IMG/VR virus record: IMGVR_UViG_3300046318_000318
Strand: one strand, 5' to 3'
Length of the DNA: 64,000 nt
Source of the DNA: a virus
Taxonomy: Duplodnaviria; Caudoviricetes
Shown here: positions 1-64,000 of the stretch, one piece after another
Layout of the letters: every line of letters begins with the position of its first letter
Position numbering within the stretch: the stretch's first letter is position 1
Notes under the pieces: model-generated
Database searches by the model: none
What the model saw: the letters and a program-made list of their open reading frames with translations, nothing else
Told to the model about the DNA's origin: nothing
Translations under genes and position numbers: made by a program

Positions 1-1029
1 TTGCACAGAGCTGTACTCCATCCCCAATAAGTCATTGATATACTCATTATGAACAGCTTCTTCTTCATCCTCTAAGCTTTTTTTACTTAGGTGATAGAGA
101 GGATACCTGAGTTTCAATTCCTCAAAGGCTTGATAAACACCGTGATCTTTACGGGCCTTAATTCTAATATATGAGTTTATAGGAATCTTTAAGAGCTGTT
201 TGTCTATGGATTCTAAACATCTATCCACATCAGCTAACTTAAGAGTGATTGTTTTGAAGATCTTGGCTTTTTTATTCTCTAGAAAGAAGAACTTATTACC
301 ATCATCAGGATCCAATATCATCAACATAGCACCCTTGGGTTCTTCTTCCCCGTGAGTAAGTCTATCAAAAGAACCTTGAGCTAAGATTCTTTCGTATGTC
401 GAGTGGGTGTGGATATGTCCTATATTGATAAAGTACTTGACTAACTCAAGATAAGATAACTCATCATGTTTACTGGTGGTCTTACCCACACCAGGTAACT
501 GATAGTTAAACAAACCATGCATGATAGCTATATCCACAGTTTTCAACTGCATCTCAGCCATCAAAGTCTTTACCTGATCTAAAGTTTCTTGTGTTGTGGC
601 AGCCCATTCATCAGGCACATAAAGAACGTGTATGTCATGTTTCTCCATGTACTCTATAGAAAGAATGTCTATGTATTTGAAATCACCAGGTGTCTGCGAT
701 ATCTTCCAAACAGTTTCTGCTTGAGACGATTGATTCCAATCATGACTGGGCGTACCTTTCAGGATCCTCAGTGAGATGTTCTCTCTAGAGCAAAATCTAG
801 ATAGTCTATCCAACCACAGTTTGATAAGGTGCGTATTCTCATCATCCATGTCTAGTAATCTGTCAAACAAATCACCAGCTATGAAGATGATATCTAGTTT
901 ACAATGATCGCTTTTAGGGCTATAGTCTTCAAAGAAAGTATCTAGATTTGCAATAATTTCCTCTGTTGGGTTATTCTTACTACCCAGATGTACATCACTG
1001 AGAACTAAATACCTTAAACGTTCAGTCAT
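1..1029 (-). CDS. SbcD/Mre11-like metallophosphoesterase nuclease (runs off the left edge)
   Basis: Manual translation from ATG at 1029: MTERLRYLVLSDVHLG...IAGDLFD...GTPSHDW...MHG...IGHIH; absent from the ORF track because no stop in window. Confidence 0.85.
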   Translation of the reverse strand, partial: MTERLRYLVLSDVHLGSKNNPTEEIIANLDTFFEDYSPKSDHCKLDIIFIAGDLFDRLLDMDDENTHLIKLWLDRLSRFCSRENISLRILKGTPSHDWNQSSQAETVWKISQTPGDFKYIDILSIEYMEKHDIHVLYVPDEWAATTQETLDQVKTLMAEMQLKTVDIAIMHGLFNYQLPGVGKTTSKHDELSYLELVKYFINIGHIHTHSTYERILAQGSFDRLTHGEEEPKGAMLMILDPDDGNKFFFLENKKAKIFKTITLKLADVDRCLESIDKQLLKIPINSYIRIKARKDHGVYQAFEELKLRYPLYHLSKKSLEDEEEAVHNEYINDLLGMEYSSVQ

Positions 1030-1549
1030 AGATCAGATCGTCTTTGTCATCATTATTAGTTACAGATCCTGAGTTTTCAGTCTTTGAACCTAAGTTATAC
1101 CTAGTAAGGATGCCTTCCCAATCTTTTTGCGCCTGGGTTAAAGGCACTTCGGTATAACCATCAGACTTATGCTCAAGAGCTTTAGCTAAAAAGTTATTGG
1201 CTACTTGAGGTAGGTTGTTGTTATACAGCTCATACTGACTGAAGATCTCCCGCATGGTTTTACCTTGCAGCATAGTCACCATGCCTGTGTCATAAAGAGC
1301 AGGCACTCTGAACAATACTTCGTTGTTATTACCGATGACATCTACAGGTGCCATGGGGTTACCAGCCACACTTACCCATTCGGCAAAGACAGGTTGCGAA
1401 ACAGTCGGAGTTTTCTCACCGGAGAAATAAGGTAGGAAGTACTGTGAGAAGATCTTCTCTGGTAGTTTAGCGACAGGGGTTTCACTAACCAAAGTTTTAT
1501 AGCTTTGATCTATGTTGTTCTGCAATTCTTGTTTAACGTCTTTATCCAT
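1022..1549 (-). CDS. hypothetical protein
   Basis: 175-aa ORF in operon, overlaps next start. Confidence 0.75.
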   Translation of the reverse strand: MDKDVKQELQNNIDQSYKTLVSETPVAKLPEKIFSQYFLPYFSGEKTPTVSQPVFAEWVSVAGNPMAPVDVIGNNNEVLFRVPALYDTGMVTMLQGKTMREIFSQYELYNNNLPQVANNFLAKALEHKSDGYTEVPLTQAQKDWEGILTRYNLGSKTENSGSVTNNDDKDDLIYD

Positions 1550-1553
1550 GTTG

Positions 1554-1961
1554 TCACCCGTTATTGATAGATATGATTTTGCTGATGGTTGTGTTGGTAT
1601 ACTCTACCATTTTACCTAAGGTATAAGTAGTACCTACTGTGTCTGTAAAGTTAATAAATAAACTTAAACTAACAGAACTGGAACCTGTTGCTGTAAGACT
1701 GTCATCTACTTCCACAACAACATTTTCAAAAAACTTACTGAAGTATTTAGCCAAAACAGATTCTAAAGACCTGATTGTAGCGGGTATGTCACCTTGGTTG
1801 GTATGGAGTATGTAAGAAAAAGAAGTTACACCTTCTGGAAAAGTGTAAGATTGACTGTGGTCAGAAGCAAAGAAATGTGAAAACAAATAGTCTGCTGTTT
1901 TCAAACTGCCTGTGACCCAGCCGTCTGTGCTCAGACTAGGCATAGTGGCTGAAGAACTCAT
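1554..1961 (-). CDS. hypothetical protein
   Basis: 135-aa ORF with SD-like GAGG upstream. Confidence 0.75.
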   Translation of the reverse strand: MSSSATMPSLSTDGWVTGSLKTADYLFSHFFASDHSQSYTFPEGVTSFSYILHTNQGDIPATIRSLESVLAKYFSKFFENVVVEVDDSLTATGSSSVSLSLFINFTDTVGTTYTLGKMVEYTNTTISKIISINNG

Positions 1962-2007
1962 ACGGGCCTCTTAAAGGTAAAAGATCATACCATACTACCA
2001 GCCGGTG

Positions 2008-2044
2008 AAAAAAGAAATACCCAGCTTTGGCCGGGTATTTCTTT
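2008..2044. terminator. intrinsic terminator hairpin
   Basis: AAAGAAATACCCAGC-TTTG-GCCGGGTATTTCTTT with A/T tracts. Confidence 0.75.
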
Positions 2045-2049
2045 ATGTA

Positions 2050-2673
2050 TCACTCACCAAAGATATCGGTAGGGTCACGACCCTCAGCCAAGATCTGTTG
2101 GATCTTATCCCATGTCAACAATATATCGTGACGTTCTTCTGTTGAAAGATCTTGATGACCTTCAAATAGTTCATCACAATACTGTTTAGCCACCCACTCA
2201 TACTTACCATCCACTTCAATGTCCTGGACCACACCATCCATCACCCTGCGGTAATAGTAGTGCTGATCATTACTTTGCTTAGGATCGATATCGATATAAG
2301 TGTCGCTGTAGCCATTGACGAGTTGTCTATGGTACATGTTTCGAAGGTCCGGCTGTGCCATGATGTAGTTTTGCATCATGGGTGTAGCGCTTCTCATACC
2401 TTCGATGTCATCTATCTGGATAATGACGTTAGGTTGATATAACCCACCGGCATGTCTGATAGCAGCTTTAGCTATCCTGATAGCTGTGTTATCATGGATT
2501 CTTGCATACAACTCTTTAGCACCTTGCATAAATCTTTGACCAGTTTCAGTCAGCGCATTACTGAACGACTGCATTTGGTTTTGGAAATACTGCAAAGTGC
2601 TTGGAGATTGATTTGGGAATGCAAGGTAATCAAAAGCCAAAGGTGAAGCTTCGATCACATTGATTTGATACAT
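2050..2673 (-). CDS. hypothetical protein, translationally coupled to RNAP exon 3
   Basis: ATG at 2673 overlaps the exon-3 stop (TAATG); preferred to the TTG at 2688. Confidence 0.8.
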   Translation of the reverse strand: MYQINVIEASPLAFDYLAFPNQSPSTLQYFQNQMQSFSNALTETGQRFMQGAKELYARIHDNTAIRIAKAAIRHAGGLYQPNVIIQIDDIEGMRSATPMMQNYIMAQPDLRNMYHRQLVNGYSDTYIDIDPKQSNDQHYYYRRVMDGVVQDIEVDGKYEWVAKQYCDELFEGHQDLSTEERHDILLTWDKIQQILAEGRDPTDIFGE

Positions 2674-2840
2674 TAACTCTCCAACCAAGATGAGATTGTT
2701 GCAATATTAGGCTTTGGGATACTTACGTTACCTGAAACCTGGAACGGCTTAGTCATCTGAAATATGTTAAACTCTGGTGAGAGAGGATACCACATATTAG
2801 ACATCTTTTCGTCAAGTGAGATAGAGACATTGAGAGCGTC
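2673..2840 (-). CDS. nvRNAP beta-prime N-terminal subunit, exon 3 (DALNVSISLDEK...SWLES*)
   Basis: 55 codons plus stop beginning with the last Asp of NADFDGD, preceded by intron terminal G; first 8 nt form P10 with intron 2. Confidence 0.88.
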   Translation of the reverse strand, partial: DALNVSISLDEKMSNMWYPLSPEFNIFQMTKPFQVSGNVSIPKPNIATISSWLES

Positions 2841-3185
2841 CATAACTACCTCACTCTAGCTTTAACTAAGTTCGCTAAACTTATTGATCTTGCTTAAGGA
2901 TCCTGATACTTTCATATCAGATTAGACTATATCTTCATCTTTCGATGCTCTTCGTTTCCACTCGCTTGAGTGTACTCCCATGTGGGATAGTCGTTGACCA
3001 CACTCCATGTAAGTATATATGTCTATACTTAGTTAGGAGCTTCGGTGCGGATTGCCCAATCCTTGTATCTTTTACCATACCCAGATAGTTACTCTGGCCA
3101 CTGCATATATTTCTATCGCAGTTTGGTGCACAAGGCTCTAAGGAGTTTCCCGCAATTAGAAGAGTTTAAACGACGGCAACACTCT
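2841..3185 (-). ncRNA. group I intron 2 (ORF-less, 345 nt) in the RNAP gene
   Basis: P AATTGCGGGAAA, Q AATCCGCA, R GTCAACGACTA, S AAGATATAGTC; P1 GACGGU/GCCGUC with U.G at the splice site; P10 AGAGUGUU/GACGCUCU; ends in G. Confidence 0.92.
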
Positions 3186-3206
3186 ACCGTCAAAATCAGC
3201 ATTTGG
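3186..3206 (-). CDS. nvRNAP beta-prime subunit, 21-nt micro-exon 2 (PNADFDG)
   Basis: CCA AAT GCT GAT TTT GAC GGT between two intron cores; restores HILTVRAPNADFDGD, same spacing as bacterial HPLVCAAYNADFDGD. Confidence 0.9.
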
Positions 3207-5197
3207 CTTATTGTCCAGTAAAGTCGCTCAGCTTCACAGCTTACCCTCTTTACCCGGTGCGCTTACACACCCACCTGTACTTTCATACAGGAACAGATCA
3301 TATCTTCATCCTTATTAAAGGATGCTCTCCGCTTCTTCCCTGCTTAGGGCTTTACTCGGTCGCAACTCCGATGATCGTTGAACTTTACGCATGGTTGATA
3401 AGAATCAACTTTAGCGTCTTAGCTGCTGATTACCCAATTCTTATATTTTTCAAACTATCACGCTCATCGTTTCCGATCACGTTGTAGTATATAAGACTCT
3501 AAAGGACTTCCCAGCAATTCAAAGAGATAACTTAGTCAATTACTCAACTAAGTGCCTTATCTCATCATTATTAAAATACAATGTCAATCGCCACACACCG
3601 CCTATCAATGCTTTTCTTCTAGCTATTGTAGGGATATATTGTCTAGCATACCCAAATTGCTGACTAATATCTATAGGACTTGTTATAATCCTAGTTTCGC
3701 CAGTTTCAACGTTTTCGATAAAATATCCGTTACCCCTAAAAGATCTTTTATCGAGACATAATTGTTTAAAGTACCTCAGCTCCTTATCGGTAAGATCTTT
3801 AAACTGTCCGTTGAAACTAAATTGCCAACCTTTAATCGGAATGTTCTTTAATCTTTTATTTTTAATAGATAGTTGAACACCCCATGAAACACCAGTTATT
3901 TTCTCACAAGCTGCCAGCGATTCAAATTTACGTTCTTTGCGTGTGAATATATTTCTAGCAGTAACTGGTATTTTTATTTGTAAATCTTCTAAGGATGGTT
4001 TTTCCTGAGGCCATGGTCTTGCATCTAATTTTCGTTTGAAACATAATCCGTCTGAATAGATTTTAATATCGGAAGATCTAAGTCTGACGGACACGGTTAG
4101 TTCAGAATATCCAAGTTTCAGAGAGCAATCCCTAGCACTTTTATATTCAGTCACCTCATCCGTGATTATGTTTTTAACAAGTATTGCTGAACCATACCTG
4201 AATTGATCGTACTCATTTTCTAAATTTTCATAATTTTTCCATTCTTTTAATTCAGATAGCCATTGAAACTGCATGTAATTTTCCCAAAGTTTACAACCGG
4301 GTTTTGTTTTTAACCGATGGTAAAGTAAATCATTACTCAAGCCTAATGCAATTGCGCATTGCGTCGGGTTATCATAAATAGTGATTTCATTGGTTTTAAC
4401 ATTTCTAGTTATGACGTCTATGGTATACTTTTTCTCATTTTCAAGAATTCTATTTACTTTTTCATCAGATCTATCACAATTCGAATAAATGACATTTCCT
4501 CTAGGTGTCACCCATTCTAAATTATCTAAGGTGTCAAAGCCAGGTATCTCATTTTTATGATTTACGTACAGCGATTCAACGTTTCTAGGATAATCTAGCC
4601 ATGCTAAGCACATAGCTCTGTGTCTGAAAAATTTGTAAGATGTATTCTCATTAAGGGAAACATCAGGAATACCTGAATAGGAATGGTAACCATCTCTATC
4701 ACAAAAAGCTTTTTTATCCACACCAGTTATCAAATTTCTAACTTTTCCTTCCTTTGTTATACCATATCTTGTAAAACCAGGAATATAAGCATGATCTTTG
4801 TGTACTGGATGTGATAAACCAACTGGAAATTTCCAAATCAAGTTGCTAGGATGAGAGTTATTAAAATCACCGTCCTCGAACATCAAGTGTAATAAATGCA
4901 CTTGACTTTCATGAACGTGAACGGGCTTAAAAGCCGAAGCTATGATAAACTCTATTGGATATAGACCAGGACCTCTTATCCAATCTAAGAAAATCAAAGT
5001 GCTTCCTGTTTCAGTTGAGATACACTCAATCTGAATGTTCTCTCGCGATATGACATCACCTTCTGAGTTAACAGAATAACGACCGTCAGACCAGGGTAGC
5101 GAAAGATAGTTTTGGGTTTGTAAATATTTACTAAGCATATATCCTTTCTATATAGAAAGGTATGCTAAACGGCGATTGACAATAATGATAAGAATTA
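3207..5197 (-). mobile_element. group I intron 1 (1991 nt) carrying an HNH homing endonuclease
   Basis: After the ORF: P AATTGCTGGGAA, Q AATCAGCAG, R GTTCAACGATCA, S AAGATATGATC (P7 GAUCA/UGAUC); exon ends in U (GCT); intron ends in G. Confidence 0.9.
3540..5138 (-). CDS. intron-encoded HNH homing endonuclease with C-terminal DNA-binding repeats
   Basis: VNHKNEIPGFDTLDNLEWVT HNH motif, degenerate first copy DGDFNNSHPSNLIW, repeats such as YKSARDCSLKLG and FESLAACEKITG. Confidence 0.88.
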   Translation of the reverse strand: MLSKYLQTQNYLSLPWSDGRYSVNSEGDVISRENIQIECISTETGSTLIFLDWIRGPGLYPIEFIIASAFKPVHVHESQVHLLHLMFEDGDFNNSHPSNLIWKFPVGLSHPVHKDHAYIPGFTRYGITKEGKVRNLITGVDKKAFCDRDGYHSYSGIPDVSLNENTSYKFFRHRAMCLAWLDYPRNVESLYVNHKNEIPGFDTLDNLEWVTPRGNVIYSNCDRSDEKVNRILENEKKYTIDVITRNVKTNEITIYDNPTQCAIALGLSNDLLYHRLKTKPGCKLWENYMQFQWLSELKEWKNYENLENEYDQFRYGSAILVKNIITDEVTEYKSARDCSLKLGYSELTVSVRLRSSDIKIYSDGLCFKRKLDARPWPQEKPSLEDLQIKIPVTARNIFTRKERKFESLAACEKITGVSWGVQLSIKNKRLKNIPIKGWQFSFNGQFKDLTDKELRYFKQLCLDKRSFRGNGYFIENVETGETRIITSPIDISQQFGYARQYIPTIARRKALIGGVWRLTLYFNNDEIRHLVE

Positions 5198-6439
5198 AGC
5201 GCGCACTGTTAAAATGTGCATTCCAATAGTGAGGTCATTTGGGTTCTTTTTGAACTTAGTAATCTTCACTCGTTGAGCCGACCCCTGCAAAAGGCTCGGA
5301 TTTCTTTGGAGACATACATACAAACCTTTATCAGGCGCTTCGTCTATCAGCTCCTGCATAAACCTTTCTAACAAGGGGTGGTGTTTGTTAGTATGTTTGT
5401 ATAGGAAACCAATAGAGTCATTCAGACCCATGCCGTAACGCCGCAGCTTATTCAACATGTGGATACGGTAAGCTGTGGTGGCCATACACCAAGGAGCTTC
5501 TATTTCATCATACTCTTTACCCGCTGTAATAGAGATGATAACTGCTCGGAATGAGAAGTTGGTTCTGGCTCCGAACATGTGTTTCCTGAAGTGACCGTGC
5601 TTATGAGCCATCAACAACAGGGTGTCGTTGTAGAAATCACAAAGCATGATCAAGGACTTAACTGTTCGGTTTTGCTTGGTCTTACTTGTCTGATCGTAAA
5701 AGTCTCTGTCAATAGACACCATCGTGTTGACAGCATTCACAGCCTTCATAATGGAAGGATCTGTGTATGTGCCTAGCGGTTGTGTATCAAAGATCAGGAC
5801 TATCTTGTTCGGCAAAGGCAGATACTCACTGAAAATTATCTTACGATAGTCTTTTAGCAAGGATTGAAGATAGTCTATCCTCTCACTCTTAAGCTCGAAC
5901 TTCTGAGTCTTAGGTGCAAACTCAGTCATGGAGAAGAGAGTATCCATGATGTAATCGAAATTAGTCACAAAGTAATTGTAACCGCGCTCGATATTGCACG
6001 TCATCAGTTTGGTCAGCACTTTGTCAGGTGTTTTAGCTGCTGTCGTATAGCTTGTGTTACAAAGCCATTCGATCACAGAGAACCCTGATTTGGTAAACCT
6101 CTTGATGAGCATCATGAAAACCACAGGAGAAATAAGCTTCTCTACCCCTACTGGTTGTTTGAGCCAGATGACTGGTTCGATATCTGACACAACTGAAGCT
6201 TTAACTTCAGTGTGACAGACTGGACAGATAGTACTCTTAGAATATTCACCTTTGGTATGTCCACATTGACAACTGGGAATCAGACTGATCTGATCACTAG
6301 AGAGATGTGTGGTAAGTTTCTCTTTGACAGCCTCACGTTCTTCAAGCGTAGAACACGCCATGTGGTTGATGAGGGTGGGGGTATGACGTAATGTATAAAA
6401 CATCTCGTCGTAGTTAACCAGTTCTTGGATAACAGGCAT
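5198..6439 (-). CDS. non-virion RNA polymerase beta-prime N-terminal subunit (phiKZ gp55-like), exon 1; spliced product 476 aa
   Basis: Zn finger CQCG...CPVC, FGARTNFSFRAVI, LQRNPSL, RVKITKFK; lies next to chimallin as in phiKZ. Confidence 0.9.
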
Positions 6440-6488
6440 GAGTTTCCTTTATGGTTGGTTGATGATACATTCAGACAGCGGTCACATA

Positions 6489-6497
6489 AAGTATATG
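6489..6497 (-). promoter_or_regulatory. candidate phage promoter core CATATACTT
   Basis: Same core upstream of chimallin (8563-8571) and in the longer repeats at 37136 and 47117; TATATACTT variant at 10965. Confidence 0.45.
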
Positions 6498-6523
6498 GTA
6501 TTAGTAAAATTAACAAACAGGAC

Positions 6524-6559
6524 AAAAAAAGATACACCAGCCGAAGCTGGTGTATCTTT
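6524..6559. terminator. intrinsic terminator with UUCG loop on the minus strand
   Basis: AAAGATACACCAGC-CGAA-GCTGGTGTATCTTT. Confidence 0.85.
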
Positions 6560-6583
6560 ATGTCAGATCCGTATCTCTACAGA

Positions 6584-8452
6584 TCAGTAGCGGTAACCAC
6601 CCATGTTGATGTAGTTCTGCATATGCTGAGGAGCCATGCCGAAACCCATGAACGATTGAGTAGGTGCCAGCAGACCAGCGTTGGCGAAACTTGCAACACC
6701 GCGTTGGTTGTTGAAGTCTGCACCAGACATTGGGCTGTTGATACGCACCATCAGGTTGCAAGCCTGAATACCCTTACGCAGAGCGTCCAGGAACGTAGCG
6801 CTGAAGGTCACTCGTTGAGCATAGCCTGTAAACACAGCGGACTCATTGGACATGCTGGAGATCATACGCTTGCGATCGGAGAGACGCTCTGCCAACGAGA
6901 TGTTGGTGTTCAGGTACGTTTCGGTGAACTGACGCAATGCATGCACATTGTTGGCACCAAGGATGTTGGCAGCTGCCAAGTAGTCGATGTCACGGATGTC
7001 ACGCTGAGCACCGTTGCGATCGGTGTAGTAACCCAGATGGACACGGTTACCCACATCCACGAACATCTGTGCGTTGTTCGGGAAATAGCGACCGAAGTTG
7101 CCAGCAGTCAGTTCCTGAGCAGCTTTGTACATGATGTCGTAAGCACCACCACCGCTTGCAGCAGCTGCACTGTACAGACCAGTATACCATGCCTGAGGAC
7201 CAGCTTCTGGGCAGTCAACAGCAACCATCAGACCAGGCTGAACCAGAGTGTTCAAGAACTGACCCAAGTTCTCAGTCGTAAAACTGGAAGACTTGGTGTC
7301 GAGGATGTTGCTGATACCAGTGGGTTGATTGTCAAAGTTGCCTTCGATGTTCAACGCACCTGCATCACGCAGATCCAAATCCTTAGTCATCTGGGGTCGG
7401 AAGATCTGGTAGTAGTTGTTGTTCAACGCCAGAGCATCCATGTTCGCCACTGCCAACAGCATGTTAGCTGGAGTGTATGCGTGAGCACTGGACAGAGTGG
7501 TGATCACAGCACGAGCTGCAAACTTCTGTGGCAAACGCTGTTGTGCAGGCATGTAGGGGTTGACCATGGGTTCACGAGGAGCCCAGAGCATTTCTACAAA
7601 GCCGCCAACTTCACTGATGCGAGTCTCACGACCGCCGCTGTTCAGACTGCGGTTCTGATTTTGGTTCTGATTGTTCTGAGCTGCAAAGCTCAGTTGGAAG
7701 TCAGAACGAATCAAGTTACCGACATCGTCAGCCACAGGTGTCGAACCAAAGGTCATGTTGATGACCAATTGTTGACCCGTAGGGATCTGCGACAGGTTCA
7801 GATCCTGGAACGTAGGAACCAGTTGAGACAACTCAGTACCGTTAGCCAAGCCAGCGTTCAGTGCCAGCTTATACACAGCAGCTTTGTCCTTCGTATTGAA
7901 AGTAGCTGGTACGACAGTGGCGTCGGTGAACCGCAGTTCGTGCTGAGGAAACGCACGACCAACAGCCGCCTTGGCTTTTGCAATCAAGATGTCGTCGAGA
8001 GCATCGCCCGCTACCCGATACAACTCGATTTGCTTTTGGTGGTGGTACTGCACCACAGGAGTGGGTTTGTCACCAGTTGCTTCGAGGATCAGCACATGGA
8101 ATGCTACCTTGTTAGGTACATCCTTCAGACGCATCGCCACGACCAGGCAAGAGAATGCCAGAGCCGTTTCGTTCTGGTTGTCCAGATCCAGAATGCTGAT
8201 CAGACTGTCAGAACTTGCGTTCTTGTAGATCTCAATAAGTGCGGTCTTGAGGTCGTTGTAAGCCTCAGACCCAATTGAGCGACCGATAGGGGCACCGAAG
8301 ATGTTACCGCCGGAACCGAAGTTCCAAGAAGATTTCACAGGTGCTTGTTGGGTAGCAGTAGCTGCTTGACCAGGAGAACCGGCTTGGGTGAAAGCGGTTG
8401 CTTCAGCAGAGGTTGCAGAAGCGGAAGAGTTGTTACCAGTATTGAGAGCCAT
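6584..8452 (-). CDS. chmA: chimallin, major phage nuclear shell protein (phiKZ gp54-like)
   Basis: 622 aa, low-complexity N-terminus then FGAPIGRSIGSE; host-like optimised codons; syntenic with the nvRNAP subunit. Confidence 0.85.
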   Translation of the reverse strand: MALNTGNNSSASATSAEATAFTQAGSPGQAATATQQAPVKSSWNFGSGGNIFGAPIGRSIGSEAYNDLKTALIEIYKNASSDSLISILDLDNQNETALAFSCLVVAMRLKDVPNKVAFHVLILEATGDKPTPVVQYHHQKQIELYRVAGDALDDILIAKAKAAVGRAFPQHELRFTDATVVPATFNTKDKAAVYKLALNAGLANGTELSQLVPTFQDLNLSQIPTGQQLVINMTFGSTPVADDVGNLIRSDFQLSFAAQNNQNQNQNRSLNSGGRETRISEVGGFVEMLWAPREPMVNPYMPAQQRLPQKFAARAVITTLSSAHAYTPANMLLAVANMDALALNNNYYQIFRPQMTKDLDLRDAGALNIEGNFDNQPTGISNILDTKSSSFTTENLGQFLNTLVQPGLMVAVDCPEAGPQAWYTGLYSAAAASGGGAYDIMYKAAQELTAGNFGRYFPNNAQMFVDVGNRVHLGYYTDRNGAQRDIRDIDYLAAANILGANNVHALRQFTETYLNTNISLAERLSDRKRMISSMSNESAVFTGYAQRVTFSATFLDALRKGIQACNLMVRINSPMSGADFNNQRGVASFANAGLLAPTQSFMGFGMAPQHMQNYINMGGYRY

Positions 8453-8752
8453 GATTTTCCTTGAGTTATGGAAGGTTAAAATTGATTGTGCACAATCAGC
8501 CTTTAGAGCTAAAGACTAAGCAGAACTACTCGTTAAAACTAATTATCGACTAGGGCCAAATAAAGTATATGAACCCTGGTTTTTTTAGAAACGGGATTTT
8601 TGCGGCCAAGAGTTTACTCAGAGGTTACCCTCTAAGTTGCACGGACGTTCAGTTCCATACTATAAGTATACTGTCTGTAAAAAATGTACCTAACTTTTAT
8701 CTTAAGTCTAATCACTATAGCAATCTTATGAATTATTTTTAAAGCCAGAACC

Positions 8753-9832
8753 ATGTACGAGCTTTTCACAAAACGTTTCGAAGAAAATAACGATATCATA
8801 CGTCCTGGTCAAATAGACCTCATCAAGAGAAACTATCAGAAACAGATCACTAAAATTGAAAACTATTACAGAGCATCTGGCTTTAGTGTAAGAAGCAAAC
8901 ATTTGTTCTGTAGGATCATCACGACAGCTTTATCTGGCATGTCTTTAGATATATACAGATTCAATCAGCTGAATGATCTAAGGGCCAATAACTACGCTAG
9001 GTATTTTGAACTGACCTCAGAAGTAAGCTTTGGTAAATTCAGAAAAGACTTTCTATATAGAGGGTTGACTGGTTTGCTATCTATATCCGAATATTTCGAC
9101 GTAGCTGAGGCTTATAGAGACTGGGAAAACTTAAGACCTGTGGAGGTACTTACACACAACGTAAGCAACACAAGGTTTTTACTACCTGACAATCCAAACT
9201 ACAACAGTGAAGAAGGCATCAACTACGTCAAGATAGACATACCTAAGTTATTGTTGATGTACAGAGCTTTCTATGAGAAACAGGTAAGTGCCAGAGGAGA
9301 TGTTGACGGTGGTATGGTCCCCGTGGCTCAGTTTGTCATGAGGTATGTATTACCTAACATGATGAGATCTCATTTAGAGCTGGTTTTGTTTAACAGATTT
9401 AACAATTTGTTAACTGGTGAGCCTATGGGTGAGACTTATAAGAACCACCCTTTTCCTGTTCTGGATCAAGATAAGTCTTTAGATAATGTTCTCTATGAGC
9501 TGGTCAAACATGTTCAAAGAAAACCTATGCACTATTATAGTGTATTGAAGCTGATACCTTCTGTCTACTCAGAAGACTTTCAACAGTTTGGTCTGATGCC
9601 TGATTTAGCACCTACCAAACAAGTCTGGTGGTATCTGCTTATGTCTAAGAGAAGAGTTATGGAAATGTTAATGACACAGAACCCTGAGAGGGGTGAGAGG
9701 TTAAACAATTTCTATATACAGGATCTTAAAGTAGATCTGCAAAGATTGAACAGAGACAACAGTCTGAATTTCATGAAACAAGATGATTTGTTCATGGATG
9801 ATATACTGTTTGCTAATGAACATTCTAAATAA
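8753..9832 (+). CDS. conserved phiKZ-like hypothetical protein
   Basis: 359-aa ORF divergent from chmA; synteny. Confidence 0.75.
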   Translation: MYELFTKRFEENNDIIRPGQIDLIKRNYQKQITKIENYYRASGFSVRSKHLFCRIITTALSGMSLDIYRFNQLNDLRANNYARYFELTSEVSFGKFRKDFLYRGLTGLLSISEYFDVAEAYRDWENLRPVEVLTHNVSNTRFLLPDNPNYNSEEGINYVKIDIPKLLLMYRAFYEKQVSARGDVDGGMVPVAQFVMRYVLPNMMRSHLELVLFNRFNNLLTGEPMGETYKNHPFPVLDQDKSLDNVLYELVKHVQRKPMHYYSVLKLIPSVYSEDFQQFGLMPDLAPTKQVWWYLLMSKRRVMEMLMTQNPERGERLNNFYIQDLKVDLQRLNRDNSLNFMKQDDLFMDDILFANEHSK

Positions 9833-9840
9833 GGAACCTT

Positions 9841-19632: not shown

Positions 19633-20244
19633 TCACTGTGTCATTCTCATGTCTGTTAAAATCAGTTTTCTGACTGTGGTTTCCAAGCCAGGGAAAACTG
19701 TCAAAACATTAGACATCAAGTTATTCCTTACCTTATTCCTAAGATTGAAGTCGTTATCTGCATTGGTAGGATCTGTCAGATACTTTAACCTATAGAAGTT
19801 AGCATACTCTATAATAGTCTTCTTAGAAGTAGTTAACAAAGGTCTCTGCACATTACCATTTTGATAAGCCATCACTCTACTTCTACCTTGACAGCTGGTC
19901 ATCAGGTACCATTCAGTAGCATCAGACAGATGATGACCTGTAAGTACAGGCTTATCCATAGATTGAAATATGGTGTTTCTTTTTCTAGACCAAAAGGATT
20001 CTAGAGATGTGGAGTTATCAAACTCAGACAACTTGAAGGTTTTATAAGCTAAACCAAGCTGATTAGCTGTCTCTTTACAGAAAGCCAGTTCAGTCTTACT
20101 AAAGTCTGTGTTATGATCCACAGTAAGTAAAGTTACATTAACTCTCTTCCTTAACAGAAGGTGTAAAAGTACGACCGAATCTATACCGCCTGAAAAAGCA
20201 AGGTAAACATCTTTTTGAAGAGTCTTAAGTACATTGAGTTTCAT
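19633..20244 (-). CDS. tilS: tRNA(Ile)-lysidine synthase, catalytic domain only
   Basis: PP-loop LAFSGGIDSVVL, TGHHLSDATE, RPLL, DPTN...RNKVR; start MKLNV. Confidence 0.85.
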   Translation of the reverse strand: MKLNVLKTLQKDVYLAFSGGIDSVVLLHLLLRKRVNVTLLTVDHNTDFSKTELAFCKETANQLGLAYKTFKLSEFDNSTSLESFWSRKRNTIFQSMDKPVLTGHHLSDATEWYLMTSCQGRSRVMAYQNGNVQRPLLTTSKKTIIEYANFYRLKYLTDPTNADNDFNLRNKVRNNLMSNVLTVFPGLETTVRKLILTDMRMTQ

Positions 20245-20252
20245 GTGTTGAG

Positions 20253-20305
20253 AAAAAAAGAAAAGACACAACTGCTCAGAATCTATAAGACTCTAAGCAG
20301 TTGTG
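20253..20305 (-). terminator. terminator-like hairpin after the tRNA pair
   Basis: CACAACTGCT...AGCAGTTGTG followed by a U-rich run on the minus strand. Confidence 0.6.
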
Positions 20306-20314
20306 CTTTTTTGT

Positions 20315-20626
20315 TGGTAGGCAGGATGAGATTCGAACTCACTATCTTCGGCTTCACATTTGTGTTAGTTTCCTAACTCTGTGGACTATATCACCATCCT
20401 TAACTTAATATTAGGATGTCGGGCGCTTTACTCTGTTATTAAGAAGATTCTACTTCTCAGATAGTCTCTGCACTTTCCTAGGGTATACCCTAAGCTTAGC
20501 TCAGTATTGCCGTCGTCATTATACGTTACGGTTTCACTGAATTCACCCGATTATTCAATACTGATTACTCAGTAAGGTCACCATTGAGATGAGGCCGCCG
20601 CTTATAACCCCTTAAGCTTCCCGCCT
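20315..20626 (-). tRNA. tRNA with CAU anticodon (probably Ile2), interrupted at 36/37; exons 20589-20626 and 20315-20354
   Basis: Acceptor AGGCGGG/CCTGCCT-A-CCA, loop CT-CAT|AA, T arm GTGAG-TTCGAAT-CTCAT; adjacent to tilS. Confidence 0.88.
20355..20588 (-). ncRNA. group I intron (IC3-like, 234 nt) in tRNA-CAU
   Basis: GAATTCAGTGAAACC, AATACTGAGCTAAGC, GTGCAGAGACTA, GATATAGTCC; P1 CAU/GUG; ends in G; layout like the Azoarcus tRNA-Ile intron. Confidence 0.9.
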
Positions 20627-20635
20627 ATTTTACAC

Positions 20636-20939
20636 TGGTCCGCCCGGCAAGAATCGAACTTGCAACTAAAACTTAGCGTCACACTATAGTTTTCACTACC
20701 AGGTTACCCTGTTTGTGCGCTGGACTTTGTCTTGATCATGACCTACTTATGATAGGTTTTAGATCTTTGCCGTCAAGTCTCTACACGTTCTATCCCTTTT
20801 GAAAAAGATAGCTTCGCTCGGCGTTGGCATCAGCATTACCTGTTAAGCGTTCACCGAATTTGACAAAATTCACTGAATACTTTCGACATCCAGTGCTCCT
20901 AATTGAAGGTTCTTGTTATATCCATTTAACTACGGGCAG
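20636..20939 (-). tRNA. tRNA-Arg(UCU) interrupted at 34/35; exons 20906-20939 and 20636-20676
   Basis: CTGCCCG/CGGGCGG-A-CCA, D arm GTTA-AATGGATA-TAAC with A20, loop CTT|CTAA, T arm GCAAG-TTCGATT-CTTGC. Confidence 0.88.
20677..20905 (-). ncRNA. group I intron (IC3-like, 229 nt) in tRNA-Arg
   Basis: AAATTCGGTGAA, AACGCCGAGC, GTGTAGAGACTT, GACAAAGTCC (P7 GACUU/AAGUC); short P1 with U.G; ends in G. Confidence 0.9.
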
Positions 20940-20944
20940 ATTAT

Positions 20945-21830
20945 CTTTAATAACACTTTATTCAAATGTTATTAAAGATACCCAATATCACTATTGGGTC
21001 TTACCACTTATTACTCACGTAAGACAAAGCTCACATTTTCACATTAGATTCTATATTCTTTTACTCTTATAGACTTTACAGTCAGAGATATTCCTTTAAG
21101 AATCTTACGTGGGTTTAAAGTCTTTCTACCATATCGTGTTATTAGTACCAGGGGCTGACTATGCAATCTTAGGCTTTTCCTGGATTCAGTCATGCTACAA
21201 CTAATAACGCATCAGAGTAATTACTTCTGATATTTGACTTAGGTAATCTCCATTAGACTTATACCTTCTGTATTTAATCCGACCAGACTGCCTTTCGCAT
21301 GTATCTGGTTTTACTGTTTCCAGTAGTGAGCTAAACTCACATTTCGGTCAGATTGGTCCCAGAGTAACTCTGGACTTTGGAGATGGGCACCCACTCGTTA
21401 AAGTGTTTTACCGTCTTTCGATAACTTTTACGCTCATTGACATAGCATGTGGTTTAAACATCGCTTGTCTTGATGGACTACAAGTTATTTTTTCGGTGGC
21501 GTCTTGTTTATCTGTCTGCTTAATCGTTGTCGCTATTCCAAGGGCGAGTCCACCCATCCTGGCGAATGAGCTTCAATCTCTCACGACTATCCTATAAACT
21601 TTTAAGCTTTTCCATTATTTCAGACCTTACAGCTAACGTCTATATCAGGCGATTAATATAGACATATGCGTATCTGTTGTCATGGCGACAGATGTTCTCG
21701 ATGATTGTTCAAGAACATCGATATTCCTCACATGAGTACATTACTGAAACTCATGCAACCTTTTACAAGGACGATATACTTAGGAACGCTAAGTATAATT
21801 AACTGTCTTTCACTCTCGTGTGGAGCTATT
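20945..21830 (-). ncRNA. candidate large structured ncRNA (~0.9 kb) upstream of the tRNAs
   Basis: No credible ORF; dense perfect hairpins and multi-branch helices, several GNRA loops. Confidence 0.5.
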
Positions 21831-21876
21831 GAACTTAAAGCCACCAGTATCAAGACTAATCCTGGTTTCAATGATA

Positions 21877-22074
21877 TTATTTATATACCGCGCAAGGCGG
21901 TCGAGGTTTTTCTGGTGGGGATTTGATAGACCCTGTCGTTGCAGCAACACGTTTAGCCCTAGCAGACTGCAATCGTTTAAGGCTGTTGTCTATCTCATCC
22001 AGTTTGAACAACGACACAAGGTCGCACGCTCTCCAGAAATAACCCCATGAGAAATCATTCCACATGGCGATCAC
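21877..22074 (-). CDS. hypothetical protein
   Basis: 65-aa ORF in operon orientation. Confidence 0.45.
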   Translation of the reverse strand: MIAMWNDFSWGYFWRACDLVSLFKLDEIDNSLKRLQSARAKRVAATTGSIKSPPEKPRPPCAVYK

Positions 22075-22078
22075 TTTC

Positions 22079-22384
22079 TTAAGTTTGTTTCAGCTCTTCT
22101 ATCATCAGTTCAAGCATACGCTTTTTAACTTCAGGATCTATGCTCTTGGGAACATAAACAAGTCCGCGTATGGCAAACTCTTTCATGTAAGACAACGACA
22201 TTTTTGTCGCGTTGTCAAATCTGGTTTCACATGCTGTCAACCTAGAACCAGATTTTAAACTCTCTATGTAGTTTACAAAGTCATCTGAACTAACCATACC
22301 TCTACAGATATCAATAAAGATATTATAAGGATGGGTATTGAGGTTGATTTCCATATGTTCCTTAGTGCATGCACCCTTGCACAT
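22079..22384 (-). CDS. hypothetical protein
   Basis: Up to 101 aa (start may be MEINL); promoter-like repeat at 22407-22435. Confidence 0.6.
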   Translation of the reverse strand: MCKGACTKEHMEINLNTHPYNIFIDICRGMVSSDDFVNYIESLKSGSRLTACETRFDNATKMSLSYMKEFAIRGLVYVPKSIDPEVKKRMLELMIEELKQT

Positions 22385-22657
22385 TATACAAGAGGTAAAT
22401 AAAATTTGACACTATTGTCAGATAGAGTTTATATAGCTATAGTTGTTTAGAAAAGGGAAAAATAAAACCACCAGGTGTTACCCTGGTGGTTTTATCTTGC
22501 GCTTACCCGCTTTTCAACTCGGAAGACCAAAACACCATGCGATCCTAAAGCCAGATCGTAATAATTGCTCGTTTTACCGAGTCCAACCATTTATATAGGA
22601 GACACAGAGCTGGAGCTAATCCCAGTCGCCACTATGTACCTCAGTCTTTCCATAACA

Positions 22658-23251
22658 TTATACTTGATTCTGTTTTTGATATCTGAGTTGATTTTCATAG
22701 TAATAAACTTTGAACTTACAGTAATATTTCAAATGTTTGAAAACTGAGAACATGAAAGCCAGGAATATACTCATTAAAGATACCAGCAGTAAACTTGTTG
22801 TGATAAATATAAGACCGGTACCGCTAATGGCCTGAGTCATTAATAACACTATAACAACATAAGAAGTTATCTTACTGATTGTGGGTAATCGATATAAGAA
22901 GAACTCATTGTTACTTATAACAAAACAATCTTTTAAAGTTACGCTGGTTCTGTGAGATCTTATATAGTTACCGGTATGGATGTTAACACTATTCTCATAT
23001 TGCAAACCCAGAAGTACCAAATAGATACTTACACATGTTGCTAGATATGCAATCAGAAAGACAACCGTCTGAACAAAGAAAAAGTCTGTTTTATCTAGAT
23101 CGTAAAGATAAAGATAAAGCTGTTTTGTTCTTTCATCTATGAAACTCAGAAAGGTTTTATCCCGAATGAGGATAGAGTAACTGAATAGATACCAGAATAC
23201 CAAAGCTATAACTGAATAGCTGACACCGAATAAGTTTCTAAGAAAAAGCAT
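22658..23251 (-). CDS. membrane protein
   Basis: Several hydrophobic segments. Confidence 0.65.
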   Translation of the reverse strand: MLFLRNLFGVSYSVIALVFWYLFSYSILIRDKTFLSFIDERTKQLYLYLYDLDKTDFFFVQTVVFLIAYLATCVSIYLVLLGLQYENSVNIHTGNYIRSHRTSVTLKDCFVISNNEFFLYRLPTISKITSYVVIVLLMTQAISGTGLIFITTSLLLVSLMSIFLAFMFSVFKHLKYYCKFKVYYYENQLRYQKQNQV

Positions 23252-23954
23252 GATTGATCCTGAGATTAAGTCTGTTTTTGATAGCGTCAGTGCCGGTATA
23301 ATCTTGAAAGTTTGAGAAACCTTCGTTCAATTGCAGCTTGATGAAGCAAAAAGCCAAAGCTCTGTGGACAAAGCTCACATATTTTTTCCTGCTGAAGGTT
23401 TGTGAAAATCTCACACTCTGCGTCATCTCAGGTGTGAGATGGGTGAGATAAGCATCTTTAGTTTTACCAGCCTCTAGTAGATCCAAATACTTTAGAGATT
23501 TGTCTATCTCCTCAGCAGTAAACTTAACCACTATGTTTTTATGATCAAGAAACATAAGGCCGATAGGTGCAAAGATAATCATCTCTGAGTAACCTATGCT
23601 ACCCCTGTGAGAGTTATAACATCCCAGTAACATGTTATACATATCCATGGATTTGGGTCTGTATAAGATCTTATTAGATATGTCTGTCGTCTCAGCCTTG
23701 GCTAACATGAGCATATACATATTAGATACACTTCTGGTAAGAAGCACCTCTAGACTATCTTCTTTTTGATATGTCAGTTTGGAGAACATATCTTTAACGT
23801 CTTTGACTAACCAGTTGTTAAAGTCCTTTTTGTCTGTAGAGACAGGGTTAAACATACTAGAGATGAGGTTTTCAGAATAATCAAGCAGGCCTTCCAACAT
23901 CTTACCTGGTATGGGATAGTCTAAAAGTTGCGTTTCTTCAAAGTCTAATTTCAT
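23238..23954 (-). CDS. hypothetical protein
   Basis: 238 aa, overlapping start/stop. Confidence 0.7.
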   Translation of the reverse strand: MKLDFEETQLLDYPIPGKMLEGLLDYSENLISSMFNPVSTDKKDFNNWLVKDVKDMFSKLTYQKEDSLEVLLTRSVSNMYMLMLAKAETTDISNKILYRPKSMDMYNMLLGCYNSHRGSIGYSEMIIFAPIGLMFLDHKNIVVKFTAEEIDKSLKYLDLLEAGKTKDAYLTHLTPEMTQSVRFSQTFSRKKYVSFVHRALAFCFIKLQLNEGFSNFQDYTGTDAIKNRLNLRINHAFS

Positions 23955-24157
23955 TTTGTTACCTTAGATAGTTGATTGAGTTTGATTCGGTAATAATTTA
24001 AAGATACTGACCTGGCTCTTAGCTGAGTCAATCTTTTTTCCTGTTCAGGTGTATATTCTTTACCAACCTTTGAATCATGTACTTTATAAAAGAGTTTGTT
24101 GATCTTTTCTAAGAGTCGAGTGGATTGATCCCATTTATGGACATTTGTCATGTTCAC
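23951..24157 (-). CDS. hypothetical protein
   Basis: 68 aa, coupled. Confidence 0.6.
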   Translation of the reverse strand: MNMTNVHKWDQSTRLLEKINKLFYKVHDSKVGKEYTPEQEKRLTQLRARSVSLNYYRIKLNQLSKVTK

Positions 24158-24906
24158 TTTATCTTTCTGATATGTTTACAACCTAGACAGTGATTAGGTA
24201 CTATTTTGTCTTTAAAGCTTAACAAAGCAGCTTCTCTAGAAAACCCCTGTGGTTCTTTTATATAGCAACAAGGTAATTCAACGCCATCTATTGTATAAAA
24301 CGGATTGTTTTTATTTCCGTTTAGAAAATCACAAGTTATGGCTTTGGCTTTGTCATCCGGGACTTTAAATATAATTTTCTTATTTTCGGGATATACAGAT
24401 ACATAATCAGACTTAACTGACAGTTGATTAATATTGTAAAAAATATTATTTTCTTTTAACCAGAGTAAAGTGCTTTTTAAGTCTTGACCCACATTGGTTA
24501 TTTGCACATCCACAACAGTCTGCTTATGTGATTTTAACAAAAGTATATTTTGCATCACCTTTTTAACATTATGCCTGCCTATTGACTTACATGTTTCTTC
24601 GTCAATGCTGTCTAATGAAATAGATATTCTTTTAAAATATTTAATAATTTTCTCTATATCAACAACAGATCCGTTAATTATGGAATAAGGTATATGACCT
24701 CTAGAATAAACATAATCAACTCCTTCCCACCAGTATTTCCATAAGGTTGGTTCGCCTTCACCCTGTAGTTTAATAACAGACGTGTCTTTAAGCTTATCTA
24801 TAATTGTGGTAAAGGTATCCCAGGACATATCTTTTTGCTCCATGGTCCTGCCTGTGCAATACCAGCAATTATAATTACAACGCGTGGTTACTTCTATTTG
24901 TATCAT
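24154..24906 (-). CDS. radical SAM protein with C-terminal Cys cluster (twitch/SPASM-like)
   Basis: CNYNCWYC, GEGEPTL, SISLDS, C-terminal C...CC...CLGC. Confidence 0.85.
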   Translation of the reverse strand: MIQIEVTTRCNYNCWYCTGRTMEQKDMSWDTFTTIIDKLKDTSVIKLQGEGEPTLWKYWWEGVDYVYSRGHIPYSIINGSVVDIEKIIKYFKRISISLDSIDEETCKSIGRHNVKKVMQNILLLKSHKQTVVDVQITNVGQDLKSTLLWLKENNIFYNINQLSVKSDYVSVYPENKKIIFKVPDDKAKAITCDFLNGNKNNPFYTIDGVELPCCYIKEPQGFSREAALLSFKDKIVPNHCLGCKHIRKIK

Positions 24907-24986
24907 TATTCACATCACATGTTTTCAATTTATCGTAAATAAAAATAACGCAAAAAAGATAAGCAGGGATTTACCCCTGCTTATCT

Positions 24987-25265
24987 TTAAACCTTCTGCA
25001 CTTTACCGCATGTGGAACAGGTGATTTCACCGTTCAGCATGTAGAACTTGCACGGGTCTTGAAATGCTATCTTGTCGTAGTCGCAAGCAAGGTTCTTGCT
25101 TTCTACGATGGTGGTGATAGCTGTGCGCTCTTCTTCAGACCCAGCCACTACTTTGTAGTCTGTGTATTTAGGGATACACAGAGCACGTTTTACATTTTGG
25201 AAGAATGATTTAAACATTTTCCGCCTTTGGAATCTGGTGGTCTGTGGTAAAAGCCATTTTTCCAC
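24987..25265 (-). CDS. small protein with C-terminal CxxC (start uncertain, likely MFKSFF)
   Basis: ORF ends TCSTCGK; terminator follows. Confidence 0.55.
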   Translation of the reverse strand: MEKWLLPQTTRFQRRKMFKSFFQNVKRALCIPKYTDYKVVAGSEEERTAITTIVESKNLACDYDKIAFQDPCKFYMLNGEITCSTCGKVQKV

Positions 25266-25560
25266 CCATGTGCCTGAGCTTTACGTCACAGATGTTTTCG
25301 ATCTGCTCGTCCATCATCTTATCGATTTTGGATTTGATGAAGTCTTGCATTTCAGGTTTTTCCAGCTCTTTACTGATGATTTCTTCGATCATTGAGCGAC
25401 CAATGCCTTTATCTTTGACGAGTTTGCCATTTATATAGGCATCTCTTTCATAGAAAAAAGCGTAGAAGGCGCTGTTGATAGTTTGATCTATCTGAAGCTT
25501 GAGTCTTTTTTCGATGGCTGGTTTATCGATCAACTGATCGATGTTGAATTTGATTTCCAT
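25210..25560 (-). CDS. hypothetical protein
   Basis: 116 aa, leader AGAAAGAATGTACC-ATG. Confidence 0.7.
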   Translation of the reverse strand: MEIKFNIDQLIDKPAIEKRLKLQIDQTINSAFYAFFYERDAYINGKLVKDKGIGRSMIEEIISKELEKPEMQDFIKSKIDKMMDEQIENICDVKLRHMGGKMAFTTDHQIPKAENV

Positions 25561-25593
25561 GGTACATTCTTTCTTGAGACAGGATTGATTAAA

Positions 25594-25797
25594 TCAAGCC
25601 AAAGCAGATTCTTCCAACTCCAGCATGTTGACAGGCACATGTGCCTTATCTCTGGACTGTTCATATTGAATATGAACACGAGCGGATCCGACAGGCGCAT
25701 CTTCCACTACACGGATACGGAACTTCATTTTCAACCGTGATGTGAAAATACCCTTAGTACCTTTTTTGATCAAGGTCTTGCTGACTGGTTCAGTCAT
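25594..25797 (-). CDS. hypothetical protein
   Basis: 67 aa, coupled. Confidence 0.6.
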   Translation of the reverse strand: MTEPVSKTLIKKGTKGIFTSRLKMKFRIRVVEDAPVGSARVHIQYEQSRDKAHVPVNMLELEESALA

Positions 25798-26074
25798 TTC
25801 TTTCTTTCTTTACAGGTTCTTCTACAAACAGTATATAGATGACTGCGTAGATAACTAATAACAAATTAAACAAAATGATCGTGGACACACCTGTCCAGAA
25901 GATCACAGCAGCCAAAGGCTGGTCTGGTGTATACCAGTGTGTGAACACAACACCAAAAGTCAGAATAAACACCACAAGTGCAATCAGCTTAATGTTAACT
26001 GCTTTCTGATAGTGTTTATGGAAGACGTTATTTGGGTTATCTCTATAGCTTGAGCTTTCAAGATACTTGTTCAT
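25790..26074 (-). CDS. two-TM membrane protein
   Basis: Two hydrophobic helices. Confidence 0.65.
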   Translation of the reverse strand: MNKYLESSSYRDNPNNVFHKHYQKAVNIKLIALVVFILTFGVVFTHWYTPDQPLAAVIFWTGVSTIILFNLLLVIYAVIYILFVEEPVKKERND

Positions 26075-26577
26075 GATCTTATATAAGTTTTCATGTGTTT
26101 GTCAGCTATGTGTATAGTATCTAGTTGAATCCGTCTGGTGACATCATCTTCCATCACACACATAGCCTCGTGCATGTCTTTAACCTGATTGACTTCAGAC
26201 TCAGTGAATCTGTACCAATCAGGATTAGTTTCATGTTCAGAAGCTTTTACCACCAGCATGTTAAAGACAGCTTCTAGCTCATCTACAGTTTCTTGCACAT
26301 AAACCACTTTAGCTATCTCTACCGCATGCTTGGTTCTAAAGGCTGCGTTATACCAATCAGTAGGTGTGCCTGTATTGGTTTCAAGAGCTTTGATGGTTAA
26401 TTCAAAAACTCTTCTGATCTTATCCTTCAGTTCTTTAGGAACAGCAAAAACCACTGGGGTGTGGGTTTTGTATTTCTTTTTGACTTGAGGGCGTTGTTTG
26501 AGTTTAAGTTCTATTACCACGGCTAGGGATGAAGTTATCCAGATAGGTGTTGATGTAATAGGCTGCCTCAGCTGCAT
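26071..26577 (-). CDS. hypothetical protein
   Basis: 168 aa. Confidence 0.65.
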   Translation of the reverse strand: MQLRQPITSTPIWITSSLAVVIELKLKQRPQVKKKYKTHTPVVFAVPKELKDKIRRVFELTIKALETNTGTPTDWYNAAFRTKHAVEIAKVVYVQETVDELEAVFNMLVVKASEHETNPDWYRFTESEVNQVKDMHEAMCVMEDDVTRRIQLDTIHIADKHMKTYIRS

Positions 26578-26737
26578 CTTTACATCTCACGATGGAAGTA
26601 GACAGCCTGTACTTGAGAAATATCGTACCTGACTCAAGTATGGAAATACCTATAGGGCAGTTAACACCGTCCAGATTTGTTTCTTTGACAAACTTAGAAA
26701 GTCTGTTAACAGCTTTATCCAGTAAACCATCAGTCAT
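26504..26737 (-). CDS. hypothetical protein
   Basis: 77 aa, coupled to upstream stop. Confidence 0.5.
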   Translation of the reverse strand: MTDGLLDKAVNRLSKFVKETNLDGVNCPIGISILESGTIFLKYRLSTSIVRCKDAAEAAYYINTYLDNFIPSRGNRT

Positions 26738-27255
26738 TTGACTTCCTTGAAACTAGCGATGAAATTCTTCATGCTCCCAGCAGGTGTGGTGTTTCCAGTC
26801 TGGACTTTAAACCCAACACGAAACTCTGACTCAAGACCTTTGCCAGAATCTACACGTTCAAGACAAAACATGTATAGGCCATGTTCATCAGCCACAGCGT
26901 CCAGAGCCATGGCTTGATCATGACAACTAACTGTCATGAAATATTCTTGAGGTGCTTGCCTTGCCAAAGCCAGACATAGGTTGAGTTGATTCTCACGCAT
27001 CTTGTTGACGTGTTCGTGAAATTCTTTCTTCAGGGTGCGCATCTCAGCTTTCAAAGCTTTGTTTTCTTCTTTGATAGCGTTGAGTTGTTTGTTCTCTTTC
27101 AGAACATCCTGAAGATCCAGGATCAGCTTAGCAATATTAGAAAAATCAAATTTTGAGGTTTGATCTTCCATAGCTACTGTAACGGCATTTTGAACTGCTG
27201 ATTCATTAACCTGTTTCTTGGTAGCTGACTTCACAACTTTACTTTCATTCAACAT
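26734..27255 (-). CDS. coiled-coil hypothetical protein
   Basis: 173 aa behind the conserved promoter-leader. Confidence 0.75.
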   Translation of the reverse strand: MLNESKVVKSATKKQVNESAVQNAVTVAMEDQTSKFDFSNIAKLILDLQDVLKENKQLNAIKEENKALKAEMRTLKKEFHEHVNKMRENQLNLCLALARQAPQEYFMTVSCHDQAMALDAVADEHGLYMFCLERVDSGKGLESEFRVGFKVQTGNTTPAGSMKNFIASFKEVK

Positions 27256-27300
27256 GATACATTCTTTCTTTAATGAGACAGGATTGTCAAGTAAAGTCTA
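27253..27300 (-). promoter_or_regulatory. conserved promoter-leader element
   Basis: ACTTTACTTGACAATCCTGTCTCATTAAAGAAAGAATGTATC-ATG, nearly identical at 29202 and 59836. Confidence 0.65.
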
Positions 27301-27395
27301 TATAACCGTAATTATTTACGAGGGTTTAATCAAATAGTAAACATCGTGAATAAAAAAATAAATATAGAACAGCCCTTGTGAGGCTGCTCTATATC

Positions 27396-27629
27396 TTATC
27401 TGTCTAATTTCAAATCGATCAGCTTAGTCAGCTTATGGATAGTGTTATATCTGTCCATCTCATCATCGGTTATAAACACATCGAAATGTTGTTCTAACTG
27501 CATGATGATCTCTACTCTATCCAGACTGGTTAATCCTACGTCACTATTTAGAACGGTATCTATTGTGACGTGTTGATTGGTAAACTCAGTCACGATCTGT
27601 TTTATTTCAGATTCTGTTGTTGTCCTCAT
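27396..27629 (-). CDS. acyl carrier protein-like
   Basis: ~77 aa, acidic; VGLTSLDRVEIIMQLEQHFDVFITDDE matches the ACP phosphopantetheine-site pattern (TSL for DSL). Confidence 0.8.
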   Translation of the reverse strand: MRTTTESEIKQIVTEFTNQHVTIDTVLNSDVGLTSLDRVEIIMQLEQHFDVFITDDEMDRYNTIHKLTKLIDLKLDR

Positions 27630-27665
27630 GATACATCCTACGTTGATACATAGGATATTCAATCA

Positions 27666-28181
27666 TCACTTCTTACCACCGGTGATAAGCCTTGGGGACC
27701 AACCCTTCTTAATCACAGTCTCTTCTGAAACTTTAAATTCTTCAGGTTCTTTTTCTTCAATGGCATGTTCATTAACAGTGGTGTGTTCGGTAAGCTTATC
27801 CTTACCTGACTTCTCAGCTATTACTATCTTTGTAAGCTGGATGAAGAATGATGTAAAAGGATAGGGGATAACCGCATCTACATCTACATCAATAATAGCA
27901 TCTATTTCGTCCAGAGAAATCATGATGTTTTCAGGCTTGCCGTTGAACCTGGCCTGAAAACTCAGATAATGTTCATAAACACCAAAATTGTGCACAGACT
28001 CAGGTGATAGATTAAGAGTGATAACCCCTTCTTGACTTTTATGCTGCTCCAGGAAACCTGCATGGGTCTTAGGGCGATACCAGATATGTACACGATGACC
28101 TTGCTCAGTCAACAAAGTGTAGCTGGATGCAAAGGCATCTGTTACAAGTTTTTTAACGTCAAGTTGAATTTGAACATTCAT
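27666..28181 (-). CDS. SspB-like ClpXP adaptor
   Basis: ITLNLSPESVHNF...LSFQARFNGKPENIMISLDEI, acidic tail. Confidence 0.75.
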   Translation of the reverse strand: MNVQIQLDVKKLVTDAFASSYTLLTEQGHRVHIWYRPKTHAGFLEQHKSQEGVITLNLSPESVHNFGVYEHYLSFQARFNGKPENIMISLDEIDAIIDVDVDAVIPYPFTSFFIQLTKIVIAEKSGKDKLTEHTTVNEHAIEEKEPEEFKVSEETVIKKGWSPRLITGGKK

Positions 28182-28374
28182 GATTTTGTTCCTTAGTTGG
28201 AAGTTGGTGATTGTGAGGGTTGAAGATGATGCCGTCGGTACGTTTAAGCCAGGCTACAGCAACATAGTTGACTTGAGGATAACCCCTTTGTGTGATGCCT
28301 GTAATAGTACCAGGTCCTACAGGACTATCTTCTATGGTATCGCCTATCTCAAGATATTCAGGGTTCATAGTCAC
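28159..28374 (-). CDS. hypothetical protein
   Basis: 71 aa, coupled. Confidence 0.6.
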   Translation of the reverse strand: MTMNPEYLEIGDTIEDSPVGPGTITGITQRGYPQVNYVAVAWLKRTDGIIFNPHNHQLPTKEQNHECSNST

Positions 28375-29204
28375 ACTACTTTCATGACACGTTGAAAAAT
28401 GTAAAACTTTCTATCTGGAAACTTAATGCCCAAACGTTGAGCCTCAGTAAAAGCTTTCTTATATGTCAGATGAGTTGAGGGTTTTTCAGAAAATTGATAA
28501 CCGTTAAAATCTTCTGTTTTTTCTTTCAGCTTACTGGATATGACAAATATTCGTTTTCTTTTAAGACTGTTGGTATGGTCAAGAACCATATCTACTGTTT
28601 TACAGAAATTTAAATAGTGCTCATTAAGCTTGGTATTTTTGTAGTGTGTTCCAGTTTCGTTAAGCTGGATACCGTTTTCATCTAATAGATGCTGAAGGTT
28701 ATTTTCAGCGTAGATGCTAAACATCTGTTGTTTAGTACCGGGCATGATACTTTCCTTTTTTGACGAAGTTTGATTTTTACATTCTTTTTCTGGCAGATGT
28801 ACACCATTTATGTACCAGTATTTTTCACCGCTGCGATTTTCGATAGCAGGTCCATCAATACGGTGAAGCATGCCGTGTCGATACCATAATTTATTACCAT
28901 CTATGCGCTCAACAGCTGATCCGTCTTCCCGATGACGCTCACCGTTCAGCCACCATTCACTATGACCATTCCGGCGATCGATAGCAGGACCATCTATTCG
29001 ATGACGCTTCCCGTTCAGCCACCATTCTCTATCGCCGTTAGCGTACTCAACAGCAGGATCATCTAGACGATGTAGTATGTTGTCCAGATACCAAGCTTTA
29101 TACCCATCCAAACGCTCAACGGTTGGACCATCTTCACGATGAAGCTTATCGTCTTTATACCAAACTACACTTCCATTTTCTTTTATGACTTTTCCATTTA
29201 ACAT
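28371..29204 (-). CDS. protein with N-terminal HRxDGPA repeats fused to an unrelated C-terminus
   Basis: Tandem ~23-aa WY...LHRxDGPAVE repeats. Confidence 0.8.
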   Translation of the reverse strand: MLNGKVIKENGSVVWYKDDKLHREDGPTVERLDGYKAWYLDNILHRLDDPAVEYANGDREWWLNGKRHRIDGPAIDRRNGHSEWWLNGERHREDGSAVERIDGNKLWYRHGMLHRIDGPAIENRSGEKYWYINGVHLPEKECKNQTSSKKESIMPGTKQQMFSIYAENNLQHLLDENGIQLNETGTHYKNTKLNEHYLNFCKTVDMVLDHTNSLKRKRIFVISSKLKEKTEDFNGYQFSEKPSTHLTYKKAFTEAQRLGIKFPDRKFYIFQRVMKVV

Positions 29205-29250
29205 GATACATTCTTTCTTTAATGGGACAGAATTGTCAGATAAAGTTTAA
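29202..29250 (-). promoter_or_regulatory. conserved promoter-leader element
   Basis: TTTAAACTTTATCTGACAATTCTGTCCCATTAAAGAAAGAATGTATC-ATG. Confidence 0.65.
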
Positions 29251-29323
29251 ATGATTATAAATAACTAGGCAGCCTATTTGCTCTGTTCATAAAAAAAACA
29301 GGACCCGAAGATCCTGTTTTATA

Positions 29324-30313
29324 TTAAGGTAAGAAATCACACTTCATCAACCTCAGAAACTTTTCAGTATCTGAGATAGGAAATGAGAACCCTGAAGCAT
29401 TTTTATGCCCACCGCCGCCGTTGTGTTTAGCTATAGCTGATACATCCACATCTCCAGCAGCGTTACTACGAAGAGAAACTATCACCAGATCTCTACCAGG
29501 GCTGACGATGAAGAAAGCACAAAACGCATACTCATCTTTAACAAGATCAGCCACGTTTGATACATACTTCATATCACAGTTCATAAGGGCTGCTTTACCC
29601 AACTTGGTTTCCACAGGAGTAATAAGTCCTTTCAGACGCTCACATTCTGCTTCGTAGAAGTCAAGCTCCAATGCTGCTTTGGTCCAGACGGCTTTAAATT
29701 CACTATCTGACATTTCAAAGATCTTGTCCCAAGCTTCAAATGTCATCTCAGCATTCAAAACTTTGTTCCAGATCTTTGTACCGTCCAATTTGAAAAGCCA
29801 CAGATCACGATCTTCTACAGCCAACGCAGCATGGCGCAGTCTAGCAGGAACATCGATATCTTCAGAATCAATAGTTTCCAAAGCCAGACCAGCGCCTGAA
29901 CGATTCTGGATAAGTTTAGTGAAGAACTTAACATCCTTCTCACAACAAATCAGGTCAGGTCTCTGCTCAAGACAAAGATGATTGACTGTCTTTAGTTTCT
30001 CTACGTCAGAAGCACCGTAGATATCAATCGCTGTCTTGTGGTGATCAAGAAACGCCAAACACTTGAGGTTTGGGGATTCGTTGACAATCTTAGCCAGATC
30101 ATCTTTGCTGTAAGAATAGTCGATAATCCAGAACTCTTCTGCGTCTGTAGACAAAGCCTCGTCACCATACTGCACTGGTGTGTACAGTACATCTAGACCA
30201 TCCAACTCAGCTTCCTGGCTTTTAAACCAATGTCTGAGTAGATAAGCAGACATAAAACCATCGGTACAGTTCTTGTGGTACCGAACTTCAACTTTCATTT
30301 TTTCAGACATCAT
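29324..30313 (-). CDS. DHH/DHHA1-family phosphoesterase
   Basis: YHKNCTDG, IIDYS, FLDHH, EDRDLW, SLRS, GGGGHKNASG. Confidence 0.88.
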   Translation of the reverse strand: MMSEKMKVEVRYHKNCTDGFMSAYLLRHWFKSQEAELDGLDVLYTPVQYGDEALSTDAEEFWIIDYSYSKDDLAKIVNESPNLKCLAFLDHHKTAIDIYGASDVEKLKTVNHLCLEQRPDLICCEKDVKFFTKLIQNRSGAGLALETIDSEDIDVPARLRHAALAVEDRDLWLFKLDGTKIWNKVLNAEMTFEAWDKIFEMSDSEFKAVWTKAALELDFYEAECERLKGLITPVETKLGKAALMNCDMKYVSNVADLVKDEYAFCAFFIVSPGRDLVIVSLRSNAAGDVDVSAIAKHNGGGGHKNASGFSFPISDTEKFLRLMKCDFLP

Positions 30314-30462
30314 GATACTTTCTTAAGTAAAACAAAAACAATTGAAATGACACAACATGCGCAAAAGAACCCGAGACTCAGGTATTGCATAATGGAGAGT
30401 TCCCTACTCCACTTATCCAAATCCTCTTGTTCTTTCTTTGAAAGATTGCGGTAATCGTTCAT
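30310..30462 (-). CDS. 50-aa single-TM protein (below the ORF-track cut-off)
   Basis: MNDYRNLSKKEQ...FFCACCVISIVFVLLKKVS*; ATGA overlaps at both ends. Confidence 0.65.
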   Translation of the reverse strand: MNDYRNLSKKEQEDLDKWSRELSIMQYLSLGFFCACCVISIVFVLLKKVS

Positions 30463-30872
30463 TGGCTGAAGTCCGTTCTTGATTTGATCATGTTCTTTGC
30501 TGTATCATCATCTGCATTATACAGACGGTCGCAAAAGCACTTATCTATTTCATTCACGACTTTTTCCAATTTCACCCACTGATAAAAAGCTTGACCGTAG
30601 CGCAAAGTTTTACTATCGTGTCTGAAATCCTGAATGACAGAATTGCTAAACGTTAGGCGATCTGTATCACAAACAAAATCATCTTTGAGTTCAGAGAAAC
30701 GTTCGTGAGACAAACAGCGGAAATGTACATAGCGATTACCATTTCCGCTATCGTACCAAGCGGTAGTGCGAAGATGAATCAGATTTTCCACATCGTTACA
30801 AACAGGACACAACACTTCTTCATTCACAGTCGCCATTTGACCTGTGAAAATTTCTCTTACAAATTCTTTCAT
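30459..30872 (-). CDS. Zn-ribbon-containing hypothetical protein
   Basis: CPVC; leader AAGGAAGTATC-ATG. Confidence 0.7.
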   Translation of the reverse strand: MKEFVREIFTGQMATVNEEVLCPVCNDVENLIHLRTTAWYDSGNGNRYVHFRCLSHERFSELKDDFVCDTDRLTFSNSVIQDFRHDSKTLRYGQAFYQWVKLEKVVNEIDKCFCDRLYNADDDTAKNMIKSRTDFSQ

Positions 30873-30887
30873 GATACTTCCTTTTGC

Positions 30888-31241
30888 TTAAACAGATTTA
30901 TAACGAAGCAGATCCCAAATCTCTTCATCGGTGAGTATCTCATACTCTACCGGTGTGTTGATCTGAGCTTTGATCTTAGCATTTGATGTCCAGCAATTCT
31001 CTCGCTTGTGTTCATGGACACCAGGTCGTTGAAACTCAACAGCTGATTTGAGTTTCTTTTCATCGTAAATGATGGCTATCACACAGGACTTGCCGTGCGA
31101 TATGTGTTTACCCGGACCTTTCTTCGACTTGCCAGAAATTCGATCAGCCCAACAAGCTGCCTCGTTGATATCCCTGGTTACAGTACCTGGCACAAAACCA
31201 GGTTTCAAGAAAGATCGCAAGGTACCTTTATAGAATACCAT
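30888..31241 (-). CDS. hypothetical protein (start uncertain)
   Basis: MVFYKGT...; longer start begins in a terminator hairpin. Confidence 0.55.
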   Translation of the reverse strand: MVFYKGTLRSFLKPGFVPGTVTRDINEAACWADRISGKSKKGPGKHISHGKSCVIAIIYDEKKLKSAVEFQRPGVHEHKRENCWTSNAKIKAQINTPVEYEILTDEEIWDLLRYKSV

Positions 31242-31382
31242 TTCATAATAACCCAATAAGTTATTGGCTTTTGGGTTTGGTTTACTTGATGAAATACCAA
31301 GTCTCAAATAAAGTAGATGTTGCCAAAAAAATTTACATAGCCTATACACCCGAGCCATATAGGCCGGGTGTATAGCTGTGTT

Positions 31383-31550
31383 TCATTTAACGTTTATATA
31401 GACCAATAGGAATAAAACCATGACTATTCCTACAGCCAGTACAAATGACTGACCATCAAGAACTATGTCTTTATATTGATCTTCTTCAGTTTCATAAGCA
31501 CTCAAGGTACTTATACCAGAAGCTTCATCTTTTTCATTGTTAAAAAACAT
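31383..31550 (-). CDS. 55-aa protein with C-terminal TM
   Basis: MFFNNEKDEASG...FVLAVGIVMVLFLLVYINVK*. Confidence 0.6.
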   Translation of the reverse strand: MFFNNEKDEASGISTLSAYETEEDQYKDIVLDGQSFVLAVGIVMVLFLLVYINVK

Positions 31551-31552
31551 GA

Positions 31553-31747
31553 TTATATTTCTGTTGATTTAACAATGATAGATAAGCCATCTGGATGATA
31601 GCTGGAAGTGCTCTTACAAGCCATGTTGATAGATTCTTCTATAGATTCAAACAGAGGATGATTCTGTCTAAATCTAAGCTGTACGTGTTTCTCTTTACCT
31701 TCGTCATTGACGATAGTTGTATTAAAGACTATTTCGTTACCGATCAT
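31553..31747 (-). CDS. hypothetical protein
   Basis: 64 aa, coupled. Confidence 0.6.
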   Translation of the reverse strand: MIGNEIVFNTTIVNDEGKEKHVQLRFRQNHPLFESIEESINMACKSTSSYHPDGLSIIVKSTEI

Positions 31748-31968
31748 GATTTATCAAACCTCTTTTTTATCTCTCTAAAAACTACCATCGATAACACCAG
31801 AGCTGAAAATATATTCAGTAAAGGAGCTAAAGACACCACTATCAAAATACCACCTGTGGTAGCACTGAAGTCTACACCTCTCTCATCATAAAAAAGATAA
31901 GCGCAGATAGCTGTTAGAACAAAACCAAAGATTACAAAAGTCAGATGTGTAGTTATAAGAAATTCCAT
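31744..31968 (-). CDS. small two-TM membrane protein
   Basis: Start moved to MEFLITT; two hydrophobic helices. Confidence 0.6.
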   Translation of the reverse strand: MEFLITTHLTFVIFGFVLTAICAYLFYDERGVDFSATTGGILIVVSLAPLLNIFSALVLSMVVFREIKKRFDKS

Positions 31969-32101
31969 TTTAATACCGTTGTTGTAGTTACAGTCAAATA
32001 ATTTCGGGTAAAAAAATAAGGGCGGGACAGTTTGTATCTGCTTGTGACAACCGAGTCTGGGTAGACTGATCACTTGCATCAACAAACTGTCCCTAATTAA
32101 G

Positions 32102-32201
32102 AACAAAGCCAACATGAATCGAACATGTTAAGTAAATATAACCTTCTACGCAGAATAGCACTGCTCCAGTTAATTTACTTGCCTCTACCAGACGGCTTTG
32201 T
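32102..32201 (-). ncRNA. tRNA-like element without a normal anticodon arm
   Basis: 9-bp AACAAAGCC/GGCTTTGTT stem, TGGTAGAG D-loop-like segment, T arm AACATG-TTCGATT-CATGTT, 12-bp anticodon-position stem with 26-nt loop, no CCA. Confidence 0.6.
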
Positions 32202-33366
32202 TTCTCTATTTATTACAAGATAGAGAAGGATGTGTCAGTCACCGCATCCAAGATATTTATAACACCGACTCGTGTTACCGGTTTGTCCAAACCTGGTGAA
32301 AGGATAAGCTACATCTGTTTAACTCAATCGCCACATACCCAGTAGTTCAGGTAAGGGTTAAGATGATTGTGCTATAATAAGCACAGAGCCTTAATACGAC
32401 AGTGTTTTAATTCATCAACATAACACTGAAGATACCCGAGTTCTCAATAGAGAATCTCGCTGTATTTTTGATGCCTAAGCACTCTAAAGCTATCTCTCCT
32501 AAAATAAGAGATAGCTTATAGGCTGCTCTCTGGGGTGATCAATCCCAAAGTTTACAACTTCCCAAAGATATCATTCATACAGTTCCCGACCAAGGGTAGT
32601 CTATATAAGAGATATCCATAGGGCGTACGATTTGGCGGTTGGTTAGACCACCTTCTACTCCTTAACAAAAAGTTAAAGGCAGGCTATTATCGTGAGCGCA
32701 CCTCTTTCTATTACACACTTGTGATGTGTTTCGTCCTTGTGTTTAAAGCCTTAGGACTCATCAGATAGATAAGGCTCAAATGAAGTTTATGTGGCCTCAT
32801 TCTTTTATAAAGGGGTTTTCCCATAGCAGACTAAATGACTTCTGTCTATCTAATCTGCTACAGGCAAACACCTGAGTGCTAACTTGTTATCATATCACAA
32901 AGGTAGATAACCACAACCTATTACAATAAAGACGTGTGAATCGCCTGCTTGCTTTGGCAAGAACAGCCCTCGAAGCTAGAGCCACATCAGGTCTGAACAA
33001 TCGTCAGAACACATGATCCCAGGGGATTTAAAAAGCATCAAACACAGTTCTGGGAAACTATGTGCTAGATCGACAGTTTATATTTTCCTTGTTTTATCAA
33101 CTAAGTGAAAATACCGATCACTTTATACTGCTCCATCGTGCGTGTATTTTGTTATCACGCTAACGTCCCGATAGTACGTTTACCTAAGTTACCAATGGTC
33201 AATACCTGCACCCTAGCCTTACGCCCGCAAGCGATCTATTAACTTAACTCCGTAATCCGCAATGATATACGCACATTAAGAAATGTTTACACACTAGATT
33301 TACTAAGCAGCGACTTGTTAGTTACCATTGATACGATCAAGTCTACTCCGGTTTACTTAGGTTAAA
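32202..33366 (-). ncRNA. long ORF-free structured region containing a hammerhead
   Basis: No ORF of 60 aa or more in ~1.15 kb; many hairpins. Confidence 0.55.
32707..32769 (-). ncRNA. type I hammerhead ribozyme, predicted cleavage after GUA (between 32712 and 32711)
   Basis: UCUAU-CUGAUGA-GUCC..GGAC-GAAA-CACA..UGUG-UA|AUAGA: all core nucleotides and three helices present. Confidence 0.88.
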
Positions 33367-33425
33367 TGGTACCAGGAACGGGACTCGAACCCGTAAGACC
33401 CTTGCGGAAGTATTAAGTTTTTAAA
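33367..33425 (-). pseudogene. 3' half of a broken tRNA-Leu
   Basis: TTTAAAA remnant loop, long variable arm with GCAA loop, ACGGG-TTCGAGT-CCCGT, TCCTGGT-A-CCA. Confidence 0.75.
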
Positions 33426-33434
33426 GTACATGGG

Positions 33435-33743
33435 TGGCCCGCTCCGGAATCGAACCGGAACGCCCCTTACGAAAGCGTCAGATTTTAAGTCTGATCTCTA
33501 CCACTGCAGTTTTCACTGCCACTTTAGTGTGTTTGTGGTCTGGACTATCCCTTCAACTACATCCTAAATGTTTAGCTGGGCGATTATAGTCTCTGCACGT
33601 CTTTCTATATTTCTATAGAAATTTCGCTCAGGATTGGCATCAGCAATTAACTGTTAAGCTTTCCCTGAATTTACGCCATTTTACTACATTATTTCTAATG
33701 TAGGACACATCAAATATATGTCTACCTATTTCATCAGCGGGCC
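33435..33743 (-). tRNA. tRNA-Leu(UAA) interrupted in the D arm at 25/26; exons 33718-33743 and 33435-33495; CCA not encoded
   Basis: GGCCCGC/GCGGGCC-A, GGTAGACAT|A, TCAGA-CTTAAAA-TCTGA, long variable arm, TCCGG-TTCGATT-CCGGA. Confidence 0.9.
33496..33717 (-). ncRNA. group I intron (IC3-like, 222 nt) in the tRNA-Leu D arm
   Basis: AAATTCAGGGAAA, AATCCTGAGC, GTGCAGAGACTA, GGATAGTCC; P1 GACAU/GUGUC, P10 AUCAGA/UUUGAU; ends in G. Confidence 0.92.
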
Positions 33744-33754
33744 ACCCATGTACT

Positions 33755-34255
33755 CTATTTCTTTTCTAATCTGTAGTATTCTTTCTTTATTTCAGTTCTT
33801 TCGATGATCACGCCGCCATTTTGAACTTTGGCGCCATAAGAACCTGAACATTTTTTACTACAAAAAGGACCTGCTCTATTAGAAACATAATTAGTTATCT
33901 GATTTTTACTAGGGGTAAATATTTCCTCACACCCAGCACACTTTACAGGATCCACCTTTACTCGTTTAGCGTCTTCACTTGCGTGAACAGGCAGTGTTTT
34001 AACAATAAGGTTATTTAGAGAATTATTGGTGAAATTTCTATCGTGATGGTCAACAGTCTCACCGTCTTTTAACTTTTGTTTTAATTCAATTTCTTTTAAA
34101 GCCTTGGGGTAAGAGATGGTTTTGGTCTTACCTTTAGTCCCCTTAGCAGCTTTTGAATTATTTAAAACAATATGCTGTCGACCATCACTTCTGTGATAAG
34201 GACCTAAGACGGATGTATATTCTGGATATAATCCAAGAAGTATTTGCTTATCCAT
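33755..34255 (-). CDS. free-standing HNH endonuclease with C-terminal Cys4 Zn finger
   Basis: ETVDHHDRNFTNNSLNNL; CAGC...FCSKKC. Confidence 0.85.
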   Translation of the reverse strand: MDKQILLGLYPEYTSVLGPYHRSDGRQHIVLNNSKAAKGTKGKTKTISYPKALKEIELKQKLKDGETVDHHDRNFTNNSLNNLIVKTLPVHASEDAKRVKVDPVKCAGCEEIFTPSKNQITNYVSNRAGPFCSKKCSGSYGAKVQNGGVIIERTEIKKEYYRLEKK

Positions 34256-34260
34256 GTTTT

Positions 34261-34286
34261 CCCTTTACCGATTTGGGCATCCTGGT
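34261..34286 (-). pseudogene. 5' half (positions 1-25) of the broken tRNA-Leu
   Basis: ACCAGGA-TG-CCC-AAATCGGTAAA-GGG; ACCAGGA pairs perfectly with TCCTGGT of the 3' half. Confidence 0.78.
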
Positions 34287-34350
34287 AATATCTATATCTC
34301 ACGTTGCAGTCAGTTAGAATATTTATCACTAAATGATTCTAGAAAAGGAT

Positions 34351-34425
34351 TGGTGCCGGATGTCTGATTTGAACAGACGACCTATCGCTTACAAGGCGAG
34401 TGCTCTACCCCTGAGCTAATCCGGC
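34351..34425 (-). tRNA. tRNA-Thr(UGU), no intron
   Basis: GCCGGAT/ATCCGGC-A-CCA, loop CT-TGT-AA, TTCAAAT T loop. Confidence 0.93.
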
Positions 34426-34487
34426 TTACTCTCCGCATTCTATTACAAACACGAATAAAAAAATACCCTGTTTGACCAGGGGTATTT

Positions 34488-35036
34488 TCAATTGATACTA
34501 TCGCCATTAAAGAAATTAGCTATGTGGTTATAGTGTTCTGTGATCTTGAGATTAAACACAGGTACATTATACAAACATGCCAAATCTATAGCGATCTTAG
34601 TACCGCCAGTTCTTGTACTCGTAGTCCCTCTACCTATATAACCATCTCTGGTATAACAGATAACGAACTTACTAGGATGACTCAAATCATTCCCTAATAT
34701 CTGAAGTACATTTCTACCATAGAGCTTAAGAAGAGCTGGGGACAATTTATCCATGTAAGGACAAACGTTCTCCAGGATTCTGTAAGCTTCGTTTGGTATG
34801 TGATATTGATAATCTAAATCGTTGAAGCCTTTCCAGGGTAGATAGATTTCACAATTCAGTTTATTTCTAACACCTTGGTAGAACGCTGAGTCTGCTCCTT
34901 CAGCACCACCTGAACGCAAGATGTATTGCTTCTGCTCTAGAAGAGCAGCTACTTTAGTCATAGCGTCCAGATAGAACTGAGGAGTATCTCTGTTACCTAT
35001 ACCTGTGTAGGTACGGTTACTGAGTAGATCAATCAT
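34488..35036 (-). CDS. SLOG/DprA-like Rossmann-fold protein
   Basis: YTGIGNR, LRSGGAEGAD, GGTKIAI. Confidence 0.7.
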   Translation of the reverse strand: MIDLLSNRTYTGIGNRDTPQFYLDAMTKVAALLEQKQYILRSGGAEGADSAFYQGVRNKLNCEIYLPWKGFNDLDYQYHIPNEAYRILENVCPYMDKLSPALLKLYGRNVLQILGNDLSHPSKFVICYTRDGYIGRGTTSTRTGGTKIAIDLACLYNVPVFNLKITEHYNHIANFFNGDSIN

Positions 35037-35688
35037 GACCTTCGATCTTCATCAGGATACTGGCTTGAACCATGTCGATAGAACCGTGACAATCTATCTT
35101 GATGATTTTACCATAGTAGTTATCTGGAAGTTCATTACACAGCTTAGTCACTTTAGACATGAGAGTGCTATTAGCTTCATGGACATCTTGCTTCTTGTCT
35201 GTGTAATCACGCTGACCTTTTTGAAGTACTCGTTCAGCAGCTACTTCTTCTGACAGAGTAAGTACAAAGGTGATGTCAGCTGGTCTGAGTGCTGAGTGCA
35301 CATACTCAGAATATTCAGTATACTTTTTCATGTATATAGCATCTTCAGGGTGCTCAGCCAAAGCTTGTTGATACAGAATGTTAGACAAGATGTACCTGTC
35401 TAATACCACGTAATCATTTTCTAACAGAGCCTGTTCGATTACTTTTTTGTGAGCTGCGCGATCAGCTGTGTAAAGATCGGAGATTTCTGTTCTGGACAGA
35501 TCTTTACCTTCTCCGTTAAGGTAAGCTGCGATGCACTTACCTGTATCAGATTGATATTGAGGGTAACCAGACAGAAAAACCTTCAAGCCAAGCTTAGACA
35601 TATTCTCAGCCAAAAGCTTAGCTTGAGTAGCTTTACCCACGCCATCGATACCTTCGATAGCGATCAACTTCCCGATCTTACTGCTCAT
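35029..35688 (-). CDS. tmk: thymidylate kinase
   Basis: IAIEGIDGVGKATQ P-loop, VLDRY, RPAD; start MSSKIG. Confidence 0.92.
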   Translation of the reverse strand: MSSKIGKLIAIEGIDGVGKATQAKLLAENMSKLGLKVFLSGYPQYQSDTGKCIAAYLNGEGKDLSRTEISDLYTADRAAHKKVIEQALLENDYVVLDRYILSNILYQQALAEHPEDAIYMKKYTEYSEYVHSALRPADITFVLTLSEEVAAERVLQKGQRDYTDKKQDVHEANSTLMSKVTKLCNELPDNYYGKIIKIDCHGSIDMVQASILMKIEGHD

Positions 35689-36289
35689 TGATTTGTCCTT
35701 TAACAAAGTTGCGTGCTATGAATTCATCTTCGTGTTCTGAAATAGCAGAGAGAAGAATATTCCTCAGAAGCATAGGGCTTTCTGCTGTATAGACCTTTTC
35801 AACCATATCAAAGAACCCACTTGTGGAAAGCTTATGATGTAACTGTTCAGAATTTGTAAACTCTGGATTTTCCCAGTTATTATCCACAACTTTCTTTTTG
35901 TACTCATTACAGACCAAGAAGTTATAACGTTGGTAAGGTGACAGGTCCATGATGGGGAGTATACCTGATTTGGTATGATTTTCCCATGAGTTCATGTTGA
36001 CCCACTTAGTGACTGAGAAAGTCACTTTGGTCTCACCAGTGATCCAGTCAAAGACATGATACAAAGGTGCGCCTTTGTGGTCTGTATGAACATGAGTCAC
36101 GAAACCAACTAAGGGATCTTCCCACGCATCAGACTGATGATACACAGGCATGTAAAGCATATCCATAGCCAGAGTAGCAGCTACAATATCCTTACGGGAC
36201 TGAGTCTCAGTTCGTTCATGCATGACCCCATATTGCTTCCAATCAGCAAGCAGACGATCGAACGATGATTTCAGCATTATTTTGATCAT
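35678..36289 (-). CDS. hypothetical protein
   Basis: 203 aa. Confidence 0.7.
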   Translation of the reverse strand: MIKIMLKSSFDRLLADWKQYGVMHERTETQSRKDIVAATLAMDMLYMPVYHQSDAWEDPLVGFVTHVHTDHKGAPLYHVFDWITGETKVTFSVTKWVNMNSWENHTKSGILPIMDLSPYQRYNFLVCNEYKKKVVDNNWENPEFTNSEQLHHKLSTSGFFDMVEKVYTAESPMLLRNILLSAISEHEDEFIARNFVKGQINEQ

Positions 36290-36290
36290 G

Positions 36291-36695
36291 TTACTTTCCT
36301 TTTTTGATGATAGCCACGGTACGATCCATGACCAGGGTTTTGCTGTTGTTTGTGTGATAAAACAAACGCCAGCGAGTCGCTAACACTTTATTGTCCTTCA
36401 TAACACGCATGTGTTTATCCGTAAAAGCTTTAGCAGGTTCTTCTGAAACCAGTTCAAGTCTCTTACTTTTATCAGAACGTGTCTGATTGAAGTTACTTAA
36501 AACCATGACGTCATATGTTCCATGCTGCCACAGCAATTCGTGAAACATACTTTCCATAGTTATCAACTCAGTCCTGAATTCTTCCTCAGACTGAAAGACT
36601 TCAGCGATGTCCTCAAAATCCATTAAGGAGATGGTTTTGACAAAAGGGCTGTCAACCATCTCTTCTAACAGTTTAGTTTTCTCTGCGATACCCAT
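36291..36695 (-). CDS. hypothetical protein
   Basis: Start moved to MGIAEK behind the conserved leader AGGAAAGTATC and promoter-like ACTTTACTTGAC. Confidence 0.7.
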   Translation of the reverse strand: MGIAEKTKLLEEMVDSPFVKTISLMDFEDIAEVFQSEEEFRTELITMESMFHELLWQHGTYDVMVLSNFNQTRSDKSKRLELVSEEPAKAFTDKHMRVMKDNKVLATRWRLFYHTNNSKTLVMDRTVAIIKKGK

Positions 36696-36807
36696 GATAC
36701 TTTCCTTTTTTAAAGTTGAAATACTGTCAAGTAAAGTAAATAGGATCAAAAAATTATACACAGGCTGAAAAAAAATCCCCTCAGCTTTTGGCCTTGGGGA
36801 TTCTCTG

Positions 36808-37062
36808 TCATGCCGTTGCCTTGATAGGCTCGACGTCATGGAAATACGATACTTCCATGATGATATCGCACGCGGCGAACTGACCCTTGATAGAAGGATC
36901 AGCCTTGAGACTTTCTTCAAAGTCTTTGATTAAGAGAGCGTCGACCCTCTTATCCTTAGACAATGAAGAACACATGCGCGCTATCTTTCGCGCTCGCTGG
37001 ACCAGCTCAGTAGCCAAACGAGCCAGCTCAATATTGAGCTGTTGCGAAGAAAGTTCTTTCAT
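36808..37062 (-). CDS. small monocistronic protein
   Basis: MKELSSQQ..., AAGGAG SD, promoter repeat upstream, terminator downstream. Confidence 0.7.
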   Translation of the reverse strand: MKELSSQQLNIELARLATELVQRARKIARMCSSLSKDKRVDALLIKDFEESLKADPSIKGQFAACDIIMEVSYFHDVEPIKATA

Positions 37063-37135
37063 GTTGTCTCCTTGATGTTTTAAACCACCTGACATCTACA
37101 GGTTTTCCCAAGATCGGGAACGAACTAGCGATATA

Positions 37136-37171
37136 GCTCAAGTTAAGTATATGTCATTGAAATCTTTTACA
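37136..37171 (-). promoter_or_regulatory. 36-bp promoter repeat
   Basis: GCTCAAGTTAAGTATATGTCATTGAAATCTTTTACA; 34 of 36 nt identical to 47117-47152. Confidence 0.65.
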
Positions 37172-37248
37172 AAGATAGTCGGGTTTAAAAGATACACAGA
37201 GCCTTACGGCTCTGTGTATCTTAAGCTCTCAGACTCTCACGAGTCAGA

Positions 37249-37821
37249 TTACCACTGCTCAGCCAGCATCTGGGGAGCAACAGGCAGACCGTTATACAAC
37301 AGGTTGCCGGTGTCGTCGCTCAACAGATCCAGCACAGCGATGTTAGCGTGTGCATGGCGCTTAGCCACGGCATCGTCAATGTCAGCCACCAAAGAGGTAG
37401 GCTTATTAGCGATAGAAGCCCACTCCAGGACCACATCCAGCGACTCATGTTCGCTGATCTTAGCCCAGGCCATGCCAACTGGATCATACACGTAAGTGGC
37501 AGCGCCGATCAACACGGTGGTGTCAGCAGTAGCGTCCAACACCAAAGCCATCGTAGCGATGCTAGGTGCCAGAGCGTCACGAGCGGTGATGTCTGCAACG
37601 ACCTTCAGTGAAGAAGCAGCAGCCAGACCAGTGGTGATCTTACCGTCGACCATTGTCTCCAGTTCAGCAAACGTAGGTACGTGCTTAGCAGCGGTACCGG
37701 TGCTGTCGGAAACATAGATGTTAACGTCGTCGGTACGAACGGCGTCAGCAACCAAATACAGAGTAGAAGCTTCCAGTACGCCTGGCAGAGCTGTTACTTT
37801 ACTAATTTTCAATTGTGCCAT
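37249..37821 (-). CDS. virion/tail-associated protein, paralog of 39016-39588
   Basis: MAQLKISKVTALP..TLYL; host-like codons. Confidence 0.7.
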   Translation of the reverse strand: MAQLKISKVTALPGVLEASTLYLVADAVRTDDVNIYVSDSTGTAAKHVPTFAELETMVDGKITTGLAAASSLKVVADITARDALAPSIATMALVLDATADTTVLIGAATYVYDPVGMAWAKISEHESLDVVLEWASIANKPTSLVADIDDAVAKRHAHANIAVLDLLSDDTGNLLYNGLPVAPQMLAEQW

Positions 37822-37942
37822 GTTAGGCTCCTATGAAGTTAAAGAGGAAATGAATACCTGAACTAGGTCGAGATCTTGATACTATTATCTATAGAACTCT
37901 TTTAAGTAACCATGTTCCATATCATTGAGATAAGAATATTCC

Positions 37943-38170
37943 TCAAAAGCAATAAGCTTTAGGTTTAGACTTCTGTAACAATGTTAAGGAGTTAGGTGCG
38001 CCTATATACTTTACTGGTATTCTAACAGAACCTGGACCGCCTATCATAGACCCAGCTGCGATAACAGATTGACTGGGTGAGAAAGGCTGTAGGTTATTGG
38101 TAAGGGTAGAGAATTTTCCAGATGTTTGGTTTACGCTACCAGTTGTTTCTAAAAAGGATACAAAGGCCAT
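37943..38170 (-). CDS. small tail-cluster protein
   Basis: 75 aa in operon. Confidence 0.6.
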   Translation of the reverse strand: MAFVSFLETTGSVNQTSGKFSTLTNNLQPFSPSQSVIAAGSMIGGPGSVRIPVKYIGAPNSLTLLQKSKPKAYCF

Positions 38171-38173
38171 ATG

Positions 38174-39019
38174 TCACTCCCAAAGAAGTGCGCATGTGAA
38201 CTGTGAGTTTAGGTTAGCAAAAGGATCATCCGCCACAGAAATGTACGTTCTAGTTACAGTACCCACAGGTTTGTAAGAAAAGATAGTACCTTTAGGCGCT
38301 TCACTAACACAGACACCGCACATACCAATAAACGGAACAACTTCAGGCACATTCAAGAAAGATTGATATGCCTGATATTCAGCACTTGTGGTCAAAGTAG
38401 TAGGTGGAAGTCCTGGTAAACACCCATAGCCTACTAAGTGTCTATCGTAAGCTGTGTTTGTGGAGATGCGAACCGATTGCAAACCACCACCAATAGGGAT
38501 TAAGGATCCATAACCTACAGTGCTAATAGCTCCAGAAGCATCTACAGTTTTAGTGCAATTATAAATGCCTATAGGAGATGTTCCATTGGAACCAGTAGAG
38601 GCAAATATTAAGGTAAAGTGATAGCTAGTTACACTGATATAAGTCAAATGCAATTGACTTATGCTAGTGACAGGACGATTATGCGCCACAGCTGTTTGAG
38701 CTGAAATGGCACCAGTGATGGTGCCGGTGCCACTACTACCTGTACCAGAAGTAATAAAAATCAAAGGGTAATCAAGAGCAGCGCCACTGCCGTATTCTAT
38801 TTTAAAAAAGATAGAACTGTCCGGAAGTTTCCAAATTTCATAACCCGCAGCTGTGTTTATAACACTTGGTCTATTGACTGTTGTCCAGTTAATCTGACCC
38901 GTATCTGTGGTTTTGATAAGTCCAGCTGCTGTAAGATTGGAGCTAAGGCCTGATCCCCAAGCTCTAAACCCCGCAGATGTATTATGATTAACTACCGCTG
39001 AATAATTTAAAGTTGTCAT
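38174..39019 (-). CDS. tail-cluster protein, beta-rich
   Basis: 281 aa, G/S/T-rich. Confidence 0.65.
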   Translation of the reverse strand: MTTLNYSAVVNHNTSAGFRAWGSGLSSNLTAAGLIKTTDTGQINWTTVNRPSVINTAAGYEIWKLPDSSIFFKIEYGSGAALDYPLIFITSGTGSSGTGTITGAISAQTAVAHNRPVTSISQLHLTYISVTSYHFTLIFASTGSNGTSPIGIYNCTKTVDASGAISTVGYGSLIPIGGGLQSVRISTNTAYDRHLVGYGCLPGLPPTTLTTSAEYQAYQSFLNVPEVVPFIGMCGVCVSEAPKGTIFSYKPVGTVTRTYISVADDPFANLNSQFTCALLWE

Positions 39020-39588
39020 GTAACTATTTCCACAAAGATTCTGATTGACGTGAAGTTGGTATTTGAATCCAATTTAAATCTAAGCACATCACCAGCCAAG
39101 ACGTTTTTATTCCAACCGGTTAAAACTAGATCTTTTAACTTATAGCCGTTAGTGATAATGACTGGATTACCACCTAAGATACTATCTGCTATTACAGGCG
39201 GATAATTATCCACTGTGCTTTTCCAGATATCCATGCTTAGGGATCCAGGACCGCCTTCTGTAAGAATGACAATAGATTTAATCACACCTGTAGATTTACA
39301 GACAGTTGTAGGCATGTCTACTTCTAAAGGATCCAACAGAACTCCGTTATTTGTCCATCCGGCACCCACCATGTAGGTATTACTAGAGGTAGCTATAATA
39401 GCAGAGTTTACATAAGCTATGATGTCGCCATAGTTCAATAAACTTTTTACAGCAGTACCATCTAGATTACTCACCTTCAGTTCTAGATCATTAGGTCGAT
39501 CTATGTCTGAAGATGGTAATAAATACATGGTAGATGGCGTTAGAACAGCAGGTAGTTGGGTAACTTTACTGACGTTCAATTTTGCCAT
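39016..39588 (-). CDS. tail-associated protein
   Basis: MAKLNVSKVTQLP..TMYL. Confidence 0.65.
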   Translation of the reverse strand: MAKLNVSKVTQLPAVLTPSTMYLLPSSDIDRPNDLELKVSNLDGTAVKSLLNYGDIIAYVNSAIIATSSNTYMVGAGWTNNGVLLDPLEVDMPTTVCKSTGVIKSIVILTEGGPGSLSMDIWKSTVDNYPPVIADSILGGNPVIITNGYKLKDLVLTGWNKNVLAGDVLRFKLDSNTNFTSIRIFVEIVT

Positions 39589-39598
39589 AAACTATCCT

Positions 39599-40705
39599 TT
39601 ACCACTGAATGTCACCAATGGTGACGGCGTTAAGCACACCACCTAAACCCATAGCGTTGACAATAGTCTCTACTTGGGTTTGCAGATTTGGAACTGTAAG
39701 TTCAGAAGTGATAGCTGTTTGCAAGCCTTGGATCTGGGTAGCCGTGTGTGCGTGTGGTAATACATCATGGACACCAGAAGTGGCATTCATGAATGTATCG
39801 ACATCACGCATGATCACAGACAGAGCTGCATTAAAGTCAGTGACTTGTGCTGCCGTATGCGTGTGAGCGACTGAAGCCAAATTCATAGTAGAAACGATAG
39901 CCTGAACTTCAGAAGCGAAATTCAAGAGATCGGTTACACTATGTTGGTGGCTTGTATTTGCTTTACCAGCTACAGTAGTTTGCAAAGCTGTGATCAGAGT
40001 GCCTAATGCAGTAACATCTGAATTATTGGCTTTACCACCTAGAGTAGCAGTAAGGTTGTTAATCTCAGAGATTTCATGTGTGTGACCCACACTAGAGAAA
40101 CTAGCGATTGCGTTTGTGATCAGAGCCTGAACAAAAGCCGTCAAACCAGAAATTTCACCAGCTGTATGTGTGTGGTTAACGTCAGCTTTACCGGTAATTT
40201 GACTGGCTACATACAGATCAAGACCTGTTATGTCTGTAGTACCGTGGCTATGCACTGCAGCTGCTTTGGTGGCAAGAGCTGTGTTGATGTTAGTCACCAC
40301 AGTCGCCAGACTGTTCAGATCTGCTGCATTGGCCTTATCGGCCAGAGCAGTGACTAATCCCACCACCTCTGTGAGTTGATGAGTATGACCTGCTGCTGAC
40401 AGAGTAGCTGCTAATGCAGTTAACTGATCGGTAATATACTGCACCAGCCCTGGCACATCTGCCATGGCGTGAGTATGGCCCATATTAGATTTACCTGCCA
40501 GTGCGGCTTGGGTAGCCGTAGAGATAGGTTTATCTGCGTCTGAAGTATTATTGACAAGATCCAGTCCCAGATCAGTTTTAGTGATCAGAGACTTGATAGC
40601 GTTCAAAGTGACACGGTGGTTGACACCACCGATGGCTACTACAGTTTGCTCAAGACCTGATGGGGTCGTAAGCATCAGAAATTCACTGATTTTTTTACTA
40701 GGCAT
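39599..40705 (-). CDS. tail fibre with HxH repeats
   Basis: KKISEF N-domain; many HTH/HSH-x-GL repeats. Confidence 0.8.
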   Translation of the reverse strand: MPSKKISEFLMLTTPSGLEQTVVAIGGVNHRVTLNAIKSLITKTDLGLDLVNNTSDADKPISTATQAALAGKSNMGHTHAMADVPGLVQYITDQLTALAATLSAAGHTHQLTEVVGLVTALADKANAADLNSLATVVTNINTALATKAAAVHSHGTTDITGLDLYVASQITGKADVNHTHTAGEISGLTAFVQALITNAIASFSSVGHTHEISEINNLTATLGGKANNSDVTALGTLITALQTTVAGKANTSHQHSVTDLLNFASEVQAIVSTMNLASVAHTHTAAQVTDFNAALSVIMRDVDTFMNATSGVHDVLPHAHTATQIQGLQTAITSELTVPNLQTQVETIVNAMGLGGVLNAVTIGDIQW

Positions 40706-40748
40706 AATAACCTCTTTGTTAGTGACTTAGTCAGTCATAGCATGACCG

Positions 40749-41342
40749 TTAAGTCAATGTGCTATAATTTACCTGTAAACGATTACTTGTACCCATACCT
40801 GCTGAGACAAGTCTTTTGACATTACTAGGTAAGGCCATAAGATTTCTCTCTATTTCATAACGTTCTCTTTGTTGTCTGTAGCACAAAGCACCTGCCTTGA
40901 TATAAAACAAAAGAACATCTGAAGTAGAAGCAGACTTGACTCGTTTATCGTCTAAGGTCAATAGAGGAGATGTGGCTCCTGGTATGACCATGGTATTCTG
41001 AGCAGAGATAGTGCTGTCAAAGAACCAGAACTTACAGATGGTATCAGATATATAAGCTACCTGAGGTCTTGCTAATTGATCAAAAGCAAAAGACAATTCT
41101 CTAATATTACTATCAGAGAAAAGAAGACTTGGATTAGACTGATTATCTACCGAAGCTAAGAAAGCTGATAAACCATCTGTCCAGACTCGCCAAGGCTTAA
41201 ACATCAATCCTTTTGAAAGATCGGTTAAGCTGGCTGGTCCTATTTCAAAGTCTTCTTTGTTATGTCTTCTGATATTGTTATCCGGAGCAAGCACACTGGA
41301 AACTATGGTGGTGGAGTTAAACAGTATGTTGTCAGGTAGCAT
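40749..41342 (-). CDS. tail-associated protein
   Basis: 197 aa in tail cluster. Confidence 0.6.
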   Translation of the reverse strand: MLPDNILFNSTTIVSSVLAPDNNIRRHNKEDFEIGPASLTDLSKGLMFKPWRVWTDGLSAFLASVDNQSNPSLLFSDSNIRELSFAFDQLARPQVAYISDTICKFWFFDSTISAQNTMVIPGATSPLLTLDDKRVKSASTSDVLLFYIKAGALCYRQQRERYEIERNLMALPSNVKRLVSAGMGTSNRLQVNYSTLT

Positions 41343-41343
41343 A

Positions 41344-42282
41344 TCAGACCTTGTCCCAGTTATATCTGAAGGAAATAGTCAAGGACTCACTGGCTGACTT
41401 AGTTACAGCCTGATCAAATTCATAAATGTGAACAGGATTATGGCCGACTACTATTGTGTCAAAACTAACAACACCTTCAGCTGGTATCAATGTTCGATAA
41501 AAATCTACAAATTTATTACCTGGGACGTATGTCTTTTCATGATCGTAAAAAGCACTACCGTAAGTTTGGAAAAGACTAGGCCAAGATCCAAGTACATCAG
41601 CATAATCCAACTTACCAGTGCAAAAACTTATAACGCCAGGTTTTTGAAATAGATCTGGCTTACCACTATTTAGTAACACATTCTCTTTATCTATAAAAGA
41701 TCTGACTCTACCTGTTCTAGCGACTCCGTTTATGTTAATGCTAAAAGGTTGATTTATGGGACTAAATGATGTTTTTAAATAATAATAAACATCTAAGTAC
41801 TCATCGTTGGCCACAGTCAGTGTGGTTGGATTTCCGTTTGTGTCTTTAATTAACGCTCTGGAAAATACTTTCATTTCCCCAGTTTGTGGATCACCTTGAT
41901 ATAATCCTATTTCAGTCAAATTACCCGAAACAATACCGGGTGTAAAGTTAGCAACTGCTGATATTTTGTATTCGTAGGGAAAAGTAGTTTCCTGAATAGG
42001 TGTAGGTGTACCATTCCAATTCACATACGTCCAAGCCAATTGACCAGAACCGTCTAACACAGGCTGCTCCAGTTGTAAATTGCTGGCTGCTGGTGCTGTT
42101 GTACCTGTGCCTAAAGCACAATATGTGGGTCTCCAAAAACCACCGGCATTATCTAGTGTAATGCCGAAAGTGGTAATGAGGTTATCAAAATCTGCTACTA
42201 TCTCAGACACATCTGAATCTTTTTTACGTTTCGCTATGGTGTAATGTCCAGAGTAAACGTTGTTACCGGTTTTCTTTGTCAT
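41344..42282 (-). CDS. tail-associated protein, paralog of 42743-43645
   Basis: Shared FDN, FSRALIxD.NGNPT.LTV motifs. Confidence 0.7.
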   Translation of the reverse strand: MTKKTGNNVYSGHYTIAKRKKDSDVSEIVADFDNLITTFGITLDNAGGFWRPTYCALGTGTTAPAASNLQLEQPVLDGSGQLAWTYVNWNGTPTPIQETTFPYEYKISAVANFTPGIVSGNLTEIGLYQGDPQTGEMKVFSRALIKDTNGNPTTLTVANDEYLDVYYYLKTSFSPINQPFSININGVARTGRVRSFIDKENVLLNSGKPDLFQKPGVISFCTGKLDYADVLGSWPSLFQTYGSAFYDHEKTYVPGNKFVDFYRTLIPAEGVVSFDTIVVGHNPVHIYEFDQAVTKSASESLTISFRYNWDKV

Positions 42283-42743
42283 GATTTAACAATCGAGGTT
42301 AGAGTTAGGGATCTGGTAACTGCATCATCAGCATGCTGATGGTGTATGACCAAGAGTTCTTGTTTTGAAACACCTGTCAATTGAAGACTTCTGGTAACAA
42401 CATCGTCATTTACAGAAGCTTCGTGGTAGGTAAATAGTTGTTTAGATATACTTATCAACTGTAAGCTAGATGTAACTTCCTCAATTGGAATATTTACCGT
42501 ATGGAAGTTACTAGCCGCTATACTCACAGATGTCAGTTCAAGACTGCTACTTACAGTATCTGTTGCGCTAGGTATTATGTCTACAGAAACATTAACAAGA
42601 TTGAAACCAGGTTCTATCATGTCAAAAGTTTCTAAGCCGTATAGCTTACTCAATACCTTAGTTAAGGGCTGAGTTTTAAAAGAACTGGAAACTATGCGAG
42701 TTTCAGTATTCTTTTTCAAAGGTCCTGTTGTGTTGATTAACAT
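42279..42743 (-). CDS. tail-associated protein with short internal repeats
   Basis: Repeated V.SSL.L.S.S units. Confidence 0.65.
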   Translation of the reverse strand: MLINTTGPLKKNTETRIVSSSFKTQPLTKVLSKLYGLETFDMIEPGFNLVNVSVDIIPSATDTVSSSLELTSVSIAASNFHTVNIPIEEVTSSLQLISISKQLFTYHEASVNDDVVTRSLQLTGVSKQELLVIHHQHADDAVTRSLTLTSIVKS

Positions 42744-43645
42744 CAGACTACACCTTTCCGCATCCAGCTTGTTTCAATCGCCAAAGACAAAGAGTTTTGA
42801 TCTGTCTTCATGATAGGTGGATTGAACTCTAATTGATAAGCACCCAGAAACCTAGAACTACTTGCTATAAAAATAGTCTTGATCCCGTTAGGGAAGTTAC
42901 CTCTGTCTCTATTGAACTTCAGATAGTGAGTTCTCTTATTAGACAAAGGTACGTAAGGATCAGACCTAAACTTATCAGCAGAGTAACTGGTGTTATAAAC
43001 CGCAGACTCTAAGTTATCCACCATAGGTGTATCAAACGCAGTGGCGAAGTTACCTGAGTCTGTGTCCAAACCAGTCTTAAGCGGAGTCCAAGCACTACCT
43101 ACGTTTAACATACTAGGTCTGATAGTGACTACGGTGTTGATGCCGTTGATCACCATGTTGACTGTAGACTCAGCTGGGTTGACATGAGTCTCTATCGTGT
43201 ATGTTACGTTAAGACCTTCGTCTGGTCTTACAGTTAATACAGTTGGATTTCCGTTAAAGTCACGTATCAAAGCTCTTGAGAATATATCAGCATTAAGTGC
43301 ATTACCTACTGATATTTCTCTGATAGGTTGTGTGATGTAACCAAATGGAAAAGAAAAAGAAACGTTAGTCTCTAGCACATAGGGTTTAATCTGGGAATGA
43401 CTGAAGCTTATGGCTTCAGTCACCAGACTCGTATGGCTATTCAATACTTCTAGAGATGTATCTGTCGGTAAAGCTGGATTATTACCCACACCCACTTGAC
43501 AGTCAGTAAGTAATACGTTGCTATTACCTATCTGTTCAAGTCCGTTATCGACCACCATGTTGTCGAATACGTGAGTGTTACGGATACCTTCTTTACCGAC
43601 TATCTCTAGCTTGTATCTGCCTGAAAGTCGGTGATTGAATTTCAT
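42743..43645 (-). CDS. tail-associated protein
   Basis: Paralog of 41344-42282. Confidence 0.7.
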   Translation of the reverse strand: MKFNHRLSGRYKLEIVGKEGIRNTHVFDNMVVDNGLEQIGNSNVLLTDCQVGVGNNPALPTDTSLEVLNSHTSLVTEAISFSHSQIKPYVLETNVSFSFPFGYITQPIREISVGNALNADIFSRALIRDFNGNPTVLTVRPDEGLNVTYTIETHVNPAESTVNMVINGINTVVTIRPSMLNVGSAWTPLKTGLDTDSGNFATAFDTPMVDNLESAVYNTSYSADKFRSDPYVPLSNKRTHYLKFNRDRGNFPNGIKTIFIASSSRFLGAYQLEFNPPIMKTDQNSLSLAIETSWMRKGVV

Positions 43646-43646
43646 T

Positions 43647-45191
43647 TTACATGTTCAAAGCGTAACCGACACAATACAGATAAGGCGTGACTCCATCAAA
43701 GGACTCCACCATAAAGCTGAATGTATCGATTTTGTTGTTGATCAAAGTAAGAGCTGGAGCTGCACCATCAGGGAACTTCACGTTAGCTGGGAATACAAGA
43801 TCACCACCTTTGTGAATAATAACCACTTTGTAGTCAAAACCTATCCGTGTGAGATCTAAGTTCTGAATATTGAAGTTGGTTACGTTAGAGATTAACTCTA
43901 TACGGATAACCTGATGAGTATCTAAATCCCAAGAAACAGTACCCGAAGCTGGCTGTACTTTATTGGTAGTAGAGACTTTCTGTGGTTTGGTGAAGTTATT
44001 CTCTGCGGAAGGAGACATGTAGTCTGTACCAGCAGCAGCTAAAGTCAATATGTTGTTGGTAGTCTTTAACAGACCTGTTCCGGCAACGTTGATACCACCA
44101 CCCACACCGCCACCTGTGCTTATTACACTGATGGCGTCTGATAAAGCCACCATATCGGTTATGATACCGTTACCAGTAATACCTGGGGTGATGCCGTTAA
44201 CTATGTCTGATAAAGCAGTTAAGCTTGTGATGTCAGCTTTTAAAACATTTATACCATTGACTGTGTCAGTCAATGCATCTAAGGCAACCTGACTGGCTTT
44301 ACTCAGAGAAAGAGCATTTACCGTATCACTTAAGACATCAAGATCTACCTGCGTAGCTTTAAGCTGATTAATTTGATTAACCAAATCACTCAATGCATCC
44401 AAATCTACTTGACTTGCTTTACCAGCTATCAATACAGAATGCGATTGAATAAGGGTAGTCAGTGCGGTGATTTCAGCATTTATAGCTGTAAGGTCTACAG
44501 TACCGCCACCGCCACCACCGCCCCCAGCTTGTAAGTTTGTTACTGCTGTTTGCAGATTGGTAATGATAGTAGACAAACCAGAAGTGTCAGCAATAGCGTG
44601 TCCATGACCAATAGCTGATTTACCTGCTAAACTGGTTTGGATAGAACCTAAACTATCATTCAGTCCCGATATGCTAGACATGTCATGAACATGACTAACA
44701 GCTGCTTTACCAGCCAATGCTGGTGATAATCCAGCTATAGTAGTCATGTCGTGTACATGACCAGTTTCAGCTTTCATAGACAAAGTCTGTGCTAAGAGAC
44801 TGATATCATCTATAGCGTGCGTATGGCCTAAAGCAGCCTTACCAGCCAACGACAGATCAAGACCACTTATCTCAGAGCTAACGTGCGTATGTCCAAAATT
44901 AGACTTGCCAGCCAGAGCCGTCATCAAACCTGAGATATCATCTGTAGCTAGGGTATGTGTGTGATTTGCATCAGCTTTACTTAGCAAAGCAGTCAGCACA
45001 GCAGTTGATACTGGCTTATCGGCATCACTTGTGTTGCTGACATTACCCAGACCCACATCTTGTTTAGTGAGTATAGATTTAAAAGTATTCAGAGTCATTC
45101 GGTAATTCTGATTACCAAATATCAAAGACACTTGTTCCAGACCTGTGGCTGTGGTTAACAGCGAAAAGTCACTTATCTTTCTATTAGCCAT
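43647..45191 (-). CDS. tail fibre with HxH repeats and C-terminal beta domain
   Basis: MANRKISDF N-domain, HxH repeats, coiled-coil repeats, Gly tracts. Confidence 0.8.
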   Translation of the reverse strand: MANRKISDFSLLTTATGLEQVSLIFGNQNYRMTLNTFKSILTKQDVGLGNVSNTSDADKPVSTAVLTALLSKADANHTHTLATDDISGLMTALAGKSNFGHTHVSSEISGLDLSLAGKAALGHTHAIDDISLLAQTLSMKAETGHVHDMTTIAGLSPALAGKAAVSHVHDMSSISGLNDSLGSIQTSLAGKSAIGHGHAIADTSGLSTIITNLQTAVTNLQAGGGGGGGGTVDLTAINAEITALTTLIQSHSVLIAGKASQVDLDALSDLVNQINQLKATQVDLDVLSDTVNALSLSKASQVALDALTDTVNGINVLKADITSLTALSDIVNGITPGITGNGIITDMVALSDAISVISTGGGVGGGINVAGTGLLKTTNNILTLAAAGTDYMSPSAENNFTKPQKVSTTNKVQPASGTVSWDLDTHQVIRIELISNVTNFNIQNLDLTRIGFDYKVVIIHKGGDLVFPANVKFPDGAAPALTLINNKIDTFSFMVESFDGVTPYLYCVGYALNM

Positions 45192-45208
45192 TTTATCTTC
45201 TTTCTAAA

Positions 45209-46372
45209 TCAATAGCCCACAGGCCCTACAGTAGTAGCGTCTAACAGTATCAGATGTAACTTTAAGTTACGCACCCTAAGAAAAGGTTCCTGACCAGGAA
45301 CTCTAGAAGATACAATAGCGTGTACTTCTGTATTGACATTTAAAAACCTAGGGTAAGCAACATTCTCTAAAGGTTCGGCATTATAACCTAAACCTTCAGG
45401 ATCTTTAGACTGATTATAGAGAGTAGGTATAATCAGCTTACCTATATTTAAGTAATCGGGAACCGTTGATAATTCACCAGTGACAGGGTCTGTGTTATAG
45501 GACATATCACTTTGAAACAGACCCGGTACTTGGTTAAGAAGTACTTCCACTTGATCAAGACCCTCGTTACCTAATACTGGATATTCAGTTGTTATACTTG
45601 CGTCAACAACAAAACAGTCAAAAGGTATATAGAACTTATGTGTTCTATATAGAGTATCCATACTGATACCACCGTCAAAGTTTTCATAAAACTTAGGTGT
45701 CAAGTCTACAGTGTAAGGTATTCTTATCTGCTGGGTAGGGTGAGAGTGATCACCTTTAGCTGCCTCAAGTATTTCACCTGGATTAGGATAAACATTAGGG
45801 GCGGAAGGAGTACCTGAGAAAAAGGTAACTCCAGAACCAGTGCTTAGTCCGGCTATCTGTGCTTGCAATGTGGCTATCAATGCAAAAATATCTGCTATAG
45901 TCGTAGTCAATCCAGATACTTCAGATTGAGCGTGGGTGTGTAATACAGCAGCTTTACCCGCTAAGGCGTCCACTAAACCTACTACTTCAGACAAAGCATG
46001 GTTGTGTACAACGGGTGACTTACTAGATAAAGCTGTGTCTAAGCCATCTACTTGAATCATAGGGTGATTATGACTGACGTTAGCTTTAGTGGCTAAAGTG
46101 TCTAATAAACCTAAGATGTCTGCTACAGTGTATACATGGGTGTGATTGACATCCGCTTTATTCATTAAAGCGTTAACAACAGCTGTGGATAAAGGTTTGG
46201 TAATATCTGAAGTGTTGTCTACATTACCCAACCCTACCATAGCCTTAGTGACTAAAGCAGCTATAGAGTTAAGTGTGACTCTATAGTTCTCATTACCATA
46301 TATGACAGCAGCTTGTTCTAAACCACTTAAGGCTGTCAACATTTCAAACTGACTTATTTTTCTATTAGCCAT
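45209..46372 (-). CDS. tail fibre with HxH repeats
   Basis: MANRKISQF N-domain, HxH repeats. Confidence 0.8.
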   Translation of the reverse strand: MANRKISQFEMLTALSGLEQAAVIYGNENYRVTLNSIAALVTKAMVGLGNVDNTSDITKPLSTAVVNALMNKADVNHTHVYTVADILGLLDTLATKANVSHNHPMIQVDGLDTALSSKSPVVHNHALSEVVGLVDALAGKAAVLHTHAQSEVSGLTTTIADIFALIATLQAQIAGLSTGSGVTFFSGTPSAPNVYPNPGEILEAAKGDHSHPTQQIRIPYTVDLTPKFYENFDGGISMDTLYRTHKFYIPFDCFVVDASITTEYPVLGNEGLDQVEVLLNQVPGLFQSDMSYNTDPVTGELSTVPDYLNIGKLIIPTLYNQSKDPEGLGYNAEPLENVAYPRFLNVNTEVHAIVSSRVPGQEPFLRVRNLKLHLILLDATTVGPVGY

Positions 46373-46438
46373 GATGACTCTTTCCTATTTCGTGTTTAAT
46401 AGATACTAAGCCTTTACAGCTTAGTATCTATGTAAGAA

Positions 46439-46906
46439 TTATTCTGTTAACAGATATTCACCATTCTCGCCTAAGATAGGTGTGCCATCTTCAGCTAGGA
46501 TTAAACTCATCATTTGTTCAGGACAATCATAAAGGAACTGTTCCTTCAGGTAACCTGACTCAAGATGATAAACGTCTAAGGTACCCAGAGTCACCCAAAC
46601 TTCATCTTCAGATGTGGCGTTGTGATAAGGTGCGTTTACTTCCAGTTTAAAAGGAAGTAGATTATCGGCTTTACCTATCTTTAAATAAATCCGCAAACGT
46701 AGAAAGTCATCTGCTCTTGTGGTGTATGCTTCAAAAGCAATAGGGTAATCAGCTTTTTTAGCGATGCAGATCATATCAAAATCTGTAACGCGTAGGTTTC
46801 TGTTAAACTGATTGTTGAACAGAGTCAACGCCATCAGTTTAATATGGTCATGTTCTTTCATCTGGACCTCTGTTAAATAAGGTTGTCTTTGACTGATTAC
46901 AATCAA
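46439..46906 (-). CDS. virion/baseplate-associated hypothetical protein (start uncertain)
   Basis: Ends ILAEDGTPILGENGEYLLTE. Confidence 0.6.
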   Translation of the reverse strand: MIVISQRQPYLTEVQMKEHDHIKLMALTLFNNQFNRNLRVTDFDMICIAKKADYPIAFEAYTTRADDFLRLRIYLKIGKADNLLPFKLEVNAPYHNATSEDEVWVTLGTLDVYHLESGYLKEQFLYDCPEQMMSLILAEDGTPILGENGEYLLTE

Positions 46907-46980
46907 CTTCTGTAAACGATAAGAGTTATCGCTATAGTCAAAGGATTACTTTTTAAAGAGATGGAACAAAAAAAAAAATA

Positions 46981-47013
46981 AAAAAGAGGTGCCCGAATTA
47001 CCGGGCACCTCTT
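46981..47013 (-). terminator. intrinsic terminator
   Basis: AGAGGTGCCCG-AATTAC-CGGGCACCTCT plus U tract. Confidence 0.85.
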
Positions 47014-47068
47014 AACCGAAGTAGAACAACCATTCTACTTCGGTCAGGGTGATTTCACGGACTTCCAT
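47012..47068 (-). CDS. candidate 18-aa peptide MEVREITLTEVEWLFYFG
   Basis: GAAGGAG SD, promoter repeat upstream, terminator right after the stop. Confidence 0.55.
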   Translation of the reverse strand: MEVREITLTEVEWLFYFG

Positions 47069-47116
47069 GATAACTCCTTCAGCATAGCGTATATTCGAAT
47101 GAATATTTGAACCTAA

Positions 47117-47152
47117 GCTCAAGTTAAGTATATGTGACTGAAATCTTTTACA
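47117..47152 (-). promoter_or_regulatory. 36-bp promoter repeat
   Basis: Near-identical to 37136-37171. Confidence 0.65.
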
Positions 47153-47161
47153 TGAGGATAA

Positions 47162-47413
47162 TCAAGGGTAGATCCATTTATTGGCTTCCATGATACGGAA
47201 ACTATAAACCACATTCTCAAATCGCTTCATGATCTGTTCATGAGTCTCACCCAGAACTTCTATGGCGGTGTTCACCCACGAGTAATCGTAAGTATTACCA
47301 TTTATAAGATCAAGAGCTGCTTTCTTGATAGTTGTGTAACCTACCACAGTAACCAAGATAAGGTTATCATTGGTTTCCAGTTGCTTCATCATACCTTGCA
47401 TTGTAATCAACAT
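47162..47413 (-). CDS. hypothetical protein
   Basis: Up to 83 aa. Confidence 0.55.
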   Translation of the reverse strand: MLITMQGMMKQLETNDNLILVTVVGYTTIKKAALDLINGNTYDYSWVNTAIEVLGETHEQIMKRFENVVYSFRIMEANKWIYP

Positions 47414-47473
47414 TTCTTTACTCCTTGGGATATTACAGACACCAGCCTCTATGGGCTGGTGTCTGTATGGGGT

Positions 47474-48133
47474 TTACATAGGGGGGACAGGTTCGGCAGG
47501 TTGATTTTGATACTTACCATTCCGATCAGCATAGCTCACCAAACATTGCTCATCCGACTGGAAGAACTGAAGTTGAGTGATGCCCATACCAGGATAGATG
47601 CGCACAGGAAGATCTGTGGTGTTGGTGATTTCCAGTGTAATGCTTCCAAACCAACCAGATTCAAGAGGTGTTACAGTCACGATAATACCAGCTCTTGCCA
47701 CAGTGGATTTACCCATGCAGACAACAGAGACATCACGAGGAACGGTCACTTTTTCGACGGTGTGTCCCAAACAAAAGCTCTTTGCTGGTAGTTCAATCCA
47801 AGCCAGGTCTTCAAAAGAAGTCAGTTCGCAAGTGTTAGCAAAGTCAGCAATGTCGATAGAGCGACCCAGCGTACTTGCCAATACAGGTGTATTAACAGAC
47901 AGACCACCACCGGAGTTAGGACTGGTGCGTACTAGGTAAGCCTCATGTCCACGGAAGAACTTGAAGTTAGGACCCAGGCGTACATCGTAACCGTAAGAAG
48001 AAAGGCCAAAGCTAGGTACTTTCTTTTCCTCACCATGAACAACGATCTTGTTTTCATTGTCCATCACAAACGGAACAATCATGTCCCGCAACAGAGAATT
48101 CTCACGAATCCATTTATCAGACTTGATGCTCAT
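47474..48133 (-). CDS. dcd: dCTP deaminase
   Basis: SFGLSSYGYDVRL, GKSTVARAGI, TPLESGWFGSITLEI, YQNQ. Confidence 0.95.
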   Translation of the reverse strand: MSIKSDKWIRENSLLRDMIVPFVMDNENKIVVHGEEKKVPSFGLSSYGYDVRLGPNFKFFRGHEAYLVRTSPNSGGGLSVNTPVLASTLGRSIDIADFANTCELTSFEDLAWIELPAKSFCLGHTVEKVTVPRDVSVVCMGKSTVARAGIIVTVTPLESGWFGSITLEITNTTDLPVRIYPGMGITQLQFFQSDEQCLVSYADRNGKYQNQPAEPVPPM

Positions 48134-48524
48134 GTTTTCTTTTCCTTAAGATGGTTAATATGTCAGCTAAAGCATGTGCTTGGTTGACTGGTGTCGATGC
48201 AAATCTGTCTCTCAGACAATTGTTATGGTTGTAAGCTTGTATGTCAAGTTCTCTCAAAAGCTCAAGGTTATTAACACTCCAGCATTTCCAAAGATCGAGA
48301 TACTCGTGATATAGATCGGTGTTTGGAATAAGACTCGGTTTACCTTTTCCCAAACGCCAGTTTATACCACCTGGATCCATTCCTTTGACATCACATTGAT
48401 AATGCATCTCTATACTTCTGCCGTCATACATGATGGCGTTAAAAGCAGAGAAACGTTTATCACCTTGGCTGCTTATTTCATAACCCTCTGTTCTTGACCA
48501 TCTTACGTCTGAATCGACTGACAT
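48117..48524 (-). CDS. conserved phage hypothetical protein
   Basis: RFSAFNA...SIEMHYQCDVKG. Confidence 0.7.
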   Translation of the reverse strand: MSVDSDVRWSRTEGYEISSQGDKRFSAFNAIMYDGRSIEMHYQCDVKGMDPGGINWRLGKGKPSLIPNTDLYHEYLDLWKCWSVNNLELLRELDIQAYNHNNCLRDRFASTPVNQAHALADILTILRKRKHEHQV

Positions 48525-48850
48525 GATGCATTTACGTAACTACCATCTGGATTATCACCCCAGCTTTGGATGACATTGATGTCTATACGAAGACCATAAC
48601 CGCTTTCACGATCGAAATCTTCAGCTAACCAAACATCTCCCATGCGAGAAGCACCTGTCACCAGGTAAACTTTGCCTTCAAAAGTAGCAAACAGTTTATG
48701 AGCTTTTACAAACTTATCAAACTTAAACCTCAGATTCGCCGGAAACCTGAAATGATTAAGTATCCAAGCTGCATAGGTTTCCGATTCTGACATCTGGGAA
48801 CAAGGAGCATCAATGAAATCATCGACATGTTTGTAGGTTCGATCAGACAT
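48503..48850 (-). CDS. hypothetical protein
   Basis: Start MSDRTY; VTGASRMGDVWL. Confidence 0.7.
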   Translation of the reverse strand: MSDRTYKHVDDFIDAPCSQMSESETYAAWILNHFRFPANLRFKFDKFVKAHKLFATFEGKVYLVTGASRMGDVWLAEDFDRESGYGLRIDINVIQSWGDNPDGSYVNASCQSIQT

Positions 48851-48854
48851 GATA

Positions 48855-49250
48855 TTAAAGTCCTTCCTTGGTTCCGTTGACAAAGTACTCTTTATGTAGC
48901 ATAGATACACCATACTTGTTAAAAAGTTGCTTATATTTTTCCTGGAACTCAGAATTAATATCAAAGTTACTTCTATCTTTGATCAAAGCCATGCATTCCA
49001 TATCAAACATAGCGTAAGTCATGTTCTCACGGAAACATTCATCAATGCAAGACTGATGAAGGAAGATCCAGCCTAGATGTGTTTTCAGACTGCTGTCTTT
49101 TTCACGAACATAGATCAGACCTGTAGACATTTCCAGATAAGTGAAATTACCTACAGTACCAAAGTTAACCACATGACCAGGTATAGCCACAGGTGTGAGG
49201 GTCAGAGTTTCCTGACCAAGGTCTTGATAATCATCTCTAAAATAGGGCAT
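48855..49250 (-). CDS. hypothetical protein
   Basis: 131 aa, leader GAAAAGAATGTATC. Confidence 0.7.
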   Translation of the reverse strand: MPYFRDDYQDLGQETLTLTPVAIPGHVVNFGTVGNFTYLEMSTGLIYVREKDSSLKTHLGWIFLHQSCIDECFRENMTYAMFDMECMALIKDRSNFDINSEFQEKYKQLFNKYGVSMLHKEYFVNGTKEGL

Positions 49251-49281
49251 GATACATTCTTTTCTTGAAGTGGGTAAATGA

Positions 49282-49686
49282 TTAAGTTGTTCTGGTGGTC
49301 AGATTGTAAGAACGGTACCCCATGGCGTTAAGAGCGTCACGAATACGACTCACGTCATTCATACTGGCATTTGCTATCACAGCTGTGATGGTAATACTGT
49401 CGATAAGCTCCACACTGGCCATGTCGATCCACTGGTCGGCATAGATGAATCGTTCCCCTGATTCCCCAATGAACTCATAGTACGTACAGCTGTTGACATC
49501 ATCAGGTGTGCCTGGTGGAAGCAAAGGAAAAATCTTCCGGTATTGAAGATCGATGTTGTTGGTCTTTCTGGCAGTGTCGGCTACCATAATACCAACCAAC
49601 TTGGCGTTGATAACAGATGCACCCAGAATACTGGGTGCTCTTGTGACAAAGGTAAAGGTCTTATTCAGACTAAATTGAGCAGCCAT
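49282..49686 (-). CDS. conserved phiKZ-like hypothetical protein
   Basis: 134 aa in the phuZ-downstream operon. Confidence 0.7.
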   Translation of the reverse strand: MAAQFSLNKTFTFVTRAPSILGASVINAKLVGIMVADTARKTNNIDLQYRKIFPLLPPGTPDDVNSCTYYEFIGESGERFIYADQWIDMASVELIDSITITAVIANASMNDVSRIRDALNAMGYRSYNLTTRTT

Positions 49687-49688
49687 TT

Positions 49689-50150
49689 TTAAAAGCTTTC
49701 TATGATACCAGAGAGGTGATTGGGTTTATAGATCAATCCGATACTAAACTGATCTACATATTTGACATCAACCAAATACATACCCTGGGGTTTGTTTCTG
49801 GCGATGGCAAAGAACATGAAGAGACCTAAGTCTTTCAATGCGTGGCTAAGTCCTGTCAATTCTCTTTCTTGTCGATAAGCAAAAGGGTGGATTTCACCTT
49901 TAGTACCAAATCGCAAGCCAGAGTAATTAGGCAGAGACAACAGATTGAAACAGAAATCAGAGTGATCGTCTGAAGTATTCATAACTACCTGAGACACCAT
50001 GTCCCTAAAGGTATTGTCACAAAGCTCAGACAGAACACCTCTGTTGACAGAATTACCCAAACACTCATACATCTTTTCAGTTATATGAGTATGTAGGATC
50101 TGTCCCAGTCTGTCGTCTATGGAAATCATCAACAAAAAACCATTAGACAT
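49689..50150 (-). CDS. hypothetical protein
   Basis: 153 aa, coupled. Confidence 0.7.
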   Translation of the reverse strand: MSNGFLLMISIDDRLGQILHTHITEKMYECLGNSVNRGVLSELCDNTFRDMVSQVVMNTSDDHSDFCFNLLSLPNYSGLRFGTKGEIHPFAYRQERELTGLSHALKDLGLFMFFAIARNKPQGMYLVDVKYVDQFSIGLIYKPNHLSGIIESF

Positions 50151-50517
50151 GATACACGTAGAGGTTATTGGGTTCTGTGATGGTCATACCTCTTATCTTG
50201 ATAGGATCGAGATTAACTTTTTGGAGTCTGTCAACGATTATCTGATAGAGCTGATCGTAAGCTTCCTCAAATGCTTCTGTGGTTTCATGAAGCAAAAGAG
50301 CAGTCAGTATGTCTGTAAGAGCTTTGTGCGAAGGTAAGGACTTATGCTTTTTAAGCTTGTTGATCAGGATTCTATTCCTAAGCAGACAAAGCCAGATAAG
50401 ATTCATCCAATCTTCGTTACTCATTTCAGACTCTGTATCCAACTGGACCAAATCCAGATTGGTAATCGCAACAGGTATGTCTATTACATACAGCTTCAGT
50501 TTTGATTCAGGTGACAT
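50143..50517 (-). CDS. hypothetical protein
   Basis: 124 aa, coupled. Confidence 0.65.
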   Translation of the reverse strand: MSPESKLKLYVIDIPVAITNLDLVQLDTESEMSNEDWMNLIWLCLLRNRILINKLKKHKSLPSHKALTDILTALLLHETTEAFEEAYDQLYQIIVDRLQKVNLDPIKIRGMTITEPNNLYVYHV

Positions 50518-50876
50518 GGTGACCTCATAAGAACTGTGGTGGGGTCAACCCAACCAACGAAATAGGATTCACCAGGGTCTACTCCGTGAGGAGCTTGTTT
50601 TATATTGGCTTGGTCCAACGATATTTTCATATCATCTACCCAGTAGTCAATACACTGTAGTAAATACCCTTCGTAAAAGATGTCTGGATTCTCATCTATT
50701 GTGCTTTCTATGGCTTGCCAGACATACTCTTCATCATCAAGATTACCAGGTACTGTCAGTATATGCTGAACAAGATTATTCAGCGGGACTGCTGAGTACA
50801 TGGGGTGAAGCTCTTCCACAGTTCTGTAATACCCTAACTCAGATCTGAGGTCTAAGGTGTACAGAGTCGGAGTCAT
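50496..50876 (-). CDS. hypothetical protein
   Basis: 126 aa, coupled. Confidence 0.65.
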   Translation of the reverse strand: MTPTLYTLDLRSELGYYRTVEELHPMYSAVPLNNLVQHILTVPGNLDDEEYVWQAIESTIDENPDIFYEGYLLQCIDYWVDDMKISLDQANIKQAPHGVDPGESYFVGWVDPTTVLMRSPCHLNQN

Positions 50877-51592
50877 GGTTTCTTAAAGTCAGCGAAAGCT
50901 TGACAGATAGCCAACATAGAACTTTCGTCTGTGTCAGGTTGCTCACGTTCCCACTTCATTCGATACCAATCATAGATCCGGAAGTCCACAGTCTTACTGA
51001 TAACGATAGCTGTGCCACGTCTTTTGGTGAAATAGAAGTGCCAGCTGTCAGGACCTACAAAGCTAGAGACTTCATCGATTACAGCAATCAGATCTGTTTC
51101 CAGATTGCCTATGGCTGTTTCACGTTTCTCTTCTTTGACATCCTGTCGAAGCAGCTTGTCTAAGTCAAGGTTATTGGCTGTGGTGTGAGTATGAGGACAC
51201 AGACGGTACAGATAATCATCAATGATTTTCTCTACCACAGACAGAAGTCTCAAATCAAATACAGGCTTTTCACAGATGTTTTTCCTGATCATCAGATTTT
51301 GAGGTGTGGGCTTCTGAATAAACCCGATAGCTTCACTATAGATGATACCAGTACAAGTCTGAAAATCCCTCATGGTGGTCAGTTGTTTCTTTGTGCCGTC
51401 TTTCATGATGGTAGAATACTCAACGTCAGCACTAAACACCAGCTCGTTGTTTACACGGTTGTAATACCCTTTAGCCAAAGGTAGCATCAACTCACTGAAG
51501 TCAGTGATATGAGAGACCTTATCCATCAGGTCTATTACAGTCACATCAGACACCTTGGTCAGCAGCTCGTTCAAGTCTTTATAATCGTACAT
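50873..51592 (-). CDS. conserved hypothetical protein
   Basis: Start MYDYK behind AGGAATGTAAC. Confidence 0.7.
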   Translation of the reverse strand: MYDYKDLNELLTKVSDVTVIDLMDKVSHITDFSELMLPLAKGYYNRVNNELVFSADVEYSTIMKDGTKKQLTTMRDFQTCTGIIYSEAIGFIQKPTPQNLMIRKNICEKPVFDLRLLSVVEKIIDDYLYRLCPHTHTTANNLDLDKLLRQDVKEEKRETAIGNLETDLIAVIDEVSSFVGPDSWHFYFTKRRGTAIVISKTVDFRIYDWYRMKWEREQPDTDESSMLAICQAFADFKKP

Positions 51593-51593
51593 G

Positions 51594-51965
51594 TTACATT
51601 CCTTTTGAAATAAATAAGACATCCCCACAAACCATCAGTTTATACGGACAGTTTGCGGAACCTGGGTGGGACATATTGACATCCCTCATTCTGTCTCTTA
51701 AGAACATAGGCATCGTGTATTTAAAATGACTATCGTAAACCACTCTAAACACATCGTGTCTGTAGTGAGTACTGAGTCTATACACACTTCCTTGCATAAG
51801 GCTGCTGAAGCTTTCTTGCACTAGCCAGTCAAACAAGTCTTCTAACTCATCTGATCTGATAAGATAGGATTGCACTATCTCAGGTAGAAGCTGAGTATAC
51901 GCCACACGCATCGTGGCTATCGATATCACGTATGTTGTATAGTTAGCTAGAACTTTAAGATCCAT
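51594..51965 (-). CDS. hypothetical protein
   Basis: Start MDLKV behind AGAAAGAATGTAAC. Confidence 0.7.
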   Translation of the reverse strand: MDLKVLANYTTYVISIATMRVAYTQLLPEIVQSYLIRSDELEDLFDWLVQESFSSLMQGSVYRLSTHYRHDVFRVVYDSHFKYTMPMFLRDRMRDVNMSHPGSANCPYKLMVCGDVLFISKGM

Positions 51966-52060
51966 GTTACATTCTTTCTTTGATTGAGGGGGTGGTATCA
52001 ATCAAAGTATGTATCGTCATAGTACTTTTTAAAAGCCTCTATATAAGGTATTAATTAGAC

Positions 52061-52104
52061 AAAAAAAAAATAACACCCCGGCCTTTTGGGCTAGGGTGTT
52101 ATTT
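52061..52104. terminator. terminator after phuZ
   Basis: AAATAACACCC...GGGTGTTATTT with A10 tract. Confidence 0.75.
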
Positions 52105-52108
52105 ATGT

Positions 52109-53083
52109 TTACAGAATCAAGCCGTCATCTGTAGATGCAGCAGAGTTCTTGACGATAGACTTCTCCACCACCACAGCACGAGCCTCATCATAGACAGCCA
52201 GACGCGCTTCCAAACGAGCCACTGTCTCATTGAACACACCACCCACGATAGAAGCGTGGATAGGCATTTCCATCGAAATAGCCTTTTGAGCTTCAGGAGA
52301 CACGTAACCTACGCACTGATATTCCACAGGCACTTCAGTACCGCTATCATGGTTATCATCAGTCAGAGTAGCCAGAGAGATCAAAGACTGACCTTTGTTC
52401 AGCTTGATAGTACCTGAGTGGAACTCCAACAGGTTCAGCTTAGGGCTGTAGCTGGTCACGCGGTTGTAGTTGATCCAATTACCCAGGTCAGCAGATTCCA
52501 ACTCACGGTTAGCACCGGAGAAGATAGCTGCTAAGATGACCACTGCGGTTTGCATCTGGTTATCCACCGCACCACGAGGGGTGTCTTTTGTGTTCTCACG
52601 ATAGAAGCAGATGACAGGTTTGTCACGCTTTTGTGAGATGACTTCGTACGACTGGAGAGTCTTCTTGGTGTTCTCAGTCTCGATCTTGGAAGCAGTACCG
52701 CCACCCATTAGAACGATCACAGTCTCATTACGAGACAGAAGCTCAGACACGAGAACGGGACCTAGGACAGAACCCGATCCGCCGCTCCCTGAGTGGATAA
52801 CGATGTTGACATCAGCTGGTTTGAACTTGTGCAAGATTTCCTTGCTCTTCTCAGCAATGATGCTGTAGTTGCTATTGCGCAACTTACCAGAGCCATCAAG
52901 CCCATCTACCAAGTAGGTATTAGCCGGAACTTCATCCAGCATATTGCTTTTACTGGTGTCGATGAAGTAAGGTACGATCTTGGCAAAGCCAGGGTCTTTC
53001 TGCCCAGCAAAGCGTTGGAACTGCTGGGTGATGTTGATGCCGAAACCACCAGCACCGTAGATAGCGATCGTTTTGTTGCTCAT
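52109..53083 (-). CDS. phuZ: PhuZ tubulin-like spindle protein
   Basis: IYGAGGFGINI, FIDTS, DGSGKLR, tubulin motif SGSGGSGS, acidic C-terminal tail. Confidence 0.93.
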   Translation of the reverse strand: MSNKTIAIYGAGGFGINITQQFQRFAGQKDPGFAKIVPYFIDTSKSNMLDEVPANTYLVDGLDGSGKLRNSNYSIIAEKSKEILHKFKPADVNIVIHSGSGGSGSVLGPVLVSELLSRNETVIVLMGGGTASKIETENTKKTLQSYEVISQKRDKPVICFYRENTKDTPRGAVDNQMQTAVVILAAIFSGANRELESADLGNWINYNRVTSYSPKLNLLEFHSGTIKLNKGQSLISLATLTDDNHDSGTEVPVEYQCVGYVSPEAQKAISMEMPIHASIVGGVFNETVARLEARLAVYDEARAVVVEKSIVKNSAASTDDGLIL

Positions 53084-53550
53084 GATGTTACTTTCTTTTG
53101 ATTGAGATCAGCTAAGACCTTTTTTACCTTACGTACATACCGAGGATCACCACCGCCGTTATAGCAAACCAATGCTAGACTTAGATTACCTCGTCGCTTA
53201 TCCATACACTCTTTCAAGATGTATGTACCTACGTATACATTAGCGTATACGTTCATAGGGTTGGTTCCTTTGAACTTCTCCCGATGATACCTCAGGTTCA
53301 CCTGCATCAACCCTTTATTACTCATGTTCTGAGCTTTAGGGTTAAAGTTAGACTCTACCTGCATCACTGCGATTATCACATTAGGTTCTACCTGATGTGA
53401 TTCTGAGGCTATCTGCACTGCCTCGTTGATCATGTTGCCAACATGAGTACATTTGTTACCGCAGCGACCGTCGATGTAGTCTGTGATATTGTTAGCACTT
53501 ACAGGTGCCAGAGCAATCAACAGACTGAACAATACGGACAGCTTAATCAT
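53080..53550 (-). CDS. SLT-family lytic transglycosylase with signal peptide
   Basis: QVESNFNP, GLMQV, YNGG. Confidence 0.9.
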   Translation of the reverse strand: MIKLSVLFSLLIALAPVSANNITDYIDGRCGNKCTHVGNMINEAVQIASESHQVEPNVIIAVMQVESNFNPKAQNMSNKGLMQVNLRYHREKFKGTNPMNVYANVYVGTYILKECMDKRRGNLSLALVCYNGGGDPRYVRKVKKVLADLNQKKVTS

Positions 53551-54196
53551 CTATATCCTTTCAGAGTTAAGACTTAAGTAAAGACATTCTACCTAAGCAC
53601 ATTATAGTCATAGTCCAAATAAAGTTTAAGTCATCAACTATAACTAGAAAGCCCTTCGGCTCACAGACTGCGGTCTCGAAAAAATCGCGCCCCTATAAAC
53701 GTGGATACCAGATTTGTTATATTTTAATAGTTAAGTAAGTGTAGACTTTATTATTTTTATTTCTCTAAAATAAAAATAAACTATCAGCTACTACCGATAA
53801 CTTATACTCTATAACTCTCTTAAGCTATCCTAGACTCTATATCTCTTACTTCTTAACTCTTTAAATTTCATTGGCTAAATGAAATTTAACTATTATTCTT
53901 TTTTTAATACTATCAGCTATATGTTATAGAGGCATTCATAAGTCCTGCATAAAGCAAAGAGTAACGGTCATAGCTATATTAGACTATATAACTAGGCAAC
54001 ATAGAGAACCACCAGCTGCTAAATATAAGGGGCGGAGCCCCTTATATATAAGCGTGGACTAAGTATTACCCTCATACATTGTTAGTAATAAATTATTTTT
54101 TCCCAAAAAGTTAGAACAGCTTAATTTACAATGCTATGACAGCTGCTTGACGGCAGCTGGATAGCTTTCTTTTTTTTGTCTTTGTCGGAGAGTGTC

Positions 54197-54721
54197 ATGG
54201 GTATATTCAATCTGAGTAATGTATCGGAACCTGCACAGAAGCCTGTGTTGCAGTCTGATAATGAGTTTAAAGCTGGTCAAATGGTAAAACCACAAGAGCC
54301 TGAAGCTACACAAAAGAGTCAGGATGGTGAGTCTAAGAATAAGACTGTGGTGATGACGGGTCCTTTGAGCAAGATCTATAGTGAAGCTCTGCATCTTGTG
54401 TATGGTAAAGAATCTATTGACATGGTAGATCCTGATGAAATCGATGGTGTTGGTGGTGTGACATACGGCGAGGAAGATAAAGAACTGTATGTTTATACCA
54501 CCGATGGTGATAAGATGGATGGTAGTGAGATGGTAGACGCTGGTGATAAGCTTAGGGTGGCTCTAGACAGTAAAAAGTATAAGAAAGTACTTTTAGCTGT
54601 AGAGTGTAAAACGCCTAGTAGAAAAGTGGCTTTACTGCACGAGATGGCTACCAGCATGGGTGTAGATGTGGTATTCAGCAGAAGAACTGCTATAGAGAGT
54701 ATGAAAGCTTATTTGTCATGA
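54197..54721 (+). CDS. acidic hypothetical protein
   Basis: ATG at 54197 behind GGAGAG. Confidence 0.7.
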   Translation: MGIFNLSNVSEPAQKPVLQSDNEFKAGQMVKPQEPEATQKSQDGESKNKTVVMTGPLSKIYSEALHLVYGKESIDMVDPDEIDGVGGVTYGEEDKELYVYTTDGDKMDGSEMVDAGDKLRVALDSKKYKKVLLAVECKTPSRKVALLHEMATSMGVDVVFSRRTAIESMKAYLS

Positions 54722-55935
54722 AAAATCTTTATGAAGCTTTTCAGAAAAACTTTAATCACGTTAAGTTTGATGGTAGATTGGCTGATCGGCTTTATAAATT
54801 TCAAATCGGGTATATCAACCAAAACTCTGAACATTTGGAGTTCTTTGGTGGGAATCTGTTGGGTGTACAGGTAGTTAGATTCAAAGATAGTGATTTGAAG
54901 AGATTTTATGAAGAGGTGTTAGATGTTGATTTGAGTATATTGACTGAAGATATACGAAGTCTTGACACCATAGATCACAGCCATAAGGTCGGTAGCGACA
55001 TACTTAACTTAACCTGCATGTACTTGATACACGGGTTTCTGAGAAGTAATTTAGTTAATGAGACCAAGAAGAAAAGAGCTACCTATGACGTGGCTGTTAT
55101 ATTTTTCTGTAGATGTTTAGCTGCTTTACTGAGTCATTACTTTAAATATCCTGCTGATCCTCATGTGGCTCAGATGACTTATGCTAATTTAAGTAATAAG
55201 TATCTCATTAAGAAACTAGGTAGCTGGCATGCTGTGGTAGACTACAGATCTAAAGAGATGACAGGTAAGGATAGCATACACCTTTCTAATCTGTATAAAT
55301 TCTCTGATGACAGCACAATCACTTATGCTGTTTCTGATGGTCAAGGTCGTATCAGAGATATGATCAAGAACTATTATGCTGAGTTTGCTTTGGTGTTAGA
55401 GTCTGGTGGTAGAATCAACACCACAGGCGGTACTTACTTTGATGCAGATGGTGAAGAGACATTGAGGGATAAAACCCGTTCTGTGGAATCTGATGTTCAG
55501 TACATGCTTCAGATACTGAGCGATAGAAACTCTTTCATCAAACATGATTTGGTGCAAGTCATCGTTGGTATCAACAAGAATACATCAGCTAAGATGTTAA
55601 ACAGTGTTCTTCAACTGGTGCATGACGGAAGTATGAATGAACATTCTTCTCTGATGCAGGATTTTGTTCAGAGGGTGGTGATATATAGTTACCATCTGTT
55701 GAATCAAAGTCAGATAGAGAACATGAGAGACTACCCTAAGATTCTCACCAATCTGAAGAATTTATATCTATCCACACGGTCTACCGACATAGAGTTGTTA
55801 AAGATCAGGGATATGGGTGCTAAGATAGTTAAGCTTTCAAGTAAGAGTAAATTCTCTGAAAGTTTGATGATGGCTACTCGCACTTCTTTGATTCTCTACA
55901 TCTGTTTAAGGGCTTTGATAGGACGAAATAGTTGA
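54718..55935 (+). CDS. conserved phiKZ-like protein upstream of terminase
   Basis: 405 aa, coupled; synteny only. Confidence 0.7.
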   Translation: MKNLYEAFQKNFNHVKFDGRLADRLYKFQIGYINQNSEHLEFFGGNLLGVQVVRFKDSDLKRFYEEVLDVDLSILTEDIRSLDTIDHSHKVGSDILNLTCMYLIHGFLRSNLVNETKKKRATYDVAVIFFCRCLAALLSHYFKYPADPHVAQMTYANLSNKYLIKKLGSWHAVVDYRSKEMTGKDSIHLSNLYKFSDDSTITYAVSDGQGRIRDMIKNYYAEFALVLESGGRINTTGGTYFDADGEETLRDKTRSVESDVQYMLQILSDRNSFIKHDLVQVIVGINKNTSAKMLNSVLQLVHDGSMNEHSSLMQDFVQRVVIYSYHLLNQSQIENMRDYPKILTNLKNLYLSTRSTDIELLKIRDMGAKIVKLSSKSKFSESLMMATRTSLILYICLRALIGRNS

Positions 55936-55961
55936 TCGTATGGTAATCTAGAGAGGACCGT

Positions 55962-56372
55962 ATGTTCAAAATGTTCAAAAGACAGATATTGAAGATTTAT
56001 GTCGGTATGAAAGGGATTCGCTTTTATACCACAGATCGCACTCCGGTCAGCCCTGAATTCATGAAATCTGAGTTCCTGGTCGTGGGTGGGAAAAAAGTAG
56101 AATTCTTCTTCTATAAAGAAGTATATACGGACTATGTTAGAAAGTATTTCTCTACGATGGAAGTGCAGCATGTGGCCTACTCGATCCGCATGCAGGTAGA
56201 TGATACCGTGCCTAACCATCTTAGACAATTTAACAATCTTAAAGTAGTCTTTAAATACGACAGCATAGCAGAGTTTCTTGAAGACGATCTCCACAGGATC
56301 CTTCTGGTGCGATATCTTCACTTTCTCGAAGACCTGATCCAAAAGCAAACGCTGAAACCAACAATACCTTGA
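55962..56372 (+). CDS. hypothetical protein
   Basis: GAGAGGA SD, terminator at 56386-56420. Confidence 0.55.
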   Translation: MFKMFKRQILKIYVGMKGIRFYTTDRTPVSPEFMKSEFLVVGGKKVEFFFYKEVYTDYVRKYFSTMEVQHVAYSIRMQVDDTVPNHLRQFNNLKVVFKYDSIAEFLEDDLHRILLVRYLHFLEDLIQKQTLKPTIP

Positions 56373-56463
56373 TCGTTTCAATTTGATACACACCAGCCTC
56401 ACAAGGGCTGGTGTGTATTTTATTATGTATTTTTATTTTATGTTTATGAAAGATACATAAAAA

Positions 56464-58596
56464 ATGACCATACTTTTTGCTGATGACTGGAAAAGTTATC
56501 CAGATGCTATCGTAGATGACAGAACGAACAACAAGTCGTTTGTTAGAATGGCTGCCATGTATAGAGACATGGGTATTAAAAACCATGCCTTCCCTTTGGC
56601 TTTACATAACCCAAGATTACAAGGTATAGATCCATACGACTACAGTAGTTTGACTGTAGAGATAATGGCTGATATACTTTTTGAATGTAAGAGTAACTAT
56701 TGGTACTACTTAAGAGAGATAGCCAGGGCACCTGGTGGTGCAGTAGATGATCCTATCGTTTACAGAGCCAATAGAGGTGGTATAGCTTTACCGTGGTTGT
56801 TCTTTAACCACATGACTCTATTCTTGATACAGCCTCGTCAAACAGGTAAGTCTTTCTCTTCTGACGTATTAGATGCTTATTTGTTAAACATAGGCATGAC
56901 CCATGGTAAGATTAATCTACTTACCAAAGACGATAAGCTCAGATCAGCTAACTTGATACGTCTTAAAGACATCATAGATGAACTACCTTTCTATCTTAAC
57001 ATGCGTAAGAAAGGTGATATAGCCAACACTGATAAGTTAATAGTCGGTAATCTGGACAACTCCTATGAAGGTCATTTACCTAACAAGTCGCCTAAAGCTG
57101 CTTTGAACGTAGGTCGTGGTCTTACATCACCTATTTTTAAAGTAGATGAGATCGCTTTCTTATACAACGTAGGTATTACTTTACCAGCAGCTTTGGCTTC
57201 TACCACAGCTGCTCGTGCTTTGGCTAAAAGAAAACATGAACCTTACGGAAACGTATTTACCACAACAGCTGGTAAAAAAGACGATCCGGATGGTAAGTAC
57301 GCTCATGAGCTAATGGCTGGTAGTGCTTTATGGTCTGAGAAGTTATTGGATTGTGTAAACATAGATGATCTATACAGAACAGTTAGAAAGAACTCTCCTA
57401 AGGGAGAAGCTCGTGTTAACTGTACGTTTAGCCATAGGCAGCTAGGTTATACAGATGATTGGTTAAGAGAGACTCTTGAGATCACTGGTGCTAAAGGTGA
57501 GGATGCTGACAGAGACTTCTTTAACAAATGGACCTCTGGTAGCATCACTTCTCCTTTTACAGTGGAACAATCTGAGAAAATAAGAAACTCCCAGAGATTA
57601 GATTACTACAGTGAGATGTCTAGTAAGTTTGGTTACATCACCAGGTGGTATATACCTGAGAATGAAATCAACATGAGAATGGCTAGAGGTCATTACTCTA
57701 TGGCTCTTGATACCAGTGATGCAGCTGGTGGGGATGATATAGCTCTTACCATGAGAGATGTACAGACAGGTGAGGTAGTAGCTGTAGGTAACTACAATGA
57801 GACCAACCTGATACTATTTGCTCAATGGTTGGTGGAGTGGTTTGTTCGGTTTGAGAACTTCACTTGTATTATAGAAAGAAGATCTTCTGGATCTGCTATT
57901 ATAGATTACTTGTTATTGATGCTGCCTGGCAAAGGAATAAATCCTTTCAAAAGACTCTATAACAAAGTCGTACAGCTGTCTGTGGAGAATCCGGGTCCTC
58001 TGAATCGCATAGAGAAGTTATTAAGATATAACCTATTGGCTTTACCTGATCTACTTATAGAACATAAGAAAGATTTTGGTTTTGCTACTTCAGCTTCTGG
58101 TATGACAAGCAGATCTGATCTTTATAGCAATACCTTACAGAACGCTACCAGACTTACAGCTGATAGTGTACGTGATGTGATGTTGATAGATCAGATGTTG
58201 TCTTTGGTTATTAAAAACAGTAGGGTGGATCATGCTGATGGTTCACATGACGACTTGGTTATCACTTGGATATTGTCATTTTGGCTTATCAGTAAGGGTA
58301 CAGGGTTAACCTACTACGGTATGAATCCCAAAGATATCCTTATAGACAACAGACAAAACAATCAGGACAACGATCCAGCTAAGTTAAGACAGCAACACCA
58401 GCAAGCTCAGCTTCGTATATCTATCGAGAACACAGTGGACGAGATCCGAAAAGAAAAAGATCCGTACATTATCCATCGCTTAGAGCAGAAGTTAAGACAT
58501 TTGGCTGTGAGTCTTACTGATGAGGATAAGAAAGTCCTGTCTGTGGATGAGCTGATACAGAACATCAGAGACAGTAAAAGATACAAAAAAATATAG
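56464..58596 (+). CDS. terminase large subunit (phiKZ gp25-like)
   Basis: Walker A QPRQTGKS, Walker B FKVDE, TTTAG, RuvC-like ALDTS...DD and HDDLV. Confidence 0.93.
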   Translation: MTILFADDWKSYPDAIVDDRTNNKSFVRMAAMYRDMGIKNHAFPLALHNPRLQGIDPYDYSSLTVEIMADILFECKSNYWYYLREIARAPGGAVDDPIVYRANRGGIALPWLFFNHMTLFLIQPRQTGKSFSSDVLDAYLLNIGMTHGKINLLTKDDKLRSANLIRLKDIIDELPFYLNMRKKGDIANTDKLIVGNLDNSYEGHLPNKSPKAALNVGRGLTSPIFKVDEIAFLYNVGITLPAALASTTAARALAKRKHEPYGNVFTTTAGKKDDPDGKYAHELMAGSALWSEKLLDCVNIDDLYRTVRKNSPKGEARVNCTFSHRQLGYTDDWLRETLEITGAKGEDADRDFFNKWTSGSITSPFTVEQSEKIRNSQRLDYYSEMSSKFGYITRWYIPENEINMRMARGHYSMALDTSDAAGGDDIALTMRDVQTGEVVAVGNYNETNLILFAQWLVEWFVRFENFTCIIERRSSGSAIIDYLLLMLPGKGINPFKRLYNKVVQLSVENPGPLNRIEKLLRYNLLALPDLLIEHKKDFGFATSASGMTSRSDLYSNTLQNATRLTADSVRDVMLIDQMLSLVIKNSRVDHADGSHDDLVITWILSFWLISKGTGLTYYGMNPKDILIDNRQNNQDNDPAKLRQQHQQAQLRISIENTVDEIRKEKDPYIIHRLEQKLRHLAVSLTDEDKKVLSVDELIQNIRDSKRYKKI

Positions 58597-58605
58597 AACA
58601 CAAGA

Positions 58606-58634
58606 CTCTACTCACCCCAAAAGGGTGAGTAGAG
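58606..58634. terminator. bidirectional terminator
   Basis: CTCTACTCACCC-CAAAA-GGGTGAGTAGAG between convergent genes. Confidence 0.75.
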
Positions 58635-58662
58635 CTATGTGCTTAACTTTTAAAACATCTTT

Positions 58663-59838
58663 TTAAAACATCTCAGCTTTCATGAGGTCGATTTGGAGTT
58701 CGATGGACTTGTAGTCTTCATCCCCAATGGTGGAATCTACCACATACCCACGAGGGGTGATGGCCAAGTTTACAACATGTTCGTGCGCAAGACGAATCAA
58801 GCGCATAGACCAGAAGTAATCATCCGTCATGTTAGTGAGGATGGTCTTGAAGGTACGACCGTGTGCACGGAAGTACTTGGTATTGATACTACCGTTGATT
58901 TTGTGTTGAACAAACCGCACGTAATCTCGGAAGTTTTCAACATCATTTTCACGCAGATTACCCTGCTCATCAATCACGTTGCGTGGTTTGAATTTTCGAT
59001 TGGGTGAAACAATCGAAGCTTCCGCCAGCTTCATGTTGGTGTACAGGAGTACCAGTTGCTTCAGAGTCAGATCCTTCTCATAAATGCGGTTGACTGCATA
59101 AGACAGTTGATCGATCACAGAGAACAGAGCATTCTCTGTAGGGATAAGGTCATCGCAGACTTTGTGGAACAACGAAGGTGCTGACATATAGTCATGACCT
59201 TCATTATCCACCCAATAGAAGTCCATGTTCTCCGGATACTCTAGTTTGACATTACCAAAGATACGAGCCAAGATGTCATCAGGTCCTTCCACCTTACGCA
59301 TTCCAATTATAACATATTTTTCAATGTTAGTCGGTATGGTCTTGATAGAGCTGTAAACAACGCAGTTAGCCGTGTTGCTTTTATAGACAGCAGCAGCCAG
59401 CATGGCATCCAAGCTAAAATGGTTATAAACCACACAGACTGCTGGTTTCCGCATCATGTCCACTTTTGGTTGCGGTATTGGTTTGTCGACGGTAGGTGCT
59501 TCCTCAATGTAATCAATCAAGACCACACCAGAAGAAACAGACCGACCGTGTTGATGAATGCCGTTGATCCACCATTCATTACGACCGTCGACGTGACCAT
59601 CGCTATAAATAACCGCCGGACCGTCTGCGCGATGGCGTTCGCCGTTAACCCACCATGCCTTATACCCACCACACGCTTCTTCAACAGCTGGGCCATCTAT
59701 GCGATGTCGTTTACCATGACGATACCAAGCTTTGAAACCGCTTGTCATTTCAACAGCCGGACCGTCTTCTCTGTGATATTCCCCATTCTGATACCAATGA
59801 ACATCACCGTTCGCACTTACAGTTTTTCCGTTTTCCAT
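58663..59838 (-). CDS. HRxDGPA-repeat N-terminus fused to an unrelated C-terminal domain
   Basis: N-terminus paralogous to 28371-29204. Confidence 0.8.
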   Translation of the reverse strand: MENGKTVSANGDVHWYQNGEYHREDGPAVEMTSGFKAWYRHGKRHRIDGPAVEEACGGYKAWWVNGERHRADGPAVIYSDGHVDGRNEWWINGIHQHGRSVSSGVVLIDYIEEAPTVDKPIPQPKVDMMRKPAVCVVYNHFSLDAMLAAAVYKSNTANCVVYSSIKTIPTNIEKYVIIGMRKVEGPDDILARIFGNVKLEYPENMDFYWVDNEGHDYMSAPSLFHKVCDDLIPTENALFSVIDQLSYAVNRIYEKDLTLKQLVLLYTNMKLAEASIVSPNRKFKPRNVIDEQGNLRENDVENFRDYVRFVQHKINGSINTKYFRAHGRTFKTILTNMTDDYFWSMRLIRLAHEHVVNLAITPRGYVVDSTIGDEDYKSIELQIDLMKAEMF

Positions 59839-59885
59839 GATACATTCTTTCTTTAATGAGACAGGATTGCCAGATAGAGTTTAAA
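59836..59885 (-). promoter_or_regulatory. conserved promoter-leader element
   Basis: TTTAAACTCTATCTGGCAATCCTGTCTCATTAAAGAAAGAATGTATC-ATG. Confidence 0.65.
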
Positions 59886-59898
59886 TGGTTATAAAAGT

Positions 59899-60435
59899 TT
59901 ACAAACCTATCCAGTCAAAAAGCGTCTGTGATAAATATCCTTCTTTGATTAATTGTAAAGCCTGTTCACAGGCATATCTTTCTAAGGTACTACTCAGATA
60001 CTTCTCAGGCTCATTCAGATCCAGGTAGTAATCTATAAGTTCTTTTTGATCTATGTCTAAATTACCTAGATCACTCACTAACACAGTTTTACACCACTCT
60101 GTCACAAATCTCTTACCCACATTAGAGGTAAGTAGACTTTGCACATGAGAAGGTTTTAAAGTACCTGAAACATAAACCAAAGAAGATTTAACTTCTCCAT
60201 TAGTCAGAGTCCTATCTCGTATCCACACCCAACCATTTGTAGTAAGCACAAATGAAAAGATATTGTTGTCTTCCATCGTACCTACATGAAGAGCAGCTGG
60301 AGAACCTTGTATATTACCAGAGGTAAAGTTGGCTACTATGTACCCGTTGGATGTGAATAGATCTCTTACTGTTTGGCCAGGTGTAACTGTTAAAGTATGT
60401 CTGGTGAAGTCTTTAGCTGAAGGTAGGAAATGCAT
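59899..60435 (-). CDS. hypothetical protein
   Basis: 178 aa. Confidence 0.7.
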   Translation of the reverse strand: MHFLPSAKDFTRHTLTVTPGQTVRDLFTSNGYIVANFTSGNIQGSPAALHVGTMEDNNIFSFVLTTNGWVWIRDRTLTNGEVKSSLVYVSGTLKPSHVQSLLTSNVGKRFVTEWCKTVLVSDLGNLDIDQKELIDYYLDLNEPEKYLSSTLERYACEQALQLIKEGYLSQTLFDWIGL

Positions 60436-60441
60436 GATGTC

Positions 60442-60846
60442 TCAGTGAAAGCAACGATCTTCATTATCTATGATTTTAGATAAGATATCTGATTTGTTAA
60501 AAGATTTGACTATTTTAAAACTCAATACATGTCTAGACATGTATGCGTTCATTTCATTTACAACTTCATGTTTTTTGATAGCCAGACCTCTTTTAGTGGA
60601 AGAGGTAGCTAGTATCTCTTTATCGTTTTGATTTAAAAGGAAATAGTGAAAGAGGATATCTCCATCTTCTGACTTTCTTAAAAACTCTTTGGAGTTTAAA
60701 TAACAGAGTATAATGTTTTCAGAGAAGTTAAATCTGTTGTTATTCAGAAGAGCTTGGGTAAGTATATACTCATTACCTTCTGACTCTGAGGCTATGAGGA
60801 AAATAGTAGATTCTATATCTTTGAAATTTCTGATACCGAAGTTCAT
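60442..60846 (-). CDS. hypothetical protein
   Basis: 134 aa. Confidence 0.65.
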   Translation of the reverse strand: MNFGIRNFKDIESTIFLIASESEGNEYILTQALLNNNRFNFSENIILCYLNSKEFLRKSEDGDILFHYFLLNQNDKEILATSSTKRGLAIKKHEVVNEMNAYMSRHVLSFKIVKSFNKSDILSKIIDNEDRCFH

Positions 60847-60892
60847 TTTAAGGTTACGTTAAGTTATATCAAGTTATAAAGATAGGGTATAA

Positions 60893-60926
60893 AAGTTAAC
60901 AGAGAGCCTAGGCTCTCTGTTAACTT
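60893..60926. terminator. perfect 34-bp palindrome, probable terminator
   Basis: AAGTTAACAGAGAGCCT|AGGCTCTCTGTTAACTT. Confidence 0.7.
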
Positions 60927-60942
60927 AAGTTATAAAGATGTA

Positions 60943-63900
60943 TTAACCAGCGCCGTTGTCTTGCGGTATAATAGGTGTATATGTTCCTGTTAGTATTTGA
61001 ACACCATTTCTATATATATACCAACTGTTAACAGTTAATATACTTGGATGTTGAAATGGTAAATTAGCATTATATTGACCAGAGGCGTTAAGCCCAAGAG
61101 TTTGTGTGTTTTGTCCAGATCCCACTGTCATTGTCAGGACTTCGTTCGGTGTCCCGTTTATTATATTGACAGTTAGATAGTCAATAACATAATTAACTGG
61201 ATTCCCGCTGTTATTACCTTGATAATTAACGTAGGATTCGGTGTAAACACTAACAGAAGATCCAGATAGTGTATAACTAGGCGCGACACCTTTCAGCATT
61301 AAAACTATCGGTGGGTCACTTCTAAATAGATTACTTGTATTAGAAGCCTGGTAGGCTCTAGCTCTTACAGATACGGCAACATCACTTGTCCCAGGGTTAC
61401 TGTGTGTGACAGTGAAATTAAGAGTTCGTGTTGATGAACCTGATATAGGCATAACCTTAAGATAATAAGTAGGGTCTAAATCGATCCAGCTGGTGCCGTC
61501 GAATCCTTCTATCTGTGCGTTAACATTACCTAAAGAATCAGGTGCTCCATTTACAACAACTGTGAAGTTAGCTGTGGCGTATGGGTTTAAAGTAGTGGGT
61601 GATATACTTAAAGTCGTACCTGATATATTTACAGGAGCTGTATACACAGCAGCTGATACAGTACTACCTGGGTATTTATTTGTACCTGCATTTGACACAG
61701 TTGCGCTAACGGTATATGTAGCAGCAGTATTGTTTAAAGGTATAGTGAACCCTAAATTTGTGGCATATGTATTATTAACAGCAGTGGCTACTATACTACC
61801 TGAACCTATGCTAAAAGGAGCCGGTAGCGGAGATACGTTTCCATTTATTCTAGCAGTAGCCGAGTATGTATAGGTTTGTCCGATCGTGGCGTTGTTTATG
61901 GTAAGACCAAGACTAGCAACCATACCTAAACCAATAACCCCACCAGGTGGATATAAATCAGCTGTCCAATTAGTATTAACAGCAGCAGCTTTTAACACAA
62001 CCGTAGTCTGGCCACTTTCTGCTGTGTTAGTGTTTGGTGTGGGGTTACTCTGTGTTACTTTGGCTCTTAAGATCCATGTAGTGTCTGTGGCAGCAGGAGC
62101 TGAGTGTGTTAAATTATAAGTAACACTCCTGTTACTTCCGTTTGTTATAGTCCCTACACCAGCCGTTTTTGTGAAAATAGGATCTGGTAAATTAGTCCAG
62201 ACATTGTTAGTCAAATACTGTATGACAACAGTTACATCACCTATAGAAGCAGGTGCGTTAGTCATACCTACATTTATAGTGTATGCTGATAAAGGTTGTA
62301 TAGTTGTTGGTGAGACAACCATAACAACACCTGCTAAATTACCATTAGCGACAGCAGCCTGAGTCGTTGTCGTCACAGTTTTACTAACACCATTGTTAGT
62401 TATTATAACTGAAATATTCCAAGAAGCTGTTGTGTTTTGACTAGGTATCGTCAAAGACATACCGGTCGCGTTATACGCTGTGTATGTTGGCGATGTTGCT
62501 GTTATACTACCACTACCTATGTTAACACCGTTAGCTGTAGCTGTGTATGTAAATGTTTGTCCGACAGTAACACCATCCAAAATTATTCTGTAGCTTTCAG
62601 TAGCCCCTAAAGCAACCAAAGCTGTATTACCAATAACAGTTGGTGTCCAATTACTATTAACACCACCAGCTACGGTAAATGCCTGAGGGGTACTCCACTG
62701 ACTGTCTATGTTACCAGTACCTGTGTGTTTAACACGTACATAATAAGATCCACCAGCCACCATAGGTGTATTGACAGTACCTGTACCTACAGTCCAAGAC
62801 GTAAGAGTATTAGTACCACCAATCACAAACCCTGTGTTGGTAGACATGATGTTTGTAAATGAGGAAGTATCAGATACTTGCCAAGTAGACTGTATGTGTA
62901 TCAATCCACCCGAAGTAGGCGTTTGGGCAAAAGCGCTGGATGTAAACGTAGGTGTGATACTATCTACTGTAGCTCCGCCACCCCCACCAAAAGCAGCTAA
63001 TAACACACTGGGTGTATTTACTGTTACGGAACTTATAGAAAAGTTAAACGGAGTGCTGTAAGCACTTTCACCATACAGACTACCGATATACTTAACACGT
63101 ATAGCATAAGCTGTACCATAGCTCAATAACCCAGCACCTACTTGGAAAGCAGTCTTGCTACCTACAGAGTTCTGACTATCAGCTATGATAACACTTGGAT
63201 TAGCTACTGCGTATACTTCCCAGATAGATTGCAGGTGTGCGTCTAACGTAGCAGCAGGATCACTTAAAGCATAAGGGGTAGATGTAAAGCTGGGTGTCAA
63301 TATAGATACCGTAGCGCTACCGCTTACACTAGGTGTGTTTATAGTTACAGTCTTTGTTCTAAAGTTAATAGGGGAAGACCAATCACTAGCCCCTGTTACA
63401 ACACCATGATGCATCACTCTGGCGTACAACGTTGTGTTAGCTGGTAAATTTACCAGAGACAAAGACAACTTATTCGTAGCTGAGTTATTTATGGCTGCGT
63501 AAGAAGTACCGCTAAAACTAGCGTTTGTGTTAACTTCCCATGAGGTGCCCTGATGAGTATCGCCACTTGTGGTTATAAAAGCAGAACTTGTGATCGTTAG
63601 ATTACTGTCTTGCTCTATAGCACCAGAAGCAGGAGAAGTGATACTAGGTGCACCAGGCTTAAAACTCACAGCTGTGGTAAACATCACAGTAGGAGACCAA
63701 TCACTGAATGCTGCTCCACCCAAACTGCTTAAATATCTAACCCTTACATAGTAAGAAATATTTGCAGTCAGTCCAGTTATGGCTAAATTAGTAGGACTAT
63801 TATCCACTAACTTAATAACAGATGTTGTGCTGGCTCCAGGGAATGTGTTATCAGCGCTGTATTCCCACTGAGCACTTGTCATGGTATCCATACCAGTGGA

Positions 63901-64000
63901 AGTAATACCATGTCCTACATAAGCTGTAGAAGTAACAGTGATAGAGATAGATATACCTGTAGCATTATTTACAGGGAATGTGATACTAGGTGTCTCAGGC
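60943..64000 (-). CDS. large Fn3/Ig-like repeat tail or adhesin protein (start beyond right edge)
   Basis: Frame open to 64000; repeated TPS...W.V...Y..RV.Y.G...S.WS.P..F modules, S/T/G-rich. Confidence 0.8.
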   Translation of the reverse strand, partial: PETPSITFPVNNATGISISITVTSTAYVGHGITSTGMDTMTSAQWEYSADNTFPGASTTSVIKLVDNSPTNLAITGLTANISYYVRVRYLSSLGGAAFSDWSPTVMFTTAVSFKPGAPSITSPASGAIEQDSNLTITSSAFITTSGDTHQGTSWEVNTNASFSGTSYAAINNSATNKLSLSLVNLPANTTLYARVMHHGVVTGASDWSSPINFRTKTVTINTPSVSGSATVSILTPSFTSTPYALSDPAATLDAHLQSIWEVYAVANPSVIIADSQNSVGSKTAFQVGAGLLSYGTAYAIRVKYIGSLYGESAYSTPFNFSISSVTVNTPSVLLAAFGGGGGATVDSITPTFTSSAFAQTPTSGGLIHIQSTWQVSDTSSFTNIMSTNTGFVIGGTNTLTSWTVGTGTVNTPMVAGGSYYVRVKHTGTGNIDSQWSTPQAFTVAGGVNSNWTPTVIGNTALVALGATESYRIILDGVTVGQTFTYTATANGVNIGSGSITATSPTYTAYNATGMSLTIPSQNTTASWNISVIITNNGVSKTVTTTTQAAVANGNLAGVVMVVSPTTIQPLSAYTINVGMTNAPASIGDVTVVIQYLTNNVWTNLPDPIFTKTAGVGTITNGSNRSVTYNLTHSAPAATDTTWILRAKVTQSNPTPNTNTAESGQTTVVLKAAAVNTNWTADLYPPGGVIGLGMVASLGLTINNATIGQTYTYSATARINGNVSPLPAPFSIGSGSIVATAVNNTYATNLGFTIPLNNTAATYTVSATVSNAGTNKYPGSTVSAAVYTAPVNISGTTLSISPTTLNPYATANFTVVVNGAPDSLGNVNAQIEGFDGTSWIDLDPTYYLKVMPISGSSTRTLNFTVTHSNPGTSDVAVSVRARAYQASNTSNLFRSDPPIVLMLKGVAPSYTLSGSSVSVYTESYVNYQGNNSGNPVNYVIDYLTVNIINGTPNEVLTMTVGSGQNTQTLGLNASGQYNANLPFQHPSILTVNSWYIYRNGVQILTGTYTPIIPQDNGAG

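Follow-up and report, generated by a model that had tools for sequence, protein, structure and literature searches.

The minus strand of the window, i.e., the whole 64,000-nucleotide stretch of viral DNA analyzed here, carries at 32769-32707 a type I hammerhead ribozyme which, judging from its sequence, is probably functional, stabilized by a pseudoknot and used to trim the leader of its own non-coding transcript. The hammerhead fold is very probably under selection, and cleavage in vivo is considered likely. Leader removal from its own transcript could be the main role of the ribozyme, a proposal on which our judgment is evenly balanced. The ribozyme class itself is well known; what the locus adds is a hammerhead located just behind a recurring promoter-like motif. 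To our knowledge, thousands of phage hammerheads have been found and hardly any of them has been assigned a role. The present locus is unusually clear, with a promoter-like motif, a ribozyme placed approximately at the predicted transcription start, and a structured non-coding RNA whose end is tRNA-like. The window comes from a large phage and contains a gene for a divergent family B DNA polymerase (PF20286), along with many HNH genes and, in addition, four group I introns.

Hammerhead anatomy and conservation

At this locus the plus strand displays the reverse complements of the hammerhead cores, which places the candidate on the minus strand. The sequence-only reading had claimed a complete type I hammerhead at 32707-32769, and every element that it listed was found there, in minus-strand orientation. 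Stem I, formed by UCUAU (32769-65) and AUAGA (32711-07), is an open helix, hence the type I topology of the ribozyme. It is followed by the core CUGAUGA (32764-58) and by stem II, in which GUCC (32757-54) pairs with GGAC (32736-33), a fifth U-A pair being possible, and which is closed by a loop II of 17 nt (32753-32737). After the GAA located at 32732-30, stem III associates ACACA (32729-25) with UGUGU (32717-13) around a 7-nt loop, where a sixth U.G pair is possible. Position H17 corresponds to A32712, within a GUA triplet, and the scissile bond is predicted between 32712 and 32711 from hammerhead numbering and established chemistry. Cleavage would leave a 2',3'-cyclic phosphate on A32712 and a 5'-OH on A32711, the very position at which the earlier reading had expected the 5'-OH end.

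The conserved core bases C3-U4-G5-A6-N7-G8-A9 and G12-A13-A14 are all present and are identical in the two relatives described below, L001 and L180. The pairs A15.1-U16.1 and C15.2-G16.2 are also present, and H17 is A here and C in L180, both of which are allowed. Three helices (5, 4-5 and 5-6 bp according to the descriptor) surround the core, stems II and III being closed by loops. The MFE structure of an 81-nt construct was the hammerhead three-way junction, and the folding z-scores of the ribozyme constructs were unremarkable (-0.5 to -1.3).

The frequency at which such a motif arises by chance was then estimated. A type I descriptor including the core, the A15.1-U16.1 pair, an H17 other than G and the three helices was run on both strands (128 kb) and matched exactly one site, the hammerhead at 32769-32707. 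In 300 dinucleotide shuffles, relaxed matches (stems of at least 4, 3 and 3 bp) occurred at 0.01 per window and equally good matches were absent. Extrapolating the relaxed rate by a factor of roughly 0.375 per extra base pair gives about 1e-4 to 3e-5 equally good matches per window, i.e., about one per 10,000-30,000 windows. By our estimate, a handful of chance matches of this quality would be expected across some 250,000 windows. Such matches are not negligible at that scale, and conservation is therefore the stronger argument.

The ribozyme site is absent from the Rfam matches at the gathering score. In a permissive scan, Hammerhead_1 (RF00163) aligned to it with 16.1 bits for a cut-off of 34 (E=1.3). 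Comparable sub-threshold matches were obtained in 13 of 14 control genomes, so that this score is uninformative either way. Hence, the search with a Hammerhead covariance model that the sequence-only reading had put forward as a check does not discriminate at this locus. The loss of bits is due to the long insertions in loops II and III, and the gathering cut-off of RF00163 is the threshold of a curated model, not a property of the ribozyme class.

Relatives of the locus were searched at several levels. No match to the 1.7-kb region was found by blastn among GenBank phages. In IMG/VR, searches guided by the proteins of the two flanking genes yielded only one relative, L001, a 120-kb contig about 94% identical to the window; with an estimated completeness of 44%, it would derive from a jumbo phage. 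The search for homologues of the downstream 123-aa ORF returned relatives at 91-92% only. Around the ribozyme, L001 is identical to the window over about 105 nt, whereas 4-6% of positions differ in the non-coding DNA nearby. A metagenome scan in which only the core and stem II were fixed recovered L180, a diverged 3.97-kb ENA contig. This contig is syntenic with the window, with which it shares a thymidylate kinase gene and a DprA-like gene, 65-80% identical in nucleotide sequence. It carries a tRNA, then the ribozyme about 85 nt later, and stops 68 nt past the latter.

The comparison of the window with L180 is informative for each helix. The unpaired bases of the core do not differ. Stem I shows two double compensatory changes, from U-A to C-G and from C-G to U-A, and stem III shows one double change from A-U to U-A, one C-G replaced by U.G and two added pairs. 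Altogether, three double changes, one wobble change and two added pairs were counted, with no broken pair; the family consists of two distinct sequences in the collections searched, and its covariation is thus that of one comparison. With a covariance model whose only input was the window copy, L180 was aligned in structural register (53.2 bits, E~1e-10) and no second site was found within the window. When 24 distinct phage type I hammerheads were aligned to the model, 98.5% of cells paired, vs. 29-47% in slid registers, in an alignment that is model-fitted and hence biased towards the structure; the pairs 15.1-16.1 and 15.2-16.2 were invariant across them. A scan of GTDB genomes with the flank and core gave 13 matches, about 20 being expected by chance according to our estimate, and none of them completes a hammerhead. 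As far as these sequences tell, the ribozyme is conserved within a lineage of large freshwater phages.

It could be argued that the motif is a chance or decayed hammerhead-like sequence devoid of activity. The sub-threshold and non-discriminating Rfam score would fit this explanation, as would the few matches of this quality estimated at the scale of about 250,000 windows. However, compensatory conservation is observed in L180, whose surrounding intergenic DNA is otherwise unalignable, and we consider a chance origin very improbable.

A predicted pseudoknot between the 5' tail and loop II

Among 133 viral hammerheads sampled with the same stem II, most loops have 5 nt vs. 17 nt here. This long loop II would be explained by a predicted pseudoknot of 6-7 bp with the tail located 5' of stem I. 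Indeed, the tail AGCCUUA (32776-32770, minus strand), directly 5' of stem I, is an exact 7-nt Watson-Crick complement of the beginning of loop II (UAAGGCU, 32753-32747, minus strand), and the other 10 nt of the loop return across the helix. The resulting topology is that of a classical H-type pseudoknot stacked on stem II, with a zero-length junction, and does not conflict with stems I and II. Six of the pairs are invariant in L180, where the seventh is removed by matched one-base deletions on both sides. The pseudoknot is thus predicted from this matched indel and by analogy with other hammerheads, the six shared pairs being invariant.

When longer constructs (141 and 85 nt) were submitted to nested folding, the helix between the tail and loop II was chosen over stems I and II, from which we consider this helix to be strong. 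The same result could be taken to mean that the helix is a competing fold, trapping the 5' strands of stems I and II and making cleavage slow or conditional, as in a switch. Nevertheless, the helix is topologically compatible with both stems, through its H-type arrangement and zero-length junction. Moreover, pseudoknots of this kind are known to activate hammerheads (PMC3088659), and the same design, with covariation, is encountered in two other hammerheads, L126 and L128. A competing fold therefore appears improbable compared with a stabilizing pseudoknot. According to a previous study, about 40% of hammerheads use a pseudoknot between stems I and II, whose disruption decreases activity 20- to more than 100-fold (PMC3088659).

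A 5'-tail complement of loop II of at least 7 nt was found in 3 of 40 non-identical type I hammerheads with long loops, for 0.15 expected. These three cases are the family of the window, L126 and L128, and the last two differ from each other by a G-C to A-U swap within an 8-bp tail pseudoknot. In L037, L016 and L058, the pseudoknot partner is the 3' tail, and the 5'-tail design is that of a minority. A putative 5'-tail type of pseudoknot is thereby documented, which would account for such copies being missed by the Rfam type I model. Besides, two other pairings were considered and discarded. An extension of stem I by GCCUU and GAGGU, suggested by the MFE, cannot form in L180, and a pairing of loop II with a downstream AGCCU near 32683 is broken in L001.

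Promoter-like motif, possible substrates and predicted released RNA

Upstream of the ribozyme, a promoter-like element of 44 nt (32818-32775, minus strand) ends at the pseudoknot tail. It consists of an upstream block like GTAAAAGA (here ATAAAAGA), a -10-like box and a conserved TTGAG block. The -10-like box is TAAACT at the ribozyme and TATACT in the best copies of the motif. The 18-nt core of this flank occurs four times in the window (the copy of the ribozyme and three others, all on the minus strand) vs. 0.15 expected, and the copies align as two blocks. With a leave-one-out matrix made from the three other copies, the copy of the ribozyme scored 26.5 bits, vs. at most 19.7 among 200 shuffled windows. 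The matrix added copies at 10964, 36726, 27286 and, weakly, 6481, for a total of about eight, all on the minus strand. Apart from that of the ribozyme, the copies thus lie at 47118-47161, 37137-37180, 31303-31346, 10964-11007, 36726-36769, 27286-27329 and 6481-6524. Most of them are located 30-80 nt upstream of start codons led by a Shine-Dalgarno (SD) sequence. The copy of the ribozyme is 659 nt before the next ORF, which has no SD. From these occurrences, the two-block motif can be considered as a candidate class of phage promoter.

The -35-like block of the element is non-canonical, and a generic sigma-70 scan did not flag the site. The approximately 45 nt preceding the ribozyme are the only intergenic stretch that could be aligned between the window and L180. 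In a read-through RNA, part of this conserved flank could alternatively form a hairpin (32802-32780). From the placement of the -10 box, the predicted start of transcription is approximately the G or A that immediately precedes the pseudoknot tail; a start a few bases later would lose the tail. Because the ribozyme is immediately downstream of the promoter-like element, it probably constitutes the first ~70 nt of the transcript.

These observations suggest the following mechanism. The promoter-like element would start an RNA whose first ~70 nt are the ribozyme. During synthesis, the 5' tail would pair with loop II and stems II and III would close, then the 3' strand of stem I would complete the three-way junction. 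The RNA would be cut between A32712 and A32711, shedding a leader of about 66 nt with a 5' triphosphate and a 2',3'-cyclic phosphate end. The structured RNA extending from 32711 to about 32102 and ending in a tRNA-like cloverleaf would keep a precise 5'-OH end. The same bond would be cleaved in any read-through transcript of the tRNA cluster located upstream. In this scheme we infer the cleavage, the transcription start and the purpose of the 5'-OH end, which may be the stability or the maturation of the non-coding RNA.

The position of the tRNA genes has to be weighed against this proposal. On the minus strand, a DprA-like gene is followed by a terminator-like hairpin, tRNA-Thr (34425-34351) and a tRNA-Leu interrupted by an HNH cassette. 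Then come some 590 nt of non-coding DNA, the ribozyme, about 590 nt without ORF and ORF 32115-31744. The cassette includes an intron-bearing tRNA (33744-33431, minus strand). The last tRNA ends at about 33362, and some 590 nt separate this end from the ribozyme. Within this spacer, the ~540 nt extending from the CCA end of the tRNA to the promoter-like element (32820-33361, minus strand) are free of ORFs; they are conserved at about 94% in L001 and absent in L180. L180 keeps both the promoter-like flank and the ribozyme, though without these ~540 nt. A weak terminator-like hairpin with a T-rich tail (32946-32930, minus strand), a consensus match of five pairs including three G-C, is also located in the spacer.

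The sequence-only reading had noted that the hammerhead is on the same strand as the tRNA operon, which is correct, and had deduced that it should cut the tRNA transcript, which is probably not its main role given the ~590-nt spacer, the hairpin at 32946-32930 and the promoter-like motif abutting the ribozyme. The corresponding explanation would make the long transcript of the tRNA cluster the main substrate, the tRNAs and an upstream RNA of about 590 nt with a cyclic-phosphate end being parted from the downstream RNA. This is consistent with tRNA-Thr and the intron-bearing tRNA being on the strand of the ribozyme, with no strong terminator between the tRNAs and the ribozyme, and with the tRNA of L180 ending only about 85 nt upstream. 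Other tail-pseudoknot hammerheads are located inside tRNA arrays. However, the promoter-like element adjoins the ribozyme and represents what is conserved in the spacer, the ~540 nt of non-coding DNA further upstream are dispensable in L180, and the terminator-like hairpin lies in the path of such a transcript. Besides, in L126 and L128 a consensus promoter parts the upstream tRNA from the ribozyme. We therefore regard the tRNA-cluster transcript as a rather unlikely main substrate compared with the transcript initiated at the promoter-like element.

Several features of the tRNA cluster itself were observed. The cassette at 33401-34258 (minus strand), with an HNH gene and the intron-bearing class II tRNA (anticodon loop CUUAAAA, Leu-UAA), is inserted within the resident tRNA-Leu. 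L001 (10617-11304) is devoid of it and has an intact tRNA-Leu(UAA), a different HNH cassette disrupting its tRNA-Thr. In the tRNA at 33744-33431 (minus strand), a group I intron (Rfam match at 33727-33519) seemingly lies between the D arm and the anticodon arm; its P1 U.G pair coincides with the D stem end, and the anticodon loop further downstream is intact and not the insertion site. The anticodon call of ARAGORN for this tRNA (Val) is unreliable. A bidirectional terminator-like hairpin (34466-34481) separates the DprA-like gene from tRNA-Thr, and a TAGAAT -10-like box about 10 nt before tRNA-Thr suggests that the tRNA cluster has its own start. Elsewhere in the window, a 93-nt tRNA-Met called by ARAGORN at 44628-44720 (minus strand) lies inside the ORF of a tail-repeat protein (43647-45191), has no Rfam support and is probably a false positive.

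The predicted 3' product of the cleavage is a structured non-coding RNA of about 510-610 nt (32711-32102, minus strand). From 32711 to about 32102, neither an ORF under table 11, TAG=Q or TGA=W nor an SD-led start was found, recoding being rejected as a means of opening an ORF across the region. An SD-like AAGAGG just past the cut was also discarded: no start codon follows it at a suitable distance, and L180 lacks it. No Rfam family matches the released RNA. In this RNA, the positions at which the window and L001 differ are concentrated in loops or belong to compensatory changes, as illustrated by two double compensatory changes in the hairpin 32559-32622. The 3' part forms a tRNA-like cloverleaf (32201-32102, minus strand), in which an acceptor-like stem and a T-arm with a UUCGAUU loop are accompanied by a long arm that replaces the anticodon arm. 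Its MFE structure is a four-way junction (z = -3.95), which is kept in L001 despite a changed arm sequence, and neither ARAGORN nor Rfam called it as a tRNA. The call of ORF 32115-31744 is doubtful, since its ATG lies inside the T stem of the cloverleaf and is not preceded by an SD.

As the downstream RNA is structured, the ribozyme might belong, as an arm, to a larger knotted small RNA that is uncatalogued. Against this, the flanks of the hammerheads at the other loci compared have no sequence in common with the present locus, and L180 stops 68 nt past the ribozyme, conservation further downstream being beyond judging there. We find such a larger RNA improbable, and retain a separate ribozyme heading the non-coding RNA. 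GOLLD and ROOL are large structured non-coding RNAs found beside phage tRNA genes, and the released RNA resembles them in being large, structured, non-coding and close to phage tRNA genes. No Rfam match to either family was obtained at any threshold used, and we know of no hammerhead described at the 5' end of GOLLD or ROOL. Tentatively, and with less confidence than for leader removal, the hammerhead and the cloverleaf might produce the two ends of a large phage non-coding RNA of a new kind. It would be transcribed from a dedicated promoter, the ribozyme would generate its 5'-OH end by removing the triphosphate leader, and the cloverleaf would recruit RNase P or Z to set its 3' end. If this is true, a structured RNA of ~500-600 nt would mature without any phage protein, which would give phage hammerheads a concrete job.

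Comparison with other self-cleaving ribozymes

The closest known systems are the pseudoknot hammerheads of Perreault et al. (2011; PMC3088659; RF00163), which occur in bacteria, prophages and phages and have the same core, three-way junction and open stem I, as well as a non-coding position in phages. Their base-paired contact holding stems I and II parallel (PMC3088659) would correspond here to the predicted pseudoknot. The ribozyme of the window differs from them by its 17-nt loop II, by a predicted 5'-tail partner, which is a minority design, and by an Rfam score below the cut-off. In the same study, phage hammerheads were shown to flank genes and the 5' end of a haloviral transcript was mapped to a hammerhead site (PMC3088659).

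The promoter-ribozyme design is also encountered before a tRNA in two unrelated phages. These hammerheads, L126 and L128 from phage tRNA arrays of IMG/VR, are likewise of type I, with a long loop II, an upstream promoter and adjacent tRNA genes, and have an 8-bp 5'-tail pseudoknot. They share no homology with the ribozyme of the window outside the core, and their promoter is a canonical sigma-70 one (TTGACA-17-TATAAT, as we read it), ending 11 nt before the tail. At both loci (L126:1850-2400, minus strand, and L128), the order is tRNA-Ser, tRNA-Cys, the sigma-70 promoter, the hammerhead and a tRNA-Asn. Their cut is 10 nt before this tRNA, whereas the ribozyme of the window precedes an RNA of about 600 nt that is not a tRNA. 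The tRNA-Asn of L128 was not called by ARAGORN though its 5' part is present, and it may be interrupted. Among 100 type I hammerheads, a good sigma-70 match was located directly upstream in 5, vs. 0-2 at control offsets. Promoter proximity was consequently rejected as a general rule for phage type I hammerheads, being with 5 of 100 a recurrent minority arrangement.

Theta ribozymes, which are HDV-like and located beside tRNA genes of gut phages, were proposed to generate the ends of phage RNAs independently of host nucleases (PMC10879173). Like the present element, they are small, cleave themselves and are located in tRNA regions of phages. They differ by an HDV-like double pseudoknot and by a cut at the 3' end of tRNAs, in contrast to a hammerhead whose nearest tRNA end is about 590 nt upstream. 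In 31950-33200, no HDV-like Rfam match was obtained at E up to 5-10, and hammerheads are not mentioned in the study of theta ribozymes (PMC10879173).

Another comparison is provided by RiboJ, in which a hammerhead right after a promoter removes the promoter-derived leader and standardizes the 5' end (PMC7536230). The succession of a promoter and a leader-removing hammerhead is proposed here too. RiboJ insulators are engineered, derived from satellite RNA and placed upstream of mRNAs, whereas the element of the window is natural and heads a non-coding RNA. By this analogy, our best reading is that of a natural counterpart of RiboJ-type ribozyme insulators. In the study of RiboJ, the uncleaved mRNA was modeled as being degraded about twice as fast (PMC7536230). 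The arrangement found at the present locus makes it testable whether phage hammerheads are natural leader-removing devices setting 5'-OH ends.

Finally, a different arrangement was noticed in the viral or metagenome contigs L038, L151, L163, L058 and L088, which carry three to five near-identical hammerheads each, spaced by about 0.4-2 kb. In L151, the contig whose flanks were read, every hammerhead copy precedes an SD-led gene, a multi-copy gene-flanking arrangement as in Perreault et al. (2011).

Follow-up and report, generated by a model that had tools for sequence, protein, structure and literature searches.

A putative homing cassette of an HNH endonuclease gene and a spare tRNA-Leu(UAA) gene inside a broken tRNA-Leu(UAA) gene of a freshwater jumbo phage

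The nested tRNA-Leu/HNH locus described here comes from a fragment of a freshwater jumbo-phage genome, the 64-kb stretch of DNA that was analysed as a whole and is called the window below. The locus is best explained by a two-gene homing cassette, consisting of a free-standing HNH endonuclease gene and its own tRNA-Leu(UAA) gene, which would have been copied into the resident tRNA-Leu(UAA) gene of the phage by the mechanism proposed below; we assign a probability of about 0.7 to this reading. That such an element homes into tRNA-Leu genes and brings a spare tRNA along is well supported. Every element named in a preliminary description of this DNA was found in its place on the minus strand (Table 1). 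Since the nested arrangement was found in 9 contigs and at least 14 DNA runs, an assembly artefact was excluded. The pentanucleotide AAAAC is present at both cassette junctions and is too short to be interpreted as a target-site duplication.

Table 1. Features of the nested tRNA-Leu locus in the 64-kb window
Feature	Position	Strand	Basis
tRNA-Thr(UGU), intact, upstream neighbour	34351..34425	-	ARAGORN; Rfam tRNA 68.9 bits; L001 sequence
Resident tRNA-Leu(UAA), orphan 5′ fragment: acceptor strand, D arm, A26, A27	34259..34286	-	27/28 nt identical to L001:7216-7243; detector match
HNH endonuclease gene, free-standing, 166 aa	33755..34255	-	Profile matches; alignment to family
Closing helix (22 bp), 5′ strand: leader and inner-tRNA acceptor strand; overlaps HNH stop codon	33736..33757	-	MFE fold; compensatory changes
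Inner tRNA-Leu(UAA), exon 1: acceptor strand GGCCCGC and entire D arm, last nt U25	33718..33743	-	ARAGORN on joined exons; fold
Group I intron, ORF-less, 222 nt, between tRNA nt 25 and 26	33496..33717	-	Rfam RF00028; fold; L164 counterpart
Inner tRNA-Leu(UAA), exon 2: A26, anticodon arm (loop CUUAAAA), long variable arm, T arm, acceptor strand, A73	33435..33495	-	ARAGORN
Closing helix (22 bp), 3′ strand	33422..33443	-	MFE fold; compensatory changes
Diverged tract UUUAAAAACUUAAUACUUCCGCAAG where the resident anticodon loop, 3′ anticodon-stem strand and variable arm belong	33401..33425	-	Alignment with L001
Resident tRNA-Leu, orphan 3′ fragment: variable-region end, T arm, acceptor strand, A73, CCA	33367..33400	-	34/34 nt identical to L001

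The intact ACCAGGA tRNA-Leu, which according to the preliminary description might follow tRNA-Thr in relatives, was found in the contig L001. There, an intronless 89-nt tRNA-Leu(taa) gene (L001:7216-7304) occupies the same place as the outer pieces of the window, directly after the tRNA-Thr position. The two sequences are colinear on both sides of this gene, with a DprA-like neighbour that is 97% identical and flanks that are ~93% identical, and no copy of the inner tRNA or of the intron was detected in the 120-kb L001 contig. The tRNA-Thr gene of L001 is itself split by a distant HNH paralogue, while that of the window is intact. In the DNA run X17, a 234-nt contig links 33370 to 34294 with ~99 nt between them, which matches the size of the uninterrupted gene; thus, this contig represents an insert-less variant, which co-occurs with the nested form in the same freshwater samples. 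Judged by these alignments, an insert of ~830 bp took the place of nt 28-31 in the resident tRNA-Leu, and on grounds of parsimony the event would be a gain and not a loss. Together with the same cassette in the relative L164 (see below), the intact L001 allele and the X17 variant agree with the mobile unit of an HNH gene and a replacement tRNA-Leu that had been postulated from the window. Among 50,697 deposited phage genomes, the tRNA-Thr gene was the sole match in the search for DNA relatives. When viral contigs were scanned for exact copies of the outer 5′ piece and of the exon-1/intron junction, no match was obtained; a single-protein scan for the HNH was negative as well, and relatives were recovered through profile-based searches only.

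The outer 5′ piece, ACCAGGATGCCCAAATCGGTAAAGGG at 34286-34261, and the outer 3′ piece, whose terminal sequence ...ACGGGTTCGAGTCCCGTTCCTGGTACCA ends at 33367, pair at 7 of 7 positions of the acceptor stem (the 3′ piece with 34286-34280). A detector matching acceptor/D-arm against T-arm/acceptor sequences gave four matches in the 64-kb window, all of tRNA type; each of them lies on the minus strand, and the plus strand gave none. The pairing of the outer pieces is therefore not due to chance, and L001 has the same gene without interruption. When L001 is taken as the reference, the 5′ break of the resident gene is at 27/28 and the 3′ break at 31/32, and the two pieces together lack only nt 28-31. 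Consequently, the earlier statement that the inner and outer tRNA genes are split at the same nucleotide holds within a few bases, but not exactly, as the breaks lie 2-6 nt from 25/26. Similarly, of the matching 3′ half that had been placed at 33367-33425, the part from 33400 to 33367 matches the resident gene, while 33425-33401 is strongly diverged. The latter tract is about half identical to L001, whereas its flanks retain the high identity mentioned above, and it is probably a remnant imported with the cassette. The outer 5′ fragment has a purine-rich end, AAAGGGAAAAC, immediately before the HNH ATG, which probably serves as the ribosome-binding site of the HNH gene.

The possibility of a functional split or spliced outer tRNA was examined by fusing the outer 5′ piece to each start point of the 3′ region and submitting the resulting 1,344 constructs to ARAGORN. 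The acceptor, D and T arms passed every time, and the best anticodon stems had 3 of 5 pairs (GAAAA/CUUCC or AUGUA/AACUU). Since no join rebuilds an anticodon stem, the outer tRNA-Leu gene is dead. Joining of the outer halves in RNA, proposed earlier as something to test, found no support: no joined RNA form was seen and no join gives a working tRNA.

The HNH ORF matched PHROG 14913 'HNH endonuclease' (E = 8.6e-15), and the protein is full length against the family profile. Its score against Pfam HNH_3 (20.2 bits) was under the 24.8 cut-off; among the 36 family members that were aligned, 22 did match HNH_3 (best E = 1.1e-8). The protein has the HNH_3-type motif residues D69, H70, N82, and H91 and a C-terminal Cys4 FCS-type zinc finger (C106, C109, C132, and C136); D69, H70, N82, and the four cysteines are invariant in 36 homologues, and H91 is kept in at least 90% of them. 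The comparison with I-HmuI (1u3e) gave a weak profile match only (E = 0.5).

When the inner exons were joined in silico at 25/26, ARAGORN recognized a tRNA-Leu(taa) with a 7-bp acceptor stem, a 6-bp variable stem, and A73, while the same program run on the sequence itself missed or mislabelled the gene. CCA is not encoded and the 3′ sequence reads ACCCA. The intron matched the Rfam family Intron_gpI (RF00028) at 33727-33519 with 59.7 bits versus the gathering score of 50. P1 is formed by GACAU/AU with AUGUGUC, the 5′ splice site lying at a U.G pair, and P10 by UGAU with AUCA of the 3′ exon; the P1/P10 guide UGAU-GUGUC is located at 33712-33704, and the omega-G is G33496, directly before the 3′ exon. 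Since the P1 and P10 pairings fix the junction, it was placed at 25/26, and GGUAGACAU-AUCAGACUU is the junction expected after splicing. Alternative sites, such as U16 joined to an internal GGUAGAG, were rejected because the D stem is destroyed by them and P1/P10 favour 25/26. The intron is devoid of ORFs on the minus strand, and the ORFs of at least 40 aa touching it are on the opposite strand only. Its 3′ tail AGUGGUAGAG recreates a D-loop-like GGTAGAG right before the anticodon arm, and a duplicated D-loop relic was considered as its origin and rejected, as related anticodon-loop introns finish alike (e.g., AGUGGUAAG). The metatranscriptome contigs covering parts of the locus (three runs) were unspliced only and did not contain the spliced junction, assembled contigs being known to capture tRNAs poorly. 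An abundant 49-nt RNA match at 33444-33492 proved to be the intronless tRNA-Leu of another organism (4 mismatches).

The inner gene is closed by a 22-bp helix (MFE fold, z = -9.0) with covariation at two pairs: one is G:C in the window, A:T in L164, and T:A in L008, and at the other T:A is flipped to A:T when the same three sequences are compared. The helix is probably an RNase III-like processing site, where cleavage would separate the tRNA precursor from the HNH mRNA.

A search for the cassette in other tRNA-Leu genes had been proposed earlier, and cassettes of this kind were indeed detected at L005, L007/L009, L008, L012, L045, L164, L167, and in the Salmonella phage PVP-SE1. L164 carries an HNH gene 70% identical to that of the window and shares with it the GGCCCGC tRNA-Leu as well as the intron at 25/26, whereas its remnants differ from those of the window and are mutually mismatched (5′ GGCCGAT..., 3′ ...TGGAGGCA and ...CTCCCGCACCA). 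Two 5′ tRNA fragments are stacked in L005, and the order orphan 5′ tRNA fragment, HNH, tRNA-Leu(UAA) was found in the remaining loci, including PVP-SE1 (L170:1447-2019). The HNH homologue is unannotated in the PVP-SE1 RefSeq record NC_016071.1, while some Seunavirus records have an HNH endonuclease annotated there.

A survey of the HNH family comprised 136 non-redundant loci. In 81/136 loci, the HNH gene directly precedes a tRNA or lies within a tRNA intron: an intronless tRNA lay just downstream in 49 loci (anticodon TAA in 42/49), an intron-containing tRNA was downstream in 12, and the HNH was inside a tRNA anticodon-loop intron in 20. Orphan 5′ fragments occurred within 160 nt upstream in 15/136 loci, versus 0.004 expected per locus, and all of them end at nt 22-28; orphan 3′ fragments were found in 6/61 loci, versus 0.005 expected per locus, both enrichments being uncorrected for shared ancestry among loci. 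In the resident genes, the 5′ breaks fall at nt 22-28 (15 loci) and the 3′ breaks at nt 31-35 (3 loci), and the family has introns at 25/26, 31/32, and 34/35. The D-arm motif GG[TC]AGAC[AG][CT] was present in 12/15 broken 5′ fragments, but not in those of the window and L005; the resident target of the window, GGTAAAGGG, lacks this motif typical of most other broken genes, which counts against the cassette reading.

Considering the positions of these breaks, we infer that the HNH would cleave tRNA-Leu DNA around nt 26-32. During co-infection, it would cut a cassette-free tRNA-Leu(UAA) gene in this region, where the D arm meets the anticodon stem-loop, and the break would be repaired using the cassette-bearing genome as a template. 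Homology could be provided by the short tRNA remnants moving with the cassette and by the conserved D-arm and T-arm sequences. The cargo tRNA would compensate for the destroyed gene, and for this reason the insertion would cost the phage little; UUA and UUG make up 43% of the Leu codons in the phage. The cargo gene would escape its own nuclease because a presumably self-splicing intron divides the target region (25/26 in the window, 31/32 or 34/35 in its relatives), while intronless cargo genes would have a diverged D arm or anticodon loop instead.

Protection of the cassette's own tRNA from the HNH by the intron is something that we infer from the intron position and from the distribution of the D-arm motif, which is kept in 16/26 intron-containing neighbour tRNAs versus 3/48 intronless ones (Fisher p = 4.5e-7, uncorrected for phylogeny). 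Two observations bear on the other side. The cargo tRNAs are intronless in most relatives, consequently an intron is unnecessary for coexistence with the nuclease; moreover, the intron of the window may shield poorly, since its tail GGTAGAG leaves the DNA at the 3′ junction resembling the uninterrupted gene. Taken further, the cassette might be regarded as a small gene drive with built-in rescue, which in mixed infections destroys the competitor's tRNA-Leu(UAA) and installs itself with an immune copy, introns being recruited as shields. We put this forward tentatively, as a possibility somewhat less probable than not. If true, the re-sited introns (25/26, 31/32, and 34/35) and divergent D arms would record an arms race of nuclease specificity against the tRNA target, and the family would keep, within tRNA genes, living intermediates on the way by which a free-standing endonuclease becomes part of a mobile intron.

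The cassette may be accepted and the intron still be an independent selfish passenger that spread through the tRNA genes of the phage, instead of a shield, with the cargo having diverged under host tRNA-cutting defences and not under the HNH. In the window there are four group I introns, of which at least two interrupt tRNA genes, and the 25/26 intron is closer to anticodon-loop introns (similarity 0.72-0.76) than to the 31/32 intron of the orthologous L008 tRNA (0.63), which suggests that the introns move independently. The intronless state of most cargo tRNAs is also in line with a passenger, as is the SegB/Septu work, in which phage tRNAs were described as counter-measures to anticodon nucleases (PMC13096335). 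Nevertheless, three distinct intron sites are clustered within 10 nt of the break region and intron presence is strongly associated with a retained target-like D arm, thus we consider a mere passenger unlikely, if by no means negligible. A different history would have the HNH encoded in a group I intron of the outer tRNA-Leu that has since decayed, with the inner tRNA as an unrelated neighbour or later arrival. It draws on family members that lie inside anticodon-loop introns of tRNA(UAA) genes (L017, L021, L039, L040, and others) and on L056, which is intermediate-like, with its 5′ exon duplicated on either side of the HNH. It is very unlikely here, because the spacers (3 nt from the outer fragment to the HNH ATG and 11 nt from the HNH stop to the inner tRNA) leave no room for ribozyme remains, the outer 5′ piece ends at nt 27 and not at 34, HNH and inner tRNA move as one unit in L164, and L001 has no intron in the outer gene.

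That the outer pieces never formed one gene is extremely unlikely. In this scenario, a tandem array of tRNA-Leu A, HNH, tRNA-Leu B, and a second A decayed by two deletions that trimmed the A copies, which would need a duplication and two precise deletions versus one insertion. Moreover, L001 is colinear and has one intact gene exactly at the site of the two pieces, these pieces show full acceptor-stem pairing and the joint loss of just nt 28-31, and the breakpoint at nt 22-28 is repeated in 15 independent loci. These points outweigh the facts that phage tRNA clusters do carry several Leu genes beside free-standing HNH genes and that the L164 remnants do not match each other. Finally, the outer halves might still be in use, either joined in RNA or with their 7-bp acceptor pairing acting as a processing tag, the gene being split and not dead. 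The acceptor strands, D arm, T arm, and CCA are in fact intact and nearly unchanged versus L001, but a recent insertion can explain this near-identity, any join gives at most 3/5 anticodon-stem pairs, no RNA contig joins the pieces (the only join was seen in a DNA run), and the remnants in other loci are decayed or mismatched, which makes continued use hardly tenable.

Homing endonucleases usually spare their host by hiding in self-splicing introns or inteins or by sitting between genes. The two-gene cassette would represent a third way, in which the target gene is broken and a replacement is carried along. Within a single small RNA gene, the family displays a natural succession of stages, with the HNH beside an intronless tRNA, beside an intron-bearing tRNA, or inside the intron, which makes the origin of mobile introns directly testable, and cultured phages like PVP-SE1 could serve as a laboratory system for the cassette idea. 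Group I introns are hereby documented in phage tRNA genes, one of them outside the anticodon loop, at a position ignored by current tRNA and intron finders. Annotation pipelines miss both the phage tRNAs and the nuclease gene in such nests.

No published description of the nested form of nuclease and spare tRNA was found, but several known systems share parts of it. In Aeromonas phage Aeh1, insertion of the homing endonuclease gene mobE (mentioned in PMC2330249) reportedly splits nrdA, the two pieces of which still form a working enzyme. Here, too, a free-standing HNH homing-endonuclease gene is inserted in and splits a host gene; unlike nrdA, which remains functional, the split tRNA gene is dead and replaced by cargo. 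SegB is likewise a free-standing phage homing endonuclease among tRNA genes, which targets tRNA genes of phages without the nuclease, neighbouring tRNAs being co-inherited. However, SegB has a GIY-YIG and not an HNH fold, sits between tRNA genes, and recognizes a T-arm motif common to many tRNAs, whereas the present HNH gene lies within its presumed target gene, its family is tied to the UAA anticodon and the junction of the D arm and anticodon arm, and its cassette supplies a replacement for the gene destroyed. In collaborative homing, too, a free-standing endonuclease gene adjoins a gene that carries an intron within or next to the target (presumed in our case), and the presence of intron-encoded members in the present family is what the proposed pathway to mobile introns predicts. 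The differences are that the host gene there encodes a protein and here a tRNA, that the endonuclease gene there is beside the target gene and here interrupts a second copy of it, and that the intron site here varies among close relatives (25/26, 31/32, and 34/35).

As for the intron, a tRNA-fMet group I intron with an intron-encoded endonuclease has been reported (Bonocora & Shub, 2001, as cited in PMC3984707), and according to a 2014 review no phage tRNA intron was known at that time. The cyanobacterial and plastid tRNA-Leu(UAA) introns belong to the same ribozyme class and interrupt the same tRNA species, and the 34/35 relatives share their classical CUU/AAAA site; the known tRNA-Leu(UAA) introns are ORF-less, whereas 20 relatives here have an HNH ORF. 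The intron of the window differs from the bacterial anticodon-loop introns in its phage host and in its place, which is not the anticodon loop but the point where the D stem passes into the anticodon stem; this position was not considered in the 2020 survey of bacterial tRNA group I introns (bioRxiv 10.1101/2020.01.27.920355). Introns in tRNA genes have also been described in Lak megaphages, and for one of them, a tRNA-Thr 'intron', a tRNA was predicted within the insert (bioRxiv 10.1101/356790). They resemble the present case in having a tRNA gene within another tRNA gene, a very large phage genome, and alleles with and without the insert, but the Lak inserts are short, had no nuclease gene or ribozyme reported, and were treated as enigmatic introns, while here a cassette of nuclease and tRNA lies in an outer gene that is dead.

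The nested arrangement set out in the preliminary description, in which an HNH gene and an intron-containing tRNA-Leu lie between the halves of another tRNA-Leu, was confirmed, with all elements located on the minus strand of a densely coded, phage-like region of 40% G+C. The acceptor strand of the outer 3′ piece pairs 7/7 with the ACCAGGA of the outer 5′ piece. Neither Leu gene was called by ARAGORN on the raw window. A detector that pairs an acceptor strand and D arm with a T arm and acceptor strand returned just four pairs across the 64-kb window, the plus strand giving none. The ORF between the pieces matches PHROG 14913 ("HNH endonuclease") with E = 8.6e-15, gives a weak match to Pfam HNH_3 and is full length relative to the family profile. 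Metagenomes yielded 147 homologues, 36 of which were aligned; D69, H70, N82 and four cysteines are invariant among them, 22 match HNH_3 and 12 show an FCS-type zinc finger. The ORF is predicted to be an intact, free-standing HNH endonuclease gene.

Features of the nested tRNA-Leu locus in the window
Feature	Position	Strand	Details
DprA-like gene, then terminator, then tRNA-Thr	upstream of the locus	minus	
tRNA-Thr(UGU)	34425–34351	minus	ARAGORN, Rfam
Spacer	between tRNA-Thr and outer 5′ piece	minus	64 nt
Outer 5′ piece	34286–34259	minus	ACCAGGATGCCCAAATCGGTAAAGGGAA; class II tRNA acceptor strand, D arm and 2 bases
Intervening bases	between outer 5′ piece and ORF	minus	3 bases
HNH ORF	34255–33755	minus	166 codons
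Gap	HNH ORF to inner tRNA-Leu	minus	11 nt
Inner tRNA-Leu exons	33743–33718 and 33495–33435	minus	222 nt apart
Diverged tract	33425–33401	minus	25 nt
Outer 3′ piece	33400–33367	minus	GGTCTT-ACGGGTTCGAGTCCCGT-TCCTGGT-A-CCA; T arm and acceptor strand

An intact ACCAGGA-type tRNA-Leu, which was to be sought in relatives, is present at the homologous place in L001, a 120-kb IMG/VR contig whose DprA-like protein is 97% identical to that of the window and whose DNA is ~93% identical on either side of the locus. This 89-nt tRNA-Leu(taa) reads ACCAGGATGCCCAAATAGGTAAAGGG-A-ACGGA-TTTAAAA-TCCGT-...-ACGGGTTCGAGTCCCGT-TCCTGGT-A-CCA. The alignment of the two sequences showed identity up to nt 27 on the 5′ side and full identity again from GGTCTT on the 3′ side; between these breakpoints the window holds the cassette, followed by a tract that opens at the anticodon loop (TTTAAAA) and is otherwise only about half identical to L001. 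Thus, nt 28–31 of the resident gene appear to have been replaced by ~830 bp. The diverged tract, in which a variable-arm-like stem (ACUU/GGGU) remains, is best read as the remnant of a different tRNA-Leu allele that arrived with the insert. No copy of the inner tRNA or its intron was found in the L001 contig. Nine contigs, drawn from several samples, show the nested form, as do at least 14 freshwater metagenome DNA runs, and in the DNA run X17 a 234-nt contig joins 33370 to 34294 with ~99 nt between them, the size of an uninterrupted gene. Since both forms occur among the contigs and DNA runs, the two alleles co-exist in nature. Joins of the outer 5′ piece to all possible start points of the 3′ region never gave more than 3/5 anticodon-stem pairs, and, as to whether the halves are ever joined in RNA, no such join was seen among the RNA-library contigs. 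The outer tRNA-Leu gene is dead.

Two other features of L001 were recorded. At L001:6600-7215 the tRNA-Thr gene is broken after nt 17 (GCCGGATTAGCTCAGGG) by an insert with a 170-aa HNH_3 and zinc-finger ORF, which is only 25% identical to the HNH protein of the window and reads on into the decayed 3′ end of a tRNA; the 120-kb contig showed no replacement tRNA-Thr, tRNA-Leu being its sole Rfam tRNA match. The ~1.25 kb that directly follows the outer CCA end (window 32116-33366, minus strand; L001:7305-8560) is ~93.5% conserved in L001, with no ORF of at least 40 aa on the gene strand and no Rfam match at E ≤1, hammerhead models included.

The stretch between the inner exons matches Rfam Intron_gpI with 59.7 bits (gathering score 50). 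Joining exon 1 (ending in GGTAGACAT) and exon 2 (starting with ATCAGACTTAAAATCTGA) in silico gave an 87-nt RNA that ARAGORN identified as tRNA-Leu(taa); its acceptor and D stems have 7 and 3 bp, its anticodon stem is perfect, and a long variable arm and A73 are present. The guide sequence of the intron, UGAU-GUGUC, fixes the junction: its GUGUC part base-pairs with GACAU at the end of exon 1 (the splice site being a U.G pair and P1 reaching two pairs into the intron), its UGAU part forms P10 with the opening four bases of exon 2, and G33496 is the terminal G. The intron is therefore placed at 25/26, where the D stem meets the anticodon stem. In the published surveys consulted, tRNA group I introns all lie in the anticodon loop, and a 2020 survey (bioRxiv 10.1101/2020.01.27.920355) tests only the eight positions of this loop. 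According to a 2014 review, no phage tRNA gene with an intron was known at that date, and our full-text literature search turned up no report of group I introns at position 25/26 of a tRNA. Contigs from three metatranscriptome runs cover the HNH gene, exon 1 and the 5′ part of the intron; no spliced junction occurs among them, and, being assembled contigs with possible DNA carry-over, they speak neither for nor against splicing.

A 22-bp helix (33757–33736 with 33443–33422; fold z = −9.0) closes the whole inner pre-tRNA and recurs in L164 and L008, the two other loci that share the GGCCCGC tRNA. One of its pairs is G:C in the window, A:T in L164 and T:A in L008, and another flips from T:A to A:T, while the acceptor stem itself is unaltered; these compensatory changes argue that the helix is under selection. 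As a duplex of at least 20 bp between the mRNA and the tRNA precursor, it could provide an RNase III-type processing site.

Three further group I introns exceeding the gathering score of Rfam were detected in the window (2903-3195, 3274-3584 and 20362-20615, minus strand), together with another split tRNA found by the detector at 20640-20939 (acceptor CTGCCCG/CGGGCGG, span 300 nt); this phage is unusually rich in introns. A contig of the RNA run X15 joins window positions 34392 and 33531 through 28 intervening letters, linking a tRNA-Thr-like 3′ part, from the anticodon loop, to the 3′ region of a window-like intron through a P9-type hairpin and tail (AGUGGUAAG). This structure suggests that some relative has a tRNA-Thr interrupted in its anticodon loop by an intron of this lineage.

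The cassette was also found in other tRNA-Leu genes, a check that had been proposed. In L164, from another study, the HNH protein is 70% identical and the same GGCCCGC tRNA-Leu has the same intron at 25/26; a 5′ fragment (GGCCGAT...) ending in the D arm lies upstream, and two stacked 3′ fragments (...TGGAGGCA, ...CTCCCGCACCA), mismatched to it, lie downstream. L008 (HNH 62% identical) has an orthologous tRNA with a different intron, at 31/32, between the remnants GGGCGGA.../...TCTGCCC, and in L007/L009 an inner tRNA-Leu with a classical 34/35 intron sits inside GCGGGGG.../...TCCCCGC. The inner tRNA-Leu of L005 has an unusual D arm and no intron, and is preceded by two different 5′ fragments, one nearly of the ACCA..GGG type of the window, and followed by one matching 3′ fragment. 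The order orphan 5′ fragment, HNH gene, tRNA-Leu(UAA) was also seen in L012, L045, L056, L075, L085, L167 and the cultured Salmonella phage PVP-SE1. Stacked and mismatched remnants would fit a cassette that drags along pieces of earlier hosts. Together with the D-arm and T-arm sequences that tRNA-Leu genes conserve, such remnants may offer the homology for entry into a new tRNA-Leu gene.

In PVP-SE1 (NC_016071.1; L170:1447-2019) the orphan fragment GCGTCCTTGGTCCAATCTGGTAGAGGCA abuts the ATG of an HNH homologue (41% identical), a nuclease ORF without annotation in the RefSeq record, and an intronless tRNA-Leu(taa) begins 11 nt past its stop codon. The 223-kb contig of GCA_902729555.1 has a further tRNA with an intron 2 kb downstream from the nested L005 locus (L005:4944-5472; acceptor CTGTCTG/CAGACAG, 49.1 bits for the Rfam intron). 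The usual pair at the group I 5′ splice site is a U.G wobble; in the introns at nt 31/32 of tRNA-Leu(UAA) in L008 (2522-2851), L095 and L088, the base before this site appears to be an A paired with U (CGGA/UCCG).

Profile-based scans yielded 76 viral and 80 metagenomic loci, which with those fetched earlier gave 136 non-redundant loci. An intronless tRNA starts ~0–120 nt past the HNH stop codon in 49 (anticodon TAA in 42), an intron-containing tRNA lies just downstream in 12, and in 20 the HNH gene is within a tRNA anticodon-loop intron, the Rfam core overlapping the 3′ end of the ORF in L017, L021, L039 and L040; no tRNA was detected next to the HNH gene in 49, and the contig is truncated in six. 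No description of HNH genes in tRNA-Leu(UAA) introns was found by full-text literature search. Orphan 5′ fragments with a tRNA-Leu-type D arm occur at most 160 nt upstream of the HNH gene in 15/136 loci (0.004 expected per locus from the remainder of the same loci), all 15 ending at nt 22–28, and orphan 3′ fragments follow the inner tRNA in 6/61 loci (0.005 expected), starting, where readable, at nt 32–35. These ends define a recurrent break region where the D arm meets the anticodon stem-loop on its 5′ side, which is likely the cleavage or insertion site of the enzyme. Many UAA-anticodon tRNAs directly after family HNH genes are only 73–77 nt long with a short variable loop (L022, L033, L047, L052, L150–L160 and others), differing from the class II shape expected for bacterial tRNA-Leu, and in several the HNH stop and the beginning of the tRNA overlap by 9 nt.

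Whether the intron shields the cargo tRNA from the HNH enzyme is a plausible proposition for which the comparisons leave roughly even odds. The cargo introns occupy three sites (25/26, 31/32 and 34/35), none more than 10 nt from the break region, and the site differs even between the orthologous exons of the window and L008. The D-arm motif GG[TC]AGAC[AG][CT] occurs in 12/15 broken 5′ fragments (absent from those of the window and L005) and is kept in 16/26 intron-containing cargo or host tRNAs versus 3/48 intronless ones (Fisher p = 4.5e-7, relatedness ignored). However, most cargo genes have no intron, the resident target of the window has GGTAAAGGG in place of the motif, and the conserved 3′ tail of the intron re-creates GGTAGAG directly before the anticodon arm. 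By a rough comparison, the window intron is closer to anticodon-loop introns (0.72–0.76 identity) than to the intron at 31/32 in the orthologous gene of L008 (0.63), which suggests that introns may be exchanged or re-sited independently of exons.

Considering the empty-site allele, the recurrence of the cassette elsewhere and the strong family-wide pattern, the proposal of a mobile unit of a putative nuclease and a spare tRNA that destroyed the resident tRNA-Leu is supported. A full-text literature search found no description of such a nuclease and replacement-tRNA cassette nested in its target tRNA gene. Among known systems, SegB of T4 is a free-standing endonuclease of a phage tRNA cluster that cuts within tRNA genes at a T-arm motif and also promotes tRNA gene amplification (PMC13096335), the F-Tfl enzymes are encoded in the tRNA cluster of T5, and collaborative homing between a free-standing endonuclease and an ORF-less intron has been described in protein genes.

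What the first reader, a model, noticed from the sequence alone, without database searches (positions are those of the whole stretch)
33435..33743. Group I intron in the D arm (25/26) of tRNA-Leu(UAA), not the anticodon loop
Seen: the anticodon arm is intact in the 3' exon. P1 (GACAU/GUGUC with U.G, extended by AU/AU) and P10 (AUCAGA/UUUGAU) both point to the GACAU|AUCAGA junction, which restores the D stem A10-U25, U11-A24, G12-C23. Established: the classical bacterial tRNA group I introns are in anticodon loops, and the known tRNA-Leu(UAA) intron is at 34/35. I cannot exclude a report in recent surveys. P1 competes directly with the D stem.
Basis: partly seen in the sequence, partly recalled or inferred. 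Interest (0 to 1): 0.85.

Follow-up and report, generated by a model that had tools for sequence, protein, structure and literature searches.

The report
Self-splicing intron in tRNA D arm
A giant freshwater phage carries a leucine tRNA gene split by a self-splicing (group I) intron right after the D arm instead of in the anticodon loop, the only place such introns were known in tRNAs; relatives show the arrangement is conserved and travels with a DNA-cutting enzyme that destroys rival tRNA-Leu genes.

Summary
Confirmed and extended. On the minus strand, 33743-33718 (exon 1), 33717-33496 (a 222-nt group I intron, Rfam 59.7 bits) and 33495-33435 (exon 2) join into a canonical 87-nt tRNA-Leu(UAA). 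The junction lies between nt 25 and 26.

P1 has a U.G pair at the 5' splice site.

I found three further, diverged copies of the 25/26 intron (L153/L154, L399, L400) beside homologues of the same HNH gene. In them P1, P10, the D stem and most core helices covary: 33 pairs carry double changes. tRNA nt 24 covaries with both nt 11 and the intron guide sequence.

The gene sits in an ~860-nt cassette, made of an HNH endonuclease plus its own tRNA-Leu. The cassette has split and killed the resident tRNA-Leu(UAA) at about nt 27; a close relative (L080) keeps that gene intact. More than 60 phage loci show the same kill-and-replace nests.

No spliced RNA was seen; contigs from the metatranscriptome runs were inconclusive. 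I found no report of a group I intron outside the anticodon loop of a tRNA.

The scan had noted anticodon-loop introns in phage tRNAs on other DNA, but no D-arm case. First readers noted this same stretch under three other entries: e1-5322806, e1-5322835 and e1-5322807.

The parts
34259..34286 (-). 5' remnant (nt 1-27, acceptor strand plus D arm) of the resident tRNA-Leu(UAA), now dead
   Evidence: Aligns to nt 1-27 of the intact tRNA-Leu(UAA) at L080:7216-7304 in a close relative.
33755..34255 (-). Free-standing HNH endonuclease gene (166 aa)
   Evidence: Matches phrog_14913 at E 9e-15 and Pfam HNH_3 weakly. It has 147 homologues. D-H...N...H and four Cys are invariant in an alignment of 30 of them.
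33744..33757 (-). Leader strand of a 14-bp helix that prolongs the acceptor stem; it overlaps the HNH stop codon
   Evidence: Pairs with 33435-33422, that is the discriminator A73 (33435) plus the trailer 33434-33422, in the predicted fold. The helix covaries in L153, L399, L400, L089 and L398.
33718..33743 (-). Exon 1 of tRNA-Leu(UAA): nt 1-25 (acceptor 5' strand and whole D arm); the last five bases GACAU form the 5' strand of P1
33496..33717 (-). Group I intron, 222 nt, without an ORF. It has P1-P2 (GAAA loop), P3, P4, P5/5a, P6/6a (GAAA), P7, P8, P9 and P9.1 (GAAA), the tail AGUGGUAGAG and omega-G at 33496
   Evidence: Rfam 59.7 bits. Helices are supported by covariation in 14 lineage members and in 4 copies at 25/26.
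33704..33714 (-). Internal guide sequence UUUGAU-GUGUC: GUGUC pairs with exon 1 (P1, U.G at the splice site) and UUUGAU pairs with exon 2 (P10)
   Evidence: Read directly from the sequence. P1 and P10 covary with the exons in L399 and L400.
33542..33593 (-). P7 strands (33593-33587 and 33547-33542), with G-A(bulge)-G opposite C-C: the presumed guanosine-binding site
   Evidence: Invariant in 14 of 14 relatives, 100% paired. The role as G-binding site is assigned from general knowledge of group I introns.
33435..33495 (-). Exon 2: A26, complete anticodon arm (UCAGA CUUAAAA UCUGA), long variable arm, T arm, acceptor 3' strand and discriminator A
33422..33434 (-). Trailer strand of the extended helix (reads CCC, so CCA is not fully encoded)
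33367..33400 (-). 3' remnant (part of the variable arm, T arm, acceptor 3' strand, ACCA) of the resident tRNA-Leu(UAA)
   Evidence: Aligns to the 3' end of L080:7216-7304. Its acceptor strand UCCUGGU is complementary to ACCAGGA at 34286.

Best explanation
The stretch is a working tRNA-Leu(UAA) gene interrupted between nt 25 and 26 by an ORF-less group I intron. The intron belongs to the compact lineage otherwise found in the anticodon loops of phage tRNAs. In the precursor, the last five exon bases (GACAU, which are the D-loop end plus the 3' strand of the D stem) pair with the intron guide sequence to form P1, with U25.G at the splice site. A 21-bp helix (the 7-bp acceptor stem prolonged by 14 bp of leader and trailer) holds the two exons together. 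Guanosine attack frees U25. P10 (AUCAGA with UUUGAU) and omega-G at 33496 then line up exon 2, and ligation gives GACAU-AUCAGA. After that the released strand refolds into the D stem. These steps are inferred from anatomy and covariation, not observed. The gene is the cargo of a mobile cassette made of an HNH homing endonuclease plus its own tRNA-Leu(UAA). The cassette has landed in the resident tRNA-Leu(UAA) and replaced its function. I infer that the HNH enzyme cuts tRNA-Leu(UAA) genes between the D arm and the anticodon loop. I further infer that the intron, by splitting that site in a tRNA that otherwise keeps the target-like sequence, protects the cassette's own copy.
For: The intron is real. 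Rfam scores it 59.7 bits. The copies in L153, L399 and L400 score 59.3, 56.4 and 59.6 bits.

The junction is supported in several ways. P1, the U.G pair, P10 and omega-G all point to 25/26. All four spliced products are called tRNA-Leu(UAA).

Covariation among the four 25/26 copies is strong. 97.1% of cells are paired and 33 pairs carry changes on both sides. The covariation score is 0.406, against 0.168 when shuffled and at most 0.085 when slid. P1 is GACAU/GUGUC in three copies and GACGU/GCGUC in L400, while the D stem is AUG/CAU versus ACG/CGU. P10 is AUCAGA/UUUGAU, AACAGA/UUAGUU and AAGAG/UUCUU in the different copies.

Between the window and L153 the HNH gene is 70.5% identical but the intron is 92.7% and the exons 97-100%. 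Four compensatory double changes fall in P3, P6 and P6a.

The core fold is supported in 14 members of the lineage.

The predicted precursor fold forms the 22-bp end helix, P1, P2 and three tRNA arms, with z = -8.6.

The cassette reading rests on L080, which has the intact resident tRNA-Leu and lacks the 860 nt. Nests with complementary outer halves occur in L088/L090, L114, L122 and L125. Dead 5' pieces end right after the D arm in about 20 loci.

The target-like motif GGTAGAC is found in 8 of 16 dead outer pieces, 7 of 13 intron-bearing inner genes and 1 of 26 intron-less inner genes.

TTA is the commonest Leu codon in 12 sampled window ORFs.
Against: There is no RNA evidence. Metatranscriptome contigs show only an unspliced piece (33577-33791) and no ligated junction, and they could derive from DNA.

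No intron-less allele of this exact tRNA body was found, so precise insertion and loss is not documented.

The HNH cut site, and the immunity supposedly given by the intron, are inferred from breakpoints and motif counts in related, non-independent loci. The loci span HNH proteins only 30-70% identical, which may differ in specificity.

The four 25/26 copies are one lineage, so they count as few independent events.

The extended helix also occurs with introns at 31/32, where the anticodon stem could still clamp the exons. Its role may therefore be processing rather than splicing.
Confidence: 0.8

Rival explanations
1. The intron-bearing tRNA is a dead by-product of recombination between tRNA-Leu genes and an anticodon-loop intron. 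Under this reading it no longer splices, and the phage relies on host tRNA-Leu.
For: The locus is a graveyard of tRNA-Leu fragments. The intron tail resembles a D loop (GGUAGAG), which at first looked like a relic. No spliced RNA was seen.
Against: The guide sequence matches both new exons. P1, P10, the D stem and the core helices covary across four copies. The intron and exons are much better conserved than the adjacent ORF. The D-loop-like tail is a conserved trait of the whole intron lineage, UAGUGGUARG.
Confidence: 0.07
2. The intron is active but the products differ. One option is another 3' splice site (for example the G two bases upstream, giving CAU-AG-AUCAGA). Another is 5' cleavage or hydrolysis only, yielding tRNA halves held together by the long end helix.
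For: The tail has a second G (GGUAG-AG). In the most similar relatives the tail reads GGUAAG. The 21-bp helix could hold unligated halves together.
Against: P10 is contiguous only with the 33496/33495 site, and it covaries there. L364 has the same tail GGUAGAG directly before AAAA. Only the 25/26 product gives a canonical cloverleaf in all four copies.
Confidence: 0.06
3. The intron is functional but its position has nothing to do with the HNH enzyme. On this view it reached 25/26 by chance, for example by reverse splicing into AGACAU, which resembles the classical site AGACUU nine bases downstream. The neighbourhood of the HNH gene would then reflect only a shared liking for tRNA-Leu genes.
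For: The two sites are similar in sequence. Introns of this lineage occur without any HNH gene in many phage tRNAs.
Against: In HNH-linked inner tRNA-Leu genes, introns occupy three sites (25/26, 31/32, 34/35). These bracket the segment lost from the dead outer genes (nt 27-31). Intron-less inner genes avoid GGTAGAC, while intron-bearing ones keep it.
Confidence: 0.3
4. The arrangement is an assembly artefact or chimera.
For: The window comes from a metagenome, and the locus contains repeated tRNA-like pieces.
Against: The 1-kb stretch is 100% identical in four independent assemblies (L081-L084, three JGI or Logan samples each from different runs), and L085 matches over the 593 bases it covers. 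22 runs from 22 studies hold it. Diverged copies have the same architecture.
Confidence: 0.01

Closest known systems
[quoted passage not shown]
   Same: It is a small ORF-less group I intron in the same tRNA species. The architecture is compact: P2, no P5abc, no P7.1/7.2, GNRA loops, and a P9/P9.1 tail ending in G. The nearest relatives found here sit in phage tRNA anticodon loops.
   Different: The insertion site is 25/26, nine bases upstream and outside the anticodon loop. P1 is built from the D arm rather than the anticodon stem and loop. The anticodon stem cannot bring the splice sites together. A long leader-trailer helix is present instead.
Group I introns in the T loop of the tRNA-like domain of tmRNA (cited in Williams 2020 preprint)
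   Same: This is a group I intron lodged in a tRNA-shaped fold outside an anticodon loop.
   Different: The host is tmRNA, not a decoding tRNA, and the site is the T loop, not the D stem/26 junction.
Non-canonical protein-spliced (bulge-helix-bulge) introns in D arms of archaeal and red-algal nuclear tRNAs (reviews PMC4033280, PMC4090602)
   Same: These are also introns at non-anticodon positions of tRNA genes, which gene finders miss.
   Different: They are short and cut by a splicing endonuclease at a bulge-helix-bulge motif, with no ribozyme. Here there is a full group I core.
Free-standing homing endonucleases in phages: T4 SegB in the tRNA gene cluster (PMC2330249), and 'collaborative homing' of a free-standing endonuclease with an ORF-less intron that splits its target (known to me from cyanophage S-PM2 F-CphI/psbA; that paper was not read here)
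   Same: An endonuclease gene sits next to tRNA genes and drives inheritance of its neighbourhood. An adjacent ORF-less intron may protect the endonuclease's own genome.
   Different: The enzyme is HNH, whereas SegB is GIY-YIG. The element carries a whole replacement tRNA gene and leaves the resident gene as two dead halves. Cleavage has not been shown.

Membership tests
Group I intron (Rfam RF00028) | Conserved catalytic core P3-P8 scoring above the curated threshold | tested here: met
   The score is 59.7 bits against a gathering score of 50. Relatives score 56-64 bits. P3, P4, P5, P6 and P9.1 are at least 96% paired with double changes, and P7 is invariant.
Group I intron (Rfam RF00028) | P1 with a U.G wobble at the 5' splice site, formed by the exon end and the internal guide sequence | tested here: met
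   GACAU pairs with GUGUC, and the single U.G is at U25. P1 is 100% paired in four copies, with a compensatory A:U to G:C change at -2.
Group I intron (Rfam RF00028) | Terminal guanosine (omega-G), and P10 pairing of the guide sequence with the 3' exon | tested here: met
   G at 33496 is followed by AUCAGA, which pairs with UUUGAU. All four copies end in G. P10 shows two compensatory changes read by hand; MAFFT misplaces one gap.
Group I intron (Rfam RF00028) | Guanosine-dependent self-splicing with exon ligation | not testable with these tools
   Only Logan contigs of metatranscriptome runs were available. An unspliced piece was seen and no ligated junction.
[quoted passage not shown] | Insertion at one of the eight positions of the anticodon loop | tested here: not met
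   The junction is 25/26 and the anticodon arm is complete in exon 2. That survey considered only anticodon-loop sites.
[quoted passage not shown] | Compact IC3-type architecture, related in sequence to other tRNA introns | tested here: inconclusive
   The nearest relatives (77% identity over the core) are anticodon-loop introns of phage tRNAs. The subgroup was assigned by eye from the helices present. No reference IC3 sequence was compared.
HNH homing endonuclease (Pfam HNH_3, phrog_14913) | HNH catalytic motif, and association with an intron or a target gene | tested here: met
   phrog_14913 matches at E 9e-15. D69, H70, N82, H91 and four Cys are invariant in 30 homologues. Homologues lie next to or inside tRNA-Leu(UAA) genes in nearly all 64 viral loci.
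Collaborative homing (free-standing endonuclease plus ORF-less intron) | The endonuclease cuts the intron-less allele at or near the intron insertion site, and the intron-bearing allele is resistant | not testable with these tools
   The support is indirect only. Dead outer genes end at nt 22-27 and resume at nt 30-35. GGTAGAC motif counts are given.

The most novel reading that the evidence does not exclude
This would be the first family of group I introns living inside the body of a decoding tRNA, at the D stem/26 junction. The same three nucleotides serve first as the P1 substrate helix and then as the D stem. The family would have been selected as a shield that splits the recognition or cut site of the neighbouring HNH endonuclease. 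It would be one move in a widespread, undescribed 'kill-and-replace' contest. In that contest, HNH-plus-tRNA-Leu cassettes serially destroy resident phage tRNA-Leu(UAA) genes, and introns hop between sites 25/26, 31/32 and 34/35 of the cargo tRNA.
Probability: 0.5. Interest if true: 0.88.

Novelty: new variant of a known kind. Interest (0 to 1): 0.8.

Why it matters
Three decades of work place every group I intron of a decoding tRNA in the anticodon loop. There the anticodon stem helps to align the splice sites, and gene finders and surveys look only there. ARAGORN misses this gene, and with introns allowed it calls it tRNA-Val.

A conserved, covarying intron at 25/26 shows that the ribozyme can use the D arm as its substrate helix, and that a tRNA can tolerate this. 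It offers a natural system in which one strand must switch from P1 to the D stem. It also implies that hidden tRNA genes are being missed in phage genomes.

The context makes an old question testable: how free-standing homing endonucleases, introns and their target genes co-evolve. The same endonuclease family is seen with intron-less variant tRNAs and with introns at three different sites. It also leaves a clear trail of destroyed target genes.

Tried and rejected
- **Assembly artefact.** Rejected: independent assemblies are identical and diverged copies exist.
- **D-loop-like intron tail (GGUAGAG) as a relic of recombination with another tRNA-Leu.** Rejected: the tail UAGUGGUARG is conserved across the intron lineage, including introns in other tRNAs.
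- **The 3' half-tRNA at 33367-33400 as a tmRNA piece, an attP site or a permuted tRNA.** Rejected once L080 showed it is the end of the resident tRNA-Leu.
- **Exact-match scans for both junctions.** Viral, metagenome and genome collections gave 0 hits.
- **Scan with the T arm and acceptor of exon 2.** 0 hits.
- **Peptide-pattern search with the single HNH protein.** 0 hits; the search with an alignment worked.
- **BLAST of the gene against deposited phages.** Only short matches to intron cores.
- **Motif scan of 238 introns of the lineage.** No further D-arm case.
- **Metatranscriptome contigs.** No spliced junction, so inconclusive.
- **Whole-genome search.** No genome is held for this window.
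- **My first scoring of the L400 leader-trailer helix.** The script was too strict and gave 3 bp; by hand the helix has 14 of 16 pairs (and sequence).

Full report
**Setting.** The window has 40% G+C and comes from a nucleus-forming jumbo phage. It encodes a chimallin at 6584-8452 and a divergent family B DNA polymerase at 11047-13170. No whole genome is held for it. The same DNA occurs in many freshwater metagenomes. Rfam finds four group I introns in the window, one of them at 33727-33519 on the minus strand (59.7 bits, gathering score 50). ARAGORN finds no tRNA there.

Read on the minus strand, 33743-33718 gives GGCCCGC-UG-AUG-(D loop)-CAU. Next come 222 nt of intron (33717-33496). Then 33495-33435 gives A26, a complete anticodon arm with UAA, a long variable arm, the T arm, the acceptor 3' strand and discriminator A.
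- Joining the two exons gives an 87-nt RNA that ARAGORN calls tRNA-Leu(UAA), with a regular cloverleaf.
- The exon end GACAU plus intron AU pairs with AU plus GUGUC. The only U.G pair in this helix is at U25.
- The six bases 5' of that in the guide sequence (UUUGAU) pair with the first six bases of exon 2 (AUCAGA).
- The intron ends in G.
- At DNA level the junction could slide by two bases, since both the intron and exon 2 begin with AU. Only 25/26 has U before the 5' site and G before the 3' site.
- As a control, 79 viral contigs carry exactly the same anticodon arm. All are intron-less tRNA-Leu(UAA) genes in which the D stem runs directly into AUCAGA.

**The intron fold.** By hand, guided by Rfam and ViennaRNA, I could place these helices:
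- P1
- P2 (8 bp, GAAA loop)
- P3
- P4
- P5/P5a
- P6/P6a (GAAA loop)
- P7, with a G-A(bulge)-G opposite C-C arrangement
- P8
- P9
- P9.1 (GAAA loop)
- a tail, AGUGGUAGAG

A motif from P7/J7-9 (ATAGTCCAGACYACAA) retrieved 238 loci from the viral and metagenome collections. Where a tRNA-Leu exon could be recognised downstream, the intron sits at the classical 34/35 site in 53 loci. Other loci are in CAU-anticodon tRNAs at 33/34. On an alignment of 14 members, my structure has 81.9% of cells paired, against 64.9% when shuffled. Its covariation score is 0.418, against 0.16 shuffled and 0.07-0.12 when slid. P3, P4, P5, P6 and P9.1 are at least 96% paired with many double changes, and P7 is invariant. 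The tail, which looks like a D loop, is conserved across the lineage as UAGUGGUARG. It is therefore an intron feature, not a relic.

**More copies of the 25/26 intron.** The HNH protein encoded just upstream (34255-33755) has 147 homologues. [quoted passage not shown]
- L153/L154 (HNH 70% identical)
- L399 (HNH 66% identical)
- L400 (HNH 63% identical)

Their acceptor stems differ: GGCCCGC, CGGGGCA and CCGAGCA. All pass Rfam's threshold at 56-60 bits. All spliced products are called tRNA-Leu(UAA).

Between the window and L153 the HNH gene is 70.5% identical at DNA level. The intron is 92.7% identical and the exons 97-100%. The intron differences include four compensatory double changes, in P3, P6 and twice in P6a.

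On the four precursors, 97.1% of cells are paired and 33 pairs have changes on both sides. The covariation score is 0.406, against 0.168 shuffled and at most 0.085 slid.

The covariation at the junction itself carries the most weight:
- L400 has GACGU/GCGUC in P1 where the others have GACAU/GUGUC. It also has ACG/CGU in the D stem where the others have AUG/CAU. So tRNA nt 24 covaries with nt 11 and with the guide sequence. This is what is expected if the strand serves P1 first and the D stem afterwards.
- P10 reads AUCAGA/UUUGAU in the window and L153, AACAGA/UUAGUU in L399 (one mismatch), and AAGAG/UUCUU in L400. That gives two compensatory changes. MAFFT misplaces one gap, so undercounts them.

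**A conserved extra helix.** The leader and trailer prolong the acceptor stem by 13-17 bp. In the window, 33757-33744 pairs with 33435-33422; the discriminator is included and the HNH stop codon lies inside the helix.
- The helix is present, with quite different sequences, in all six genes whose intron is at 25/26 or at 31/32: the window, L153, L399, L400 (14 of 16 pairs by hand), L089 and L398.
- It is absent (0-5 bp) from 7 genes with anticodon-loop introns and from 22 intron-less genes of the same kind of locus.
- The predicted fold of the precursor forms this helix, P1, P2 and the three other tRNA arms, with z = -8.6.
- It may clamp the exons, or it may be an RNase III-type processing site that frees the tRNA from the HNH message. 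Both ideas are inference.

**The surroundings.** A close relative, L080, shares 97% protein identity in the neighbouring DprA-like gene. It has an intact, different tRNA-Leu(UAA) at 7216-7304 and lacks about 860 nt that the window has.
- In the window that resident gene is in two pieces: nt 1-27 at 34286-34259, and the last 34 nt at 33400-33367.
- Between them lie the HNH gene and the intron-bearing tRNA-Leu.
- The resident anticodon arm is gone.

A search with an alignment of HNH homologues gave 64 viral loci. In nearly all of them the HNH gene abuts a tRNA-Leu(UAA) on the same strand.
- About 20 loci also carry a dead 5' piece of another tRNA-Leu that ends just after the D arm, at nt 22-27.
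- About 10 carry a dead 3' piece that starts in the anticodon loop, at nt 30-35.
- Where both pieces are present, their acceptor strands are complementary (L088/L090, L114, L122, L125).
- L086 shows three layers of nesting.
- In L398 a tRNA of the window's own type has itself been displaced.

The cargo tRNA takes several forms:
- intron-less, in most loci;
- a group I intron at 34/35 (L090, L093, L116);
- a group I intron at 34/35 with the HNH gene inside it (L098, L113);
- a group I intron at 31/32 (L089, L398);
- a group I intron at 25/26.

The D-loop motif GGTAGAC occurs in 8 of 16 dead outer pieces and in 7 of 13 intron-bearing cargo genes, but in only 1 of 26 intron-less cargo genes. Fisher p is about 8e-4 for each comparison, though the loci are not independent.

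I read this as a homing endonuclease that cuts tRNA-Leu(UAA) genes between the D arm and the anticodon loop. Its cargo copy escapes either by sequence change or by an intron that splits the site. This is inference; no cleavage data exist.

**RNA evidence.** Three freshwater metatranscriptome runs hold parts of the stretch, as Logan contigs. One contig covers the unspliced exon 1-intron boundary (33577-33791). No contig has the ligated junction. The abundant short contigs over 33444-33492 are tRNA-Leu genes of other organisms. The result is inconclusive.

**Literature.**
- A 2014 review states that all phage group I introns known then lie in protein genes (PMC3984707).
- A 2020 preprint surveyed 81,000 genomes and raised the number of tRNA-intron types to 21. 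By design it tested only the eight anticodon-loop positions. It also mentions T-loop introns in tmRNA.
- Reviews of tRNA gene diversity place bacterial and plastid group I introns in the anticodon loop.
- Searches combining 'group I intron' with D-arm, D-stem, D-loop, phage-encoded tRNA or jumbo phage found no report of such an intron.
- The library covers open-access papers only, so an earlier report cannot be excluded.
- Earlier notes of this scan describe phage tRNA introns in anticodon loops and HNH genes beside them on other DNA, but none in a D arm.

**Verdict.** The evidence that this intron is under selection as an RNA, and that its splice sites are 25/26, is strong but comparative. 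Splicing itself, the endonuclease's cut site and the protective role of the intron remain to be shown.

Noticed in passing
window 32707-32769 (-): A complete type I hammerhead ribozyme candidate: stem I UCUAU/AUAGA, CUGAUGA, stem II GUCCU..AGGAC, GAAAC, a stem III hairpin, and a cut after GUA. All three stems covary in L086 (about 1407-1475) and L153 (about 171-250). Rfam scores it only 16 bits.
   Followed up: partly
window 32115-33366 (-): A 1.25-kb stretch without ORFs lies next to the tRNA nest. It is 93.7% identical in L080, and comparable ORF-free stretches lie beside the nests in L086 and L153. It is probably one or more structured RNAs. No Rfam family matches apart from the weak hammerhead.
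   Followed up: partly
L080:6617-7150: In the close relative the neighbouring tRNA-Thr (intact in the window at 34425-34351) is broken after 17 nt by about 490 nt that carry a different HNH ORF. A diverged 3' part follows. The two phages thus carry endonuclease insertions in different tRNA genes of the same cluster.
   Followed up: partly
L089:3022-3351 and L398:1277-1604: tRNA-Leu(UAA) genes (in L089 with the same acceptor, D and T arms as the window's) carry a group I intron (62-64 bits) between nt 31 and 32. It has A rather than U before the 5' splice site, with the guide-sequence G opposite the first intron base. This is an unusual splice-site geometry.
   Followed up: partly
L086:2290-3207: A three-layer nest. 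It holds the 5' pieces of two different tRNA-Leu genes, then the HNH gene, then an intact intron-less tRNA-Leu(UAA) with a strongly altered D arm, then the 3' piece that matches the outermost 5' piece.
   Followed up: yes
window 2903-3195, 3274-3584 and 20362-20615 (-): Three more group I introns (69-88 bits). Two are close together in the RNA polymerase beta-prime-like gene region, which first readers noted separately. One lies just upstream of a PP-loop (TilS-like) ORF at 19633-20271. Homologues of the HNH gene lie downstream of that PP-loop gene in L086 and L088.
   Followed up: no
L090:3925-4005 and 4258-4360: A near-threshold Twister-sister ribozyme match (31.7 bits against a gathering score of 34), and a 42-bit match to a piece of bacterial LSU rRNA. 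Both lie downstream of the tRNA-Leu nest of a related jumbo phage contig.
   Followed up: no
window 44628-44720 (-): ARAGORN calls a 93-nt tRNA-Met here, inside the 514-aa tail-fibre-like ORF 43647-45191. Rfam does not support it, so it is probably a false call.
   Followed up: no
window 33435-33743 (-): With introns allowed, ARAGORN miscalls this gene as tRNA-Val(GAC) with a 217-nt anticodon-loop intron. The same happens for L153, and L399 and L400 are miscalled as Tyr and Phe. Standard pipelines will misannotate or miss this class.
   Followed up: yes
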